Below are positions 1 through 46,804 of a stretch of 46,804 nt of DNA, one piece after another. This DNA is from Candidatus Magasanikbacteria bacterium GW2011_GWA2_37_8 (GTDB lineage: Bacteria > Patescibacteriota > Patescibacteriia > Magasanikbacterales > GWA2-37-8), in assembly GCA_000992085.1 (NCBI GenBank), contig LBTN01000003.1, positions 1 to 46,804 on the forward strand, given 5' to 3'. The notes under the pieces are model-generated. The model worked only from the letters and a program-made list of their open reading frames with translations. It did no database searches and was not told the DNA's origin. How positions within the stretch are numbered: the first letter of the stretch is position 1; the number at the start of each line of letters is the position of its first letter. The translations under genes were made by a program, and so were the position numbers.

Positions 1-1206
1 CGAACAAACTTTTTCACGCATATATTGTTCGATCTCTTTACGTACATAATCGGAAGTGGTTTCTAAATGACGCTCGGTTAAATCTTTAACCACCCCCGAA
101 AATTTGACTTTCTTACCTTCTACTTCATACAATTCTTCGCCTGTACCTTTTAAAATTAAATCTTTAATTTTAGCCGGCAAATCTGCCACCGGAGTATCTA
201 TTGAAAAATTTTGTCTGGCAGCTACTATGGCTAATAATTTTTGATACCAACTTTGATTACCGGTAATACGCGTCCATGGTTGAATTGCTCCCTCGGACAA
301 GGTTAGTCGTGGATTAGGAATTACCAAATCGGTATCTACTTCCATAGTAACACCCAAACCAGTACAACGCGGACAAGCACCATAAGGACTATTAAAACTA
401 AAACTACGAATATCCAGCTCTGGCATTACACGACGACATTTGGGACATAACCCAGCAATCGAAAAAATTAATTCTTGTTTTCCAAGCCAAACTAAAATTA
501 AACCATTGCCTAATTCCAAAGCAGTATCCACCAATTTGGCTGGATCTTGTTTTTTAATATCACTAATTTTACCAATCAAAACCGAAACATCGTAGTTGCG
601 TCCAGATTTAAAATTATGTTGAAGTAAATCATTAATTTTAATTAAACTACCATCAATATTAACCCATTCGTAACCCGAACGTTCTACTTTGTCTAACAAT
701 ACTCGCGGTTCAACTGCGCCACCACGAATAAGCGGTGCAAAAACTGACACTTCACCTTTACGCGCCAATTTACGAACATTTTCCATAATTTCGCCGGCAG
801 TAAAAGATTCTACTTTTACACCACAATCCGAACAATATTGTTCGCCCGAACGAGCAAATAGCAAACGTAAGTAATCATAAATTTCGGTTACAGTACCAAC
901 AGTAGAACGAGGATTTTGGGTAGAAATTTTTTGATCAATTGCGATTGTGGGCGACAAACCATCAATACCATCAATATCTGGTTTATCGCGCACTTCCATA
1001 AACTGTCTGGCATAGGCCGACAAAGATTCGGCATAACGACGTTGGCCTTCGGCATAAATAGTATCAAATGCCAAAGAAGATTTGCCCGAGCCAGACAAAC
1101 CAGTAATTACTACCAATTTATTTTTGGGTAATTCTAAATTAACATTTTTTAAATTATGCACTCGTGCCCCCCGAATAACAATTTTATCTTTTTTCTGATT
1201 AATCAT
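1..1206 (-). CDS. uvrA: UvrA (excinuclease ABC subunit A). Only the N-terminal ~402 codons are present; the rest runs off the left edge.
   Basis: Hand translation of the - strand from the ATG (complement of 1204-1206) gives MINQKKDKIVIRGARVHNLKNVNLELPKNKLVVITGLSGSGKSSLAFDTIYAEGQRRYAESLSAYARQFM... This is the canonical UvrA N-terminus with Walker A GLSGSGKSS. The frame stays open to position 1. It is absent from the ORF track because it is edge-truncated. Confidence 0.9.
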   Translation of the reverse strand, partial: MINQKKDKIVIRGARVHNLKNVNLELPKNKLVVITGLSGSGKSSLAFDTIYAEGQRRYAESLSAYARQFMEVRDKPDIDGIDGLSPTIAIDQKISTQNPRSTVGTVTEIYDYLRLLFARSGEQYCSDCGVKVESFTAGEIMENVRKLARKGEVSVFAPLIRGGAVEPRVLLDKVERSGYEWVNIDGSLIKINDLLQHNFKSGRNYDVSVLIGKISDIKKQDPAKLVDTALELGNGLILVWLGKQELIFSIAGLCPKCRRVMPELDIRSFSFNSPYGACPRCTGLGVTMEVDTDLVIPNPRLTLSEGAIQPWTRITGNQSWYQKLLAIVAARQNFSIDTPVADLPAKIKDLILKGTGEELYEVEGKKVKFSGVVKDLTERHLETTSDYVRKEIEQYMREKVCS

Positions 1207-1214
1207 AGAAATAA

Positions 1215-2915
1215 TTATTGTAAATATTTATCATAAACAACACGATCTGCGTCTTCGTCGATATCGTGGATAAGATTACTATCAATACTAACCACAATAC
1301 CTTTTTCTAAATCTTCAATCGTATAATAATATTGGCTTTTGTAATTACCAAACTTAAAATCACTTTGTCGTCCCCATCCACCCCAATCCATACGTGTTTC
1401 GTCACCCAAATCTATGCCGCCTTTACCTATAAAATGATTTTCATCAAACGAAATACAATCTTCATTCATCTGTAATAAGATCACAAGACCCCTAAAACCT
1501 TTATGATTATCAACACAATCTTGTTTTTCTGCTTTTGCGTTAGCGACATCAGCAGCAAAATTAAAATATTTATCGCCATTTGGTAAAACACCATAACCAC
1601 CAGCACTAACTTTGCCTAAAGAAGTGTAATCATTATCAGCGCATACAGCGTATAGTGTAGTCTCGCCGATGTCTACTGTATCCGCTTCCCAACCTTCAAC
1701 ACCCAAGGGATTAATACAACCAGGTACAAATGAAACTTTTTTGACCACCCCAGCCACATTGCCTGCCACACAACTATAACCTACATTAGTACCATAATTA
1801 GGAACACAGACCTGCGGATTGCCTGGACAAAATGTACCGGCACAAGTAGCGCTGCCCGAACCTTTGATAAAAAATCTTTTACCACAACCTAATTCTTTAT
1901 TTTGTAATGGGAGAAATACAGCATCACTTGAAGCTGCCGCATTCACCTGTAAACCATTATCCGCCGCAAAAGCAAAAAGGGTACCTTTTGGTAAATCCGA
2001 ACAATATTCTGGCGCAACCTTGCTTTCTCTGATCAGCCAAACTTGTGGTAGACGTAAACCTACTAAAGCTGGATTGATAGTATTTAAAATAACATAAGAC
2101 ATGTAAGCAATAAACAAACCAATTAAAGCGCCACCAATTCGTTTTTTTGAGCTACTAATTGATTCGCTGTTACCACCTGATGTTACCCATTGAACACCGG
2201 CTACTATAATCATTATTACTGCCAAAATTGCAGCAATGCCGATAGCATAATTGTAATTAGTTTTAATAAAATCACCCAAATGTAAAAATTCGGTCTTACC
2301 GCCAAAAGCAATTTCGGTGGTTACCACCCCCGACGGTAAACATTTGCCCCAGCCAGGCTTGTTGCACGGTTCTTCACCAGGAAAAAATCCCTTACCAGCG
2401 GTGGCTACGTTAATTCCAAGTTTCTCCCGTGCAGCAGCGCATTCATCTTCTTCCCAACAAATTGGATTAAATTCTGGAGAAATTTCCCCGCTACCACCAC
2501 TGCCGCTAGGACTAACTGGTAACATAGTCGGATTAACAACAGGGCTAGTGGCAACACCACTACCAGAGGTGGCCCCAGTAACAACACAACTAGAAGCACC
2601 CGTATGTCCACCAGCAAGAGATCCATTCCAATCAACAGCCAACTGCGGGCAAGTTTCTTTAATTACAGCAACCCCTTTATTTTGATTGGGGAAAAAAGAA
2701 GCCAGCTCAGTTATAGGACAATTAGACTGGTCAATTTTATCCATAATACTAGCTATGGAAACAAAATCTGCATTTAAAGGAAACTTGATCGTTTGACTAA
2801 TACTACATTGTGGACCAGTAATAAAAAAACTACAGGAACATTCGGCGGCAGCAAAAATTTTTGACGGCACCAACAAAAATACCACGAAAGCAACTACCAA
2901 TAATTTACGAAACAT
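1215..2915 (-). CDS. Secreted, membrane-anchored Cys-rich protein with a central CPR-type T4SS-pilin-like (TrbC/VirB2-like) two-helix module.
   Basis: 566-aa ORF with an N-terminal signal-like peptide MFRKLLVVAFVVFLLVPSKIFAAA. I counted 20 cysteines. The central segment NYNYAIGIAAILAVIMIIVAGVQWVTSGGNSESISSSKKRIGGALIGLFIAYMSYVILNTINPALV looks like the pilin-like TM hairpin common in CPR surface proteins, as I recall that family. Confidence 0.55.
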   Translation of the reverse strand: MFRKLLVVAFVVFLLVPSKIFAAAECSCSFFITGPQCSISQTIKFPLNADFVSIASIMDKIDQSNCPITELASFFPNQNKGVAVIKETCPQLAVDWNGSLAGGHTGASSCVVTGATSGSGVATSPVVNPTMLPVSPSGSGGSGEISPEFNPICWEEDECAAAREKLGINVATAGKGFFPGEEPCNKPGWGKCLPSGVVTTEIAFGGKTEFLHLGDFIKTNYNYAIGIAAILAVIMIIVAGVQWVTSGGNSESISSSKKRIGGALIGLFIAYMSYVILNTINPALVGLRLPQVWLIRESKVAPEYCSDLPKGTLFAFAADNGLQVNAAASSDAVFLPLQNKELGCGKRFFIKGSGSATCAGTFCPGNPQVCVPNYGTNVGYSCVAGNVAGVVKKVSFVPGCINPLGVEGWEADTVDIGETTLYAVCADNDYTSLGKVSAGGYGVLPNGDKYFNFAADVANAKAEKQDCVDNHKGFRGLVILLQMNEDCISFDENHFIGKGGIDLGDETRMDWGGWGRQSDFKFGNYKSQYYYTIEDLEKGIVVSIDSNLIHDIDEDADRVVYDKYLQ

Positions 2916-2933
2916 ATTTTTGGTAATTTAGAA

Positions 2934-3704
2934 TTATAATTTACTAAAAAATTGATCCCAAACTTCAAGTGGGATAACTCCTTCTATTTTTTCTCCGTTA
3001 ACAAAAAAGGTTGGAGTACCCCTAACCCCAAATTGTAAACCGTCGGCATAATCACGATTAACTCTTACCGTAGTATTGCGATTAGCTAAACAAGCTTTTA
3101 AACGAACTGCGTCTAAATTAAGCGCTGGCGCAATTACATTTTTTATTTCTTCATCCGATAAAGTAGCTGGTAATTCTGATTGCCTATTATATAAATAATC
3201 GTGTGTTGGCCAATACAACCCTTCTTCATATGCACATTCGGCTATAGTTGCTAGTTGAGTAGCACCAGGATGCAAAGACTCCACTGGGAAATTACGGATA
3301 ATTAATTTTAATTTATTTCCATATTTTTGCACCAAATTTTTTATAATCGGTGCTTCCGCCAAACAATTAGGGCATTTAAAATCCACAAATTCTACAATTA
3401 CCACCTCTGCATCGGCATTACCCAAATACGGGGCATCAGTTCTTTCTAAAATTACTCGATCGGCGCTAACATTATTATTAGTACTGGTAGATGCAGTAAA
3501 GCCACTATAAATCTTTTGTGCCAAAATATCCCCTCGCCCCTGTTTTATCTCCCACCAGTAACGACCAACCACAGCCAAAAAAATCACTATTGCTACCACT
3601 AGCACTCCTCCCAAGGATAGCAAAGTAACTCCCCACCAAGTTTGACGTAAAGACATATAAAAAGTGTTAGATTTCAAGCCAAAGGATAGTATACCATATT
3701 TCAA
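2934..3704 (-). CDS. DsbA-family thiol:disulfide oxidoreductase (thioredoxin fold), membrane anchored.
   Basis: It has a CPNC active-site motif (VDFKCPNCLAEAP) and an N-terminal TM helix. The C-terminal GVRGTPTFFVNGEKIEG is typical of the DsbA/thioredoxin fold. The true start may be the internal Met (MSLRQTWW, ~3656). Confidence 0.8.
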   Translation of the reverse strand: MKYGILSFGLKSNTFYMSLRQTWWGVTLLSLGGVLVVAIVIFLAVVGRYWWEIKQGRGDILAQKIYSGFTASTSTNNNVSADRVILERTDAPYLGNADAEVVIVEFVDFKCPNCLAEAPIIKNLVQKYGNKLKLIIRNFPVESLHPGATQLATIAECAYEEGLYWPTHDYLYNRQSELPATLSDEEIKNVIAPALNLDAVRLKACLANRNTTVRVNRDYADGLQFGVRGTPTFFVNGEKIEGVIPLEVWDQFFSKL

Positions 3705-3892
3705 AAAAAATCAATACCCCAACGAAGGTGAAACGAAAATGCCTGATATCTAATTCCTAATAAAATGCTCGATGTCTAAATAACTAAATTTGGCCATCTC
3801 TCATTAGACATTTTATTAGAAATTAGATATTAGCAATTAGATATTTAATAACCCTATAAAAATGATGGCTCTTAATTTTTGCCATCACCCGG

Positions 3893-3921
3893 TTGACATG
3901 TCCTCATAAAACTGTTATACT
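3893..3921 (+). promoter_or_regulatory. Sigma70-type promoter for secG.
   Basis: TTGACA (3893-3898), 17-nt spacer, TATACT (3916-3921), ~27 nt upstream of the secG ATG. Confidence 0.5.
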
Positions 3922-3947
3922 ACTTACACTAATCTAATATCTTCTTT

Positions 3948-4166
3948 ATGCAAGAAACTGTTTTTAACATTATTCAGCTAGTTTTAGCCATATTTCTCAC
4001 TATTTTGATCCTTCTACAGCAAAAAGGTACTGGTTTAAGTGGGGTTTTTGGTGGTTCTAGTAATGTTTATAGCACCAAACGTGGCGTAGATAAAATTCTT
4101 CATTTTGCCACCATTATTACTGCTATCGTCTTCTTTGGTACAGCGCTTCTGCGTCTAGCTCTTTAA
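3948..4166 (+). CDS. secG: Preprotein translocase subunit SecG.
   Basis: 72 aa with two TM helices flanking a Gly-rich loop (LLQQKGTGLSGVFGGSSNVYSTKRG), the typical SecG signature. Confidence 0.8.
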   Translation: MQETVFNIIQLVLAIFLTILILLQQKGTGLSGVFGGSSNVYSTKRGVDKILHFATIITAIVFFGTALLRLAL

Positions 4167-4218
4167 AAGAGTCTCCCGCCAAAAAGGAGGCCACTTCTAA
4201 TAATTTTACTTCTTTTCC

Positions 4219-6168
4219 ATGAATTGGAATATATCTTCTTTAATATCCAAATTAAAAAGGAACAAAAAATCTGGTAATAATTTGGATCAAAAATTAATCC
4301 AAAAAATTCGACCCCGTTCTTTACCGACTTGGACTCAATTTAAATATTTAACAAATTTCTTAAACCCCAAAGAAATGCGTGTTTTTGTATCCGCTATTAT
4401 TTTAGTAGTGGCAACCATTTTGAGTTGGGGTACGATTTTTGTTATTCAACACTCTGGTACTGTGCCCAAACTCGGCGGCGAATATTCCGAGGCTTTAATT
4501 GGACAACCTAAATATATTAACCCTCTATTTGCTTCTATCAACGATGTTGACGCTGATATTTCGGAATTAATTTTTTCTGGACTTTTTCGTTATGGACCCG
4601 ACCAAAAATTAATTCCGGATTTAGCAGAAAATTATACTGTTGGCAACGATAACAAAACTTACGATATTACTTTAAAACAAAATATTTCTTGGTCTGATGG
4701 TAACCCCTTTACTGCCGGCGATGTAGTATACACTTTTGAAACTATTCAAAACCCAGAAGTTGGTAGCCCCCTACTTTCGGCCTGGCAAGGGGTTAAGGTA
4801 GAAAAGATAGACGAATTTACGGTGCGCTTTACCCTAAAACAACCTTTTGCACCATTTTTAGAGGCCCTAACTACCGGAATTTTACCAGAACATGTCTGGT
4901 CTAATATCAACCCCTCTAGTATTAAATTAGCACGTTATAACCTACAACCAGTTGGAACTGGTGTTTGGCAATTTTCTAAAATGGTTAAGGACGAGTCTGG
5001 TTATATCCAAACTTATACCCTAACCCAAAATAAACATTCTGCTGTTAAACCATACTTAAACACAATCGTTTTTAAATTCTTTAACAGCTACGTCGAAGCC
5101 GCCAGCGCTATCCGAAGCCAAAATTCTTTGGCGATTAGTTTCTTCCCTTACAATTTAAAAGAAAAAATTATTGGAAAAAATATTATTGCCTATCCAATTT
5201 ATCTACCACAATATACAGCCCTATTTTTTAATCAAACCAATCAGCCAAATTTAAAAAATGCTGATGTTAGATTAGCCTTGGCTAAAAGCATAAATAAAAA
5301 CCAACTTATCCAAGAAGTTTTTGCTGGCGACGCAAAAGCTATCCAATCACCAATTTTGGCTGGTAATTTAGGATACAACCCGGATCTAAAAACTATCCCC
5401 CTAGACCTAGAAGCCGCTACTAAATTATTAGATAAAACCTGGGTAAGAATACAACCCGAAGAATATTTTAAAATTCGTCGTGATACTTTAATAAAAACTT
5501 ATCAAGCCCGCATTGATGCAGTTACCGAAAATAGTAGCTCTACCCCAGAAATAGTTTCCTCTACACTAGAAAATATTGAAAAGGAAATTAACCAAACTAT
5601 ACGTCAAGAAATGAGCTCCGAACAAAATTTTTATCGTCGTGATACCAAAAATAATTTACTACAATTAACTATTACTACTGCTGATACCCCAGAATATATT
5701 AAAACTGCCGAATTAATTGCTACTATGTGGCGCTCTTTGGGTGTTCCTACTGCTATTCAAACTATCAACAGTCAACAAATCACTAAAGAAATTATTAAAA
5801 CTCGTAATTACCAAATATTATTATATGGAGAAATGGCTGGTGGCGACCCAGACCCGTTTCCATTTTGGCATTCTTCCCAAATCGACTACCCTGGGTTAAA
5901 CCTAGCAATGTTTTCTAACCGTGACGCCGATAAAATTTTAGAAGACGCTCGAGGCACCACAAATGAAGCAGAACGCGGTAAACTTTACCAAAAATTTCAA
6001 GATATTCTAGTAACCGAAGTACCAGCTATTTTCCTTTACACACCTACTCATATCATGGCTATTAATAAAGAAATTAAAGGTGTAAACATTAATCACATCA
6101 TCAATCCAGCTGATCGTTATCGCCAAATCAACGAGTGGTATATTAAAACTGGTTGGCGTTGGAAGTAA
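4219..6168 (+). CDS. ABC-transporter substrate-binding protein, family 5 (peptide/nickel, OppA/DppA-like), N-terminally TM anchored.
   Basis: 649 aa. The TM anchor is followed by SBP_bac_5-like sequence (YINPLFASINDVDADISELIFSGLFRY..., WSDGNPFTAGDVVYTFE). No permease or ATPase genes are adjacent. Confidence 0.75.
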   Translation: MNWNISSLISKLKRNKKSGNNLDQKLIQKIRPRSLPTWTQFKYLTNFLNPKEMRVFVSAIILVVATILSWGTIFVIQHSGTVPKLGGEYSEALIGQPKYINPLFASINDVDADISELIFSGLFRYGPDQKLIPDLAENYTVGNDNKTYDITLKQNISWSDGNPFTAGDVVYTFETIQNPEVGSPLLSAWQGVKVEKIDEFTVRFTLKQPFAPFLEALTTGILPEHVWSNINPSSIKLARYNLQPVGTGVWQFSKMVKDESGYIQTYTLTQNKHSAVKPYLNTIVFKFFNSYVEAASAIRSQNSLAISFFPYNLKEKIIGKNIIAYPIYLPQYTALFFNQTNQPNLKNADVRLALAKSINKNQLIQEVFAGDAKAIQSPILAGNLGYNPDLKTIPLDLEAATKLLDKTWVRIQPEEYFKIRRDTLIKTYQARIDAVTENSSSTPEIVSSTLENIEKEINQTIRQEMSSEQNFYRRDTKNNLLQLTITTADTPEYIKTAELIATMWRSLGVPTAIQTINSQQITKEIIKTRNYQILLYGEMAGGDPDPFPFWHSSQIDYPGLNLAMFSNRDADKILEDARGTTNEAERGKLYQKFQDILVTEVPAIFLYTPTHIMAINKEIKGVNINHIINPADRYRQINEWYIKTGWRWK

Positions 6169-6173
6169 ACCAA

Positions 6174-6257
6174 GGGCGGGTGGCGAAATTGGTAGACGCG
6201 CAAGTTTCAGAAGCTTGTGGGGGCGACCCCTTGGAGGTTCAAATCCTCTTCCGCCCA
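6174..6257 (+). tRNA. tRNA-Leu, anticodon CAG.
   Basis: Hand-folded cloverleaf. Acceptor is GGGCGGG/TCCGCCC with a G-U pair. The anticodon arm is CAAGT-TTCAGAA-GCTTG (anticodon CAG). It has a long variable arm, T arm GGAGG-TTCAAAT-CCTCT and discriminator A. No CCA is encoded. Confidence 0.9.
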
Positions 6258-6272
6258 CAATGATACCTAAGA

Positions 6273-6326
6273 GTTTCCGCCCAAGGCGGACCAGCCTCGG
6301 GCTGGCGAGTCTCTCCGTGCCCACGA
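6273..6326 (+). repeat. GC-rich hairpin mini-element in the tRNA-Leu 3' trailer, ending in a degenerate copy of the tRNA 3' end.
   Basis: GTTTCCGCCCAAGGCGGA (6273-6290) is identical to the reverse complement of 46504-46521. Hairpins are TCCGCC-CAA-GGCGGA and CCAGCC-TCG-GGCTGG. The end CTCTCCGTGCCCACGA resembles the tRNA 3' end CTCTTCCGCCCACAA. Confidence 0.55.
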
Positions 6327-6525
6327 TATTTTCTTCAAATATTATCCAAATATTAAAGAAATATTAATTTTTATATTAATGTATCTTTACATATTAATTA
6401 ACAGACAACAAATAGCAAATAGCAAATAACAATTAGCAATTAACAAACGGTAAGTAAATAATAATTCATAGTTACAAATCCTATTGGCTGTGAACTATTG
6501 GCTACGAACTAATTAACATAAATTT

Positions 6526-8301
6526 ATGATAACAAAACATACAACCGAAACAAAAACTACACATCGACCACAATCGCATCGTCGTCCTAACACTCACAAA
6601 CCTACATCTAATTCTTTTGCGCGTTTTCGTGATGAAGAAAACAATAAATTAAAAGTTATTGTTGTCGGTGGTTTAGAAGAAGTCGGACGCAATTGTACGC
6701 TGCTAGAATATGGTAATAACATTATTATTATCGATATGGGGCTACAATTTCCCGAAGAAGATATGCCTGGTATCGACTATATTATCCCCAATATTAGTTA
6801 CCTAAAAGGTAAGGAAAAAAATATTCGTGGTGTAATTATTACCCACGCTCACTACGATCATATTGGTGGTATCCCCCATTTAATTCCCGCTCTTGGCTAC
6901 CCTCCGATTTACGGCTTACCATTAACCAACGCCATTATTAAAAAACGTCAAGAAGACTACAAAGATCTTAAACCACTTAATATCCACAATCTTCATATTG
7001 ATGACAAATTACGTTTAGGTTGTTTTGATTTAGAATTTTTTCATCTAAACCATAATATTCCCGATTCGATGGGCATTGTAATAAAAACACCAGAAGGTGT
7101 GATAGTGCACACTGGTGACTGGAAATTCGATTACCAGCCAGCCGGTGAGCAACCTGCTGATTTACAAAAAATCGCCCGAATAGGCAGCGAAGGTGTAATG
7201 GCACTTTTATCTGATTCTACCAACGCTTCCCAAGTTGGCCATCAAATTTCTGAAGCAGAAGTAGGTACCAACTTAGAAGAAATTATTGGAAAAGCACCAG
7301 GTAGAATTATTATTGGCACTTTCGCATCACTCTTAACTCGTGTTAAACAAATTATTGAAACTGCAGAAAAATTAGGCAAAGTAGTGGCCTTGTCTGGTTT
7401 TAGCATGAAAAGCAACGTAGCCATCGCCAAAGAGTTAGGCTATATGAAATTTAGTCCAAAAACTTTAATTGACATTCGTCAAATTGATCGCTACCCAGCA
7501 AACAAAGTGGTAATCGTTTGTACTGGCGCACAAGGCGAAAAAAATGCTTCACTAATGCGTATCGCTAATGGCGAACATCGTGAGGTTCAATTGGTTCCTG
7601 GCGATACTGTGGTATTTTCTTCTTCAGTTATTCCTGGCAACGAACGCACTGTGCAACGTCTAAAAGATACACTCTTTAGAAAAGGTGCTGATGTTATCCA
7701 TTACCAAATGATGGACGTGCACGCCGGCGGTCATGCCAAAATGGATGACGTTAAATTAATGATCCGCTTAATCAACCCAAAATACTTCGTGCCAATTGAA
7801 GGTAACCATTTCTTACTACATTATAACGGCAAAGTTGCCGAATCAATGGGCTTCAACAAAGACAATATTTTTATTGCCGATAATGGCCAAGTAATGGAAT
7901 TTACAAATGGGACGGGTAAATTAACCAAAAGCAAAATTTGTTCTGATTATGTTTTTGTAGACGGCCTAGGTGTTTCTGACGAAACTAATGTAGTTTTACG
8001 TGACCGCCAAGTATTAGCCGAGGATGGAATGATTGTAGTAATTGCCACTGTAGATTCGAAAACTGGAAAATTAGTACAAAACCCAGATATTATTTCTCGC
8101 GGTTTTGTATTTTTAAAAAGCAATAAAGAATTAATTGAAGACCTTCGCCATCGTGTAAAAAAACTGGTCGTTGATTCCGACCCACTCTCTTGGGCCGACA
8201 CTAACTACATTCGCAATAAAATTCGTGATTATGTTGGACAATTCTTATATACTAAAACCGAAAAACGACCAATGGTTCTACCAGTAGTAATTGAAGTGTA
8301 A
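6526..8301 (+). CDS. rnj: Ribonuclease J (metallo-beta-lactamase / beta-CASP).
   Basis: 591 aa. It has the HAHYDHIGG motif (HxHxDH) and typical RNase J blocks (VVGGLEEVGRNCTLLEY, GDWKFD, IEGNH). Confidence 0.9.
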   Translation: MITKHTTETKTTHRPQSHRRPNTHKPTSNSFARFRDEENNKLKVIVVGGLEEVGRNCTLLEYGNNIIIIDMGLQFPEEDMPGIDYIIPNISYLKGKEKNIRGVIITHAHYDHIGGIPHLIPALGYPPIYGLPLTNAIIKKRQEDYKDLKPLNIHNLHIDDKLRLGCFDLEFFHLNHNIPDSMGIVIKTPEGVIVHTGDWKFDYQPAGEQPADLQKIARIGSEGVMALLSDSTNASQVGHQISEAEVGTNLEEIIGKAPGRIIIGTFASLLTRVKQIIETAEKLGKVVALSGFSMKSNVAIAKELGYMKFSPKTLIDIRQIDRYPANKVVIVCTGAQGEKNASLMRIANGEHREVQLVPGDTVVFSSSVIPGNERTVQRLKDTLFRKGADVIHYQMMDVHAGGHAKMDDVKLMIRLINPKYFVPIEGNHFLLHYNGKVAESMGFNKDNIFIADNGQVMEFTNGTGKLTKSKICSDYVFVDGLGVSDETNVVLRDRQVLAEDGMIVVIATVDSKTGKLVQNPDIISRGFVFLKSNKELIEDLRHRVKKLVVDSDPLSWADTNYIRNKIRDYVGQFLYTKTEKRPMVLPVVIEV

Positions 8302-8324
8302 TAAAAAAATAATTAAAATAAAAA

Positions 8325-8362
8325 TACCTCCGAGACAATACTCTGAGGTATTTTTTATTTAA
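8325..8362. terminator. Bidirectional intrinsic terminator between rnj (+) and the P-type ATPase (-).
   Basis: ATACCTC ... GAGGTAT stem, preceded by an A-run and followed by TTTTTTATTT. Confidence 0.5.
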
Positions 8363-8369
8363 AAATTTT

Positions 8370-10907
8370 TTATACTCTTACTATTGCTGTATTAGTGTGA
8401 TTAACTACTCTGTAATAAAAAAGCTTAATAATCTCTGTAACAACAAAATAAACTGCTACTATACCTAAAATTAAAAATAAATCTTCAAAAGTTGGGGCTT
8501 TAAAATGGAAAAAATTCGAACCAAAAACAGTATAGGGCAAAACAATCGTAGTAATAATCGCCAAAACACTTAACCCTACTAAAGTTAATGAGGCTGGTTT
8601 GGCACGAAGACAGAAGAAGCGCGTACGTACTGAATAAATTAAAACTAGTTCGGTTAAAACACTACCGATAAACCAATTAGTTTGCAATACTTCTGGTGTA
8701 TGCTTATAAAATAACGCAAAAAATATAAAATCAAACACCGTGCTTACTATTCCTAAAAATATCGCCATTAATACTACCTCTCTTACGTTATAACTTTTAG
8801 GGCTACGCAACTCTGTAGTATCAACTGTATCTGCCGCAATAGCAATCATAGGAAAATCTGACAAAAGATTGAGAAGCAAAATTTGCACTGGCAACATTGG
8901 TAAAAAAGTAATCATAAGCGAAGCAATAGCAATCGCATAAAAATTTCCAAAATTAGAAATTAAGGTAATTTTTAAATATTTAATAGTATTAGCAAAAATT
9001 TCTCTACCTCCTTTAATACCATCAATAATAACTGCCAAACTTCTATTTAATAATACGATATCAGACGCCTCGCGAGCAATATCAGAGGCCCCCTCTACAA
9101 CCATAGCCACATTGGCTAATTTTAAAGCTGGTGCATCGTTAATGCCTTCACCTAAAAATCCTACTTCAAATTTCTTTTGTAATAATTGGATAATTAAAAA
9201 CTTTTGCTGAGGTGACACCCGAGCAAATACATGATATTTTTCAACCGCCTTTTCTCTTTCTTCTTCGGACATATTTTCTATTTCTATTCCAGTAATCACT
9301 TCCTCAAAAGATTTAACTAAACCAACACTAACTGCCACCGCACCAGCTACTTCCCGTGCGTCACCAGTTAAAATTTTAATCTGGACACCTAAATTTTTGG
9401 CTTGTTTTAAAGCACTCTTAGTTGAAGGCTTAATTGGATCAATAAAACTTATCAACCCCAAAAACTCTAAATTGTCTTCTTCTTTAATTATCTTACAATT
9501 ACTAGTTTCAATCTTTTTAAAACCAACAGCTAAAACTCGCTGCCCAGATTGACCAGATTTTATTACCCGTTCCAGCAATTCTTCTTTTTTAGTTTTGTTA
9601 ATTCCACGGCACAAAGATAATACTTCTTCTGGCGCCCCACGTGTAATCAAAACACATTCATCATTGGCCTGTGCCAAGACATCATTACGGCGACGTACTG
9701 GATCAAAAGGAATTTCACGTAGACGGGTAAAGTTTTTAATTTTTTTTCGGTCAATTAAGGATAATTTTTTCCACAAAGCTATATCAAAAGAATTATTAGG
9801 TTCGGTATCCTTATCGGCCAGAAAAGAAGAAGCTAAATTAACATAAAAAAGACATTTTTTAGGATCTTCTGCCATCACCGAGCTTACTTCTAATTTATTC
9901 TCGGTTATAGTGCCTGTTTTATCGGTACATAAAATTTCAATACTACCCAAATCTTCTACTGCCGACAATCTCTTTACTACCACTTTATCCTTAGCCAATC
10001 GCAAGGCTCCACGAGATAAAGAAAGAGTGGTAACCAAAGGAAGAGCCTCAGGGATAACACTAACCGCCAATGCAATCGAAAATAAAATCAACTCAACAAT
10101 ATTAGCTTCGCGCCCTTTAATCAAAATATTAGAAACAAACAACAAAACCAAAATTACTATTATCATTTTAAGAATAAAGGTACTAAATTTAGTTATCCCT
10201 TTTTCAAAAGCGCTTTCTCGATTTGTTTCTATTGTTAGTTTAGCCACTTCGCCCATAAATGTACTACGACCTGTCGCAATCACTACACCCGCCCCTCTAC
10301 CACCTGCCACTATAGTACCAGAAAAACCAAGATTGCTGGCTTTGTGTATTTCGTCTGCAATTTTGCTTAACGCTTGATGTCTCTTCGCCATCGGCACTGA
10401 TTCTCCAGTTAAAACCGATTCATCAATAACTAAATTATCAACTTCTAATAATCGAATATCCGCTGGAATTACATCACCCGTTTCAATCATAATAATATCT
10501 CCGGGCACCAATTCAATTGCTTTAACCAAATTATCTTTTGCATTTCTGTGTACTCGGGCCCGAGCCACTACATATTTTTTTAACAAACTTAATGATTTTT
10601 CAGAATGATATTCTTGAGCAAAACCCAAAATAGCATTAATTGCAATAAACCCCAAAATCATAAAACCATCCACATTTTCTTTTAAACCAAAAGCTAAAGC
10701 TGCAGCAAAAAACAACAAATAAATAAACGGCGATTTAAATTGCCGTAAAAAAACTTGCCACAATTTTAATTCTTTGCCGTCAACAATATTTAAACCAAAA
10801 TTTTCTAATCGTCTATTCGCTTCATCTGTTGTTAAGCCATGAAGATTAGAATTAAATTCAGCTAAAACCTTCTCGGCACTTAAAACAGTATATTTACTAA
10901 AATACAT
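8370..10907 (-). CDS. Cation-transporting P-type ATPase (MgtA / type II-III-like).
   Basis: 845 aa. It has the phosphorylation motif CTDKTGTITENK, plus TGES, ILTGD and GEGINDAPALK, and about 10 TM segments. Confidence 0.85.
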   Translation of the reverse strand: MYFSKYTVLSAEKVLAEFNSNLHGLTTDEANRRLENFGLNIVDGKELKLWQVFLRQFKSPFIYLLFFAAALAFGLKENVDGFMILGFIAINAILGFAQEYHSEKSLSLLKKYVVARARVHRNAKDNLVKAIELVPGDIIMIETGDVIPADIRLLEVDNLVIDESVLTGESVPMAKRHQALSKIADEIHKASNLGFSGTIVAGGRGAGVVIATGRSTFMGEVAKLTIETNRESAFEKGITKFSTFILKMIIVILVLLFVSNILIKGREANIVELILFSIALAVSVIPEALPLVTTLSLSRGALRLAKDKVVVKRLSAVEDLGSIEILCTDKTGTITENKLEVSSVMAEDPKKCLFYVNLASSFLADKDTEPNNSFDIALWKKLSLIDRKKIKNFTRLREIPFDPVRRRNDVLAQANDECVLITRGAPEEVLSLCRGINKTKKEELLERVIKSGQSGQRVLAVGFKKIETSNCKIIKEEDNLEFLGLISFIDPIKPSTKSALKQAKNLGVQIKILTGDAREVAGAVAVSVGLVKSFEEVITGIEIENMSEEEREKAVEKYHVFARVSPQQKFLIIQLLQKKFEVGFLGEGINDAPALKLANVAMVVEGASDIAREASDIVLLNRSLAVIIDGIKGGREIFANTIKYLKITLISNFGNFYAIAIASLMITFLPMLPVQILLLNLLSDFPMIAIAADTVDTTELRSPKSYNVREVVLMAIFLGIVSTVFDFIFFALFYKHTPEVLQTNWFIGSVLTELVLIYSVRTRFFCLRAKPASLTLVGLSVLAIITTIVLPYTVFGSNFFHFKAPTFEDLFLILGIVAVYFVVTEIIKLFYYRVVNHTNTAIVRV

Positions 10908-11010
10908 AGCATTTTATTTCTTGTAAAAAATTACGTTTCACTTATATACAACTATATTATAGCACAAATAACACAAACTAACCCTATTAAAAAACAGCCG
11001 ATATGACTGT

Positions 11011-11487
11011 TTAATCTTTCTTTGATATTTTTTTTACTATTCGCCACAGTCGTCTAAACTCTTTAGTTATTATGCTCTTGAGTGTTGGGAATAATAAAAT
11101 ATTCAGAAAAAACAAAGTAATTATAATAATCGCATCATAACTCTGACGCACCCAATAATCATCACGCAACATTACCCACATACCAAACTCGTCAAAAGTT
11201 AATCCCAAACCCACACCGTACACAAATGCCGCGTTCCACAAAGCCTGCGAATCTGAATGCGGACGAAAAATTAATAAGTAAAAACCAACCACTACTAAAA
11301 TTACCACACCATAAGTAAAGTGATGAATATGAACACCTTTAACGGTTAAAAAGAAATCGGGAAGCAAATGCCCAAGTACTAAATAAACTACTAACCGCGA
11401 CACCACAAATGTTAGTAAAAAAGAAAAAGTAACCAAAGCTACTAACCGACGGGTAGAAAGAGGTATAATTTTATTCAAATCATCCAT
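11011..11487 (-). CDS. Hypothetical small integral membrane protein (4-5 TM).
   Basis: 158-aa ORF, hydrophobic throughout. I recognise no family. Confidence 0.45.
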   Translation of the reverse strand: MDDLNKIIPLSTRRLVALVTFSFLLTFVVSRLVVYLVLGHLLPDFFLTVKGVHIHHFTYGVVILVVVGFYLLIFRPHSDSQALWNAAFVYGVGLGLTFDEFGMWVMLRDDYWVRQSYDAIIIITLFFLNILLFPTLKSIITKEFRRLWRIVKKISKKD

Positions 11488-11602
11488 AAATCTTTTACTA
11501 AAAAATTATTTGCAACTACTTTTTATTGACATCTATGTATAGTTTATCAAAAAAACAGCCTTGCGTCTATTGCATATTTACATCGACCAACCCACACCCC
11601 CG

Positions 11603-11631
11603 TTGCTCTTATTTTATTTTTCTACTATAAT
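11603..11631 (+). promoter_or_regulatory. Sigma70-type promoter for the 2-hydroxyacid dehydrogenase gene.
   Basis: TTGCTC (11603-11608), 17 nt, TATAAT (11626-11631). Confidence 0.4.
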
Positions 11632-11661
11632 ACTAATATATTAAAAACTAAACTTAAATAT

Positions 11662-12684
11662 ATGTCTGCCCCAAAACTTAATGTCGCTTTTTACGGCATC
11701 TGGCCAGAAATGAAAGATTACGTACGTTCTAAAATGAGCGGCTTCCACTGCACTATCTCTGGCAAAAAAGTAAGCGTAGAAAATTTAAAACCAGAAACCG
11801 ACATCTTAGCCGTATTTGTAGAATCACCGGTTACCAAATCAATGATCAATAAATTGCCTAAACTAAAAATGATCGCAGCCATGAGCACAGGTTATGATCA
11901 TGTAGATATTAAAACTGCCAAAATAAAAAAAATACCTATATGTAATGTGCCAAGTTATGGCGAAAATACAGTGGCCGAACATGCTTTTGCCTTACTTTTA
12001 GGTTTAACACGCAAACTTTTCTTATCAGTAAAACGAGTTAAAGAAGGCGTATATGATTTTCACGGCTTACGTGGTATTGATTTAAAAGGAAAAACTATTG
12101 GTGTGATTGGCACTGGACGCATTGGTATGCATGTAGTTGAAATAGCTAAAGGATTTGAAATGAATGTTTTGGGTTTCGACCCGTTTCCTAATAAAGAAAT
12201 GGCTAAAAAATTAGATTTTACTTATGTGTCTTTAAACAAATTACTAGCGCAATCTGATTTTATTAGTTTGCACACCCCTCTCTTTCCCGAAACTTATCAC
12301 CTCATTAATAAAAAGAATATTAAAAAAGTTAAACCCGGAGCCTATATTATTAATACTGCTCGAGGCGGGTTAATCGACCCCGAAGCACTAGTTTGGGCGC
12401 TGCAATCAAAACATATTGCTGGCGCCGGTTTGGATGTTTTGGAAGATGAGGGTTTTATACAAAATGAAGAACAAGTTATTAGTGGTGACTGTACAGAATG
12501 CCAAATGAAAACTAATTTGATGAATAATATTATCATCGATCACCCAAATACAATTGTTACCCCACACAATGCTTTTAATAGCACCGAAGCATTACGTAGA
12601 ATTGTTGATACTACTATCGAAAATATCCGCGCTTTTGTTAAGGGCGAAACTATTAATGATGTTACTGCACCAAAAAAGAAATAA
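11662..12684 (+). CDS. D-isomer-specific 2-hydroxyacid dehydrogenase (D-lactate / glycerate dehydrogenase family), NAD-binding.
   Basis: 340 aa. It has the Rossmann motif GVIGTGRIG and catalytic-domain blocks (INTARGGLID, LDVLEDE, TPHNAF). Confidence 0.85.
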   Translation: MSAPKLNVAFYGIWPEMKDYVRSKMSGFHCTISGKKVSVENLKPETDILAVFVESPVTKSMINKLPKLKMIAAMSTGYDHVDIKTAKIKKIPICNVPSYGENTVAEHAFALLLGLTRKLFLSVKRVKEGVYDFHGLRGIDLKGKTIGVIGTGRIGMHVVEIAKGFEMNVLGFDPFPNKEMAKKLDFTYVSLNKLLAQSDFISLHTPLFPETYHLINKKNIKKVKPGAYIINTARGGLIDPEALVWALQSKHIAGAGLDVLEDEGFIQNEEQVISGDCTECQMKTNLMNNIIIDHPNTIVTPHNAFNSTEALRRIVDTTIENIRAFVKGETINDVTAPKKK

Positions 12685-12704
12685 GCGTTGTTTGAATTCT
12701 TCTA

Positions 12705-12735
12705 AATTAAAACCCTGCACCAGAACGGTGCAGGG
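12705..12735. terminator. Bidirectional intrinsic terminator shared by the dehydrogenase (+) and rnpB (-).
   Basis: Stem CCCTGCACC (12713-12721) pairs with GGTGCAGGG (12727-12735) around a 5-nt loop. A/T runs lie on both sides. Confidence 0.6.
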
Positions 12736-13121
12736 TATTGTTGGCTATAAGCCGAATTTTGTATCCCAATAAATTGGGCGACGATCATTTATCTAGTTCT
12801 AATGTTTCCATTAGAATCAAAGCGAGCTAACTTTCTGAATCCCGTCTAAACAACAGGAAACATTGCTCTTGCACGCAGATAAGGATTTAGCCGTTTCACC
12901 CCTGACCTTATTTCCCTATGGCCAGGATTAAGCTATTATTCCTGATTAATCAAGAATACAGGGTTTAGCTCTCTAGACCTTTTCAAGCCTAGACGTCTCT
13001 GCTCGCACCTCGTGGATTGCTCCAGGCGGGCGTTACCCGCTATCCTTTCTAGCTTTCGCTAGAGGCGTGTTCGGACTTTCCTCCCCGCCTTTACAGGCAA
13101 AGCGATCATCCACCAACAACC
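12736..13121 (-). ncRNA. rnpB: RNase P RNA (bacterial type).
   Basis: The - strand reads ...GGGGAGGAAAGTCCGAACACGCC... (the universal CR-I GAGGAAAGTCCG box, complement of ~13068-13085). Near the 3' end it reads ...ACAAAATTCGGCTTATAGCCAACAA (CR-V-like). P1 pairs TTGTTGG (5') with CCAACAA (3'). A perfect promoter lies just upstream and a terminator just downstream. The ends are +/- a few nt. Confidence 0.85.
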
Positions 13122-13126
13122 TGGCT

Positions 13127-13155
13127 ATTATAGCACATTTTGGCTTATTTGTCAA
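13127..13155 (-). promoter_or_regulatory. Consensus sigma70 promoter of rnpB.
   Basis: On the - strand: TTGACA (13150-13155), exactly 17 nt, TATAAT (13127-13132). The predicted start is ~13120. Confidence 0.7.
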
Positions 13156-13160
13156 TATAT

Positions 13161-13189
13161 TTGACCAAAAACTAGCTTTAGCGTAAAAT
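13161..13189 (+). promoter_or_regulatory. Sigma70-type promoter of the glycan cluster.
   Basis: TTGACC (13161-13166), 17 nt, TAAAAT (13184-13189). Confidence 0.5.
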
Positions 13190-13226
13190 ATAAACACGAA
13201 ATCACTGTAATCATTTTCTAATTAAT

Positions 13227-13937
13227 ATGAAACGTTTTGAACTAATTTTTACTTTTCTTCAACTTCCTTTAGATTATTTAATGCTGGTATTAGCTGGTTT
13301 TACTGCCTATTCCTTACGTTTTTCTGATTTAATTACATCTATTAGACCAGTGCTTTTTAATCTTTCTTGGAACAGCTACTGGCCAATGGTACTTGGTGTG
13401 GCGGCTGGTTGGATTGTTATTTTTATTTTTTCTAACCTCTATACCATTAACCCTAATCGCAAATTTGCTGCCGAATTTACTCGTATAATTCTTGCGTGCT
13501 CCACTGGTTTTGCTGCTATTACTATTTATGTATTCTTTACTTTGCAAAAATTTGATTCCCGATTCTTGGTTTTAGTAGGTTGGATTATTGCTATGATTTT
13601 TATTATTGTCGAACGAATGCTACTACGCGGTATCAAAGCCCTACTCTACCGTGCTGGAATAGGACTTCGTAAAGTAATAATTATCGGTAATCAAACTATT
13701 AGTCAAAAACTACAAGAAACTTTTTTATCCAAATCATATTTGGGTTATAAAGTAAGTGGAATTTATGAACACTTTGATAAAAACACCTCTACCGCTATCC
13801 TAGAGACAAAACCAGACGAAATTTTATTTACCGATCCCCGTGCCAACGAAGAAGAAGTTTTAAAAGCCATTGATTTTACCAACGAACATCATATAGTTTT
13901 TCGATACTCAGCTGATTTATTTTCTACTTGGATATAA
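13227..13937 (+). CDS. N-terminal module (4 TM plus Rossmann-like linker domain) of a WbaP/WcaJ-type polyprenyl-phosphate glycosyl-1-phosphate transferase, split from its catalytic domain.
   Basis: 236 aa. Four TM helices are followed by RKVIIIGNQTISQKL...GYKVSGIY..., the pattern of large EPS-priming sugar transferases. The ORF stops 10 nt after the start of the next ORF, which is in another frame. Confidence 0.6.
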   Translation: MKRFELIFTFLQLPLDYLMLVLAGFTAYSLRFSDLITSIRPVLFNLSWNSYWPMVLGVAAGWIVIFIFSNLYTINPNRKFAAEFTRIILACSTGFAAITIYVFFTLQKFDSRFLVLVGWIIAMIFIIVERMLLRGIKALLYRAGIGLRKVIIIGNQTISQKLQETFLSKSYLGYKVSGIYEHFDKNTSTAILETKPDEILFTDPRANEEEVLKAIDFTNEHHIVFRYSADLFSTWI

Positions 13938-14545
13938 TATTTAGTCTTATTTTTTTAATTATTTTATCCCCTATTTATTTAATTATCGCGATTATTATTT
14001 TAATCGAAACCGGCCGACCAATCATTTATAAAAACGAACGGGTAGGCCAAAAAGGATCAAAATTCTTTACCTTAAAATTCCGTTCCATGTTTCAAAAAGA
14101 TTGCACTGGTCTACAGTTCGCTAAAACTTCAGCAGACGCGTTGCAAAAAGAACAAGAATTAATAAAAAACCAAAGTATTAAAACTGGGCCAGTTTATAAA
14201 ATAAAAAATGACCCCCGAGTAACACCTTATGGTAGATTTATCCGCCGTTGGAGCCTAGACGAATTACCACAATTTTGGAATGTTTTAAAAGGCGATATGA
14301 GTTTGGTGGGTCCTAGGCCACACCAACCTCGCGAAGTAGACCAGTACGAAAAACGCCATAAAATTGTATTAGATGCCAAACCTGGCATTACTGGTCTCGC
14401 TCAAATTTCTGGACGTAGTGATTTAAATTTTGAAGAAGAGGCTCGCCTAGACACTTTTTATATTGAAAATTGGAATTGGCTGCTCGACCTAATTATTTTA
14501 CTCAAAACCCCATTTGTGGTAATTAAACGCAAAGGTGCGCTATGA
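13928..14545 (+). CDS. Bacterial sugar transferase catalytic domain (PglC/WbaP C-terminal type phosphoglycosyl transferase).
   Basis: DIIFSLIFLIILSPIYLIIAIIILIETGRPIIYKNERVGQKGSKFFTLKFRSM ... LDELPQFWNVLKGDMSLVGPRP ... PGITGLAQISGR is the classic Bac_transf family sequence. The only available start is TTG at 13928. Confidence 0.85.
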   Translation: MDIIFSLIFLIILSPIYLIIAIIILIETGRPIIYKNERVGQKGSKFFTLKFRSMFQKDCTGLQFAKTSADALQKEQELIKNQSIKTGPVYKIKNDPRVTPYGRFIRRWSLDELPQFWNVLKGDMSLVGPRPHQPREVDQYEKRHKIVLDAKPGITGLAQISGRSDLNFEEEARLDTFYIENWNWLLDLIILLKTPFVVIKRKGAL

Positions 14546-15666
14546 AATTAGCCCTAGTCCACGATTATCTCGCTCAAGACGGAGGAGCAGAAAGAGTGCT
14601 TAAAGCCTTACACGAAATTTGGCCAGAAGCACCAATTTTCGTATTGTTTCACGACCAAAAAAAAATTAATTGCTACGACAGAGAAAAAATTAAAGAATCT
14701 TTTTTAACCCACTTACCTTTTATAAAATCGTCATTCCAATGGTACCTGCCTTGGATGCCAATGGCTACCGAACGCCACGACCTAAGCGAATTTAACGTAG
14801 TTATTTCTTCTAGTAGTGTTTTCGCCAAAGGCATTATTACCTCTCCCCAAACCTTACACATTTCTTACTGCCATACCCCAGCACGCTTTCTGTGGGCAGA
14901 TAGCCATGAATACTTAACGGACTTAAAACGTAGCCGATTTGTAAAAATAATTTTACCTAATTTATTACACCGTCTCCGCCTGTGGGATCAAATGAGTATG
15001 CAGCGAGTAGATAATGTAATTGCCAATTCAGAAACCGTACGTAAGCGAATTAATAAATATTATCGCCGTGATAGCCAAGTACTACACCCACCAGTAGATA
15101 CTCATCTTTTTTCTATTAGCAATAATATCGCAAATTATTTTGTAGCAGGCGGACGTTTAGTACCATACAAACGGTTAGATTTAGTCATTAAAGTTTTTAA
15201 TCGCCTTCAACAACCGCTAAAAATATTCGGCACCGGACCAGAACTACCCTACCTTAAAAAAATCGCTAAAGATAATGTAGAATTTTTAGGCAAAGTTACA
15301 GAAGCAGAAAAAGCCAATTTATTATCGCATTGTCAAGCTTTTATTCACCCCCAACTGGAAGACTTTGGAATTACTCCAGTTGAAGCAATGTCTGCTGGTC
15401 GCCCTGTAATTGCTTACGGCGTAGGTGGAGCAACCGAAACCATTATTCCAGGAGAAACTGGAGTATTTTTTCACAAACAAAATTGGGAATCACTTTTAGA
15501 AACAGTAATAAATTTTGAACCAAACCAATGGGACACAAATAAAATCCGTGAACAAGCGCTTAAATTTAACAACGCTCACTTTAAAGAAAAAATTCAAAAA
15601 TATGTTATCGATCATTACGAAGAATTTAATAAGGGTTTAAACCAAACTTCCTTAGCAATTTTATGA
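14542..15666 (+). CDS. Glycosyltransferase, GT4 / group-1 family.
   Basis: 374 aa. The C-terminal EDFGITPVEAMSAGRPVIAYGVGGATETI is an E-x7-E type GT-B motif. It overlaps its neighbours by 4 nt. Confidence 0.85.
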   Translation: MKLALVHDYLAQDGGAERVLKALHEIWPEAPIFVLFHDQKKINCYDREKIKESFLTHLPFIKSSFQWYLPWMPMATERHDLSEFNVVISSSSVFAKGIITSPQTLHISYCHTPARFLWADSHEYLTDLKRSRFVKIILPNLLHRLRLWDQMSMQRVDNVIANSETVRKRINKYYRRDSQVLHPPVDTHLFSISNNIANYFVAGGRLVPYKRLDLVIKVFNRLQQPLKIFGTGPELPYLKKIAKDNVEFLGKVTEAEKANLLSHCQAFIHPQLEDFGITPVEAMSAGRPVIAYGVGGATETIIPGETGVFFHKQNWESLLETVINFEPNQWDTNKIREQALKFNNAHFKEKIQKYVIDHYEEFNKGLNQTSLAIL

Positions 15667-16790
15667 ACATCGGTATCGACATTAGACCATTAATGGATAA
15701 AATAAAAACCGGCGTGGGAGAATATACTTTTGAACTCCTTAACGCCGTTTTTTCTATCGATAAAACTAACCAATATTTCTTATTTTACAATTCTAACAAA
15801 AATATTTCAGCTAATTTGCCAAAATGGAATTATGACAACGTACATTACGTTGGACTAAACTGGCCAAATAAACTACTGAGTTGTTTGCTATTCTTAAAAA
15901 TTTTAAAACTAAATAATTTAGCACAGAACCATTATTTTAAAATTGACCTTTGGTTTTCTCCTAATCTAAACTTTACCAATCTTTCTAAAAATATCCCTTA
16001 CATTCTTGTTATCCACGATTTAACCAACGAACTCTATCCGCATTTTTTTACAAAACGTCAACAGCTTCGCTACGAAATTATTCGACCAAAAACCCAATGC
16101 CAACGTGCTAATTTAATTATTACCCCTTCCGAAAATACCAAACGCGATTTGATTAATTTATACGACATTAACCCTGATAAAATTAAAGTAATCTACCCTG
16201 GATTAGCCTCTACTTTTGTCGCAAATAATACCCAGCCAGTTGATTTGGTAAAAACAAAATATAACCTACCAGAAAAATTTATTCTTTTTTTAGGAACAAT
16301 CGAACCACGAAAAAATATTAATGGATTAATTGAAGCATTCGAACAGTCCTATTCAAAACTCCCTGCCCCCCACTCTTTGGTTATTGCTGGCGCCCCTGGT
16401 TGGAGAAATAAAAATATTTATAACAAAGCCCAGTCTTCTCCGCTCAAAGACAAAATTAAATTCATTAATTATATTAATCCGGAAGATAAACCGGCGCTTT
16501 ATAAAACAGCCGCATTATTTGTTTACCCTAGTTTTTATGAAGGCTTTGGCTTTCCTGTACTAGAAGCAATGGCAAGCAGATTGCCAATAATTACTTCAAA
16601 CCGATCTTCTTTGCCAGAGATAACTAACACACAAGTCTGTTTGATTAATCCAAATAATCCAACTGACATCGCCAAAGGAATTACTTCTATATTAAACAAC
16701 ACAAAAAAACAACCACGAGAATATAAGATCCAAAAATTTTCTTGGAAATTGGCAGCCGAAGAGTGGCTTGAATACATAAAAAACTTATGA
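15663..16790 (+). CDS. Glycosyltransferase, GT4 / group-1 family.
   Basis: 375 aa. Motifs are FLGTIEPRKNI and YPSFYEGFGFPVLEAMASRLPIITSN. Confidence 0.85.
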   Translation: MNIGIDIRPLMDKIKTGVGEYTFELLNAVFSIDKTNQYFLFYNSNKNISANLPKWNYDNVHYVGLNWPNKLLSCLLFLKILKLNNLAQNHYFKIDLWFSPNLNFTNLSKNIPYILVIHDLTNELYPHFFTKRQQLRYEIIRPKTQCQRANLIITPSENTKRDLINLYDINPDKIKVIYPGLASTFVANNTQPVDLVKTKYNLPEKFILFLGTIEPRKNINGLIEAFEQSYSKLPAPHSLVIAGAPGWRNKNIYNKAQSSPLKDKIKFINYINPEDKPALYKTAALFVYPSFYEGFGFPVLEAMASRLPIITSNRSSLPEITNTQVCLINPNNPTDIAKGITSILNNTKKQPREYKIQKFSWKLAAEEWLEYIKNL

Positions 16791-17596
16791 AAATTTCTTC
16801 AAAATTTACTATAACAACATTGGCTATAGCTTTGGTATATTTTATTCCCACGACCTCTGCTATTAACAACACCCCCACTACTATTGATCGCCACCTGCCA
16901 CACCCCCAAATGATCGCTCATGCTTTGGGTGTTATAGATGGAATTCGTTATTCTAACAGCTATGAAGCTCTAGAAAAAAGCTACCAAAATGGTTTTCGAT
17001 TTTTTGAAACTGATATAGAACTTACTGCGGATAATAAATTAGTTTTGCTCCACGATTGGGATGGTGTAATTCAAGATTTATATGGAGCTCCACCTAAAAT
17101 ATACACCCTGGACGAATTTAAAAAATTAAAAATTCGTGAAAAATATACTCCACTTACTTTAGACAATTTACTTGTTTGGATAAAAAAACACCCAGACACA
17201 TACTTTATTACTGATACTAAAAGAAAAAATTTAGTAATATTGAATAAACTATACCAACAAAGCGGAGAATTATCCGCCCATTTTATCCCTCAAATTTATA
17301 ATTTTGAAGAATATGACACGGTTAAAAAACTAGGGTATTTCGATATTATTCTTACCCTTTACACCCGCGATTATAAAGCGCCGGCATTAGTTAATTTTGC
17401 CCAACAACACAAACTCTGGGCAATTACCATGTCTACCGATAGGATAAAAACTTACCCCAACTTACCCGCAGAATTAACAACCGTAAATATTTTTACTTAT
17501 TCTCATTTGGTAAATAGTCAAGAACAAATGACTAATCTTCAAAAACAAAAAATCGGAGGTGTTTACACTTCCGATCTGATACCAAATTCTGATTAA
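16787..17596 (+). CDS. Glycerophosphodiester phosphodiesterase (GDPD)-like secreted protein.
   Basis: It has a signal-like N-terminus. MIAHALG...YSNSYEALEKSYQNGFRFFETDIELTADNKLVLLHDW matches the GDPD H / E-x-D / HD pattern. Confidence 0.6.
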   Translation: MKISSKFTITTLAIALVYFIPTTSAINNTPTTIDRHLPHPQMIAHALGVIDGIRYSNSYEALEKSYQNGFRFFETDIELTADNKLVLLHDWDGVIQDLYGAPPKIYTLDEFKKLKIREKYTPLTLDNLLVWIKKHPDTYFITDTKRKNLVILNKLYQQSGELSAHFIPQIYNFEEYDTVKKLGYFDIILTLYTRDYKAPALVNFAQQHKLWAITMSTDRIKTYPNLPAELTTVNIFTYSHLVNSQEQMTNLQKQKIGGVYTSDLIPNSD

Positions 17597-17601
17597 CTTT
17601 T

Positions 17602-18849
17602 TTAAAATACCCCAGCAAACGAAGCAACTACTAAAGTTATTGTAGCAATAATAATACCAATAATTGTTGCCCAGGAAATTATATTTCCAACTAATTTATT
17701 AACATGCTCACCCATGATTTTTTTATTATTAATAATTTTCATGACAAAAATTAAAATAAACGGCAGCAAAATTCCGTTAATATCCTGCGACCAAACCATA
17801 ATTTTGATTAATGAAACTTTGGGGATAAGAACAATTAAGGCTGGTAAAATAATGGCAATTAAAATAATACTATAAAAAGTTTTGCCGTTTTCCCATGTAG
17901 TATTAAAGCCCGACTCCCAGCCAAAAGCTTCACAAAAAGCATAGGCGGTAGCTACTGGTAAAATAAAAGCACCCAACATAGAGGCGCTAAACAAACCAAA
18001 TGCAAACAAATATTGAGCCATATCTCCGGCTAATGGCCGCAAAGCCAACGCAGCATCAGCGGCATTTTCAATTCTAACACCATGTTTGTAGAGGGTCGCG
18101 GCAGTACTAATAATAATAAAAAAACTAACTATGTCGGTAATAAACGCTCCCAAAAATACTTCCCCTTTTTCGGCACGATAATGTTTGATGTTTAAACCTT
18201 TGTCTACCACATATGATTGAATAAAAAATTGCCCCCACGGAGTAATAGTGGTACCAATCAAGGCAATCATGGTAAGTAAAAATGGCGCTGTCCATTCGAT
18301 AGTAGGCGTAACCATATCTTTGGCAGCCTGAACAAAGTCTGGTTCAACAATAAAACCATTAATAATATAGACAATATAAAAAGCCGAAAAAATCAAAAAT
18401 ATTTTTTGAGTAGTTTTAAATGAACCCTTATACAGAACAAACCAGACTGATAAGGCTGCTAAAGGTACCGACCAGTATTTACCAATATCAAAAATTGAGA
18501 ACGAGGCAGCGATACCAGCAAATTCGGCCGTAATAGTGCCTAAGTTAGCAACCAACAGTGCTAGCATGGCAAAAGCTGTCCAGCGCACACCAAAATGCTC
18601 TCTAATCAACCCCCCTAAACCTTGGCGAGTAACCAAACCAATACGCACGCCCATTTCTTGGGTAATTGCCAAAGAAAAGGTAATTAAAAGCAAAACCCAT
18701 AACATTTTGGTACCAAAATGAGCACCTACCACCGAGTAAGTAGTAATACCACCAGCGTCGTTGTCGGCATTAGCCGAAATAATACCTGGGCCAACAACAC
18801 TAAAGAAGAATAACGCTTTTACCCAATATCTACGAAAAAAATCTTTCAT
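17602..18849 (-). CDS. NRAMP/SLC11-family transporter with a non-canonical metal site (NRMT-like; possible Mg2+ transporter).
   Basis: The fold is NRAMP-like (GPGIISANADNDAGGITTYSVVGAHFGTKMLWVLL). DPGN is replaced by DAGG, and TM6 GA(T/V)(I/V)MPH is replaced by GTTITPW. I place the start at MKDFF (ATG complement of 18847-18849) rather than the track's 18888. Confidence 0.8.
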   Translation of the reverse strand: MKDFFRRYWVKALFFFSVVGPGIISANADNDAGGITTYSVVGAHFGTKMLWVLLLITFSLAITQEMGVRIGLVTRQGLGGLIREHFGVRWTAFAMLALLVANLGTITAEFAGIAASFSIFDIGKYWSVPLAALSVWFVLYKGSFKTTQKIFLIFSAFYIVYIINGFIVEPDFVQAAKDMVTPTIEWTAPFLLTMIALIGTTITPWGQFFIQSYVVDKGLNIKHYRAEKGEVFLGAFITDIVSFFIIISTAATLYKHGVRIENAADAALALRPLAGDMAQYLFAFGLFSASMLGAFILPVATAYAFCEAFGWESGFNTTWENGKTFYSIILIAIILPALIVLIPKVSLIKIMVWSQDINGILLPFILIFVMKIINNKKIMGEHVNKLVGNIISWATIIGIIIATITLVVASFAGVF

Positions 18850-18850
18850 A

Positions 18851-20068
18851 CTAAGCTTTAGGGGCAAGTAACCGCATAACATCATCAATTGTTACTACGC
18901 CCAATAATTTTTTACTTTCATCTAATACTACTGCTGTATACAAATCGTATTTAGTCATCACATTCATAATTTCTTCTACATCATCTTCGGGTGACAAGGT
19001 TGAGCTAATAGGATAATTTTTTAACAAATCTCCTAGCTTTATATCATTATCGCTAATTAGAAGCCAACGCATCGACACCGAACCTAAAAATACATTACTG
19101 GTGTCAACAATATAAATATAAACAATGCTACGCAAACTAGGTGAAGCACGTTTGATTTCGGCAATAGCTTCGCCCACAGTTTTTTCGGGAGAAAAGGCCA
19201 AATAATCCAAGGTCATTAAACCACCGGCCGTATCATCTTCGTAAAGAAACAAATTTTCTAACTTTTTTACTTTTCCTTTTTGAATACGATTTAAAAATAA
19301 TCGCGCTTCTTCTTTAGGTAACATTTTCATTAGGTCTACCACTTCGTCGGTAGACATGTTTGCCAAAATGCTAGCCGCCTGTTCTGGGCCTAAGTATTTT
19401 ACTAATATCTTTTGCAAATGTGGATCAACTTCTTCTAAAACTTTAGCAGCGTCTTTCGCGTCCAATGCTTGTACTAAACCACTACCATGACGTAAACTTA
19501 AACTTTCTAAAATATTAGCCAAATCGGCAGGATGTAATTTGGTTAAACTTTTTGCAGCTAAATTTAATTGAATACCTTTGTTATGCACCAATTGGGCGTG
19601 GCGCCAATCAATTAAATTGCCTGCCAAAATTCTTTCTAAACCTAACCAAGATAAACCCAAGCGCCTAAGTAACCCCTTGATACCTACATCAATTCCCAAC
19701 ACGCTCATGTGACCATTAAATTCTCCGATTCTCAAATCGTTTACCCGCACTACTCGTGCTCCAGATAAATCAACAATTTGTTGATCTAAAACATTGCGCC
19801 GTAAACAAATCCACTCTTCTTCTTTTACTGGTGTAGGTTGGATTTTACTAAACAAAGCATTTAAACTTACTTCTTCTTTGCTTAAAGTTTCTACAAAAGC
19901 ATACGGAATATATACCAAATCTGGATTATTTTTTAAACGAATTGCCAAAAAACTAACTGGAGCATAATCTCCGGGGGTAGCTTTAACCAAAATATCGTCT
20001 AATTTCCCAATTATCGCTTCGGAACTATCGCGTACTTTGCTATTTAACAAATGGCTAATATATGGCAT
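18851..20068 (-). CDS. Soluble PRC-barrel + MgtE N-terminal domain + CBS-pair protein (no TM domain).
   Basis: 405 aa. The N-terminus is PRC-barrel-like, followed by an MgtE_N-like segment (LHPADLANILESLS...VLEEVDP...) and C-terminal CBS-pair-like sequence ending ...LLGVVTIDDVMRLLAPKA. No hydrophobic helices are present. Confidence 0.7.
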   Translation of the reverse strand: MPYISHLLNSKVRDSSEAIIGKLDDILVKATPGDYAPVSFLAIRLKNNPDLVYIPYAFVETLSKEEVSLNALFSKIQPTPVKEEEWICLRRNVLDQQIVDLSGARVVRVNDLRIGEFNGHMSVLGIDVGIKGLLRRLGLSWLGLERILAGNLIDWRHAQLVHNKGIQLNLAAKSLTKLHPADLANILESLSLRHGSGLVQALDAKDAAKVLEEVDPHLQKILVKYLGPEQAASILANMSTDEVVDLMKMLPKEEARLFLNRIQKGKVKKLENLFLYEDDTAGGLMTLDYLAFSPEKTVGEAIAEIKRASPSLRSIVYIYIVDTSNVFLGSVSMRWLLISDNDIKLGDLLKNYPISSTLSPEDDVEEIMNVMTKYDLYTAVVLDESKKLLGVVTIDDVMRLLAPKA

Positions 20069-20197
20069 ATATTTTTTATAAAAATATCAAAAACAATTAC
20101 AGTATACTCCGAAAAACCAAAAATGGCAAACAACTGGGGTTGTTTTTTTTGATTTAAATTGATAGAGTATAGCCATGTATTATTATTTACTCCAAAT

Positions 20198-21340
20198 ATG
20201 AAAATCGGTATTGACGCCCGTATGTATGGGCCAAAACAAGGCGGACTAGGGCGCTATGTTGAGCAGCTGGTTTTAGAATTGGAAAAAATTGATAATCAAA
20301 ATGAATTTGTAATATTTTTACGTGCTGATAATTGGAATGAATACACTCCGAGTAAACCAAACTTTAAAAAAGTTTTGGCTAATATTTCTTGGTATGGATG
20401 GCAAGAGCAATTTAAATTAACGCCTATTATAAAAAAAGAAAAAGTAGATTTAATGCATTTTCCACATTGGAACATACCCTTGTTTTACAATGATCCATTT
20501 ATTGTTACTATTCACGATTTAATATTACTTCACTACTCTACTCGCCAAGCTAGCACCCTCGGTCCAATTACTTACTGGTTTAAAAATTTGCTATTTAAAA
20601 AAGTATTACGCCACGCGGTAAACAAAGCCGAACATATTATTACACCAAGCGAATTTACCAAACAAGACGTAATGAAAAATTTAAATATCCCACCAGAAAA
20701 AATCACCACCACCCTTTTGGCACCAAACCAACATTACAGTAATACAACACAACAGCAATTTAACAATTTAACAATTCAACAATTTAACATTACCAAACCA
20801 TACATACTTTATGTCGGCGTGGCTTTTCCACATAAAAATTTAGAAGGATTATTGAAAGCTTGGAAAATATTTTGTGAAAAATATGGCAATAATTATCAAC
20901 TAGTTTTAGCTGGCAAAAAAAATTATTTTTACCAAACAATCATTAACAATTTAACAATCCAACAATTTAACAATGTAACTTTTATAGACTTTCCTTCCGA
21001 CTCCGAACTGTCCTTTTTATACAAAAATGCCTCCCTTTTTGTTTTTCCTTCACTTTATGAAGGTTTTGGTATCCCCCCACTTGAAGCTATGCAAATCAAC
21101 TTACCAGTCGCCTCGTCTAGCAGCTCTTGCTTACCAGAAATTTTAGAAGATGCGGCTGTTTATTTTGATCCTAACAATTATCCTGAAATGGCTGATACAA
21201 TTTATAGTGGCTTAACCAACCAAAATTTACGTCAAAACCTGCAAAAAAACGCTATCAAACTTCTGGCTAAATATTCTTGGCACGAAACTGCCAAAAAAAC
21301 TAGCCAAATCTACTTAATGGTGGATAAATCATCAAATTAA
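20198..21340 (+). CDS. Glycosyltransferase, GT4 / group-1 family, carrying two in-frame NNLTIQQFN repeat insertions.
   Basis: MKIGIDARMYGPKQGGLGRYVEQL..., YVGVAFPHKNLEGLL and FPSLYEGFGIPPLEAMQINLPV. I prefer the ATG at 20198 over the track's TTG at 20159. Confidence 0.8.
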   Translation: MKIGIDARMYGPKQGGLGRYVEQLVLELEKIDNQNEFVIFLRADNWNEYTPSKPNFKKVLANISWYGWQEQFKLTPIIKKEKVDLMHFPHWNIPLFYNDPFIVTIHDLILLHYSTRQASTLGPITYWFKNLLFKKVLRHAVNKAEHIITPSEFTKQDVMKNLNIPPEKITTTLLAPNQHYSNTTQQQFNNLTIQQFNITKPYILYVGVAFPHKNLEGLLKAWKIFCEKYGNNYQLVLAGKKNYFYQTIINNLTIQQFNNVTFIDFPSDSELSFLYKNASLFVFPSLYEGFGIPPLEAMQINLPVASSSSSCLPEILEDAAVYFDPNNYPEMADTIYSGLTNQNLRQNLQKNAIKLLAKYSWHETAKKTSQIYLMVDKSSN

Positions 21341-21378
21341 TTCGTGCAAAATACACCTAAATAGTGTATAATATTAGC

Positions 21379-23907
21379 ATGACTAAACGAAAAATAAATC
21401 CTCGCCCAGAAGTGCGTTGTTGTGCTACCTGTGGCAAACGTGGGCATAATCGCTCCACCTGTCCAGAAATAGCAAAAACAACTAACGTAAAAACTCAACC
21501 GACATTTACCCCGGTTAAATTTTTTGTTCATCACGTTACTACATCCTCTTCCCATTCTCCACATGTGGTAAATCTACGCACTAATCAAAGTTCTACTTGG
21601 GACAATGTAAATAGCGTGGCACCAAAACAATCCACCAATCCGCTTTACCATTTTTATCACGAACAATCAAAAACATCACCAACAAAAACAGAGATCGCCA
21701 CCCCACTTTTTGCTGATTTACAAATAAACCAAAAAAATATTACCAAAGATACTATCGTATCTTCCAAACCTCAAAAAATCAAAAAAAACAAACAGAAGAA
21801 AGATTATCACCTTAAACAAAAAATATCTAACTTAAAAAACAAAATAAAAGAAAATACTACCAACGCAAACAATGCTGTTAAAAAAGTCATTTTGCAAACT
21901 CTGCCGATCAAACGCATGGCTGTTGGCATAATTATCTTAATAACAATAATTATCGCGCCCATTCGAGCTAATAGTTTTTATGAAGATGTTAAAAAAACTA
22001 CCAATAATATTACCAGAGATAGCACAGCTGGATTTGCCTCTCTTCAAGAATCAACTATCGCCTTAATGCACGCTGATTTATCAACAGCCGAAAATTCTAT
22101 CACCGATGCGCTGACTAGCTTCGAATCGGCTGTTTCTACTATGCAAAACAAGCATCGTTGGTTGCAAAGCATCGTTTCGGGGATACCTGTTTTAAGTGGC
22201 GAAGTACAAAGTAGACAAAACCTAATTTTAGCAGGTCAAGAATTTGCTTTGGGCAATACCTATCTATTAAAAGGCATTGCCGAAAGCCAAGCTAATGCCG
22301 CCGATACTGTTACCAGCCGTATTAATACAATTGTTATCCACCTTAAAGCAGCGATTCCAAATTATCAAAAAGCACTCGATCATTTAAGCAGCGTAAAAAC
22401 TAATACTCTACCCCTTGCCTATCAAGCACCCTTTAATGAATTTAAGATTTTATTTGCAGCCGGATTAAATGATTTCAAAAATTTAGCCGACCTCGGTCAA
22501 TCAATTCAAGAAATTTTTGGCGGCCAAGGCACTCGACGATACCTGTTGGTTTTTCAAAACGAAAATGAAATCCGCCCCACCGGTGGTTTTATGGGTAGCT
22601 TTGCTTTAATCGAAATCAAAGATGGTAATATCGTTAAATTAACCGTACCTCCTGGTGGCACCTACGATTTAAAAGGTCAATTAGACACATACCTCAAACC
22701 ACCAGATCCGTTATTACTAGCTAATAAACGCTGGGAGTTCCAAGACTCTAATTGGTTTCCAGATTTTCCCGCTAGTGCCGAAAAAATGCTTTGGTTTTAT
22801 CAACATAGCCGCAAAATTACCGCTGACGGTGTAATTGCAATTAATTCTAGCGTATTGGAAAGATTATTATCCATTACTGGTCCCATTACCGATACTAAAC
22901 GTGATATAATTTTGGCCCAAAACAGCGCTATAGATACAATCCAAACTATTGTAGAAACTGGACCAGAAAAACAGGCTAATAAACCCAAACAAATTCTAAC
23001 AGACTTGGCACCGCAATTTATTGAATATTTCAAAAATGCCAAACCAGCCGATTTATTACCATTATTAGTTAATTTAAATGAGGCACTTGGTAAAAAAGAA
23101 ATCCAAACATATTTTACCGATACAAAAACCGAACGTACAATTCAATCTTTTGGTTGGGGCGGTCAAATTCTACCCACCACCCCTGATCAAGATTACTTAA
23201 TGGTGATTAACACTAATATCCAAGGACAAAAAAGTGACGCTCGAATAAAACAAACTATCAGCCACCAAGCAGTAATTGAAGACGATGGTCAAATTATCGA
23301 TACCGTAGTTATTACTCGCTCTCATACTGGCAGAGCCGAAGAAAATTTGTATGGGGCAAATAACATCGACTACATAAGAATTTATGTGCCGGCTGGCAGT
23401 CAATTATTATCGGCTAACGGTTTTAGTTGGCCAGATGAAAAAAAATTTCTTGTTCCAGAAAATTATTACACCAACGATGCTTGGTTAAAAACATTAGAAA
23501 AAGAAGTGAATATTGATAGTCAAAGCGGCACAAGGATTACTAACGAATTTGGCAAAACCACCTTTGGTAATTGGATTATTACAGAACCAGGAAAAACCAA
23601 CCAAGTAGAATTTACCTACCGCCTACCTTATAAATTAGATACTACAGATAATAAAAGCAGCTCAATATTAAGAGATATTATTTTACCAAAAGATTTGGCC
23701 GCCCATTATCAGCTTATTGTTCAACGTCAGTCTGGTTGTGAAAGTACTTTCGAAAGTCAAATAATTTTCCCCAATTTTTGGCAACCAGCTTGGAAAGAAG
23801 GAGATGGTGTAACCTTGGCCAGTAACGGTATAACTATCGAACCAACAAACCTAGAAACAGATAGAAATTGGGGTGTAGTATTAAAGAAAACAACAAAAAA
23901 TCAATAA
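21379..23907 (+). CDS. DUF4012-like membrane-anchored protein with an N-terminal CCHC zinc knuckle.
   Basis: RYLLVFQNENEIRPTGGFMGSFALIEIKDGNI is the hallmark DUF4012 block, as I recall it. There is one TM helix (AVGIIILITIIIAPI). The N-terminus contains CATCGKRGHNRSTC (CX2CX4HX4C). I prefer the ATG at 21379 over GTG at 21364. Confidence 0.7.
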   Translation: MTKRKINPRPEVRCCATCGKRGHNRSTCPEIAKTTNVKTQPTFTPVKFFVHHVTTSSSHSPHVVNLRTNQSSTWDNVNSVAPKQSTNPLYHFYHEQSKTSPTKTEIATPLFADLQINQKNITKDTIVSSKPQKIKKNKQKKDYHLKQKISNLKNKIKENTTNANNAVKKVILQTLPIKRMAVGIIILITIIIAPIRANSFYEDVKKTTNNITRDSTAGFASLQESTIALMHADLSTAENSITDALTSFESAVSTMQNKHRWLQSIVSGIPVLSGEVQSRQNLILAGQEFALGNTYLLKGIAESQANAADTVTSRINTIVIHLKAAIPNYQKALDHLSSVKTNTLPLAYQAPFNEFKILFAAGLNDFKNLADLGQSIQEIFGGQGTRRYLLVFQNENEIRPTGGFMGSFALIEIKDGNIVKLTVPPGGTYDLKGQLDTYLKPPDPLLLANKRWEFQDSNWFPDFPASAEKMLWFYQHSRKITADGVIAINSSVLERLLSITGPITDTKRDIILAQNSAIDTIQTIVETGPEKQANKPKQILTDLAPQFIEYFKNAKPADLLPLLVNLNEALGKKEIQTYFTDTKTERTIQSFGWGGQILPTTPDQDYLMVINTNIQGQKSDARIKQTISHQAVIEDDGQIIDTVVITRSHTGRAEENLYGANNIDYIRIYVPAGSQLLSANGFSWPDEKKFLVPENYYTNDAWLKTLEKEVNIDSQSGTRITNEFGKTTFGNWIITEPGKTNQVEFTYRLPYKLDTTDNKSSSILRDIILPKDLAAHYQLIVQRQSGCESTFESQIIFPNFWQPAWKEGDGVTLASNGITIEPTNLETDRNWGVVLKKTTKNQ

Positions 23908-23927
23908 TTATTATTTAATATTTTATT

Positions 23928-25835
23928 ATGCCAAACGAAGCACCCATATTTTCATCACAACCACTAAAAGAAGTAGCTAAGCCAAAAACTACTCGCCGCC
24001 GAACTACTACAACCCGCCAACGGGCTGCTTTAAAAATCGACAAACCAAGTGCTACTACTACCGCTAAAATTGATCGAAAATTAGACTCGATTTATAAAGA
24101 CGATAATGGCTCCTTGCCAAATATGAAACAGATAAAAATTAAACGCCGAGGTAGCCCAATTTTACGTTCTTTATTCTGGTTATTTCTAGTTGGTGGTTTA
24201 TTGGCAGCTGCGGCTTGGGCTGGATTTTTTATAATGCCCGCTAACAAAATTTCTGAAGAAAAGGTTGTTCTTAAAATAAACGGCCCAGAACTATTAACCC
24301 TAGGCGCCACATCTACATACACCATCGTTTTCGAAAACAAACAAAATATTTCTCTAAGTAATGTAGTGATGTCGGTACGCTACCCCAAAGGTTTTGTATT
24401 TTTGTCCAGCTCGTTGGCCGCTCGCAATCAAAATAAAAACGAATGGGACTTGGGTGCAATTCCCGCCTACAAAAAGAACGAAATTACCATTACTGGCTTA
24501 ACATATGGCCCAATTGATGAAGATCAATCTTGGCGTGTTTTCTTAAATTATAAACCAGAAAACCTAAATTCCGAGTTACAAAAAATGGCTACCCTAATTA
24601 CAAAAATTAATGCCACACCATTTATGGTTGCATTGGCTGGACCAGATAAGATAACTGTGGGCGACGAAACAGAATATACTATTACTTTAGAAACTAATAA
24701 CTCTACTTGGCCAACAAAACTATTTGTCGCCCCTACTTGGCCTGCTAATTTTTACATTACCACCTCCACTTTACCAATAGAAAAAACTAATCATTGGTTT
24801 TTAATTTCTACCCCAGCAAACGCAACCAGTACTCCTAACCAATATATTATTAAAGTCCGAGGTAAGTTTAGCGACAGTACCGACACTTCGGCCACTACCA
24901 AAGTAGCGCTACTATTGCCTACCGATTCTTCCCCTACCCCATATACCATTGCCACAGCTACAGTTAACACTGAATTAATCAAAAATAGTGTTAACCTTGC
25001 TATGGCTATTAACGGATCTTTAACTGGCGTTTCTACTCGCCCCGGTGATATTTTAAATATTACTTTGTCCTTAAAAAATACTAGTGGCAAAGATATTAAC
25101 AAAGCAGTTGTTAAACTAAACCTAGATGCTCCAGCTTACAAAAAAATCAGTGTTTTGGATTGGAACAATATTGTTGATAAAAATGATGGAGATATCCAAG
25201 GTCAACAAATTTCCGACACAATTCGTCGTGGACAAATTATTTGGAGGGGCAGTAATATCGCCGCGTTAAATAAGATAAAAAATAACGACGAAATTACAAT
25301 TGATGTACGTCTACCCTTAAAAGATATAAAGGCTATTTCTTGGAGCAACATTACTGAATATAAGATTATGGCTACAACCGAAATTACCTATGTAGACGCT
25401 ACTGGCGCTACCCAAACAATTACTGCCAACCCTACCAATCTCATAATTAATTCCGACCTAAACTTAGAAATTCGAGACAAAGTGGAAAATAACGCTAGCG
25501 GCAAAGAAGAGCATGCTATTAACTGGGTTTTAACCAATACTTTTCATGCCTTAAAAAATATTACACTATCAGCTGATCTTTATGGCGATATTTCATGGCA
25601 AGGTCCGGAAAAAGTTTCTATTGGCACGGTCAATTATGATGATAAAACCAAAAAATTAATTTGGACAATCCCAGAATTACCAGAAAATGTTGATATCGCT
25701 GCTCTACCATTTATAGTTACCATAAACCAAAAGAATCCCACCCAAAATTTATTAGTTTCCAAAGTACGGCTACAAGGCGAAGACACCGTAACTGGAGAAA
25801 AACTTGATCTGCTAGGAAACGAGATTGGATTATAA
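23928..25835 (+). CDS. Hypothetical membrane-anchored surface protein with repeated beta-rich (DUF11/CARDB-like) modules.
   Basis: 635 aa. It has a basic N-terminus, one TM helix (LFWLFLVGGLLAAAAWAGFFI) and then repetitive T/N/I-rich beta-like segments. The function is unknown. Confidence 0.5.
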   Translation: MPNEAPIFSSQPLKEVAKPKTTRRRTTTTRQRAALKIDKPSATTTAKIDRKLDSIYKDDNGSLPNMKQIKIKRRGSPILRSLFWLFLVGGLLAAAAWAGFFIMPANKISEEKVVLKINGPELLTLGATSTYTIVFENKQNISLSNVVMSVRYPKGFVFLSSSLAARNQNKNEWDLGAIPAYKKNEITITGLTYGPIDEDQSWRVFLNYKPENLNSELQKMATLITKINATPFMVALAGPDKITVGDETEYTITLETNNSTWPTKLFVAPTWPANFYITTSTLPIEKTNHWFLISTPANATSTPNQYIIKVRGKFSDSTDTSATTKVALLLPTDSSPTPYTIATATVNTELIKNSVNLAMAINGSLTGVSTRPGDILNITLSLKNTSGKDINKAVVKLNLDAPAYKKISVLDWNNIVDKNDGDIQGQQISDTIRRGQIIWRGSNIAALNKIKNNDEITIDVRLPLKDIKAISWSNITEYKIMATTEITYVDATGATQTITANPTNLIINSDLNLEIRDKVENNASGKEEHAINWVLTNTFHALKNITLSADLYGDISWQGPEKVSIGTVNYDDKTKKLIWTIPELPENVDIAALPFIVTINQKNPTQNLLVSKVRLQGEDTVTGEKLDLLGNEIGL

Positions 25836-25843
25836 AATAAAAA

Positions 25844-26785
25844 TTATTTTAAAAACTTCTTTACTAATTTTTCTGCTAGTTTAAAATCATTTTTACTTAT
25901 CCAATTGATCCGCTTATTTCGCTTAAACCAAGTCATTTGTTTTTTAGCATACCGTCTGGTATCGCGTTTTAATATCTCAATTGCTTCAGGCAAACTTAAT
26001 TCTCCTTTTAAATAATACCCAATTTGGCGATAACCAATACTACTCATACTTGGCAAATCCCAAGGATATTTTTTTACTAACTTTTGAGTTTCCTCTAACA
26101 AACCCTCATCCATTTGAACTTCTACTCGTTTATTTACTCGTTCATACAACTCTTCTCGTGGCCAATTTAAACCAATTTGTAAAACATTGTATAACGGCGC
26201 CGATTTTGTTTGTTGGGGGACAAAAGAATCGCCGTTGGTTATTACCACTTCTAACGCCCTAAGTACTCGTCGGGGATTTTTTAAATCAATCTGTTTAGCG
26301 CTGGTTGGGTCAAGACCTTTCAATAATTTTACTAATTCTAATAAAGGTTTTTTCTCTAAACTCTCACGTAATTTTTTATTTGGCAAAACTTTGGGAATAT
26401 CTAAATTATCTATAATGGCCCATATATATAATCCCGTACCACCAACAACAATTGGAACCCTACCGCGCGATAAAATATTATCGACCACTTCCAAAGCTAA
26501 TTGTTTAAAATCCGCCAAGCTAAAGTCTTTATCAGGTCTTACAATATCCATCAGATGATGCACCACACCATCCACAACATATTCTTGATTCTTAATTCTT
26601 GATTCTCGCCTCTCTTTACACACTGGCTTCGCCGTTGCAATATTCATCTCTTTATATACTTGTCTAGAATCAGCGTTAACAATCTCGCCATTGTATTTTT
26701 TAGCTAAAGCAATACCTAGATCTGTTTTACCAGAGGCAGTCGGACCCAACACTACAATAATTTTCGGTAATTTACTTTTTGGCAT
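25844..26785 (-). CDS. miaA: tRNA dimethylallyltransferase.
   Basis: P-loop VVLGPTASGKTDLGIALAK, NADSRQVYKEMNIATAKP and GGTGLY. The family is clear. Confidence 0.9.
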   Translation of the reverse strand: MPKSKLPKIIVVLGPTASGKTDLGIALAKKYNGEIVNADSRQVYKEMNIATAKPVCKERRESRIKNQEYVVDGVVHHLMDIVRPDKDFSLADFKQLALEVVDNILSRGRVPIVVGGTGLYIWAIIDNLDIPKVLPNKKLRESLEKKPLLELVKLLKGLDPTSAKQIDLKNPRRVLRALEVVITNGDSFVPQQTKSAPLYNVLQIGLNWPREELYERVNKRVEVQMDEGLLEETQKLVKKYPWDLPSMSSIGYRQIGYYLKGELSLPEAIEILKRDTRRYAKKQMTWFKRNKRINWISKNDFKLAEKLVKKFLK

Positions 26786-26786
26786 A

Positions 26787-28085
26787 TTATTTTATTTGCA
26801 CACCTTTTAGCCTCCACATCTCGGCCTGGTTAATTTTAACTTGCACAATTTGACCAACTAAGTTTGGCGCGCCTAAAAATTGAACGACTTTCATTTCTCT
26901 GGAATTACCAGAGCAAATACCTTCATTACACTTCTCTACTAATACCGATACTACTTGTCCGTTATATTTTTGATTCTTTTTTAAAACAATTTCTTCCATC
27001 AAATGTTGCAAAATTTCCCAACGTTGTTTTTTAACAATTTTTGGAACATCATCCTTAAACGCTTGGGCAGCAACTGTACCACTGCGTTCGCTATACCTAG
27101 CAAGATAAACAATATCGAAATCACATTGCTTACACAAATCCACTGTATTTTGAAATTGTTTGTCTGTTTCGCCACAAAAACCTACAATAATATCTGTCCC
27201 GATGGCAATTTCTGGGTTGGTATTTCTAATTTTTTTAATTAAATCAATATAGTATTCACTGGTATAATGCCGATTCATTTTCTTTAAGACTTCATTGTCA
27301 CCACTTTGTACTGGAAGATGCAAATAATTTAATTGTTTTGGAAAATTTAGCGCTCGAATTTGATTATCATCAAAATATTGCGGGTCGGCAGCAGTCCAGT
27401 GAACACGTTCTAAACCATCTATCGAATTTATTATTTTTAATAAATCAGCAAAATCTTCACCGGTACTAGCATGGTAATTGTTTACCACTTGCCCTAATAA
27501 TACCACTTCTTTTACTCCTGATTCTGCTGCTTTTTTTATTTCATTAACAATCTCTACCACCGGACGATTACGCTCTCGCCCACGAGCATAAGGTACTACA
27601 CAATAGGTACAAAAATTATTACAACCAGTTTGAATGGCAATACTGGCGCGATATGGTACACCACGACTAGGGTTGATTGATAAATAATCTTGCAAATCGG
27701 TAAAACTATTCGGTAATATTTCTGGGTTTAATTCGGCCAAACGTTTGGGTAATAATGTTAATTCTTCGATCGGAAAAAATAAGTCTACGCCAGGCAGTCT
27801 TTTTTGAATTTTGCCATTTTTATCTCGCCCTGGCATACAACCAGTAACAGCAATAACTAAATTTGGCTTGTTTTGCCTATATTCTTGCCAATTACGAATA
27901 AATCCCCACACTCGATCTTCGGCGCTTTGGCGAACACTACAGGTATTAACAACAAGTAAATCTGCTGTTTCTGAACTTTTTGTCTCTTGTAAACCCAAAG
28001 ATAACAACAAACTAGCAACCCGTTCGGAATCATTGCTATTCATCTGGCAACCAAAAGTTAAAATGTAAAAATATTTTTGCTCCAT
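26787..28085 (-). CDS. miaB: tRNA-2-methylthio-N6-dimethylallyladenosine synthase (radical SAM methylthiotransferase).
   Basis: It has an UPF0004 N-terminal domain (YILTFGCQMNSNDSE), the radical-SAM CNNFCTYCVVP motif and a TRAM-like C-terminus. I place the start at MEQKYF (28085). Confidence 0.9.
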   Translation of the reverse strand: MEQKYFYILTFGCQMNSNDSERVASLLLSLGLQETKSSETADLLVVNTCSVRQSAEDRVWGFIRNWQEYRQNKPNLVIAVTGCMPGRDKNGKIQKRLPGVDLFFPIEELTLLPKRLAELNPEILPNSFTDLQDYLSINPSRGVPYRASIAIQTGCNNFCTYCVVPYARGRERNRPVVEIVNEIKKAAESGVKEVVLLGQVVNNYHASTGEDFADLLKIINSIDGLERVHWTAADPQYFDDNQIRALNFPKQLNYLHLPVQSGDNEVLKKMNRHYTSEYYIDLIKKIRNTNPEIAIGTDIIVGFCGETDKQFQNTVDLCKQCDFDIVYLARYSERSGTVAAQAFKDDVPKIVKKQRWEILQHLMEEIVLKKNQKYNGQVVSVLVEKCNEGICSGNSREMKVVQFLGAPNLVGQIVQVKINQAEMWRLKGVQIK

Positions 28086-28195
28086 AACAACAGAAATCAT
28101 ACTAGAATTAGCCAAAAAAAGCAAGTTTAATTGACTTTTAGGCTAAAATATAATAACATACAGTTATTAAACAATCACTCTTAATATATAATTAT

Positions 28196-29155
28196 ATGGC
28201 ATTTGGAGCCGAAGGTCTGTCACCTAAAGACATCGAAGAATTATCTGCTATACCACAACCAAAAAATACTGGAGAAAAACCTCACTTTTCTGTTCCAGAA
28301 AAACAACAAATTACAGAGGAAGTTTTAACAGAAATGATCAATGCGAAATTAGGAAGCTTGCTAGCTAGTACTGGTAATGTATCCGGAAATATTTTAACAG
28401 CCAGCGAAAAAAATATATTTTGGAAACAAGAGGCTCCTACACCTACAGAAGTTATTAATTATATAAAAACAAAAAAAGCACAAACTGGTGAAGAAGACTT
28501 CTATTCTTTTGCAGATCCAAAAATAATTGAGGATATTATTATTGAAATAGCTAAAGAAAAAAGAATAAAAAGAGAACAAGAAAAAAAGGAAGGGATTAAA
28601 AGTTATGAAGAAATACAAAAAATGATCTCCGAACAAAAAAATAATGCGGTACAACCAGAAGAACTAGATAAAAATCCAGCGCCACCAATTTTAAAAACGC
28701 CAAAGATTGACCTTGTGGCTGAAGCTTTTAAAACAGAAGGTGTGAAAAAATCAATTTACCCCAATGAAACCAATGAAAAAATTGGTTGGTTTAAAAAAAT
28801 ATTTGGCAAGCAAGAAGTTAATAACACTGCACCAATAATTGTTAAATCAGAAAAAATAAAATCTATAGAATCCGACCAAAAACAATTATCAAAATTACTG
28901 CAAAGTTTGAAGGATATTTATAATATCAAAATGGACGAAAACGGCAAAATAGGATTTTGGTCACAAAAGGAGTACAATCGGCTACACCTCTCTGGCGATC
29001 AAATGTTTTCTGAATTAATGAATAAAATTATAGCTCTACAAACTAGTTTGGCTCTAGCAAATAGCTCCGAAAAATCAATTACTGCACCGATGGATAGATA
29101 TAGACAAGATACTAACAAAGATATAGCCAACACCGGTAAAGGTGTAATGAGATAA
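28196..29155 (+). CDS. Hypothetical Lys/Glu-rich protein.
   Basis: 319-aa ORF with low-complexity charged sequence. I recognise no family. Confidence 0.45.
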   Translation: MAFGAEGLSPKDIEELSAIPQPKNTGEKPHFSVPEKQQITEEVLTEMINAKLGSLLASTGNVSGNILTASEKNIFWKQEAPTPTEVINYIKTKKAQTGEEDFYSFADPKIIEDIIIEIAKEKRIKREQEKKEGIKSYEEIQKMISEQKNNAVQPEELDKNPAPPILKTPKIDLVAEAFKTEGVKKSIYPNETNEKIGWFKKIFGKQEVNNTAPIIVKSEKIKSIESDQKQLSKLLQSLKDIYNIKMDENGKIGFWSQKEYNRLHLSGDQMFSELMNKIIALQTSLALANSSEKSITAPMDRYRQDTNKDIANTGKGVMR

Positions 29156-29162
29156 AAAAATT

Positions 29163-29199
29163 AAAAAAGACCTTGATTTAAAATTTCAAGGTCTTTTTT
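29163..29199. terminator. Bidirectional intrinsic terminator between the hypothetical gene (+) and thrS (-).
   Basis: Stem AGACCTTGA (29168-29176) pairs with TCAAGGTCT (29186-29194). It is flanked by A6 and T5 runs. Confidence 0.7.
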
Positions 29200-29208
29200 A
29201 TTTAAATT

Positions 29209-31002
29209 TTATTTTCTTGTTTTTATCTCTTCGGTTACTTTTTTTACAAAATCTTCTTTACTCATTTTTTCCTGATTTTCTTGGCCACGCACCCGGATCA
29301 TCCATTCTTCGCCAGATAATTCTTTATCCCCCACTACCACAATATAAGGAATTTTTTGAGCCACAGCTTTGCGCACTTTGTTGCCAACAGTTTCATCGGC
29401 ACTATCTATTTCTACTCTTATTCCTTGTTCTTTTAATTCTAACATTAACTGCTTGGCACCTTCGGCATGCTTGGCAGAAACAGGGGCTAATAATATTTGT
29501 ACTGGTGCCAACCAAATTGGCCAAATACCAGCATAATGCTCGATTAAAAAGGCCATAAAACGTTCGTGGGTAGAAAGTGGAGCGCGGTGGATAACAAATA
29601 CTTCATTATTTTCTTTACCACTTTCATCGATGTACTTTAAACCAAAACGTTCTTTGGCTACAAAGTCTAACTGCACAGTTGACATTGTTTCTTCTCGACC
29701 AATAATTGATTTAAATTGAACATCAACTTTTGGGCCATAGAATGCCGCTTCATTGTCGGCTTCAATAAATTTAACATCCATCTCTTGCAAAACTTCTCGA
29801 ATCACCTGCTCCGAATACTGCCAATTCTCTGGTTGATTAACATATTTATCCAAATGATCTGGGCTCCATTTGGATAGTCTAAACCAAAAATTTTCTAAAC
29901 CAAAAATTTCAAAATATTTAATAATCATTTCTAACACACCTTTAAATTCATCTTTAATCTGATCTTTACGGCAATACATATGTGCATCATTCATTGCCAA
30001 ACAACGTACCCGGAGCAACCCTGCTAATGTTCCGGATAATTCATTACGATAGCACTCACCATATTCTGCGATTCGAAGTGGTAAATCACGATAACTATGT
30101 AAATTATGATTAAAAATTGTATGATGGTGAGGACAATTCATGGCTTTAAGATAATAAGTACCATCATCCATAACCATGGCTGGATACATGCTATCTTTAT
30201 AATAAGGCAAGTGACCAGAAGTTATATACATTTCTTCTTTAGCCAAATGAGGTGTACGCACTCGAACAAAACCAGCACGATTTTCATATTCAATTGCTAA
30301 ATTTTCAATTTCATTACGAATAATAGTGCCATTAGGCAACCACATTACTAAACCCTTACCCACTCGATCATCAAAGAAAAATAGATTCTGTTCGGCGCCA
30401 ATTTTACGATGATCACGACGTTCGGCTTCGACTAACATATTTAGATATTCATCCAATTCTGATTGGGTGGCGAAGCAAACACCATAAATTCTTTGCAACT
30501 GTTTATTATTGGCGTCCCCTCGCCAATAAGCACCAGCTAATTTGGTTAATTTAAAGACACCGATTTCTTTAGCGCTATCTACATGGGGACCACGACAAAG
30601 ATCGGTAAAATCTCCGGTTGTATAAAGCGACACACTTTCTACATTCTCTCCCAAATCTTTTACTTCTTCTGCAGACATTTTAGTAGTACCTTTTTCTTTT
30701 AAATCACTTAAAAGCAACACCTTGTAATCTTGTTTTTTGTCAGCAAAAAATTTAATAGCTTCATCGATTAAAATTTCTTGACGAACAAATTTTATTCCAC
30801 CTTGTTGTAATTCTTTGGCTTTATCTTCAATTTTAACAAGATCATCTTCGGTAATATTTTCTGGAAATTCGATATCATAATAAAAACCATTTTCTACTAC
30901 TGGCCCAATACCAAATTTGGCTTCTGGATATAAGGCTTGCACCGCAGCAGCTACCAAATGAGCGCAGGAATGACGCATTGTTTCGAGTTGTGATTTGTCC
31001 AT
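29209..31002 (-). CDS. thrS: Threonyl-tRNA synthetase, a short form lacking the N-terminal TGS domain.
   Basis: 597 aa. It starts directly at the editing-domain HxxxH block (MRHSCAHLVAAAVQALYPEAKFGIGPVVENGFYYD). Class II catalytic motifs follow (RVRCLAMNDAHMYC, HRAPLSTHERF), then the anticodon-binding domain. Confidence 0.95.
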   Translation of the reverse strand: MDKSQLETMRHSCAHLVAAAVQALYPEAKFGIGPVVENGFYYDIEFPENITEDDLVKIEDKAKELQQGGIKFVRQEILIDEAIKFFADKKQDYKVLLLSDLKEKGTTKMSAEEVKDLGENVESVSLYTTGDFTDLCRGPHVDSAKEIGVFKLTKLAGAYWRGDANNKQLQRIYGVCFATQSELDEYLNMLVEAERRDHRKIGAEQNLFFFDDRVGKGLVMWLPNGTIIRNEIENLAIEYENRAGFVRVRTPHLAKEEMYITSGHLPYYKDSMYPAMVMDDGTYYLKAMNCPHHHTIFNHNLHSYRDLPLRIAEYGECYRNELSGTLAGLLRVRCLAMNDAHMYCRKDQIKDEFKGVLEMIIKYFEIFGLENFWFRLSKWSPDHLDKYVNQPENWQYSEQVIREVLQEMDVKFIEADNEAAFYGPKVDVQFKSIIGREETMSTVQLDFVAKERFGLKYIDESGKENNEVFVIHRAPLSTHERFMAFLIEHYAGIWPIWLAPVQILLAPVSAKHAEGAKQLMLELKEQGIRVEIDSADETVGNKVRKAVAQKIPYIVVVGDKELSGEEWMIRVRGQENQEKMSKEDFVKKVTEEIKTRK

Positions 31003-31083
31003 ATTAAAAAGGATTAAGGATTAAGGATTGAGGAGTAAGTAATTAAATAATTACTCCTTATTCCTTATTCTTTATTCCTTAAT

Positions 31084-31232
31084 AAAAACCCCCATACCTC
31101 AAAATGAGATATCGGGGTCACAATTTGCATTGAGACGGTTCCACCCAATAGTTTAACTTATTTATTTGGTTTAGCCCGCCCTATTGGCAGATTCATTGCT
31201 GAAAAGCGTTTGGTAGACGCTCCAATCACCTT
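31084..31232 (-). promoter_or_regulatory. T-box riboswitch leader of thrS (compact), with terminator/antiterminator.
   Basis: The - strand has ATTGGGTGGAACCGTC, which resembles the T-box core GGGTGGNACCG. The antiterminator model is GGG[TGGAACC]GTCTCAAT-GCAA-ATTGTGAC-CCC. The competing terminator is CCCCGATATCTC-ATTTT-GAGGTATGGGGG followed by TTTTT (31084-31117). The hairpin AGCGT-CTACCAA-ACGCT presents ACC (a Thr codon) followed by A. Confidence 0.65.
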
Positions 31233-31238
31233 ATATTT

Positions 31239-31267
31239 ATCTTATCTTAAACCTAAACAGCTGTCAA
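31239..31267 (-). promoter_or_regulatory. Sigma70-type promoter of the thrS leader.
   Basis: On the - strand: TTGACA (31262-31267), 17 nt, TAAGAT (31239-31244). Confidence 0.5.
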
Positions 31268-31276
31268 CACCCGCTA

Positions 31277-32416
31277 CTATTTTACACTTTTTACTACTAT
31301 TTTAATATGATCAGGGACAGTTGGAGAAGTACTCATCCAAGAAGGGGTAAACTTAACTTCTACACCAGAAACATGATCCAAACCTAACGCATAACGTTCT
31401 ATTTCTTCTCTAGATTTACCCAGAAAATTTTGAGCAGACAATTTGTCTGCGTTAGCATCTAAAGTTACACCAACATCCTGATAAACCGACAACTGAGCGG
31501 TGCTATTAATTAAATCGTAAGATAAGATTGACAATTTAGGATCAATTTTTACTGATAATAATTTTTCTAAACTTACATCAATTTTACTAGAGACTTCTTT
31601 GTTTAACAAAGCGATTAGTTCCTCTTGGTTATAACTTACTATTATCACGTTAACATTACCACTTACAACAAAATCGCTAACTTCCTCCCCTACTTTATGA
31701 TTAATGGCCACATTCTGATTTGTAACTAAAAATAATTTTTTACTACCTGTATCAGTACTATATTGTTTTTCTAAAGATTGTTTTACTTTTTCACTAAAAT
31801 CAACTTTGGCAGATTGTATATCGGTTTCACTTAGCACTCCAACCGAGCGAACGCCTCCCACCATATTGGTCATACTTTCTGCATAAACTATTTTTTGGCG
31901 ATCGATAGACAAACCAGGAATAACAAAAGTTGATGGACCAATCTCACTAGATTTGCCAACCTGATCGGCATATACCTTAGCCTTAACTTCACTATTAGCT
32001 GGTACAGTTATACGATCAACTAAACGGAACAAAACTCCGTTGGGTGTTAAAAGTCTGGTAGTTTTAATTAATATTTGATCGACATTTCCTTTGTTGTAAA
32101 CAATCACTTCGCCCATGGCTGTGCCTTCGGTGGTTTTATTACCAGTAGGAAAATAAGTTTCTGACCAATTAACCGTGGTAGAGGTTACGGAACCACTAAT
32201 TACACCTGCTTTAGCCTCTTTATCTACGCTTACTGTCAAATTAACGCTTCTAGTATCTTCTTTGGACACAATGGTAATTGTGGTTCGTTTGGAAGTAATA
32301 AAAATTACCACACCTAACAATACTACTGTTAAAAATAAAAACGACAAAGCAATCGTACGATAAAAACGCACGGAAGGTTCAAAATGAGCTCTTGTTTCAG
32401 CATGACGAACGATCAT
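31277..32416 (-). CDS. Hypothetical N-terminally TM-anchored protein, adjacent to the PilB ATPase.
   Basis: 379-aa ORF. It has one TM helix (TIALSFLFLTVVLLGVVIFI) followed by a beta-rich extracytoplasmic region. I recognise no family. Confidence 0.5.
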   Translation of the reverse strand: MIVRHAETRAHFEPSVRFYRTIALSFLFLTVVLLGVVIFITSKRTTITIVSKEDTRSVNLTVSVDKEAKAGVISGSVTSTTVNWSETYFPTGNKTTEGTAMGEVIVYNKGNVDQILIKTTRLLTPNGVLFRLVDRITVPANSEVKAKVYADQVGKSSEIGPSTFVIPGLSIDRQKIVYAESMTNMVGGVRSVGVLSETDIQSAKVDFSEKVKQSLEKQYSTDTGSKKLFLVTNQNVAINHKVGEEVSDFVVSGNVNVIIVSYNQEELIALLNKEVSSKIDVSLEKLLSVKIDPKLSILSYDLINSTAQLSVYQDVGVTLDANADKLSAQNFLGKSREEIERYALGLDHVSGVEVKFTPSWMSTSPTVPDHIKIVVKSVK

Positions 32417-32488
32417 AGTTGAATTTTTAATTTTTAATTTTTAATTTTTAAAAATATTTAAAAATTATAAATTATAAAATTAAAAATT

Positions 32489-34234
32489 TCACTCTGTTAC
32501 TCTAAATACTTCATCAATACTGGTTATTTTATCTAGTGCTTTCAGTATTCCGTCTTGCGCCATTGTTACCATACCAGCTTTAATAGCTAAATCTTGAATG
32601 GTAAATTCGGAGACTTGATTACTTAAAATAATTTGTTCAACTTCTTTAGTGATAGTAAAAATTTCATAAATACCCACTCGCCCTTTATAGCCCAAACCAC
32701 TACATTTTTCACAACCACTACCTTTATAAAAATGTAAATTGTCTAAATCAACTTTATTTTTTTCAACTTCAGGTAGAGTATTTAGAGATTCTTTAATACG
32801 AATCATTTTGTCTGGTTGGATGTCGTCTTCAACAATACAATTTTCACAAATTCGTCTTACCAATCGCTGCCCAATAACCGCGTTTAATGCTGGCGCAAGT
32901 AAAAATGGTTTTACACCCATTGATAAGAAACGAGGTATAGCACCAGAAGCAGAATTGGTATGAATTGTAGAAAGCATTAAATGTCCGGTTAAAGCTGCCT
33001 GAATAGAAATCTCCGCACTTTCTAAATCGCGAATTTCGCCTACCATACAAATATCTGGATCCTGCCGCAAAATACTTTTTAAACCTTTAGCAAAAGTATA
33101 ATCATGACTTGTATCTACTTGGCTTTGGTTAATCCCTTCCATTTTAATTTCGACCGGGTCTTCCAAAGTAATAATTTTTACTCCCGGCTTGTTTAGTGTC
33201 CGTAAAATTGCGTACATCGTAGTAGTTTTACCAGATCCTGTTGGGCCAGTTGTAATAATCATACCATTTGGACGAGTAACTTCTTTTTTCAATCTTTCAT
33301 AGGCTTCGCCACGCAAACCCAATTCATCAAAAGTTACACCTTTGCTACCACTATGCAAAATACGCATTACCACGCTTTCGCCATACATAGTTGGCAAAGT
33401 AGACACACGAATATCTAGGCTACTACTACTAAGTTTTAAGGTTACTCGACCATCTTGAGGACGATCGGTAATATTGATTTTTAAAGCGGCCAATAATTTT
33501 ATTCTAGATACAAACTGTTTCCACTGCTCTTTTGGTAATTCGGCCACATCTTGCAAAATACCATCAATTCTATAACGCACAGCTATTCCTTTTTCTTCGG
33601 CCTCGATATGAATATCAGAGGCGTCTATCTTTAAGGCCGACGCTATCATTAAAGTTAAAATATCGGTAACTGAAACATTTTTAAATTGAGCTTGTAAAGT
33701 TTGCAAACTGCTGGTGCTAGCACTAAAACGGCTTAATTCTTCATCGGTAATATTAATATCTTTGGTAATCGGTTTAACAATTGGTAGAGTGGCATACAAT
33801 TTAAACACCCGCTCTAAACTATGCGCAGAGATTAGATAAATACCCACAGTGGCATGATGACGCTCGCCTAATTGGTAAATAAAATCATCGTCTGGTGAAA
33901 TTGGCTCAAGCACCCCTACTCTAATTTCGCCAGCTGAAAAATAAAAACAAACAATTTTTTTATCCCTTGCAATTTCTTCTGGAATAACACGTAAAGCCTC
34001 GGCTGAAACTGGAAAACTGCTTAAATCAATATATGGCAAATTAGCCGCGGCGGCTTTGTTTTGTGCTTCGTCTTCTTTTTCTTTGATGCTAATGTCTTCA
34101 ATTTTATGAGCAAACTTAACTTGCGGATCGTCTAAATCAACCTTCGGCGGAACCGCTGGTTTATAACTCTTTCCTGTCGACGCTTCGGCAGGTGGTTTTA
34201 TTAAATCGCTAATAGAAGGAAGATCGGAAGTCAT
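32489..34234 (-). CDS. Type II/IV secretion-system ATPase (PilB/GspE family).
   Basis: It has Walker A TGPTGSGKTTT, the Asp and His boxes (MVGEIRD ... TGHLMLSTIHTN) and the tetracysteine motif CENC...CEKC. Confidence 0.9.
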   Translation of the reverse strand: MTSDLPSISDLIKPPAEASTGKSYKPAVPPKVDLDDPQVKFAHKIEDISIKEKEDEAQNKAAAANLPYIDLSSFPVSAEALRVIPEEIARDKKIVCFYFSAGEIRVGVLEPISPDDDFIYQLGERHHATVGIYLISAHSLERVFKLYATLPIVKPITKDINITDEELSRFSASTSSLQTLQAQFKNVSVTDILTLMIASALKIDASDIHIEAEEKGIAVRYRIDGILQDVAELPKEQWKQFVSRIKLLAALKINITDRPQDGRVTLKLSSSSLDIRVSTLPTMYGESVVMRILHSGSKGVTFDELGLRGEAYERLKKEVTRPNGMIITTGPTGSGKTTTMYAILRTLNKPGVKIITLEDPVEIKMEGINQSQVDTSHDYTFAKGLKSILRQDPDICMVGEIRDLESAEISIQAALTGHLMLSTIHTNSASGAIPRFLSMGVKPFLLAPALNAVIGQRLVRRICENCIVEDDIQPDKMIRIKESLNTLPEVEKNKVDLDNLHFYKGSGCEKCSGLGYKGRVGIYEIFTITKEVEQIILSNQVSEFTIQDLAIKAGMVTMAQDGILKALDKITSIDEVFRVTE

Positions 34235-34237
34235 AAT

Positions 34238-35209
34238 TTAACCACGACTAATTAAACGTTTGGCATAATGCGCCAAACGAGCCACCACGCCTTCGTGATG
34301 CATTTTCATAAACAAATAAGTCCAAGCACTGGTGGTAAATGCATTGAAAAAACCACCTAAAATAACTACCAATAAAACAAACAATGTTAAACCCAAAATC
34401 ATACCAATATTAAACAGAATACTAACACCGCTTAAACCAGCTACTAGCCACATTAAAAATGAAGGAATGAAGATAAAAAATGAACCAACTACTACTGCAC
34501 CAACTAATAATAAATTTAAGAAAAATAATAACAAACCGGTTTCAAGCGAAACTAAAATATGTTTGGAGAAAAGATAAAAACCGCGTCTGACTGCTCGCAA
34601 AAAATGATTCTGTTCGACTACAGCATAGCCACAGGCATAAATTGCCGCAGCTTCAAACATTAAAGCAATAAATAAAGCTAAAATACTAAAAACAACCAAA
34701 CCAATAATATGAACTAGATTGTCTAAATTAGCTAACCAAAATACTCCACCCAAAGAAACTACAATTGCCAACTGTAAAATTTTATTTATTACGATTAATG
34801 CTAAAACAGTCCAAAACCTTTTTACACCAATATGCCAAGCAACAGTTAGCGATAAACGTGTTTTACTTTGAAACCAAGCGGCCGTAATAGCAATTAAAGC
34901 ACTTCTAGAAACTACAGCCACAAATACTACTGTTAGCCCGATTAAAAGCACTATACCAACTAACCAAAGAGTTAAAAATACTGCAGCCACACTATTAATT
35001 GGTATAGTTAGTAATGCCCTCCAATTATTAATCAAACTAAACGGCCCACTATAATCTGATGTGATCATGAGATTTACTTGGCCCACTAAATCACTTAAGC
35101 CCCATTGCCCCAAAAAAGCAGAACAAACACCCAAAATCCAAAGTAATTTATTGTGCCAAACTAAATACCAAGTTTGTTGTAATGCTTGGCGATAAGTTGG
35201 TTCGTGCAT
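34238..35209 (-). CDS. Hypothetical polytopic membrane protein.
   Basis: 323-aa ORF with about 6-7 hydrophobic helices. I recognise no family. Confidence 0.5.
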   Translation of the reverse strand: MHEPTYRQALQQTWYLVWHNKLLWILGVCSAFLGQWGLSDLVGQVNLMITSDYSGPFSLINNWRALLTIPINSVAAVFLTLWLVGIVLLIGLTVVFVAVVSRSALIAITAAWFQSKTRLSLTVAWHIGVKRFWTVLALIVINKILQLAIVVSLGGVFWLANLDNLVHIIGLVVFSILALFIALMFEAAAIYACGYAVVEQNHFLRAVRRGFYLFSKHILVSLETGLLLFFLNLLLVGAVVVGSFFIFIPSFLMWLVAGLSGVSILFNIGMILGLTLFVLLVVILGGFFNAFTTSAWTYLFMKMHHEGVVARLAHYAKRLISRG

Positions 35210-35330
35210 ACAAAAAAATTGTTATATTGTTAAATTGTTATATTGTTAAAAAATACCGTTTACTAAGCAATTTATCAATATAACAATTTAGCAATTTACC
35301 TATATATTATTATACCACGTTTTTGCTTAT

Positions 35331-35361
35331 AAAACAAAAGGGCGTGGATAAATCCACACCC
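35331..35361 (-). terminator. Intrinsic terminator of ftsH.
   Basis: The - strand reads GGGTGTGGA-TTTA-TCCACGCCC followed by TTTTGTTTT. Confidence 0.6.
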
Positions 35362-35387
35362 TAAAATTTAAATATTTCACGAAATAT

Positions 35388-37232
35388 TTATACAGTTGGT
35401 CTCGCGCCCAAAATTGCTTCAATTTCTTCTTGCTCAATAGTTTCTTTTTCCATTAAGGCCACCACAATTTTTTCTAGAGCTTCACGATTAGCAGAAACAG
35501 TTTCTCTAGCACGTTTTTCGGCTTCGGCTAATATCTCTCCTACTTCTTTATCGATTAATTCGGCTGTCTTGTCGCTATAATCTTGTTGTTCGTGAATTTC
35601 TTTGCCCAAGAAAATCATTTCTTCTCGTTCGCCATAGGTACGGGCACCTAGCTTATCGCTCATACCATAGCGCATCACCATATCGCGAGCTACTCGGGTA
35701 GCGTTACGCAAATCTGAAGACGGACCCGTAGAAATCATCTCATCACCAAAAATCATTTTTTCTACAATATACCCACCCATCATCATAGCTAATTCGTCTT
35801 TAAATTGAGCCAGGGTATGATAATGTTTGTCTTCGGTTGGCATTTTAAGAGTATAACCACCAGCATTACCACGAGAAATAATAGATACTTTACGAATTGG
35901 ATCGCCATGTACCATAAAGTGTCCAACTACCGCATGACCGGCTTCGTGGTAAGCGGTCATCTTTTTTTCTTGTTCAGAAATAATTCTGCTTTTGCGCTCT
36001 GGGCCAAGTAATACTTTTTCTACACTTTCCAAAATTTCATCTTCGCTAACAATGTTTTTATTTCGACGTACTGCTAAAATAGCTGCTTCATTTAACAAGT
36101 TGGCTAAATCTGCACCAGTAAATCCAGGGGTACGTTCGGCTAATTTTCGCAGAGATACTTCTTCGCCAATTGGTTTGCCAATGGCATGGATTTTTAAAAT
36201 TTCTTCTCGATCTTGAATATCGGGCATATCAATTACAACGCGACGATCAAACCGACCAGGGCGAAGCAAAGCTGGATCAAGCACATCTGGTCGATTAGTA
36301 GCAGCCATTACAATTACCCCAAGGTTTGGCTCAAAACCATCCATCTCTACCAAGATTTGATTTAATGTTTGTTCACGTTCATCATGCCCACCACCCAAAC
36401 CGGTGCCACGACGGCGACCGACTGCATCAATTTCATCAATAAAAATAATGGCTGGAGCCGCTTTTTTAGCTTTGCCAAACAAATCACGCACTCGCGAAGC
36501 ACCTACACCTACAAACATTTCCACAAATTCCGAACCACTCATATGGAAAAACGGCACATTGGCTTCACCAGCAACTGCTTTGGCTAATAATGTTTTACCA
36601 GTACCTGGCGCACCCATAAGTAAAACACCCTTAGGAATTTTGGCACCCATATCGGCGAACTTTTTTGGATCACGCAAAAAACCCACAACTTCTTCTAATT
36701 CATTTTTGGCTTCGCGTGCGCCAGCCACATCGGCAAAAGTTTTCTTTTCTTTGTTTTCTTCTGGTTTAACTTCACGCGGATTGCTTTGACCAAAACCCAT
36801 TGCCCGATTATTCGAACCTTGCACGCTTCGAGTCATAAAGTACAAGAAAACCATGATGATAATAAGGGGTAATAAAGCTGGCACCAAATTTGATACCCAA
36901 AATTTCCAAGAACTTTCATCTTTAATTTCGATTGCTAAATTTTTACGAGCTTCATCGGTGGCACCATAATTTTTTAACAATTCACCAAAAGATTCAGTTG
37001 GTTCTTTCTTAACTTCCTGAGCCTTGGCAGCCGGATCTTTTAAGGTTACTTGGACTATATCTCCTGCTACTACTACTTTTTGAACTGCACCAGCATTAAT
37101 TTCGGTAACTAGTTTGCTAATATCTATTACTTCTGGTTTTTTGGTATCGCCTACTTTAAGCATACCCAAAACCCCAGCCACCAGTAAAAGCACTAAAAAG
37201 ACATAAAGAAAATTTTTGAATAATTGGCGCAT
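35388..37232 (-). CDS. ftsH: ATP-dependent zinc metalloprotease FtsH.
   Basis: It has the AAA+ Walker [14 protein letters not shown], Walker [10 protein letters not shown], the SRH, and the zinc motif HEAGHA. Confidence 0.95.
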
Positions 37233-37344
37233 ATGGTTTTTTAAGGAATAAAGAATAAGAAGTAAGGAATGAACCTAACCTGCCGGCAGGCAGTGAATAA
37301 GTGATATATTACCCCGAAATAGAGAAAAAATCAAGGGTTGGGTG

Positions 37345-37382
37345 ACAAACAAAAAGGACACAGACTAAACTGTATCCTTTTT
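37345..37382 (-). terminator. Intrinsic terminator of rpsA.
   Basis: The - strand reads AAAGGATACAG-TTTAGT-CTGTGTCCTTT followed by TTGTTTG. Confidence 0.6.
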
Positions 37383-37405
37383 AGATATATACTTAACCAG
37401 CTAAA

Positions 37406-38608
37406 TTATTCGGCAGCTTTTTCTTCGTTTGCTTCTGGTTGGGCTTCTTCGGTTTTCGGTTCTGCCTCTGGTTTGGTTTCTTCGTCGGTTTTAGTGGCTT
37501 TTTTAGCGCTTTTACCCTTAACACCAGCCACTCGTAAACCCAAACGATGCTCCATTGGCTCAACCGATACTACTGCAAAAGTAGCTTCTTGGCCAACTTT
37601 AAATTTATCGTGGATGTTGCCTATTGGCGCATCGGATAATTCGGACACATGGGCCAAACCATGGATTTCTTTGTCTAAAGCAACCATCAAACCAAATGGT
37701 TCAACTTTGATAATTTTACCAGTTACTTCATCACCGATTTTATATTTTTCGGCCACTTTTTTCCAAGGATCATCTACCAAACGTTTGATAGATAAATAAA
37801 TCTTAGAATGATCGAGTTGAATAATTTGAGCTTTTACTTGATCGCCAACTTTTAAAATATCTTTTGGATGATCAATTCTCTGCCAAGCAATTTCGGAAAT
37901 ATGTACCAAACCTTCCAAACCTTCACCGAATTTGATAAAGGCACCAAAGGAAGTAAGGGCACTAACTTCGCCACTAACTGTATCCCCTGGTTTGTAGGTA
38001 TCGAGTACTGCTTTTTGAGAATCTTCCCAAACAGCTCGTTCGGAAACGATTAATTTTTCTTCTTTTTCATCAACATCAATTACCTTAACTTCTAAATCAT
38101 GGTTAACCATTTCGTTAAGCTTGTCTAAAATACGATTTTTATCTCCACCAGCTACTCGTGGATAATGATCTGGATTTAATTGAGATACTGGCATAAAACC
38201 AGCTAAAGCTTCTACCTTCATCATTAAACCACCTTTGTTGGCAGCAGTAACTTTGGCTTTGATGGTTAAACCATCTTTCATGATTTTCTTCATTTTATCC
38301 CAAGCACGTTGGAAGCCAGCAATACGGAAAGAAAGTTCCATTTCGCCGTTTTCATTTTCTAAATCAATTACAGTGGCTTCAACTGGGTCGCCAGCTTTAA
38401 GCGCATTGTATTCGCGTGATTCGGTGAATAATTCATGCCCACGGATAATACCAGTGGTTAAGCCTTCGATATCGACACGCACTTCGCCTTTGTCGACAGA
38501 AATAACTTTGCCTTTAACAACATCCCCAACTTTTGGTACGTTGACGGCATAGGTTTGAAACAAAGTTTTAAAATCCTGTTTCACGGATTTTTTGACTTCT
38601 TCGGTCAT
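37406..38608 (-). CDS. rpsA: 30S ribosomal protein S1 (four S1 domains plus a Lys/Glu-rich tail).
   Basis: 400 aa with repeated S1 OB-fold blocks (GDVVKGKVISVDKGEVRVDI, GDTVSGEVSALTSFGAFIKF, GDEVTGKIIKVEPFGLMVAL). Confidence 0.85.
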   Translation of the reverse strand: MTEEVKKSVKQDFKTLFQTYAVNVPKVGDVVKGKVISVDKGEVRVDIEGLTTGIIRGHELFTESREYNALKAGDPVEATVIDLENENGEMELSFRIAGFQRAWDKMKKIMKDGLTIKAKVTAANKGGLMMKVEALAGFMPVSQLNPDHYPRVAGGDKNRILDKLNEMVNHDLEVKVIDVDEKEEKLIVSERAVWEDSQKAVLDTYKPGDTVSGEVSALTSFGAFIKFGEGLEGLVHISEIAWQRIDHPKDILKVGDQVKAQIIQLDHSKIYLSIKRLVDDPWKKVAEKYKIGDEVTGKIIKVEPFGLMVALDKEIHGLAHVSELSDAPIGNIHDKFKVGQEATFAVVSVEPMEHRLGLRVAGVKGKSAKKATKTDEETKPEAEPKTEEAQPEANEEKAAE

Positions 38609-38703
38609 AGAAACAAAAAAAATGCCTTATCCCATCTGTTTATACAGAATTGAGTGCTAACCTCTAAACTGGGCCAGCTTTTAAAGCTAAATTTTATAGG
38701 GAT

Positions 38704-38732
38704 ATTATAGCGTAAAATGGGGTTGGTGTCAA
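38704..38732 (-). promoter_or_regulatory. Consensus sigma70 promoter of rpsA.
   Basis: On the - strand: TTGACA (38727-38732), exactly 17 nt, TATAAT (38704-38709). Confidence 0.7.
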
Positions 38733-38764
38733 GGGTGGGGGGGGGTGTGGGGGGGGTGACCCCC
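38733..38764. repeat. G-homopolymer cluster (GGG-T-G9-TGT-G8-TGA-C5).
   Basis: G9 lies at 38737-38745 and G8 at 38749-38756, followed by C5 at 38760-38764. The cluster sits between the RT stop codon and the rpsA -35 box. It is exceptional for this AT-rich window. Confidence 0.9.
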
Positions 38765-38804
38765 AATTAGCAAGTAGCAATTGTGAACGGTTATTTGTTA
38801 ATTG

Positions 38805-39983
38805 TTAATTACTCCATAACCAATATTCTCCTAACAATTCCTTTTTTGTGCTCTGCCCATAACCGTGCTGTAACAAACCCAAATAAGATTGCAAAGTTTC
38901 AAAAGTTGGGTTTTGTTTTATTCTTCGTAACATTCTTTTTTTCGTAACCTTTCTTAAAATATGATAATTTGAAAAATATACCCAACCCAAAAAATCAACA
39001 CCAGAAAATATAGTTCGTAAAAATATTTTATTAGGATGCAAAGTTAATTTTAATTTCTCATTTAAAAAATTATCTGCTTTGGGTATTAAATTTTCTAAAT
39101 ATTTTTTATCAGTAGATAAAAATACAAAATCATCGGCATAGCGGATATAATGTTTAACTTTTAATTTGTGCTTAACAAATTGGTCAAATACATTCATATA
39201 AACATTGCTAAATAGTTGTGAAGTAAGGTTACCGAGAGGCAAACCGATTTTACATTTGTCATCCCCGCCCCCACCTTCGTGAGGGTAAACTCCGGCAGAA
39301 TCCAGTGCTTGATTCCCGTTTTCACGGGAATAACAGTTCGTGTGATAACTCTCAACAATATTCTTTAACAACCACACAATATCCTTATCTGGAATATACC
39401 CGTCTAAAATATCCAACAAAATTTGATGATCAATACTGGCAAAAAATTTTCTAATATCACATTTTAAAACCCAACAAGTGCAGTGTTTGTTTTTACTAAC
39501 TTTGTTAAATAGTTCTTTAAATTTATTTAATGCTTTATGTAAACCTTTTTCTTTTCGGCATGAAAAAGAATCAACAATAAAAGTTTTATCAAAAAATGGA
39601 TACAAAATACGATAAACAGCGCGGTGAAGCAAACGATCGCGGACACTGGCTTTGTGAATATGCCGACGTTTGGGATCGTTGATATAAAAACTTTTGTAGC
39701 CACCGTGATCATAAGTTAAATGATCATAAGTTAAATTGACCAAATCATCATGAAGCTCTACAATATTATCCATTAGGTCGCCACTAAACCGCAAAACATC
39801 ACGCCGATTTTTCTTACCCACGATAAATTCATCCCAAGCCAAGGATAAATTTTCTATACTAACAATATCTTTATACCTATGACTCAATTTTTTTCGACTA
39901 CGAATCTTGTAACCCCCCCCCTGCAAAATACTACCGAAATTCCCATTTTGAATATATTCAAAGAGGCTTATTTGTTGTGGCAT
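38805..39983 (-). CDS. DGR reverse transcriptase.
   Basis: 392 aa. RT motifs: DPKRRHIHKASVRDRLLHRAVY (motifs 1-2), CDIRKFFASIDH (motif 3), GLPLGNLTSQLFSNVYMNVFD (the DGR-type [LIV]GxxxSQ motif 4) and IRYADDFVFL (the YADD catalytic box). It lacks a maturase/En domain and sits next to the TR/VR pair. Confidence 0.9.
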   Translation of the reverse strand: MPQQISLFEYIQNGNFGSILQGGGYKIRSRKKLSHRYKDIVSIENLSLAWDEFIVGKKNRRDVLRFSGDLMDNIVELHDDLVNLTYDHLTYDHGGYKSFYINDPKRRHIHKASVRDRLLHRAVYRILYPFFDKTFIVDSFSCRKEKGLHKALNKFKELFNKVSKNKHCTCWVLKCDIRKFFASIDHQILLDILDGYIPDKDIVWLLKNIVESYHTNCYSRENGNQALDSAGVYPHEGGGGDDKCKIGLPLGNLTSQLFSNVYMNVFDQFVKHKLKVKHYIRYADDFVFLSTDKKYLENLIPKADNFLNEKLKLTLHPNKIFLRTIFSGVDFLGWVYFSNYHILRKVTKKRMLRRIKQNPTFETLQSYLGLLQHGYGQSTKKELLGEYWLWSN

Positions 39984-40286
39984 AAATTTTTACCCCATTT
40001 GCCACGCCTGTCACGCTACACTTTGGGAGTTAAGATAGATAATTTATTTTTAGAAATTTTGGAAATTACTTTAATCGCCAAATACACCAAACATAATGAA
40101 AAATTAAGCTTTTTGCAAGAGATAAGTCGCAAGTTGGATAACTTAAAATTTTTTGTAACATTACTTAAAGAAGCACAGGGATTAGACGCTAGTAAATATG
40201 GGCAATTGGCACCAAAATTGGTTAATAGTGGCAAAATGCTAGGCAAGTGGATACAAAACCTTCAACAACAAACTCCTGCCAATTAA
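39879..40286 (+). CDS. avd: Avd-like accessory variability determinant (four-helix-bundle protein), encoded on the strand opposite to RT, TR and the target.
   Basis: 135 aa and helical. The layout parallels Bordetella phage BPP-1 Avd as I recall it (LPRLSRYTLGVKIDNLFLEILEITLIAKY ... KLDNLKFFVTLLKEAQ ... SGKMLGKWIQNL). The ATG at 39879 is the only upstream ATG, which makes the gene overlap the RT 5' end by 105 nt on the opposite strand. Confidence 0.75.
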   Translation: MTQFFSTTNLVTPPLQNTTEIPILNIFKEAYLLWHKFLPHLPRLSRYTLGVKIDNLFLEILEITLIAKYTKHNEKLSFLQEISRKLDNLKFFVTLLKEAQGLDASKYGQLAPKLVNSGKMLGKWIQNLQQQTPAN

Positions 40287-40296
40287 GACAGGAGTT
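40271..40296. other. 8-bp hairpin straddling the avd stop codon, immediately 3' of TR in the - sense.
   Basis: AACTCCTG (40271-40278) pairs with CAGGAGTT (40289-40296) around a 10-nt loop that contains the avd TAA. On the - strand it is followed by TGTTGTTGAAGGTTTTG. Confidence 0.6.
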
Positions 40297-40305
40297 AAGA
40301 AGAAA

Positions 40306-40431
40306 CTGGCTGCACGCGAACCGACCGTTGTCGTTCCAGTCGTTGCCGACCCAGTTGAAGTTGACGACCAACCGACCACCGTTACGGTAGAGGTACGGCA
40401 CGTAGAGGTTGCCGTTCGGGTTACGCAAAAT
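40306..40431 (-). repeat. DGR template repeat (TR).
   Basis: It aligns without gaps to 40775-40900, at a constant offset of 469. All 16 mismatches have T on the + strand here (A on the - sense strand). It carries nine AAC codons in the frame of the target gene. Confidence 0.9.
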
Positions 40432-40663
40432 ATGCAAAATACCTTCTGTAACACCACCCTTTGAATACTCTTGGGGTTGAATTGTATTTGGAGACTTAAT
40501 CTCCCTAGTATCCCGCACCGAGTGTCTTCATTAAAACATTTTATTCTTGCTCTGCAGCAAACCTTGGCCAACCGCATTCTGAAAAATAAAATGGCGAGAT
40601 TCTACACGCACAAGCCAATAGCCGGTGCAGTGTCTGTAAAATCTGAATTTAGTTTATCAAAAT

Positions 40664-40703
40664 TAAACAAAAAAGCAAAGGGCCGCATCCGAAGATGCGA
40701 CCC
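40664..40703 (-). terminator. Intrinsic terminator of the DGR target gene.
   Basis: The - strand reads GGGTCGCATC-TTCG-GATGCGGCCC (a UUCG tetraloop) followed by TTTGCTTTTTTGTTT. Confidence 0.6.
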
Positions 40704-40759
40704 TGATGAACCCGAGGACCGGACAGACGACACCGCGAAGTGCCAAGTGTCCGAGTGAC

Positions 40760-41365
40760 CTAGGGTCTGGACGACTCGCTGCACGCGAACCGACCGCGGT
40801 CGCGCCAGTCGCAGCCGACCCAGTCGAAGAAGACGACCAACCGACCACCGTCACGGTAGAGGTACGGCACGCAGAGGCGGCCGTCCGGGCTACGCAAAAC
40901 GGTGCCGGGCAGTGGGATGTAGGACACCCCATTGAACTCGGCGGAGAGTTCGTCCTGCTCGTGGACGATGCGCTTGCCGTCGGACAAGCCCAGGTTACCC
41001 TGGAGCTCTACGGCGCGCTTGCGCATCTTGTCGGTGTTGATCCAACCCCCGTCGCCGTTCTTGAGATACGACACGGGGCGTAGATCGGCCGTCTTGAACT
41101 GCGACGGCTCGACATCCTCGCCCTTCACCACCGTCCAGTTGGCGGGAATGAGGTCGGCAGCGAGACGTTGGGAGGGGGACAATGCGTCGGCCGCTTTGTT
41201 ATCGACGATCACCTGGGCAATCCTGTCGGGCAGGTCGGGATCGGTGAGGATACGACGGAAGTCGTCGTCACCACCGCCGAGCTTCAGCACCGCGTCCACG
41301 ATCTTTCCCCAGATCTGGAACACGATCCCGATCGCGGACAGAAACTCGCTCTTTTTTCTGGCCAT
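40760..41365 (-). CDS. DGR target (variable) protein, 201 aa, with the VR at its C-terminus.
   Basis: The ORF has a strong SD (AAGGGAGG, 6 nt before the ATG). The C-terminus ...LRSPDGRLCVPYLYRDGGRLVVFFDWVGCDWRDRGRFACSESSRP corresponds to the TR-encoded LRNPNGNLYVPYLYRNGGRLVVNFNWVGNDWNDNGRFACSQ. It is GC-rich: 39/60 at 40801-40860 and 36/60 at 41041-41100. Confidence 0.85.
   Translation of the reverse strand: MARKKSEFLSAIGIVFQIWGKIVDAVLKLGGGDDDFRRILTDPDLPDRIAQVIVDNKAADALSPSQRLAADLIPANWTVVKGEDVEPSQFKTADLRPVSYLKNGDGGWINTDKMRKRAVELQGNLGLSDGKRIVHEQDELSAEFNGVSYIPLPGTVLRSPDGRLCVPYLYRDGGRLVVFFDWVGCDWRDRGRFACSESSRP
40775..40900 (-). repeat. DGR variable repeat (VR), including a GC-rich IMH-like invariant 3' end.
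   Basis: See the TR entry. The invariant 19-nt GC-rich stretch (+ strand GCTGCACGCGAACCGACCG, 40778-40796, matching 40309-40327) lies at the 3' end in the - sense. TR/VR homology stops right after it. Confidence 0.9.
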
Positions 41366-41511
41366 GACTCGCCTCCCTTGGTGTATGGCATACCTTCCGT
41401 CTACGCAACCTGCGCCGACATAAGGTTCGCCAACCTAGCTGGTTTCCCAGCTTTCTTTCTGTATAATTTAGCTTAAATTAGACAAAAAGAAAAGTAGAAA
41501 ACAACGACTTA

Positions 41512-41540
41512 CTATAGCATATTTTTGTACTTTTGTCAAG
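41512..41540 (-). promoter_or_regulatory. Sigma70-type promoter of the DGR target gene.
   Basis: On the - strand: TTGACA (41535-41540), 17 nt, TATAGT (41512-41517). A second TTGACA lies 11 nt further upstream (41546-41551), inside the direct repeat TTTTGTCAAGG x2. Confidence 0.55.
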
Positions 41541-41740
41541 GTTTTGTCAAGGTACCCAAATAAAATATGGGGATAAATACTCGCACAAAAATCATTGCTT
41601 TTATAAACGTAAAATGGTAAAATATACTCGTTAAATTCTGTCATGCTGAATTTATTTCAGCATCTTAAAAAACAGATCCCGAAACAAGTTCAGAATGACA
41701 TTTTTACTTTAAAAACTTTATAACTTTAAAAACTTAAAAT

Positions 41741-42358
41741 ATGCATATTTCATGGCTTGGACAAACTTGTGTTAAATTACAAACAAAAAATCTCGATGAA
41801 GATGTAGTAATTTTAGTCGACCCCTATCGCCCTGCCAAAGGCGAATTTCCTCGTAGTTTTTCTCCACAGATTGCTTTGTTTTCTCATGGTCGCGAAGAAG
41901 CGGTTACTTTATCCCAGGATCCATTTGTTTTGGACACACTGGGCGAATGCGAAGTAAAAAATGTTATGACCTATTCTTACCCGGGTGTAGACGGTAGTTT
42001 GATTTTTAAAATTAATACCGAAGGATTAAACGTGGTAATGCTTGGAAAAATAAATAAAAAAATTGAAAACGGTTTACTTGAACAAATTGGTAGTCCAGAT
42101 ATTTTGATTTTGCCAGTGGGTGGTAATAATATTTATTTGGATCCATCCGATGCGGCTATGATGGTAACCACTATCGAACCGCGCATTGTTATTCCAGTTG
42201 GATACCAATGTGACACCGAACCACAAGTTTTGCCAGTTAGCCAATTTATTAAAGAAATGGGATTAAAACCAACTACTACCGATAAAAAAGTAATTATCAA
42301 GAAAAAAGATTTACCAGTCGAAGAAACCCAATTGATTATTTTAGAAAAAAATTACTAA
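41741..42358 (+). CDS. MBL-fold metallo-hydrolase-like protein (UPF0173-like) with a degenerate metal motif.
   Basis: 205 aa. The N-terminus MHISWLGQTCVKLQT... is typical of the small MBL-fold family. The HxHxDH position reads LFSHGREEA. Confidence 0.6.
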   Translation: MHISWLGQTCVKLQTKNLDEDVVILVDPYRPAKGEFPRSFSPQIALFSHGREEAVTLSQDPFVLDTLGECEVKNVMTYSYPGVDGSLIFKINTEGLNVVMLGKINKKIENGLLEQIGSPDILILPVGGNNIYLDPSDAAMMVTTIEPRIVIPVGYQCDTEPQVLPVSQFIKEMGLKPTTTDKKVIIKKKDLPVEETQLIILEKNY

Positions 42359-42361
42359 ATT

Positions 42362-42763
42362 ATGCCAGCGGTAAAAAAACAAAAACAAACTACCGCCGCG
42401 AATAATACACCAACCGAACCAGTTGATATTCTTTCCCCCTATATTGCTTCGCAAAAAAAACCAACCTATTGGTTGTGGATTGGGGTAATTGGTTTGGCGA
42501 TGATTATTTTTGGATTTTGGATTTGGTCACTTAGTTTAAATTTAGCCTGGTTTAATTGGAAAAAAACTCCAGAAAACAATTTACTAAAACAAACCCGCAC
42601 CGATTGGGACCAATTGTTTACTGCCGCCCAAATCGAAAATCAAAAAATAGAAGCGGAAAAGAAAATAAAAGAAATTATTAGTCAAATTGAAATTGCAAAC
42701 ACAACTACGACTGTTGCTACAACTACTACATCAACTACTATAAATACTACTACAAATAATTAA
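42362..42763 (+). CDS. Hypothetical single-pass membrane protein with a Thr-rich tail.
   Basis: 133-aa ORF. The TM helix is YWLWIGVIGLAMIIFGFWIW. The C-terminus is TTTTVATTTTSTTINTTTNN. Confidence 0.45.
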   Translation: MPAVKKQKQTTAANNTPTEPVDILSPYIASQKKPTYWLWIGVIGLAMIIFGFWIWSLSLNLAWFNWKKTPENNLLKQTRTDWDQLFTAAQIENQKIEAEKKIKEIISQIEIANTTTTVATTTTSTTINTTTNN

Positions 42764-42776
42764 TGATAATTTATTT

Positions 42777-45700
42777 ATGCAAGATAAAATCGAATTACCA
42801 AAGGGGTCTATCGGCAAACTAACTGCCACGCCACTTGTAGATGAAATTAAACAATCGTATTTGGAATATGCCATGAGTGTTATTATTTCTCGTGCTTTGC
42901 CAGATGTACGCGATGGCCTTAAACCGGTGCACCGTCGTATTCTTTATGCCATGTTTAACATTGGCCTCCGCCACACTGCCAAATACCGCAAATCTGCTCA
43001 TGTAGTCGGTGAGGTGATGGCCAAATACCACCCTCATGGTGATGCCGCTATCTACGACTCTATGGTTCGCATGGCCCAAGATTTTTCTATGCGCGAACAA
43101 TTAGTAGATGGACAGGGTAACTTTGGTTGTTTTACAAAAGACACTAAAGTTAAATTAACCGACGGACGCAATTTAAGTTTTGAAGATTTGATCAAAGAAC
43201 ACCAACAAGGAAAAAAGAATTATACTTATACTGTTAATGGTGCTGGTTTAATTTCGGTGGCTGAAATTATCAACCCAAGATTAACCAGAAAAAATGCTGA
43301 AATTATTAAAGTAGTTTTAGACAATGATGAAGAAATCAGATGTACCCCTAATCATTTATTCATGTTAAGAGATGGCAACTATTTGGAAGCCAAAGATCTA
43401 AAACCAAAAACTTCATTAATGCCGCTTTACGAAAGAATGTCTGAAACAACCGACAGATTAAACCGAGCTGGATACACTTTGATATTTCAAAATAAAACTA
43501 AAGAATGGATGCTGGCTCACCATTTATCAGATAATTTTAATTTAAGTAATCATAAATATAGCAAGACAGATGGGAGAGTGCGACATCATAAGGATTATAA
43601 TAAATTAAACAATAGCCCAGAAAATATTCAAAGAATGAATTGGGGCGAACATTGGAAAACACATTACGAACACGCTTCAAAAATGCACCAAAATGAAGAT
43701 TACAAAAAAAGCATTGCTTTAGGACGAGAAGAATTTTGGGCTAACCCAGAAAATCGAAAAAAATATTCAGAAAATTTAAAATTAAGAAATATAAAAAATT
43801 GGGAGAACCAAACCTACCGAGAAAAAATGATTGCCGGATTAAGCCGTATAAATAAAGAATACATTTTAAATCATCCAGAAAAAAGATTAGAATTTGCTGA
43901 ACGTGGATCAAAAACTTTAAAGAAACTTTGGCAAATTCCAGAATACAAAAAATTATTTAACGAAAAAATATCAGCCGCTAATAAATTGCGAGAAACTAAT
44001 AACACTGGCAAAAAGAAATTCCTAAATGTATGCAAAGAAGCGTTCCAAAAATATCATACCCTAAATCAAAAATTATACGAGGAACTAAGAAAAATTGTAT
44101 ACCCATACGGAGCGGCCACCACTTGGGCAACTGGATTTGAAAAATATTACACCAATAATCTAGATGTACTATTACAAGATCTAACCAAAAATCACAAAGT
44201 TAAGGAGGTTGAAATATTAAATCAACAAGAAGACGTTTTTGACTTGACTATTGAAGATACCCACAACTTCGCGCTGGCTTCTGGTATTTTCGTACACAAC
44301 TCTATGGATGGTGATAGTGCAGCTGCAATGCGTTATACCGAGGCTCGGTTAAAAGCGGTGGCCGAAGAAATGTTGTTTGATATTGAAAAAAATACGGTTA
44401 ATTTTATTCCTACTTACGACGGTTCGCACAACGAACCAACTGTACTCCCAGCCAAACTGCCAAACTTACTGTTAAACGGTACTATGGGTATTGCGGTTGG
44501 TATGGCTACTTCTATTCCACCACACAATTTACGCGAATTATGCGATGGTGTAATAAAATTAATTGAAGAACCAAAATCTACTGTAGAAGATTTGGGTGAA
44601 ATTATTAAAGGCCCCGACTTCCCTACTGGTGGTATTATCTATAACAAAAAAGATATCATGACTGCCTATGCCACTGGTCGTGGCGGGGTGGTGATGCGCG
44701 CTCGCGCCGAAATTCAAGAAGGTCGTGCCGGTTCTTATCAAATTGTTGTTACCGAAATTCCTTATCAAGTAAACAAAGCCGAAATGATTGAAAAAATTGC
44801 GACTTTGGTGCAAGAAAAAAAGATGGAAGGCATTCGTGATTTACGCGACGAATCCAACAAACACGGCGTACGCATTGTAATTGATCTTAAAAAAGATGCC
44901 TACCCACAAAAAGTTTTAAATCAACTTTACAAGCAGACTGCCCTTCAAACCGCCTTCCATACCAATATGTTGGCATTGGTAGATGGTATCCAGCCACGTG
45001 TGCTAAATCTCAAAATTATTTTGGAAGAATTTATTAAACATCGCCAAGTAATTATTCGTCGCCGTACCGAATTTGATTTAGAAAAAGCCAAAGATCGTGC
45101 TCATATTTTGGAAGGTTTGAAAATTGCTTTAGATAAAATCGATTTAATAATTGCCACCATTCGCAAATCCAAAGATAAAGATGAAGCCAAAATAAATTTA
45201 ATGAGTAAATTTAAATTTACCGAAAAACAAACTTTGGCAATTTTAGAAATGCGCCTACAACAATTGGCCAATTTGGAAAGACAAAAAGTAGAAGACGAAT
45301 TAAAAGAGAAAAAAACAATTATTAAAGAATTGGAATTAATCTTATCTTCCGAATCAAGAATTTTAAAAATTATTAAAACCGAAACTGCTGAATTGCGTGA
45401 TAAATATGGTTCGGATCGTCGTACTCAAATTGTCACCCGTGGTGTTCAAGAATTTACCACCGAAGATCTTATTCCAAACGAACCTACCATCATCATGACC
45501 ACCACTGATGGGTATATCAAACGCTTGCCGCCAGATACTTTTAAACAACAATCTCGCGGTGGCAAAGGTGTAATTGGAGTAACCACCAAAGAAGAAGAAT
45601 CTGTAGCCGAACTTCTAACTGCCAATACTCACGATAACATTTTGTTCTTTACTAATCGTGGCCGCGTATTCCAATTAATGGCCTACGACTTACCACAAGG

Positions 45701-46415
45701 CAGCCGCACAGCCAAGGGCCAAGCTTTGGTAAACTTCTTACAACTTGCTCCAAACGAACGCGTTACTGCCCTACTCTCGTTGGCCGATACTGCTCAAACC
45801 AAATTCTTGGTAATGGTAACCACCAAAGGTGTAATTAAGAAAACTGCTTTAGAAGATTTTGCTAATGTTCGCCGCAGTGGTTTGATAGCCCTTAAATTAA
45901 AACTTGATGATAATTTAGAATGGGTAAAACCAACTAGTGGTGTAAGTGACGTAATGATTGCTACTAAAAAAGGCATTGCCATTCGCTTTAAAGAAAGCAA
46001 CGTGCGCCAGATGGGCCGCACTGCTTCGGGTGTACGCGGCATTCGCTTGCACGCCAACGATGAAGTAATTGGTATGGATGTGGTAGACACCAAAAACAAA
46101 AGTTTAGAATTCTTTACTATTGGAGAAAATGGCGTGGGCAAACGCACTCCACTAGCTGAATACAAAACTCAGGGCCGTGGTGGCAGCGGTATCAAAACTG
46201 CCAATGTAACAGAAAAGACTGGCAACATTGTGCAGGCACGCGTGGTAGACGGAGTGGATATGAACGACCACGACATTGTAATTATGTCTACCAAAGGCCA
46301 AGTAATTCGTATGCCATTTAAATCCATTGCCACTTCTGGTCGTGCCACCCAGGGCACTCGCCTCATGCGCTTTAAAGAAGATGGCGATAAAGTGGTGAGT
46401 GTGACGATATTGTAA
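42777..46415 (+). CDS. gyrA: DNA gyrase subunit A, interrupted by an intein.
   Basis: GyrA blocks: YAMSVIISRALPDVRDGLKPVHRRILY, KYHPHGDAAIYDSMVRMAQDF, the active-site AAMRYTEARL, and C-terminal beta-pinwheel repeats. It is 1212 aa, against roughly 820 for the extein alone. Confidence 0.95.
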   Translation: MQDKIELPKGSIGKLTATPLVDEIKQSYLEYAMSVIISRALPDVRDGLKPVHRRILYAMFNIGLRHTAKYRKSAHVVGEVMAKYHPHGDAAIYDSMVRMAQDFSMREQLVDGQGNFGCFTKDTKVKLTDGRNLSFEDLIKEHQQGKKNYTYTVNGAGLISVAEIINPRLTRKNAEIIKVVLDNDEEIRCTPNHLFMLRDGNYLEAKDLKPKTSLMPLYERMSETTDRLNRAGYTLIFQNKTKEWMLAHHLSDNFNLSNHKYSKTDGRVRHHKDYNKLNNSPENIQRMNWGEHWKTHYEHASKMHQNEDYKKSIALGREEFWANPENRKKYSENLKLRNIKNWENQTYREKMIAGLSRINKEYILNHPEKRLEFAERGSKTLKKLWQIPEYKKLFNEKISAANKLRETNNTGKKKFLNVCKEAFQKYHTLNQKLYEELRKIVYPYGAATTWATGFEKYYTNNLDVLLQDLTKNHKVKEVEILNQQEDVFDLTIEDTHNFALASGIFVHNSMDGDSAAAMRYTEARLKAVAEEMLFDIEKNTVNFIPTYDGSHNEPTVLPAKLPNLLLNGTMGIAVGMATSIPPHNLRELCDGVIKLIEEPKSTVEDLGEIIKGPDFPTGGIIYNKKDIMTAYATGRGGVVMRARAEIQEGRAGSYQIVVTEIPYQVNKAEMIEKIATLVQEKKMEGIRDLRDESNKHGVRIVIDLKKDAYPQKVLNQLYKQTALQTAFHTNMLALVDGIQPRVLNLKIILEEFIKHRQVIIRRRTEFDLEKAKDRAHILEGLKIALDKIDLIIATIRKSKDKDEAKINLMSKFKFTEKQTLAILEMRLQQLANLERQKVEDELKEKKTIIKELELILSSESRILKIIKTETAELRDKYGSDRRTQIVTRGVQEFTTEDLIPNEPTIIMTTTDGYIKRLPPDTFKQQSRGGKGVIGVTTKEEESVAELLTANTHDNILFFTNRGRVFQLMAYDLPQGSRTAKGQALVNFLQLAPNERVTALLSLADTAQTKFLVMVTTKGVIKKTALEDFANVRRSGLIALKLKLDDNLEWVKPTSGVSDVMIATKKGIAIRFKESNVRQMGRTASGVRGIRLHANDEVIGMDVVDTKNKSLEFFTIGENGVGKRTPLAEYKTQGRGGSGIKTANVTEKTGNIVQARVVDGVDMNDHDIVIMSTKGQVIRMPFKSIATSGRATQGTRLMRFKEDGDKVVSVTIL
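43128..44300 (+). mobile_element. GyrA intein (391 aa) with an HNH-type homing-endonuclease insert.
   Basis: The extein junction is GQGNFG|CFTKDTKVKLTDGRNL ... DTHNFALASGIFVHN|SMDGDSAAAMRY. It has Cys1, block B CTPNH, terminal HN and a +1 Ser. The internal RVRHHKDYNKLNNSPENIQRMNWGEHWKTH is an HNH motif. Repeated W-x-NPE-x-R-x-K-x-S-like DNA-binding motifs follow. Confidence 0.9.
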
Positions 46416-46423
46416 AAGTTAAT

Positions 46424-46459
46424 AAAAAACCCTGTATCAAGAACGATACAGGGTTTTTT
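46424..46459. terminator. Bidirectional intrinsic terminator after gyrA.
   Basis: A6, then CCCTGTATC (46430-46438), a 6-nt loop, GATACAGGG (46445-46453), then T6. Confidence 0.75.
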
Positions 46460-46469
46460 AATTTATTTT

Positions 46470-46528
46470 GTGTCCTCGGCGCGAATCGCCCGCCCAAGGC
46501 GGATCCGCCTTGGGCGGAAACGCTTTTA
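46470..46528 (-). repeat. GC-rich palindromic mini-element in the tRNA-Arg 3' trailer, flanked by a 9-nt duplication of the tRNA 3' end.
   Basis: A perfect 28-nt palindrome CCGCCCAAGGCGGA|TCCGCCTTGGGCGG lies at 46490-46517. The 18-mer at 46504-46521 is the reverse complement of 6273-6290. GTGTCCTCG occurs at both 46470-46478 and 46529-46537, the latter including the tRNA 3' end. Confidence 0.6.
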
Positions 46529-46529
46529 G

Positions 46530-46601
46530 TGTCCTCGAGAGGAATTGAACCTCTATTTCGAACTTCGGAGGCTCGAGTTCTATCCGTTAAACTACGAGGA
46601 C
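46530..46601 (-). tRNA. tRNA-Arg, anticodon CCG.
   Basis: The reverse complement folds as a cloverleaf. Acceptor is GTCCTCG/CGAGGAC. The anticodon arm is CGAGC-CTCCGAA-GTTCG (anticodon CCG). T arm is AGAGG-TTCAATT-CCTCT and the discriminator is A. No CCA is encoded. Confidence 0.9.
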
Positions 46602-46608
46602 TATTATT

Positions 46609-46804
46609 TTACACCTTCCGTCTCACCCACCGCAAAAACTTATACAAAAAATATTTCTTTTTACCAATCACTACATCAAATGTTCCCGGGTTTTCTTTTA
46701 CCTCTCCACCAAACCCTAATTTAAACCGAGTTATACCAGCGTAGGAGTGGCGTTCGTCGTATTCGTGCTCGCTTATTCCTTTTTCCTTACTCTTTACTCC
46801 TTTC
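46609..46804 (-). CDS. C-terminal part of a FemAB-family (peptidoglycan interpeptide-bridge transferase)-like protein; it continues beyond the right edge or is a remnant.
   Basis: Hand translation of the - strand gives ...EHEYDERHSYAGITRFKLGFGGEVKENPGTFDVVIGKKKYFLYKFLRWVRRKV*. The motif G-x-x-x-FK-x-GFGG is the typical FemAB C-terminus. The last 35 nt of the window (46770-46804) are a short-word repeat, so the upstream extent is uncertain. Confidence 0.4.
   Translation of the reverse strand, partial: KGVKSKEKGISEHEYDERHSYAGITRFKLGFGGEVKENPGTFDVVIGKKKYFLYKFLRWVRRKV

Follow-up and report, generated by a model that had tools for sequence, protein, structure and literature searches.

A chromosomal diversity-generating retroelement of a Patescibacteria lineage with a covariation-supported RNA leader 5' of its template repeat

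Results and Discussion

Identification and relatives of the locus

Positions 38805-41540 of the window (the whole analysed stretch of 46,804 nt of contig LBTN01000003.1, Candidatus Magasanikbacteria bacterium GW2011_GWA2_37_8) very probably hold a genuine, apparently intact chromosomal diversity-generating retroelement (DGR) of a Patescibacteria (CPR) lineage. DGRs are common in the ultra-small Patescibacteria, which form their richest cellular reservoir. A complete DGR had been proposed in the initial annotation, and the sequence-level hallmarks are all present, i.e. a template repeat (TR) with its variable repeat (VR), a reverse transcriptase (RT), an Avd, a VR at the 3' end of an open reading frame and a GC-rich block. 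The neighbouring genes are of a housekeeping nature (ftsH, rpsA, gyrA, thrS, miaA/B). An independent Logan assembly of SRR3309152 shows 100% identity over 2,646 nt encompassing target, TR, avd and RT, and the locus is therefore not an assembly artefact.

The 38 closest RT loci among GTDB genomes stem nearly all from Patescibacteria MAGs, and the nearest RT relative (65% identity) belongs to the Magasanikiibacteriota. An A-biased TR/VR pair of their own in the same layout was found in 20 of these 38 loci, with 11/11 to 24/26 of the mismatches on A, and the gene order is the same in every related locus: target, VR, about 340 nt, TR, antisense avd and RT. This is most probably the layout published for CPR DGRs as "B3", a name which we take from the text of PMC5758913, which gives B3 a 90% share of the CPR DGRs. 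Among cellular DGRs, one clade occurs in Patescibacteria only (PMC8144416).

Template and variable repeats

The repeat pair was delimited by repeat search and base-by-base comparison.

40309..40431, minus strand: template repeat (TR)
40778..40900, minus strand: variable repeat (VR), codons 156-196 of the target ORF
40778..40796, minus strand: invariant GC-rich block of 19 nt, CGGTCGGTTCGCGTGCAGC, IMH-like, at the 3' end of VR; identical TR copy at 40309-40327

The repeat search reported a single direct repeat, of 126 nt (40305-40430 and 40774-40899, 87% identity, spacing 469). Re-alignment reproduced the constant offset of 469 nt without indels given in the initial annotation, and the comparison of 40309-40431 with 40778-40900 likewise returned its 16 mismatches in 123 positions, every one a T on the plus strand of TR, i.e. 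an A in the minus sense strand. Of the 25 TR adenines, 16 are substituted in VR (10 A>G, 3 A>C and 3 A>T). For all 16 mismatches to coincide with the 25 A among 123 positions, the hypergeometric probability is 4.3e-14. Codon analysis agreed with the earlier reading that all nine AAC codons are altered (to S, D, R, D, F, D, C, R and R), together with TAC to TGC and ATT to GTT, and that VR is near the end of the 201-aa ORF (40760-41365, minus strand), in which it lies in frame. The 15^9 (3.8e10) variants calculated earlier hold if the AAC codons are taken by themselves; with all 16 A-containing TR codons included, nine AAC and seven others, the number of possible proteins is 6.3e14, and a stop codon is unreachable from any of these codons.

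The 19-nt invariant block described as closing the TR/VR homology was recovered as such. The first non-adenine difference is located one base 3' of it, at 40308, where TR has C in the sense strand and VR has G (40777), and is followed by an identical AGT, after which TR and VR diverge. This represents an IMH/IMH*-like asymmetry at the 3' boundary, and sequence comparison shows the same boundary pattern in the relatives.

Reverse transcriptase and avd

38805..39983, minus strand: DGR reverse transcriptase, maximal ORF, 392 aa
39879..40286, plus strand: avd (accessory variability determinant), maximal ORF, antisense to TR and RT
39913..39921, no strand: C9/G9 homopolymer where avd and RT meet head to head, from comparison of related loci

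The LGNLTSQ and YADD motifs named in the initial annotation are present in the RT ORF, and its assignment to the DGR type stands, as the top solved relative is Bordetella phage bRT (8ub7, E 2.8e-30; retron and group II RTs 1e-12 or weaker), in an alignment spanning the IGxxxSQ and YxDD regions. PHROG 1423 (RT) matches at 5e-98. The RT start is ambiguous; by start-codon analysis and analogy with relatives it is probably downstream of the ATG used earlier, near TTG 39887.

The Avd-like ORF was also correctly noticed, although its position on the plus strand, opposite to TR, VR and RT, had gone unstated. It matches PHROG 'Avd protein of DGR' (2e-14), Pfam bAvd at a borderline 40.2 bits (cut-off 40), and NCBIfam DivGenRetAVD with E 1.4e-15, but at 57 bits against a cut-off of 80. 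The avd gene is antisense in all 27 related loci with an avd match. The actual avd start may lie past the poly-C tract, and a G7 to G12 tract occupies the equivalent site in 23 of 34 related loci.

Target gene and protein family

40760..41365, minus strand: target (variable protein) gene, 201 aa, 63% GC, GC3 0.83, from ORF, composition, family and AlphaFold2 analyses
41511..41539, minus strand: putative sigma-70-like promoter of the target gene, TTGACA-17-TATAGT, TG-extended, 11/12 consensus matches
40679..40704, minus strand: predicted intrinsic terminator of the target gene, 11-bp stem and U-run (terminator and fold prediction)
40712..40765, minus strand: CTYGG-type repeat array, units of about 8 nt, directly following VR and the target stop codon, in the 3' UTR; a candidate recognition element

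The target is set apart in composition, with a GC3 of 0.83 versus 0.27 in the host genes, and the segment 40660-41440 has 63-65% GC versus 36.5% in the window, of which it contains the GC-richest 600-nt stretch. Among 20 related loci, which stem from different genomes, 18 show the same contrast between target and host GC3 (median excess 0.31, Wilcoxon p 2.7e-5). The CTYGG motif is likewise concentrated downstream of VR (16.5 per kb versus 1.7 per kb elsewhere, 21 loci).

No match to the target protein was found in Pfam, NCBIfam, PHROG or PDB, nor in a profile search against PDB sequences. As for the earlier remark that its ending is not of the classical FGE-sulfatase type, no such Pfam model matches the target or its relatives: the 82 family members searched gave no FGE-sulfatase, DUF1566 or Mtd-type match and a sole Pfam match, of one member to DUF5701 (E 0.0077), while ten targets of related loci had no Pfam match whatsoever. 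The target is neither rare nor isolated, and is part of a large CPR DGR-target family of 2,993 cluster representatives. Surveys describe CPR DGR targets as being without recognisable domains (PMC8144416, PMC5758913).

The AlphaFold2 model is helical-plus-alpha/beta (pLDDT 93.8), and in it the VR residues are predicted to make up the beta-strands at the C-terminus of a small alpha/beta domain. The modelled order of elements (a strand, two helices and four strands, the first and last of the strands being close to each other in sequence order) resembles, and would be compatible with, a C-type lectin (CLec) fold. A Foldseek search of the model against PDB and BFVD returned nothing under E 0.2, and the only domain-sized weak matches were to generic C-type lectin-like domains (TM 0.4-0.5, probability <=0.23). 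The target ends in G-R-F-A-C-S-E, which presumably echoes the [GA]R[GF][VA]C motif of CLec variable proteins and is taken as a lead only.

A structured RNA leader 5' of TR

Between the target terminator and TR, a region of about 220 nt is conserved as structured RNA. The leader was delimited using a MAFFT alignment (A4), which is blind to structure, RNAalifold and a covariance model (R1).

40651..40659, minus strand: extended -10 promoter-like element TGATAAACT, putative head of the TR transcript
40433..40633, minus strand: structured RNA leader 5' of TR, about 220 nt (A4 with RNAalifold, R1)
40604-40633, minus strand: leader helix P1, capped by a UACG-type tetraloop
40553-40576, minus strand: leader helix P2, capped by a UACG-type tetraloop
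40519-40532, minus strand: leader primer-like strand AAUGAAGACACUCG, pairing with the TR 3' boundary strand
40507-40518 paired with 40433-40444, minus strand: leader helix P3, its second strand ending one base before the TR 5' boundary
40490-40504, minus strand: leader helix P4 (alignment and RNAalifold)
40478-40489, minus strand: leader A-rich single strand (alignment and RNAalifold)
40456-40477, minus strand: leader helix P5 (alignment and RNAalifold)
40297..40309, minus strand: strand that covers the TR 3' boundary and the bases directly past it, CCAGUUUCUUCUU, pairing with leader 40519-40532
40271..40296, minus strand: 10-bp hairpin and U-rich run directly after TR, overlapping the avd stop codon; may terminate the TR RNA and/or act as an Avd-binding stem-loop

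The leader comprises 38 pairs, 33 of which show compensatory changes; 92% of cells are paired, compared to 39-47% when the strands are slid, and none of 500 shuffles was equally good. Of 41 sources searched with R1, 27 have a match to the leader, and another search added two loci, with one match per locus; the 3' end of the match always falls -3 to +5 nt from the start of the TR/VR homology. In each of the 22 loci with both features, the distance from the end of P3 to the following TR is 1-9 nt. The leader has no match in Rfam. The promoter-like motif TGnTAnaaT is kept at the equivalent site in the aligned related loci.

The leader and the TR 3' boundary co-vary in their complementarity, the cognate duplexes being more stable than the non-cognate ones (-9.1 versus -7.1 kcal/mol, permutation p 2e-4), and the MFE fold of the single sequence contains the pairing as well. 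With the register fixed, 78% of cells are paired, compared to 45% after sliding, but non-cognate combinations still pair at 70%, i.e. the duplex rests largely on conserved sequence, and two of its positions are systematically mismatched. The 40308 position, the sole non-adenine TR/VR difference noted, is situated within this duplex, which fits cDNA synthesis starting just 5' of it. Primer-like and stop-like duplexes flanking TR are both found with covariation, and their partner strands are 5' of TR, not 3'. By analogy, they may be functionally equivalent to the primer and stop duplexes of Bordetella phage BPP-1. Following TR, homologous CUCC...GGAG hairpins with U-runs occur in related loci, with a compensatory change in one of them (L002); the U-run is weak in the window (UUUGUUGUUG) and clear and terminator-like in most relatives.

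Proposed mechanism

As known from BPP-1 biology, an RT-Avd complex would reverse-transcribe a TR-containing RNA with misincorporation opposite adenines, and the cDNA would replace VR, whereby the last ~40 residues of the target are rewritten. We propose, as an evenly balanced possibility, that the template is a discrete TR RNA of ~385 nt, running from promoter through leader and TR to the hairpin and U-run, with the primer and stop duplexes borne by the leader. This RNA would start at the extended -10 promoter just past the target-gene terminator, run through the ~220-nt structured leader and then TR, and end at the hairpin and U-run. The leader strand AAUGAAGACACUCG and the TR 3' boundary would form a template:primer-like duplex, and the 12 nt after that leader strand, whose P3 partner is the 12-nt stretch that stops one base short of the TR 5' boundary, would provide a 'stop'-like duplex. 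The spacer module found 3' of TR in BPP-1 would then have moved 5' of TR because the antisense avd occupies the 3' side.

More tentatively, and with a little less than even credence, the permuted RNA, the GC3-rich, CTYGG-marked target and the poly-G control may together make CPR DGRs a distinct variant of mutagenic retrohoming. Its DGR RNA would be rearranged, effectively circularly permuted, with the priming, stopping and anchoring module 5' of TR. Unlike in BPP-1, the target would be marked by its GC3-rich cassette and by a CTYGG array after VR that mimics the primer strand of the RNA, and the divergent RT/avd pair would be governed by the length-variable poly-G tract.

Alternative explanations

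A more conventional reading, which we consider rather unlikely, is that the RNA is exactly BPP-1-like, with the priming and RT-binding spacer downstream of TR (antisense to avd), and that the leader is a stabilising or regulatory, promoter-proximal 5' UTR. The hairpin directly 3' of TR is indeed in the position of the Avd-binding stem-loop of BPP-1, the U-run which follows it in the window is weak, and a published survey of DGR RNAs finds such stem-loops and upstream/downstream duplexes, including BPP-1-like elements downstream of TR in CPR members. The flanks covered in that survey were limited to 40 nt upstream of TR and 100 nt downstream. However, the leader helices bracket TR exactly, with P3 ending within 1-9 nt of it and the primer-like strand paired to the TR 3' boundary, the leader elements are ordered as in the BPP-1 spacer, the sequence past the hairpin is constrained by avd coding, and most relatives have a clear terminator-type U-run there.

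The remaining alternatives concern the nature and state of the element itself. Ongoing homing is suggested by one observation only, the zero non-A differences in 123 nt, and a recently inactivated or silent relic, which has kept its parts but no longer performs mutagenic homing, is conceivable but improbable. VR is identical in both assemblies of the locus, three metagenome contigs of one related element are identical, VR included, and a switched-off state could result from the conserved homopolymer in the 5' zone of RT and avd; yet identical contigs say little, because consensus assemblies hide minority variants, and the adenine-only pattern, the intact RT ORF with YADD, the intact avd and the TR codons still without possible stops all argue against a relic. 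An origin of the RT from a group II intron, retron or defence RT system is exceedingly improbable: NCBIfam models for group II intron RT/maturase (119 bits), Drt3a, Drt2 and retrons match it, as do many defence RT models in PADLOC, but the matches are all far under their curated cut-offs (e.g. 119 versus 300), bRT is by far the closest solved relative, the motif-4 SQ signature, the neighbouring Avd and the TR/VR pair are DGR-specific, and Rfam revealed no intron RNA domains or msr/msd. The high GC content of the target cassette could also suggest a recent horizontal acquisition or an assembly chimera, with TR/VR an incidental duplication beside an unrelated RT. We regard this as very improbable, since the independent assembly is identical across both junctions and the GC3 contrast recurs among the related loci; no near-identical target gene of a high-GC genome was found among 5.8 billion proteins. 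Incidental duplication as the source of the repeat is refuted by the adenine-only mismatches, a pattern (4e-14) which ordinary duplication cannot give.

Implications

As a DGR the locus is ordinary for the CPR group and adds little, while together with its about 40 relatives it informs the whole class of CPR DGRs. The covariation-supported RNA offers a testable model for RT priming and stopping in the dominant CPR DGR architecture, and the covariance model could be used to annotate TR boundaries directly. In addition, there is a strong contrast in codon composition between target and host across the clade (GC3 about 0.8 versus about 0.3), and two candidate control or recognition elements emerge, the poly-G tract and the array of repeats that follows VR. 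The target family (~3,000 clusters), confidently foldable and outside Pfam, is a candidate for curation as a new family and for determination of its fold. If the proposed model is true, a permuted-RNA variant of mutagenic retrohoming operates in the largest DGR reservoir.

Comparison with known systems

Like the CLec-fold variable proteins (Mtd, Treponema TvpA, nanoarchaeal AvpA and Thermus TaqVP), the target has its VR in the C-terminal ~40 residues, but it lacks a sequence or profile match to any of them, as well as a significant Foldseek neighbour. With Bordetella phage BPP-1 (mtd-avd-TR-brt) the locus shares the adenine-specific flow from TR to VR, an RT alignable to bRT, an Avd homologue, a GC-rich invariant block with an IMH/IMH*-type mismatch at the 3' boundary, and UNCG-capped stem-loops. 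Helices bracket TR in both, the duplex at the TR 3' end adjoining a ~12-bp duplex with sequence just upstream of TR, and the order following P3 in the leader (short hairpin, A-rich single strand, stem-loop) is that of the BPP-1 spacer RNA (bioRxiv 10.1101/2023.10.23.563531). In contrast to the phage-borne BPP-1 element, the locus is cellular, its avd is antisense and placed between TR and RT, the spacer-like RNA module is 5' rather than 3' of TR, a repeat array rather than a single GC-rich inverted repeat follows VR, and the 201-aa target is unrelated in sequence to Mtd. The CPR DGRs (Paul et al. 2017; Wu et al. 2018, PMC5758913, the CPR set with B3; Roux et al. 2021, PMC8144416, clade 2) are of the same kind. 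In the CPR DGR literature other than Paul et al. 2017, we found no description of the 5' structured leader, the target GC3 excess, the CTYGG repeats after VR or the RT/avd poly-G tract. Chromosomal and cellular, with a target, TR, reverse-oriented avd and RT, and with a short target that has a C-terminal VR and no recognisable domain or membrane segment, the locus shows no essential difference from these DGRs and is one further member of the group.

An intact DGR of the CPR type

The locus is an intact diversity-generating retroelement (DGR) of the type carried by Patescibacteria (CPR); the finding is real and the interpretation put forward in the initial annotation was right. The DGR region holds one long direct repeat (40305-40430 and 40774-40899, spacing 469 nt). 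A base-by-base comparison of the template repeat (TR, 40309-40431) with the variable repeat (VR, 40778-40900) confirmed the mismatch pattern previously described, with a constant offset, no indels and 16 mismatches in 123 positions, all of which have T on the + strand of TR, that is A on the sense (minus) strand. Going from TR to VR, 10 of them read A>G, 3 A>C and 3 A>T, and with 25 adenines in TR the chance of all 16 falling on adenines is 4.3e-14. VR lies in frame, as codons 156-196 of the 201-codon target ORF (40760-41365, - strand). Codon analysis agrees with the earlier reading of its coding consequences: all nine AAC codons of TR are altered in VR (to S, D, R, D, F, D, C, R and R), as are one TAC and one ATT, and the AAC codons alone give the proposed repertoire of 15^9, or 3.8e10, which rises to 6.3e14 when all A-containing codons are counted. 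A stop codon is unreachable from any of the 16 TR codons with an A. The 3' end of the repeat pair likewise has the invariant, GC-rich 19-nt block reported earlier, followed by one non-adenine difference (40308), three matching bases and divergence.

The ORF at 38805-39983 (- strand) matches Pfam RVT_1. Among solved structures, its best relative is the DGR reverse transcriptase (RT) of the Bordetella phage, 8ub7 (E 2.8e-30), on whose IGSLTSQ and YMDD motifs the LGNLTSQ and YADD of the window RT align, and it matches PHROG 1423 (E 5e-98), bearing out its assignment as a DGR-type RT. Retron and group II RTs match at E 1e-12 or worse, and the NCBIfam group II, Drt and retron models all score far under their cut-offs. 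Relative to the BPP-1 RT (bRT), residues ~213-245 (39200-39300) form a GC-richer insertion between two aligned blocks (…NCYSRENGNQALDSAGVYPHEGGGGDDKCK…). The Avd-like ORF is also present (39879-40286) and matches Pfam bAvd (40.2 bits, cut-off 40), NCBIfam DivGenRetAVD (E 1.4e-15, under the model cut-off) and the PHROG 'Avd protein of DGR'. All testable statements of the initial annotation thus proved correct; what it did not mention is that avd lies on the + strand, opposite to the RT.

The neighbouring genes are housekeeping genes (ftsH, rpsA, an MBL-fold hydrolase, gyrA, thrS, miaA/B and a pilB-like ATPase), and the DGR is therefore chromosomal and cellular. The window also encodes RNase P RNA and two tRNAs. 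The gyrA gene (42777-46415) is split by an intein (~43155-44300; Pfam Intein_splicing, residues 127-508 of 1212) that includes an HNH-like segment. A perfect sigma-70-like rpsA promoter is located at 38704-38732 (- strand), and between it and the RT stop codon lies a G9-TGT-G8 sequence (+ strand, 38737-38756) which is not seen in related loci.

When one genome per GTDB species was scanned with the window RT, 38 loci were obtained, nearly all in Patescibacteria MAGs; the three closest are titled Candidatus Magasanikiibacteriota (two loci, 65% and 62% identity) and uncultured Gammaproteobacteria (62% identity). Twenty of the 38 have a TR/VR pair of their own, with 75-100% of the mismatches on TR adenines. 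In these twenty VR is placed ~260-470 nt upstream of TR and TR ~400-500 nt upstream of the RT. An avd could be detected in 27 loci, and in every one of them it is antisense and sits between TR and RT. The locus joins an already known class: a Patescibacteria-restricted clade of cellular DGRs, with targets mostly lacking a recognisable domain, was described by Roux et al. (PMC8144416). The results of greater interest are those at the level of the class, namely a leader RNA bracketing TR, a GC3 anomaly of the target, a repeat array following VR and a poly-G tract. We infer present-day activity of the DGR. A single-protein scan of metagenome contigs returned no near-identical strains with different VRs, and a search with alignment A7 yielded nine loci, three of which represent one element with an identical VR.

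The target protein belongs to a large family

The 201-aa target has no sequence match in Pfam, NCBIfam, PHROG, PADLOC or the PDB, and PDB sequence and profile searches with the target, its family profile and one related target returned noise only. The targets of ten related loci gave no usable Pfam match, and 81 of 82 family members were without any, the remaining one having a marginal match to DUF5701 (E 0.0077). A word-indexed protein search found only four relatives, a number that pointed to a rare family; the differences among them are concentrated at VR positions. The idea of rarity was overturned by an exhaustive HMM search with the target profile, which gave 2,993 cluster representatives at E <=1e-3 and 915 at 1e-10, mostly of 140-210 aa. 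The family is large and is masked from word-based searches by its hypervariability. Two members were found without TR, leader or RT in the available DNA: that of L004 (135-767) retains the repeat array and probably represents a target that is remote or cut off by the contig end, while that of L051 (3001-3366) lacks the array too and may be a non-diversified paralogue.

With an alignment of 82 sequences AlphaFold2 modelled the target at a pLDDT of 93.8, compared to 47 with five sequences. The model has an N-terminal helical bundle (residues 7-68) and a C-terminal domain composed of a strand (95-98), three helices (111-120, 127-135 and 142-146) and four further strands (149-151, 164-172, 175-182 and 193-196); VR (156-196) contributes the last four strands and their loops. 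This order of elements is the same as in the C-type lectin fold. The N-terminal helix is amphipathic across the family and is not a conserved signal peptide. Foldseek searches of the PDB and BFVD with the model gave no significant neighbour, and the domain-sized matches were only generic C-type lectin-like domains and a Bdellovibrio fibre tip domain (TM 0.4-0.5, probability <=0.23). The target, a member of this large and uncurated family, is thus confidently modelled, and it may or may not have a C-type lectin fold.

A structured leader RNA upstream of TR

Over the ~340 nt between VR and TR, the window and a related contig share 74-82% identity, a conservation exceeding that of the target coding sequence. 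A structure-blind alignment of 17 loci revealed a structured RNA with the following elements.

Elements of the leader RNA
40433-40659, - strand: leader RNA including a promoter-like element, from the alignment, covariation and a covariance model (R1)
Directly 3' of the target-gene terminator: extended -10 element TGnTAnaaT, conserved across the 17-locus alignment
After the -10 element: hairpins P1 and P2, capped by UACG-type tetraloops
Between P2 and P3: A-rich linker, then the conserved strand AAAUGAAGAnACUYG
P3: 12-bp long-range helix whose 3' strand stops just before TR
Within P3, in order: short hairpin P4, conserved A-rich single strand (AAAUAcGAUaCA), stem-loop P5

In the structure-blind alignment 92% of cells pair, compared to 39-47% when partners are slid, and 33 of the 38 leader pairs show compensatory changes. 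None of 500 shuffles came out equally well. The covariance model of the P3 domain (R1), run on 41 sources, gave exactly one match per source in 27 of them, on the RT strand and with ten loci outside model building, and all 22 modelled pairs have compensatory changes. It also matches two more loci reached via the target protein. In each of the 22 loci for which both positions are available, the match has its 3' end -3 to +5 nt from the first base of TR/VR homology. Rfam, at gathering and permissive thresholds, has no family over the leader, TR or spacer, and a literature search found no published account of an RNA upstream of TR in CPR DGRs.

The strand immediately preceding P3 is complementary to bases at the 3' boundary of TR and beyond it; in the window, AAUGAAGACACUCG (40519-40532) pairs with CCAGUUUCUUCUU (40297-40309). 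As an unconstrained duplex search of the leader strand against 145-nt flanks gave noisy results within AT-rich antisense-avd sequence, boundary-anchored tests were used instead. Cognate strands gave -9.1 kcal/mol compared to -7.1 for non-cognate ones (permutation p 2e-4), and with the 14-nt register kept fixed, 78% of cells pair, compared to 70% for non-cognate and 45% for slid strands (p <5e-5). Compensatory changes are found in four loci (L008, L012, L015 and L017), and in another (L007) the purine-rich and pyrimidine-rich strands are swapped. Single-sequence MFE folding of the predicted 384-nt RNA also recovers the duplex (z = -3.9), and a CUCC...GGAG hairpin and a U-run follow directly 3' of the duplex. 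In all loci the non-adenine TR/VR differences fall inside this duplex, which fits a cDNA synthesis that would start just 5' of it.

The target 3' UTR opens, directly 3' of VR and the stop codon, with an array of ~8-nt repeats ending in CTYGG (40712-40765). Such repeats are ten-fold enriched compared to the rest of the loci, and their position is shared by most related loci (CTTGA in the variant of L004). The repeat unit, which is complementary to the 3' boundary of VR (CRAGU), equals the 3' end of the primer-like leader strand (ACUYGG). The array may be a target-side recognition element, replacing the inverted repeat of BPP-1.

Poly-G tract and GC-rich target

A G7-G12 homopolymer, in the window C9 at 39913-39921, occurs at the same position in 23 of 34 related loci, varies in length between them and makes up 23 of the 30 G/C runs of >=7 nt in 242 kb. 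In most loci the tract is followed at a distance of 11-23 nt by an ATG (MKIQLxHxY), which sometimes comes after an in-frame stop; the tract therefore probably falls within the 5' control region that the divergent RT and avd share, and translation of the window RT may begin near TTG 39887. Taken at their maximal length, the avd and RT ORFs have a head-to-head overlap of 105 nt (39879-39983), and comparison with the relatives suggests that both true starts lie beyond the homopolymer, which would make the divergent control region very short. As a hypothesis, the tract is a candidate switch for the DGR that would act by slipped-strand phase variation or reiterative transcription.

The target gene with its UTRs (~40660-41440) has a GC content of 63-65% in a window of 36.5%, and an independent assembly is identical across both cassette junctions. 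GC3 is 0.83 in the target (A3 0.06, T3 0.11) compared to 0.27-0.35 in RT, avd, rpsA, ftsH and the MBL gene. The GC3 of the non-VR part of the target exceeds that of the RT in 18 of 20 related loci (L005-L049; median +0.31, p 2.7e-5), and the excess is independent of target family and host GC and recurs in further loci. Adenine depletion by DGR mutagenesis was rejected as the cause, as T3 is depleted too and the non-VR part and UTRs are affected, while a recent transfer is at odds with the recurrence across related loci. A literature search found no paper on GC-rich DGR targets.

Comparison with the BPP-1 DGR

In the cryo-EM structure of the BPP-1 RNP, the spacer 3' of TR starts with an Avd-binding, UNCG-capped stem-loop, followed by a strand which pairs with the TR 3' end and bears the priming adenosine and, two nt further on, by a strand that forms an 11-bp 'stop' duplex with the bases immediately preceding TR; the spacer ends with a short stem-loop, unpaired adenosines, a single-stranded 'thumb ring' and a long bRT-binding stem-loop (bioRxiv 10.1101/2023.10.23.563531). 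The CPR leader shares this order of elements, with UNCG hairpins, primer-like strand, P3, P4, A-rich single strand and P5. However, the BPP-1 spacer is located 3' of TR, while the CPR leader is located 5' of it and its P3 is closed by the chain that continues into TR. A conventional arrangement, with BPP-1-like elements downstream of TR, stays a live rival, as the survey in the BPP-1 study, which was confined to the 40 nt before TR and the 100 nt after it, reports such elements in CPR DGRs (bioRxiv 10.1101/2023.10.23.563531). Based on covariation and position in the sequences, the CPR leader is possibly an upstream-transposed equivalent of the BPP-1 spacer RNA. The spacer module would then have moved upstream of TR in this architecture, in which antisense avd fills the downstream side.
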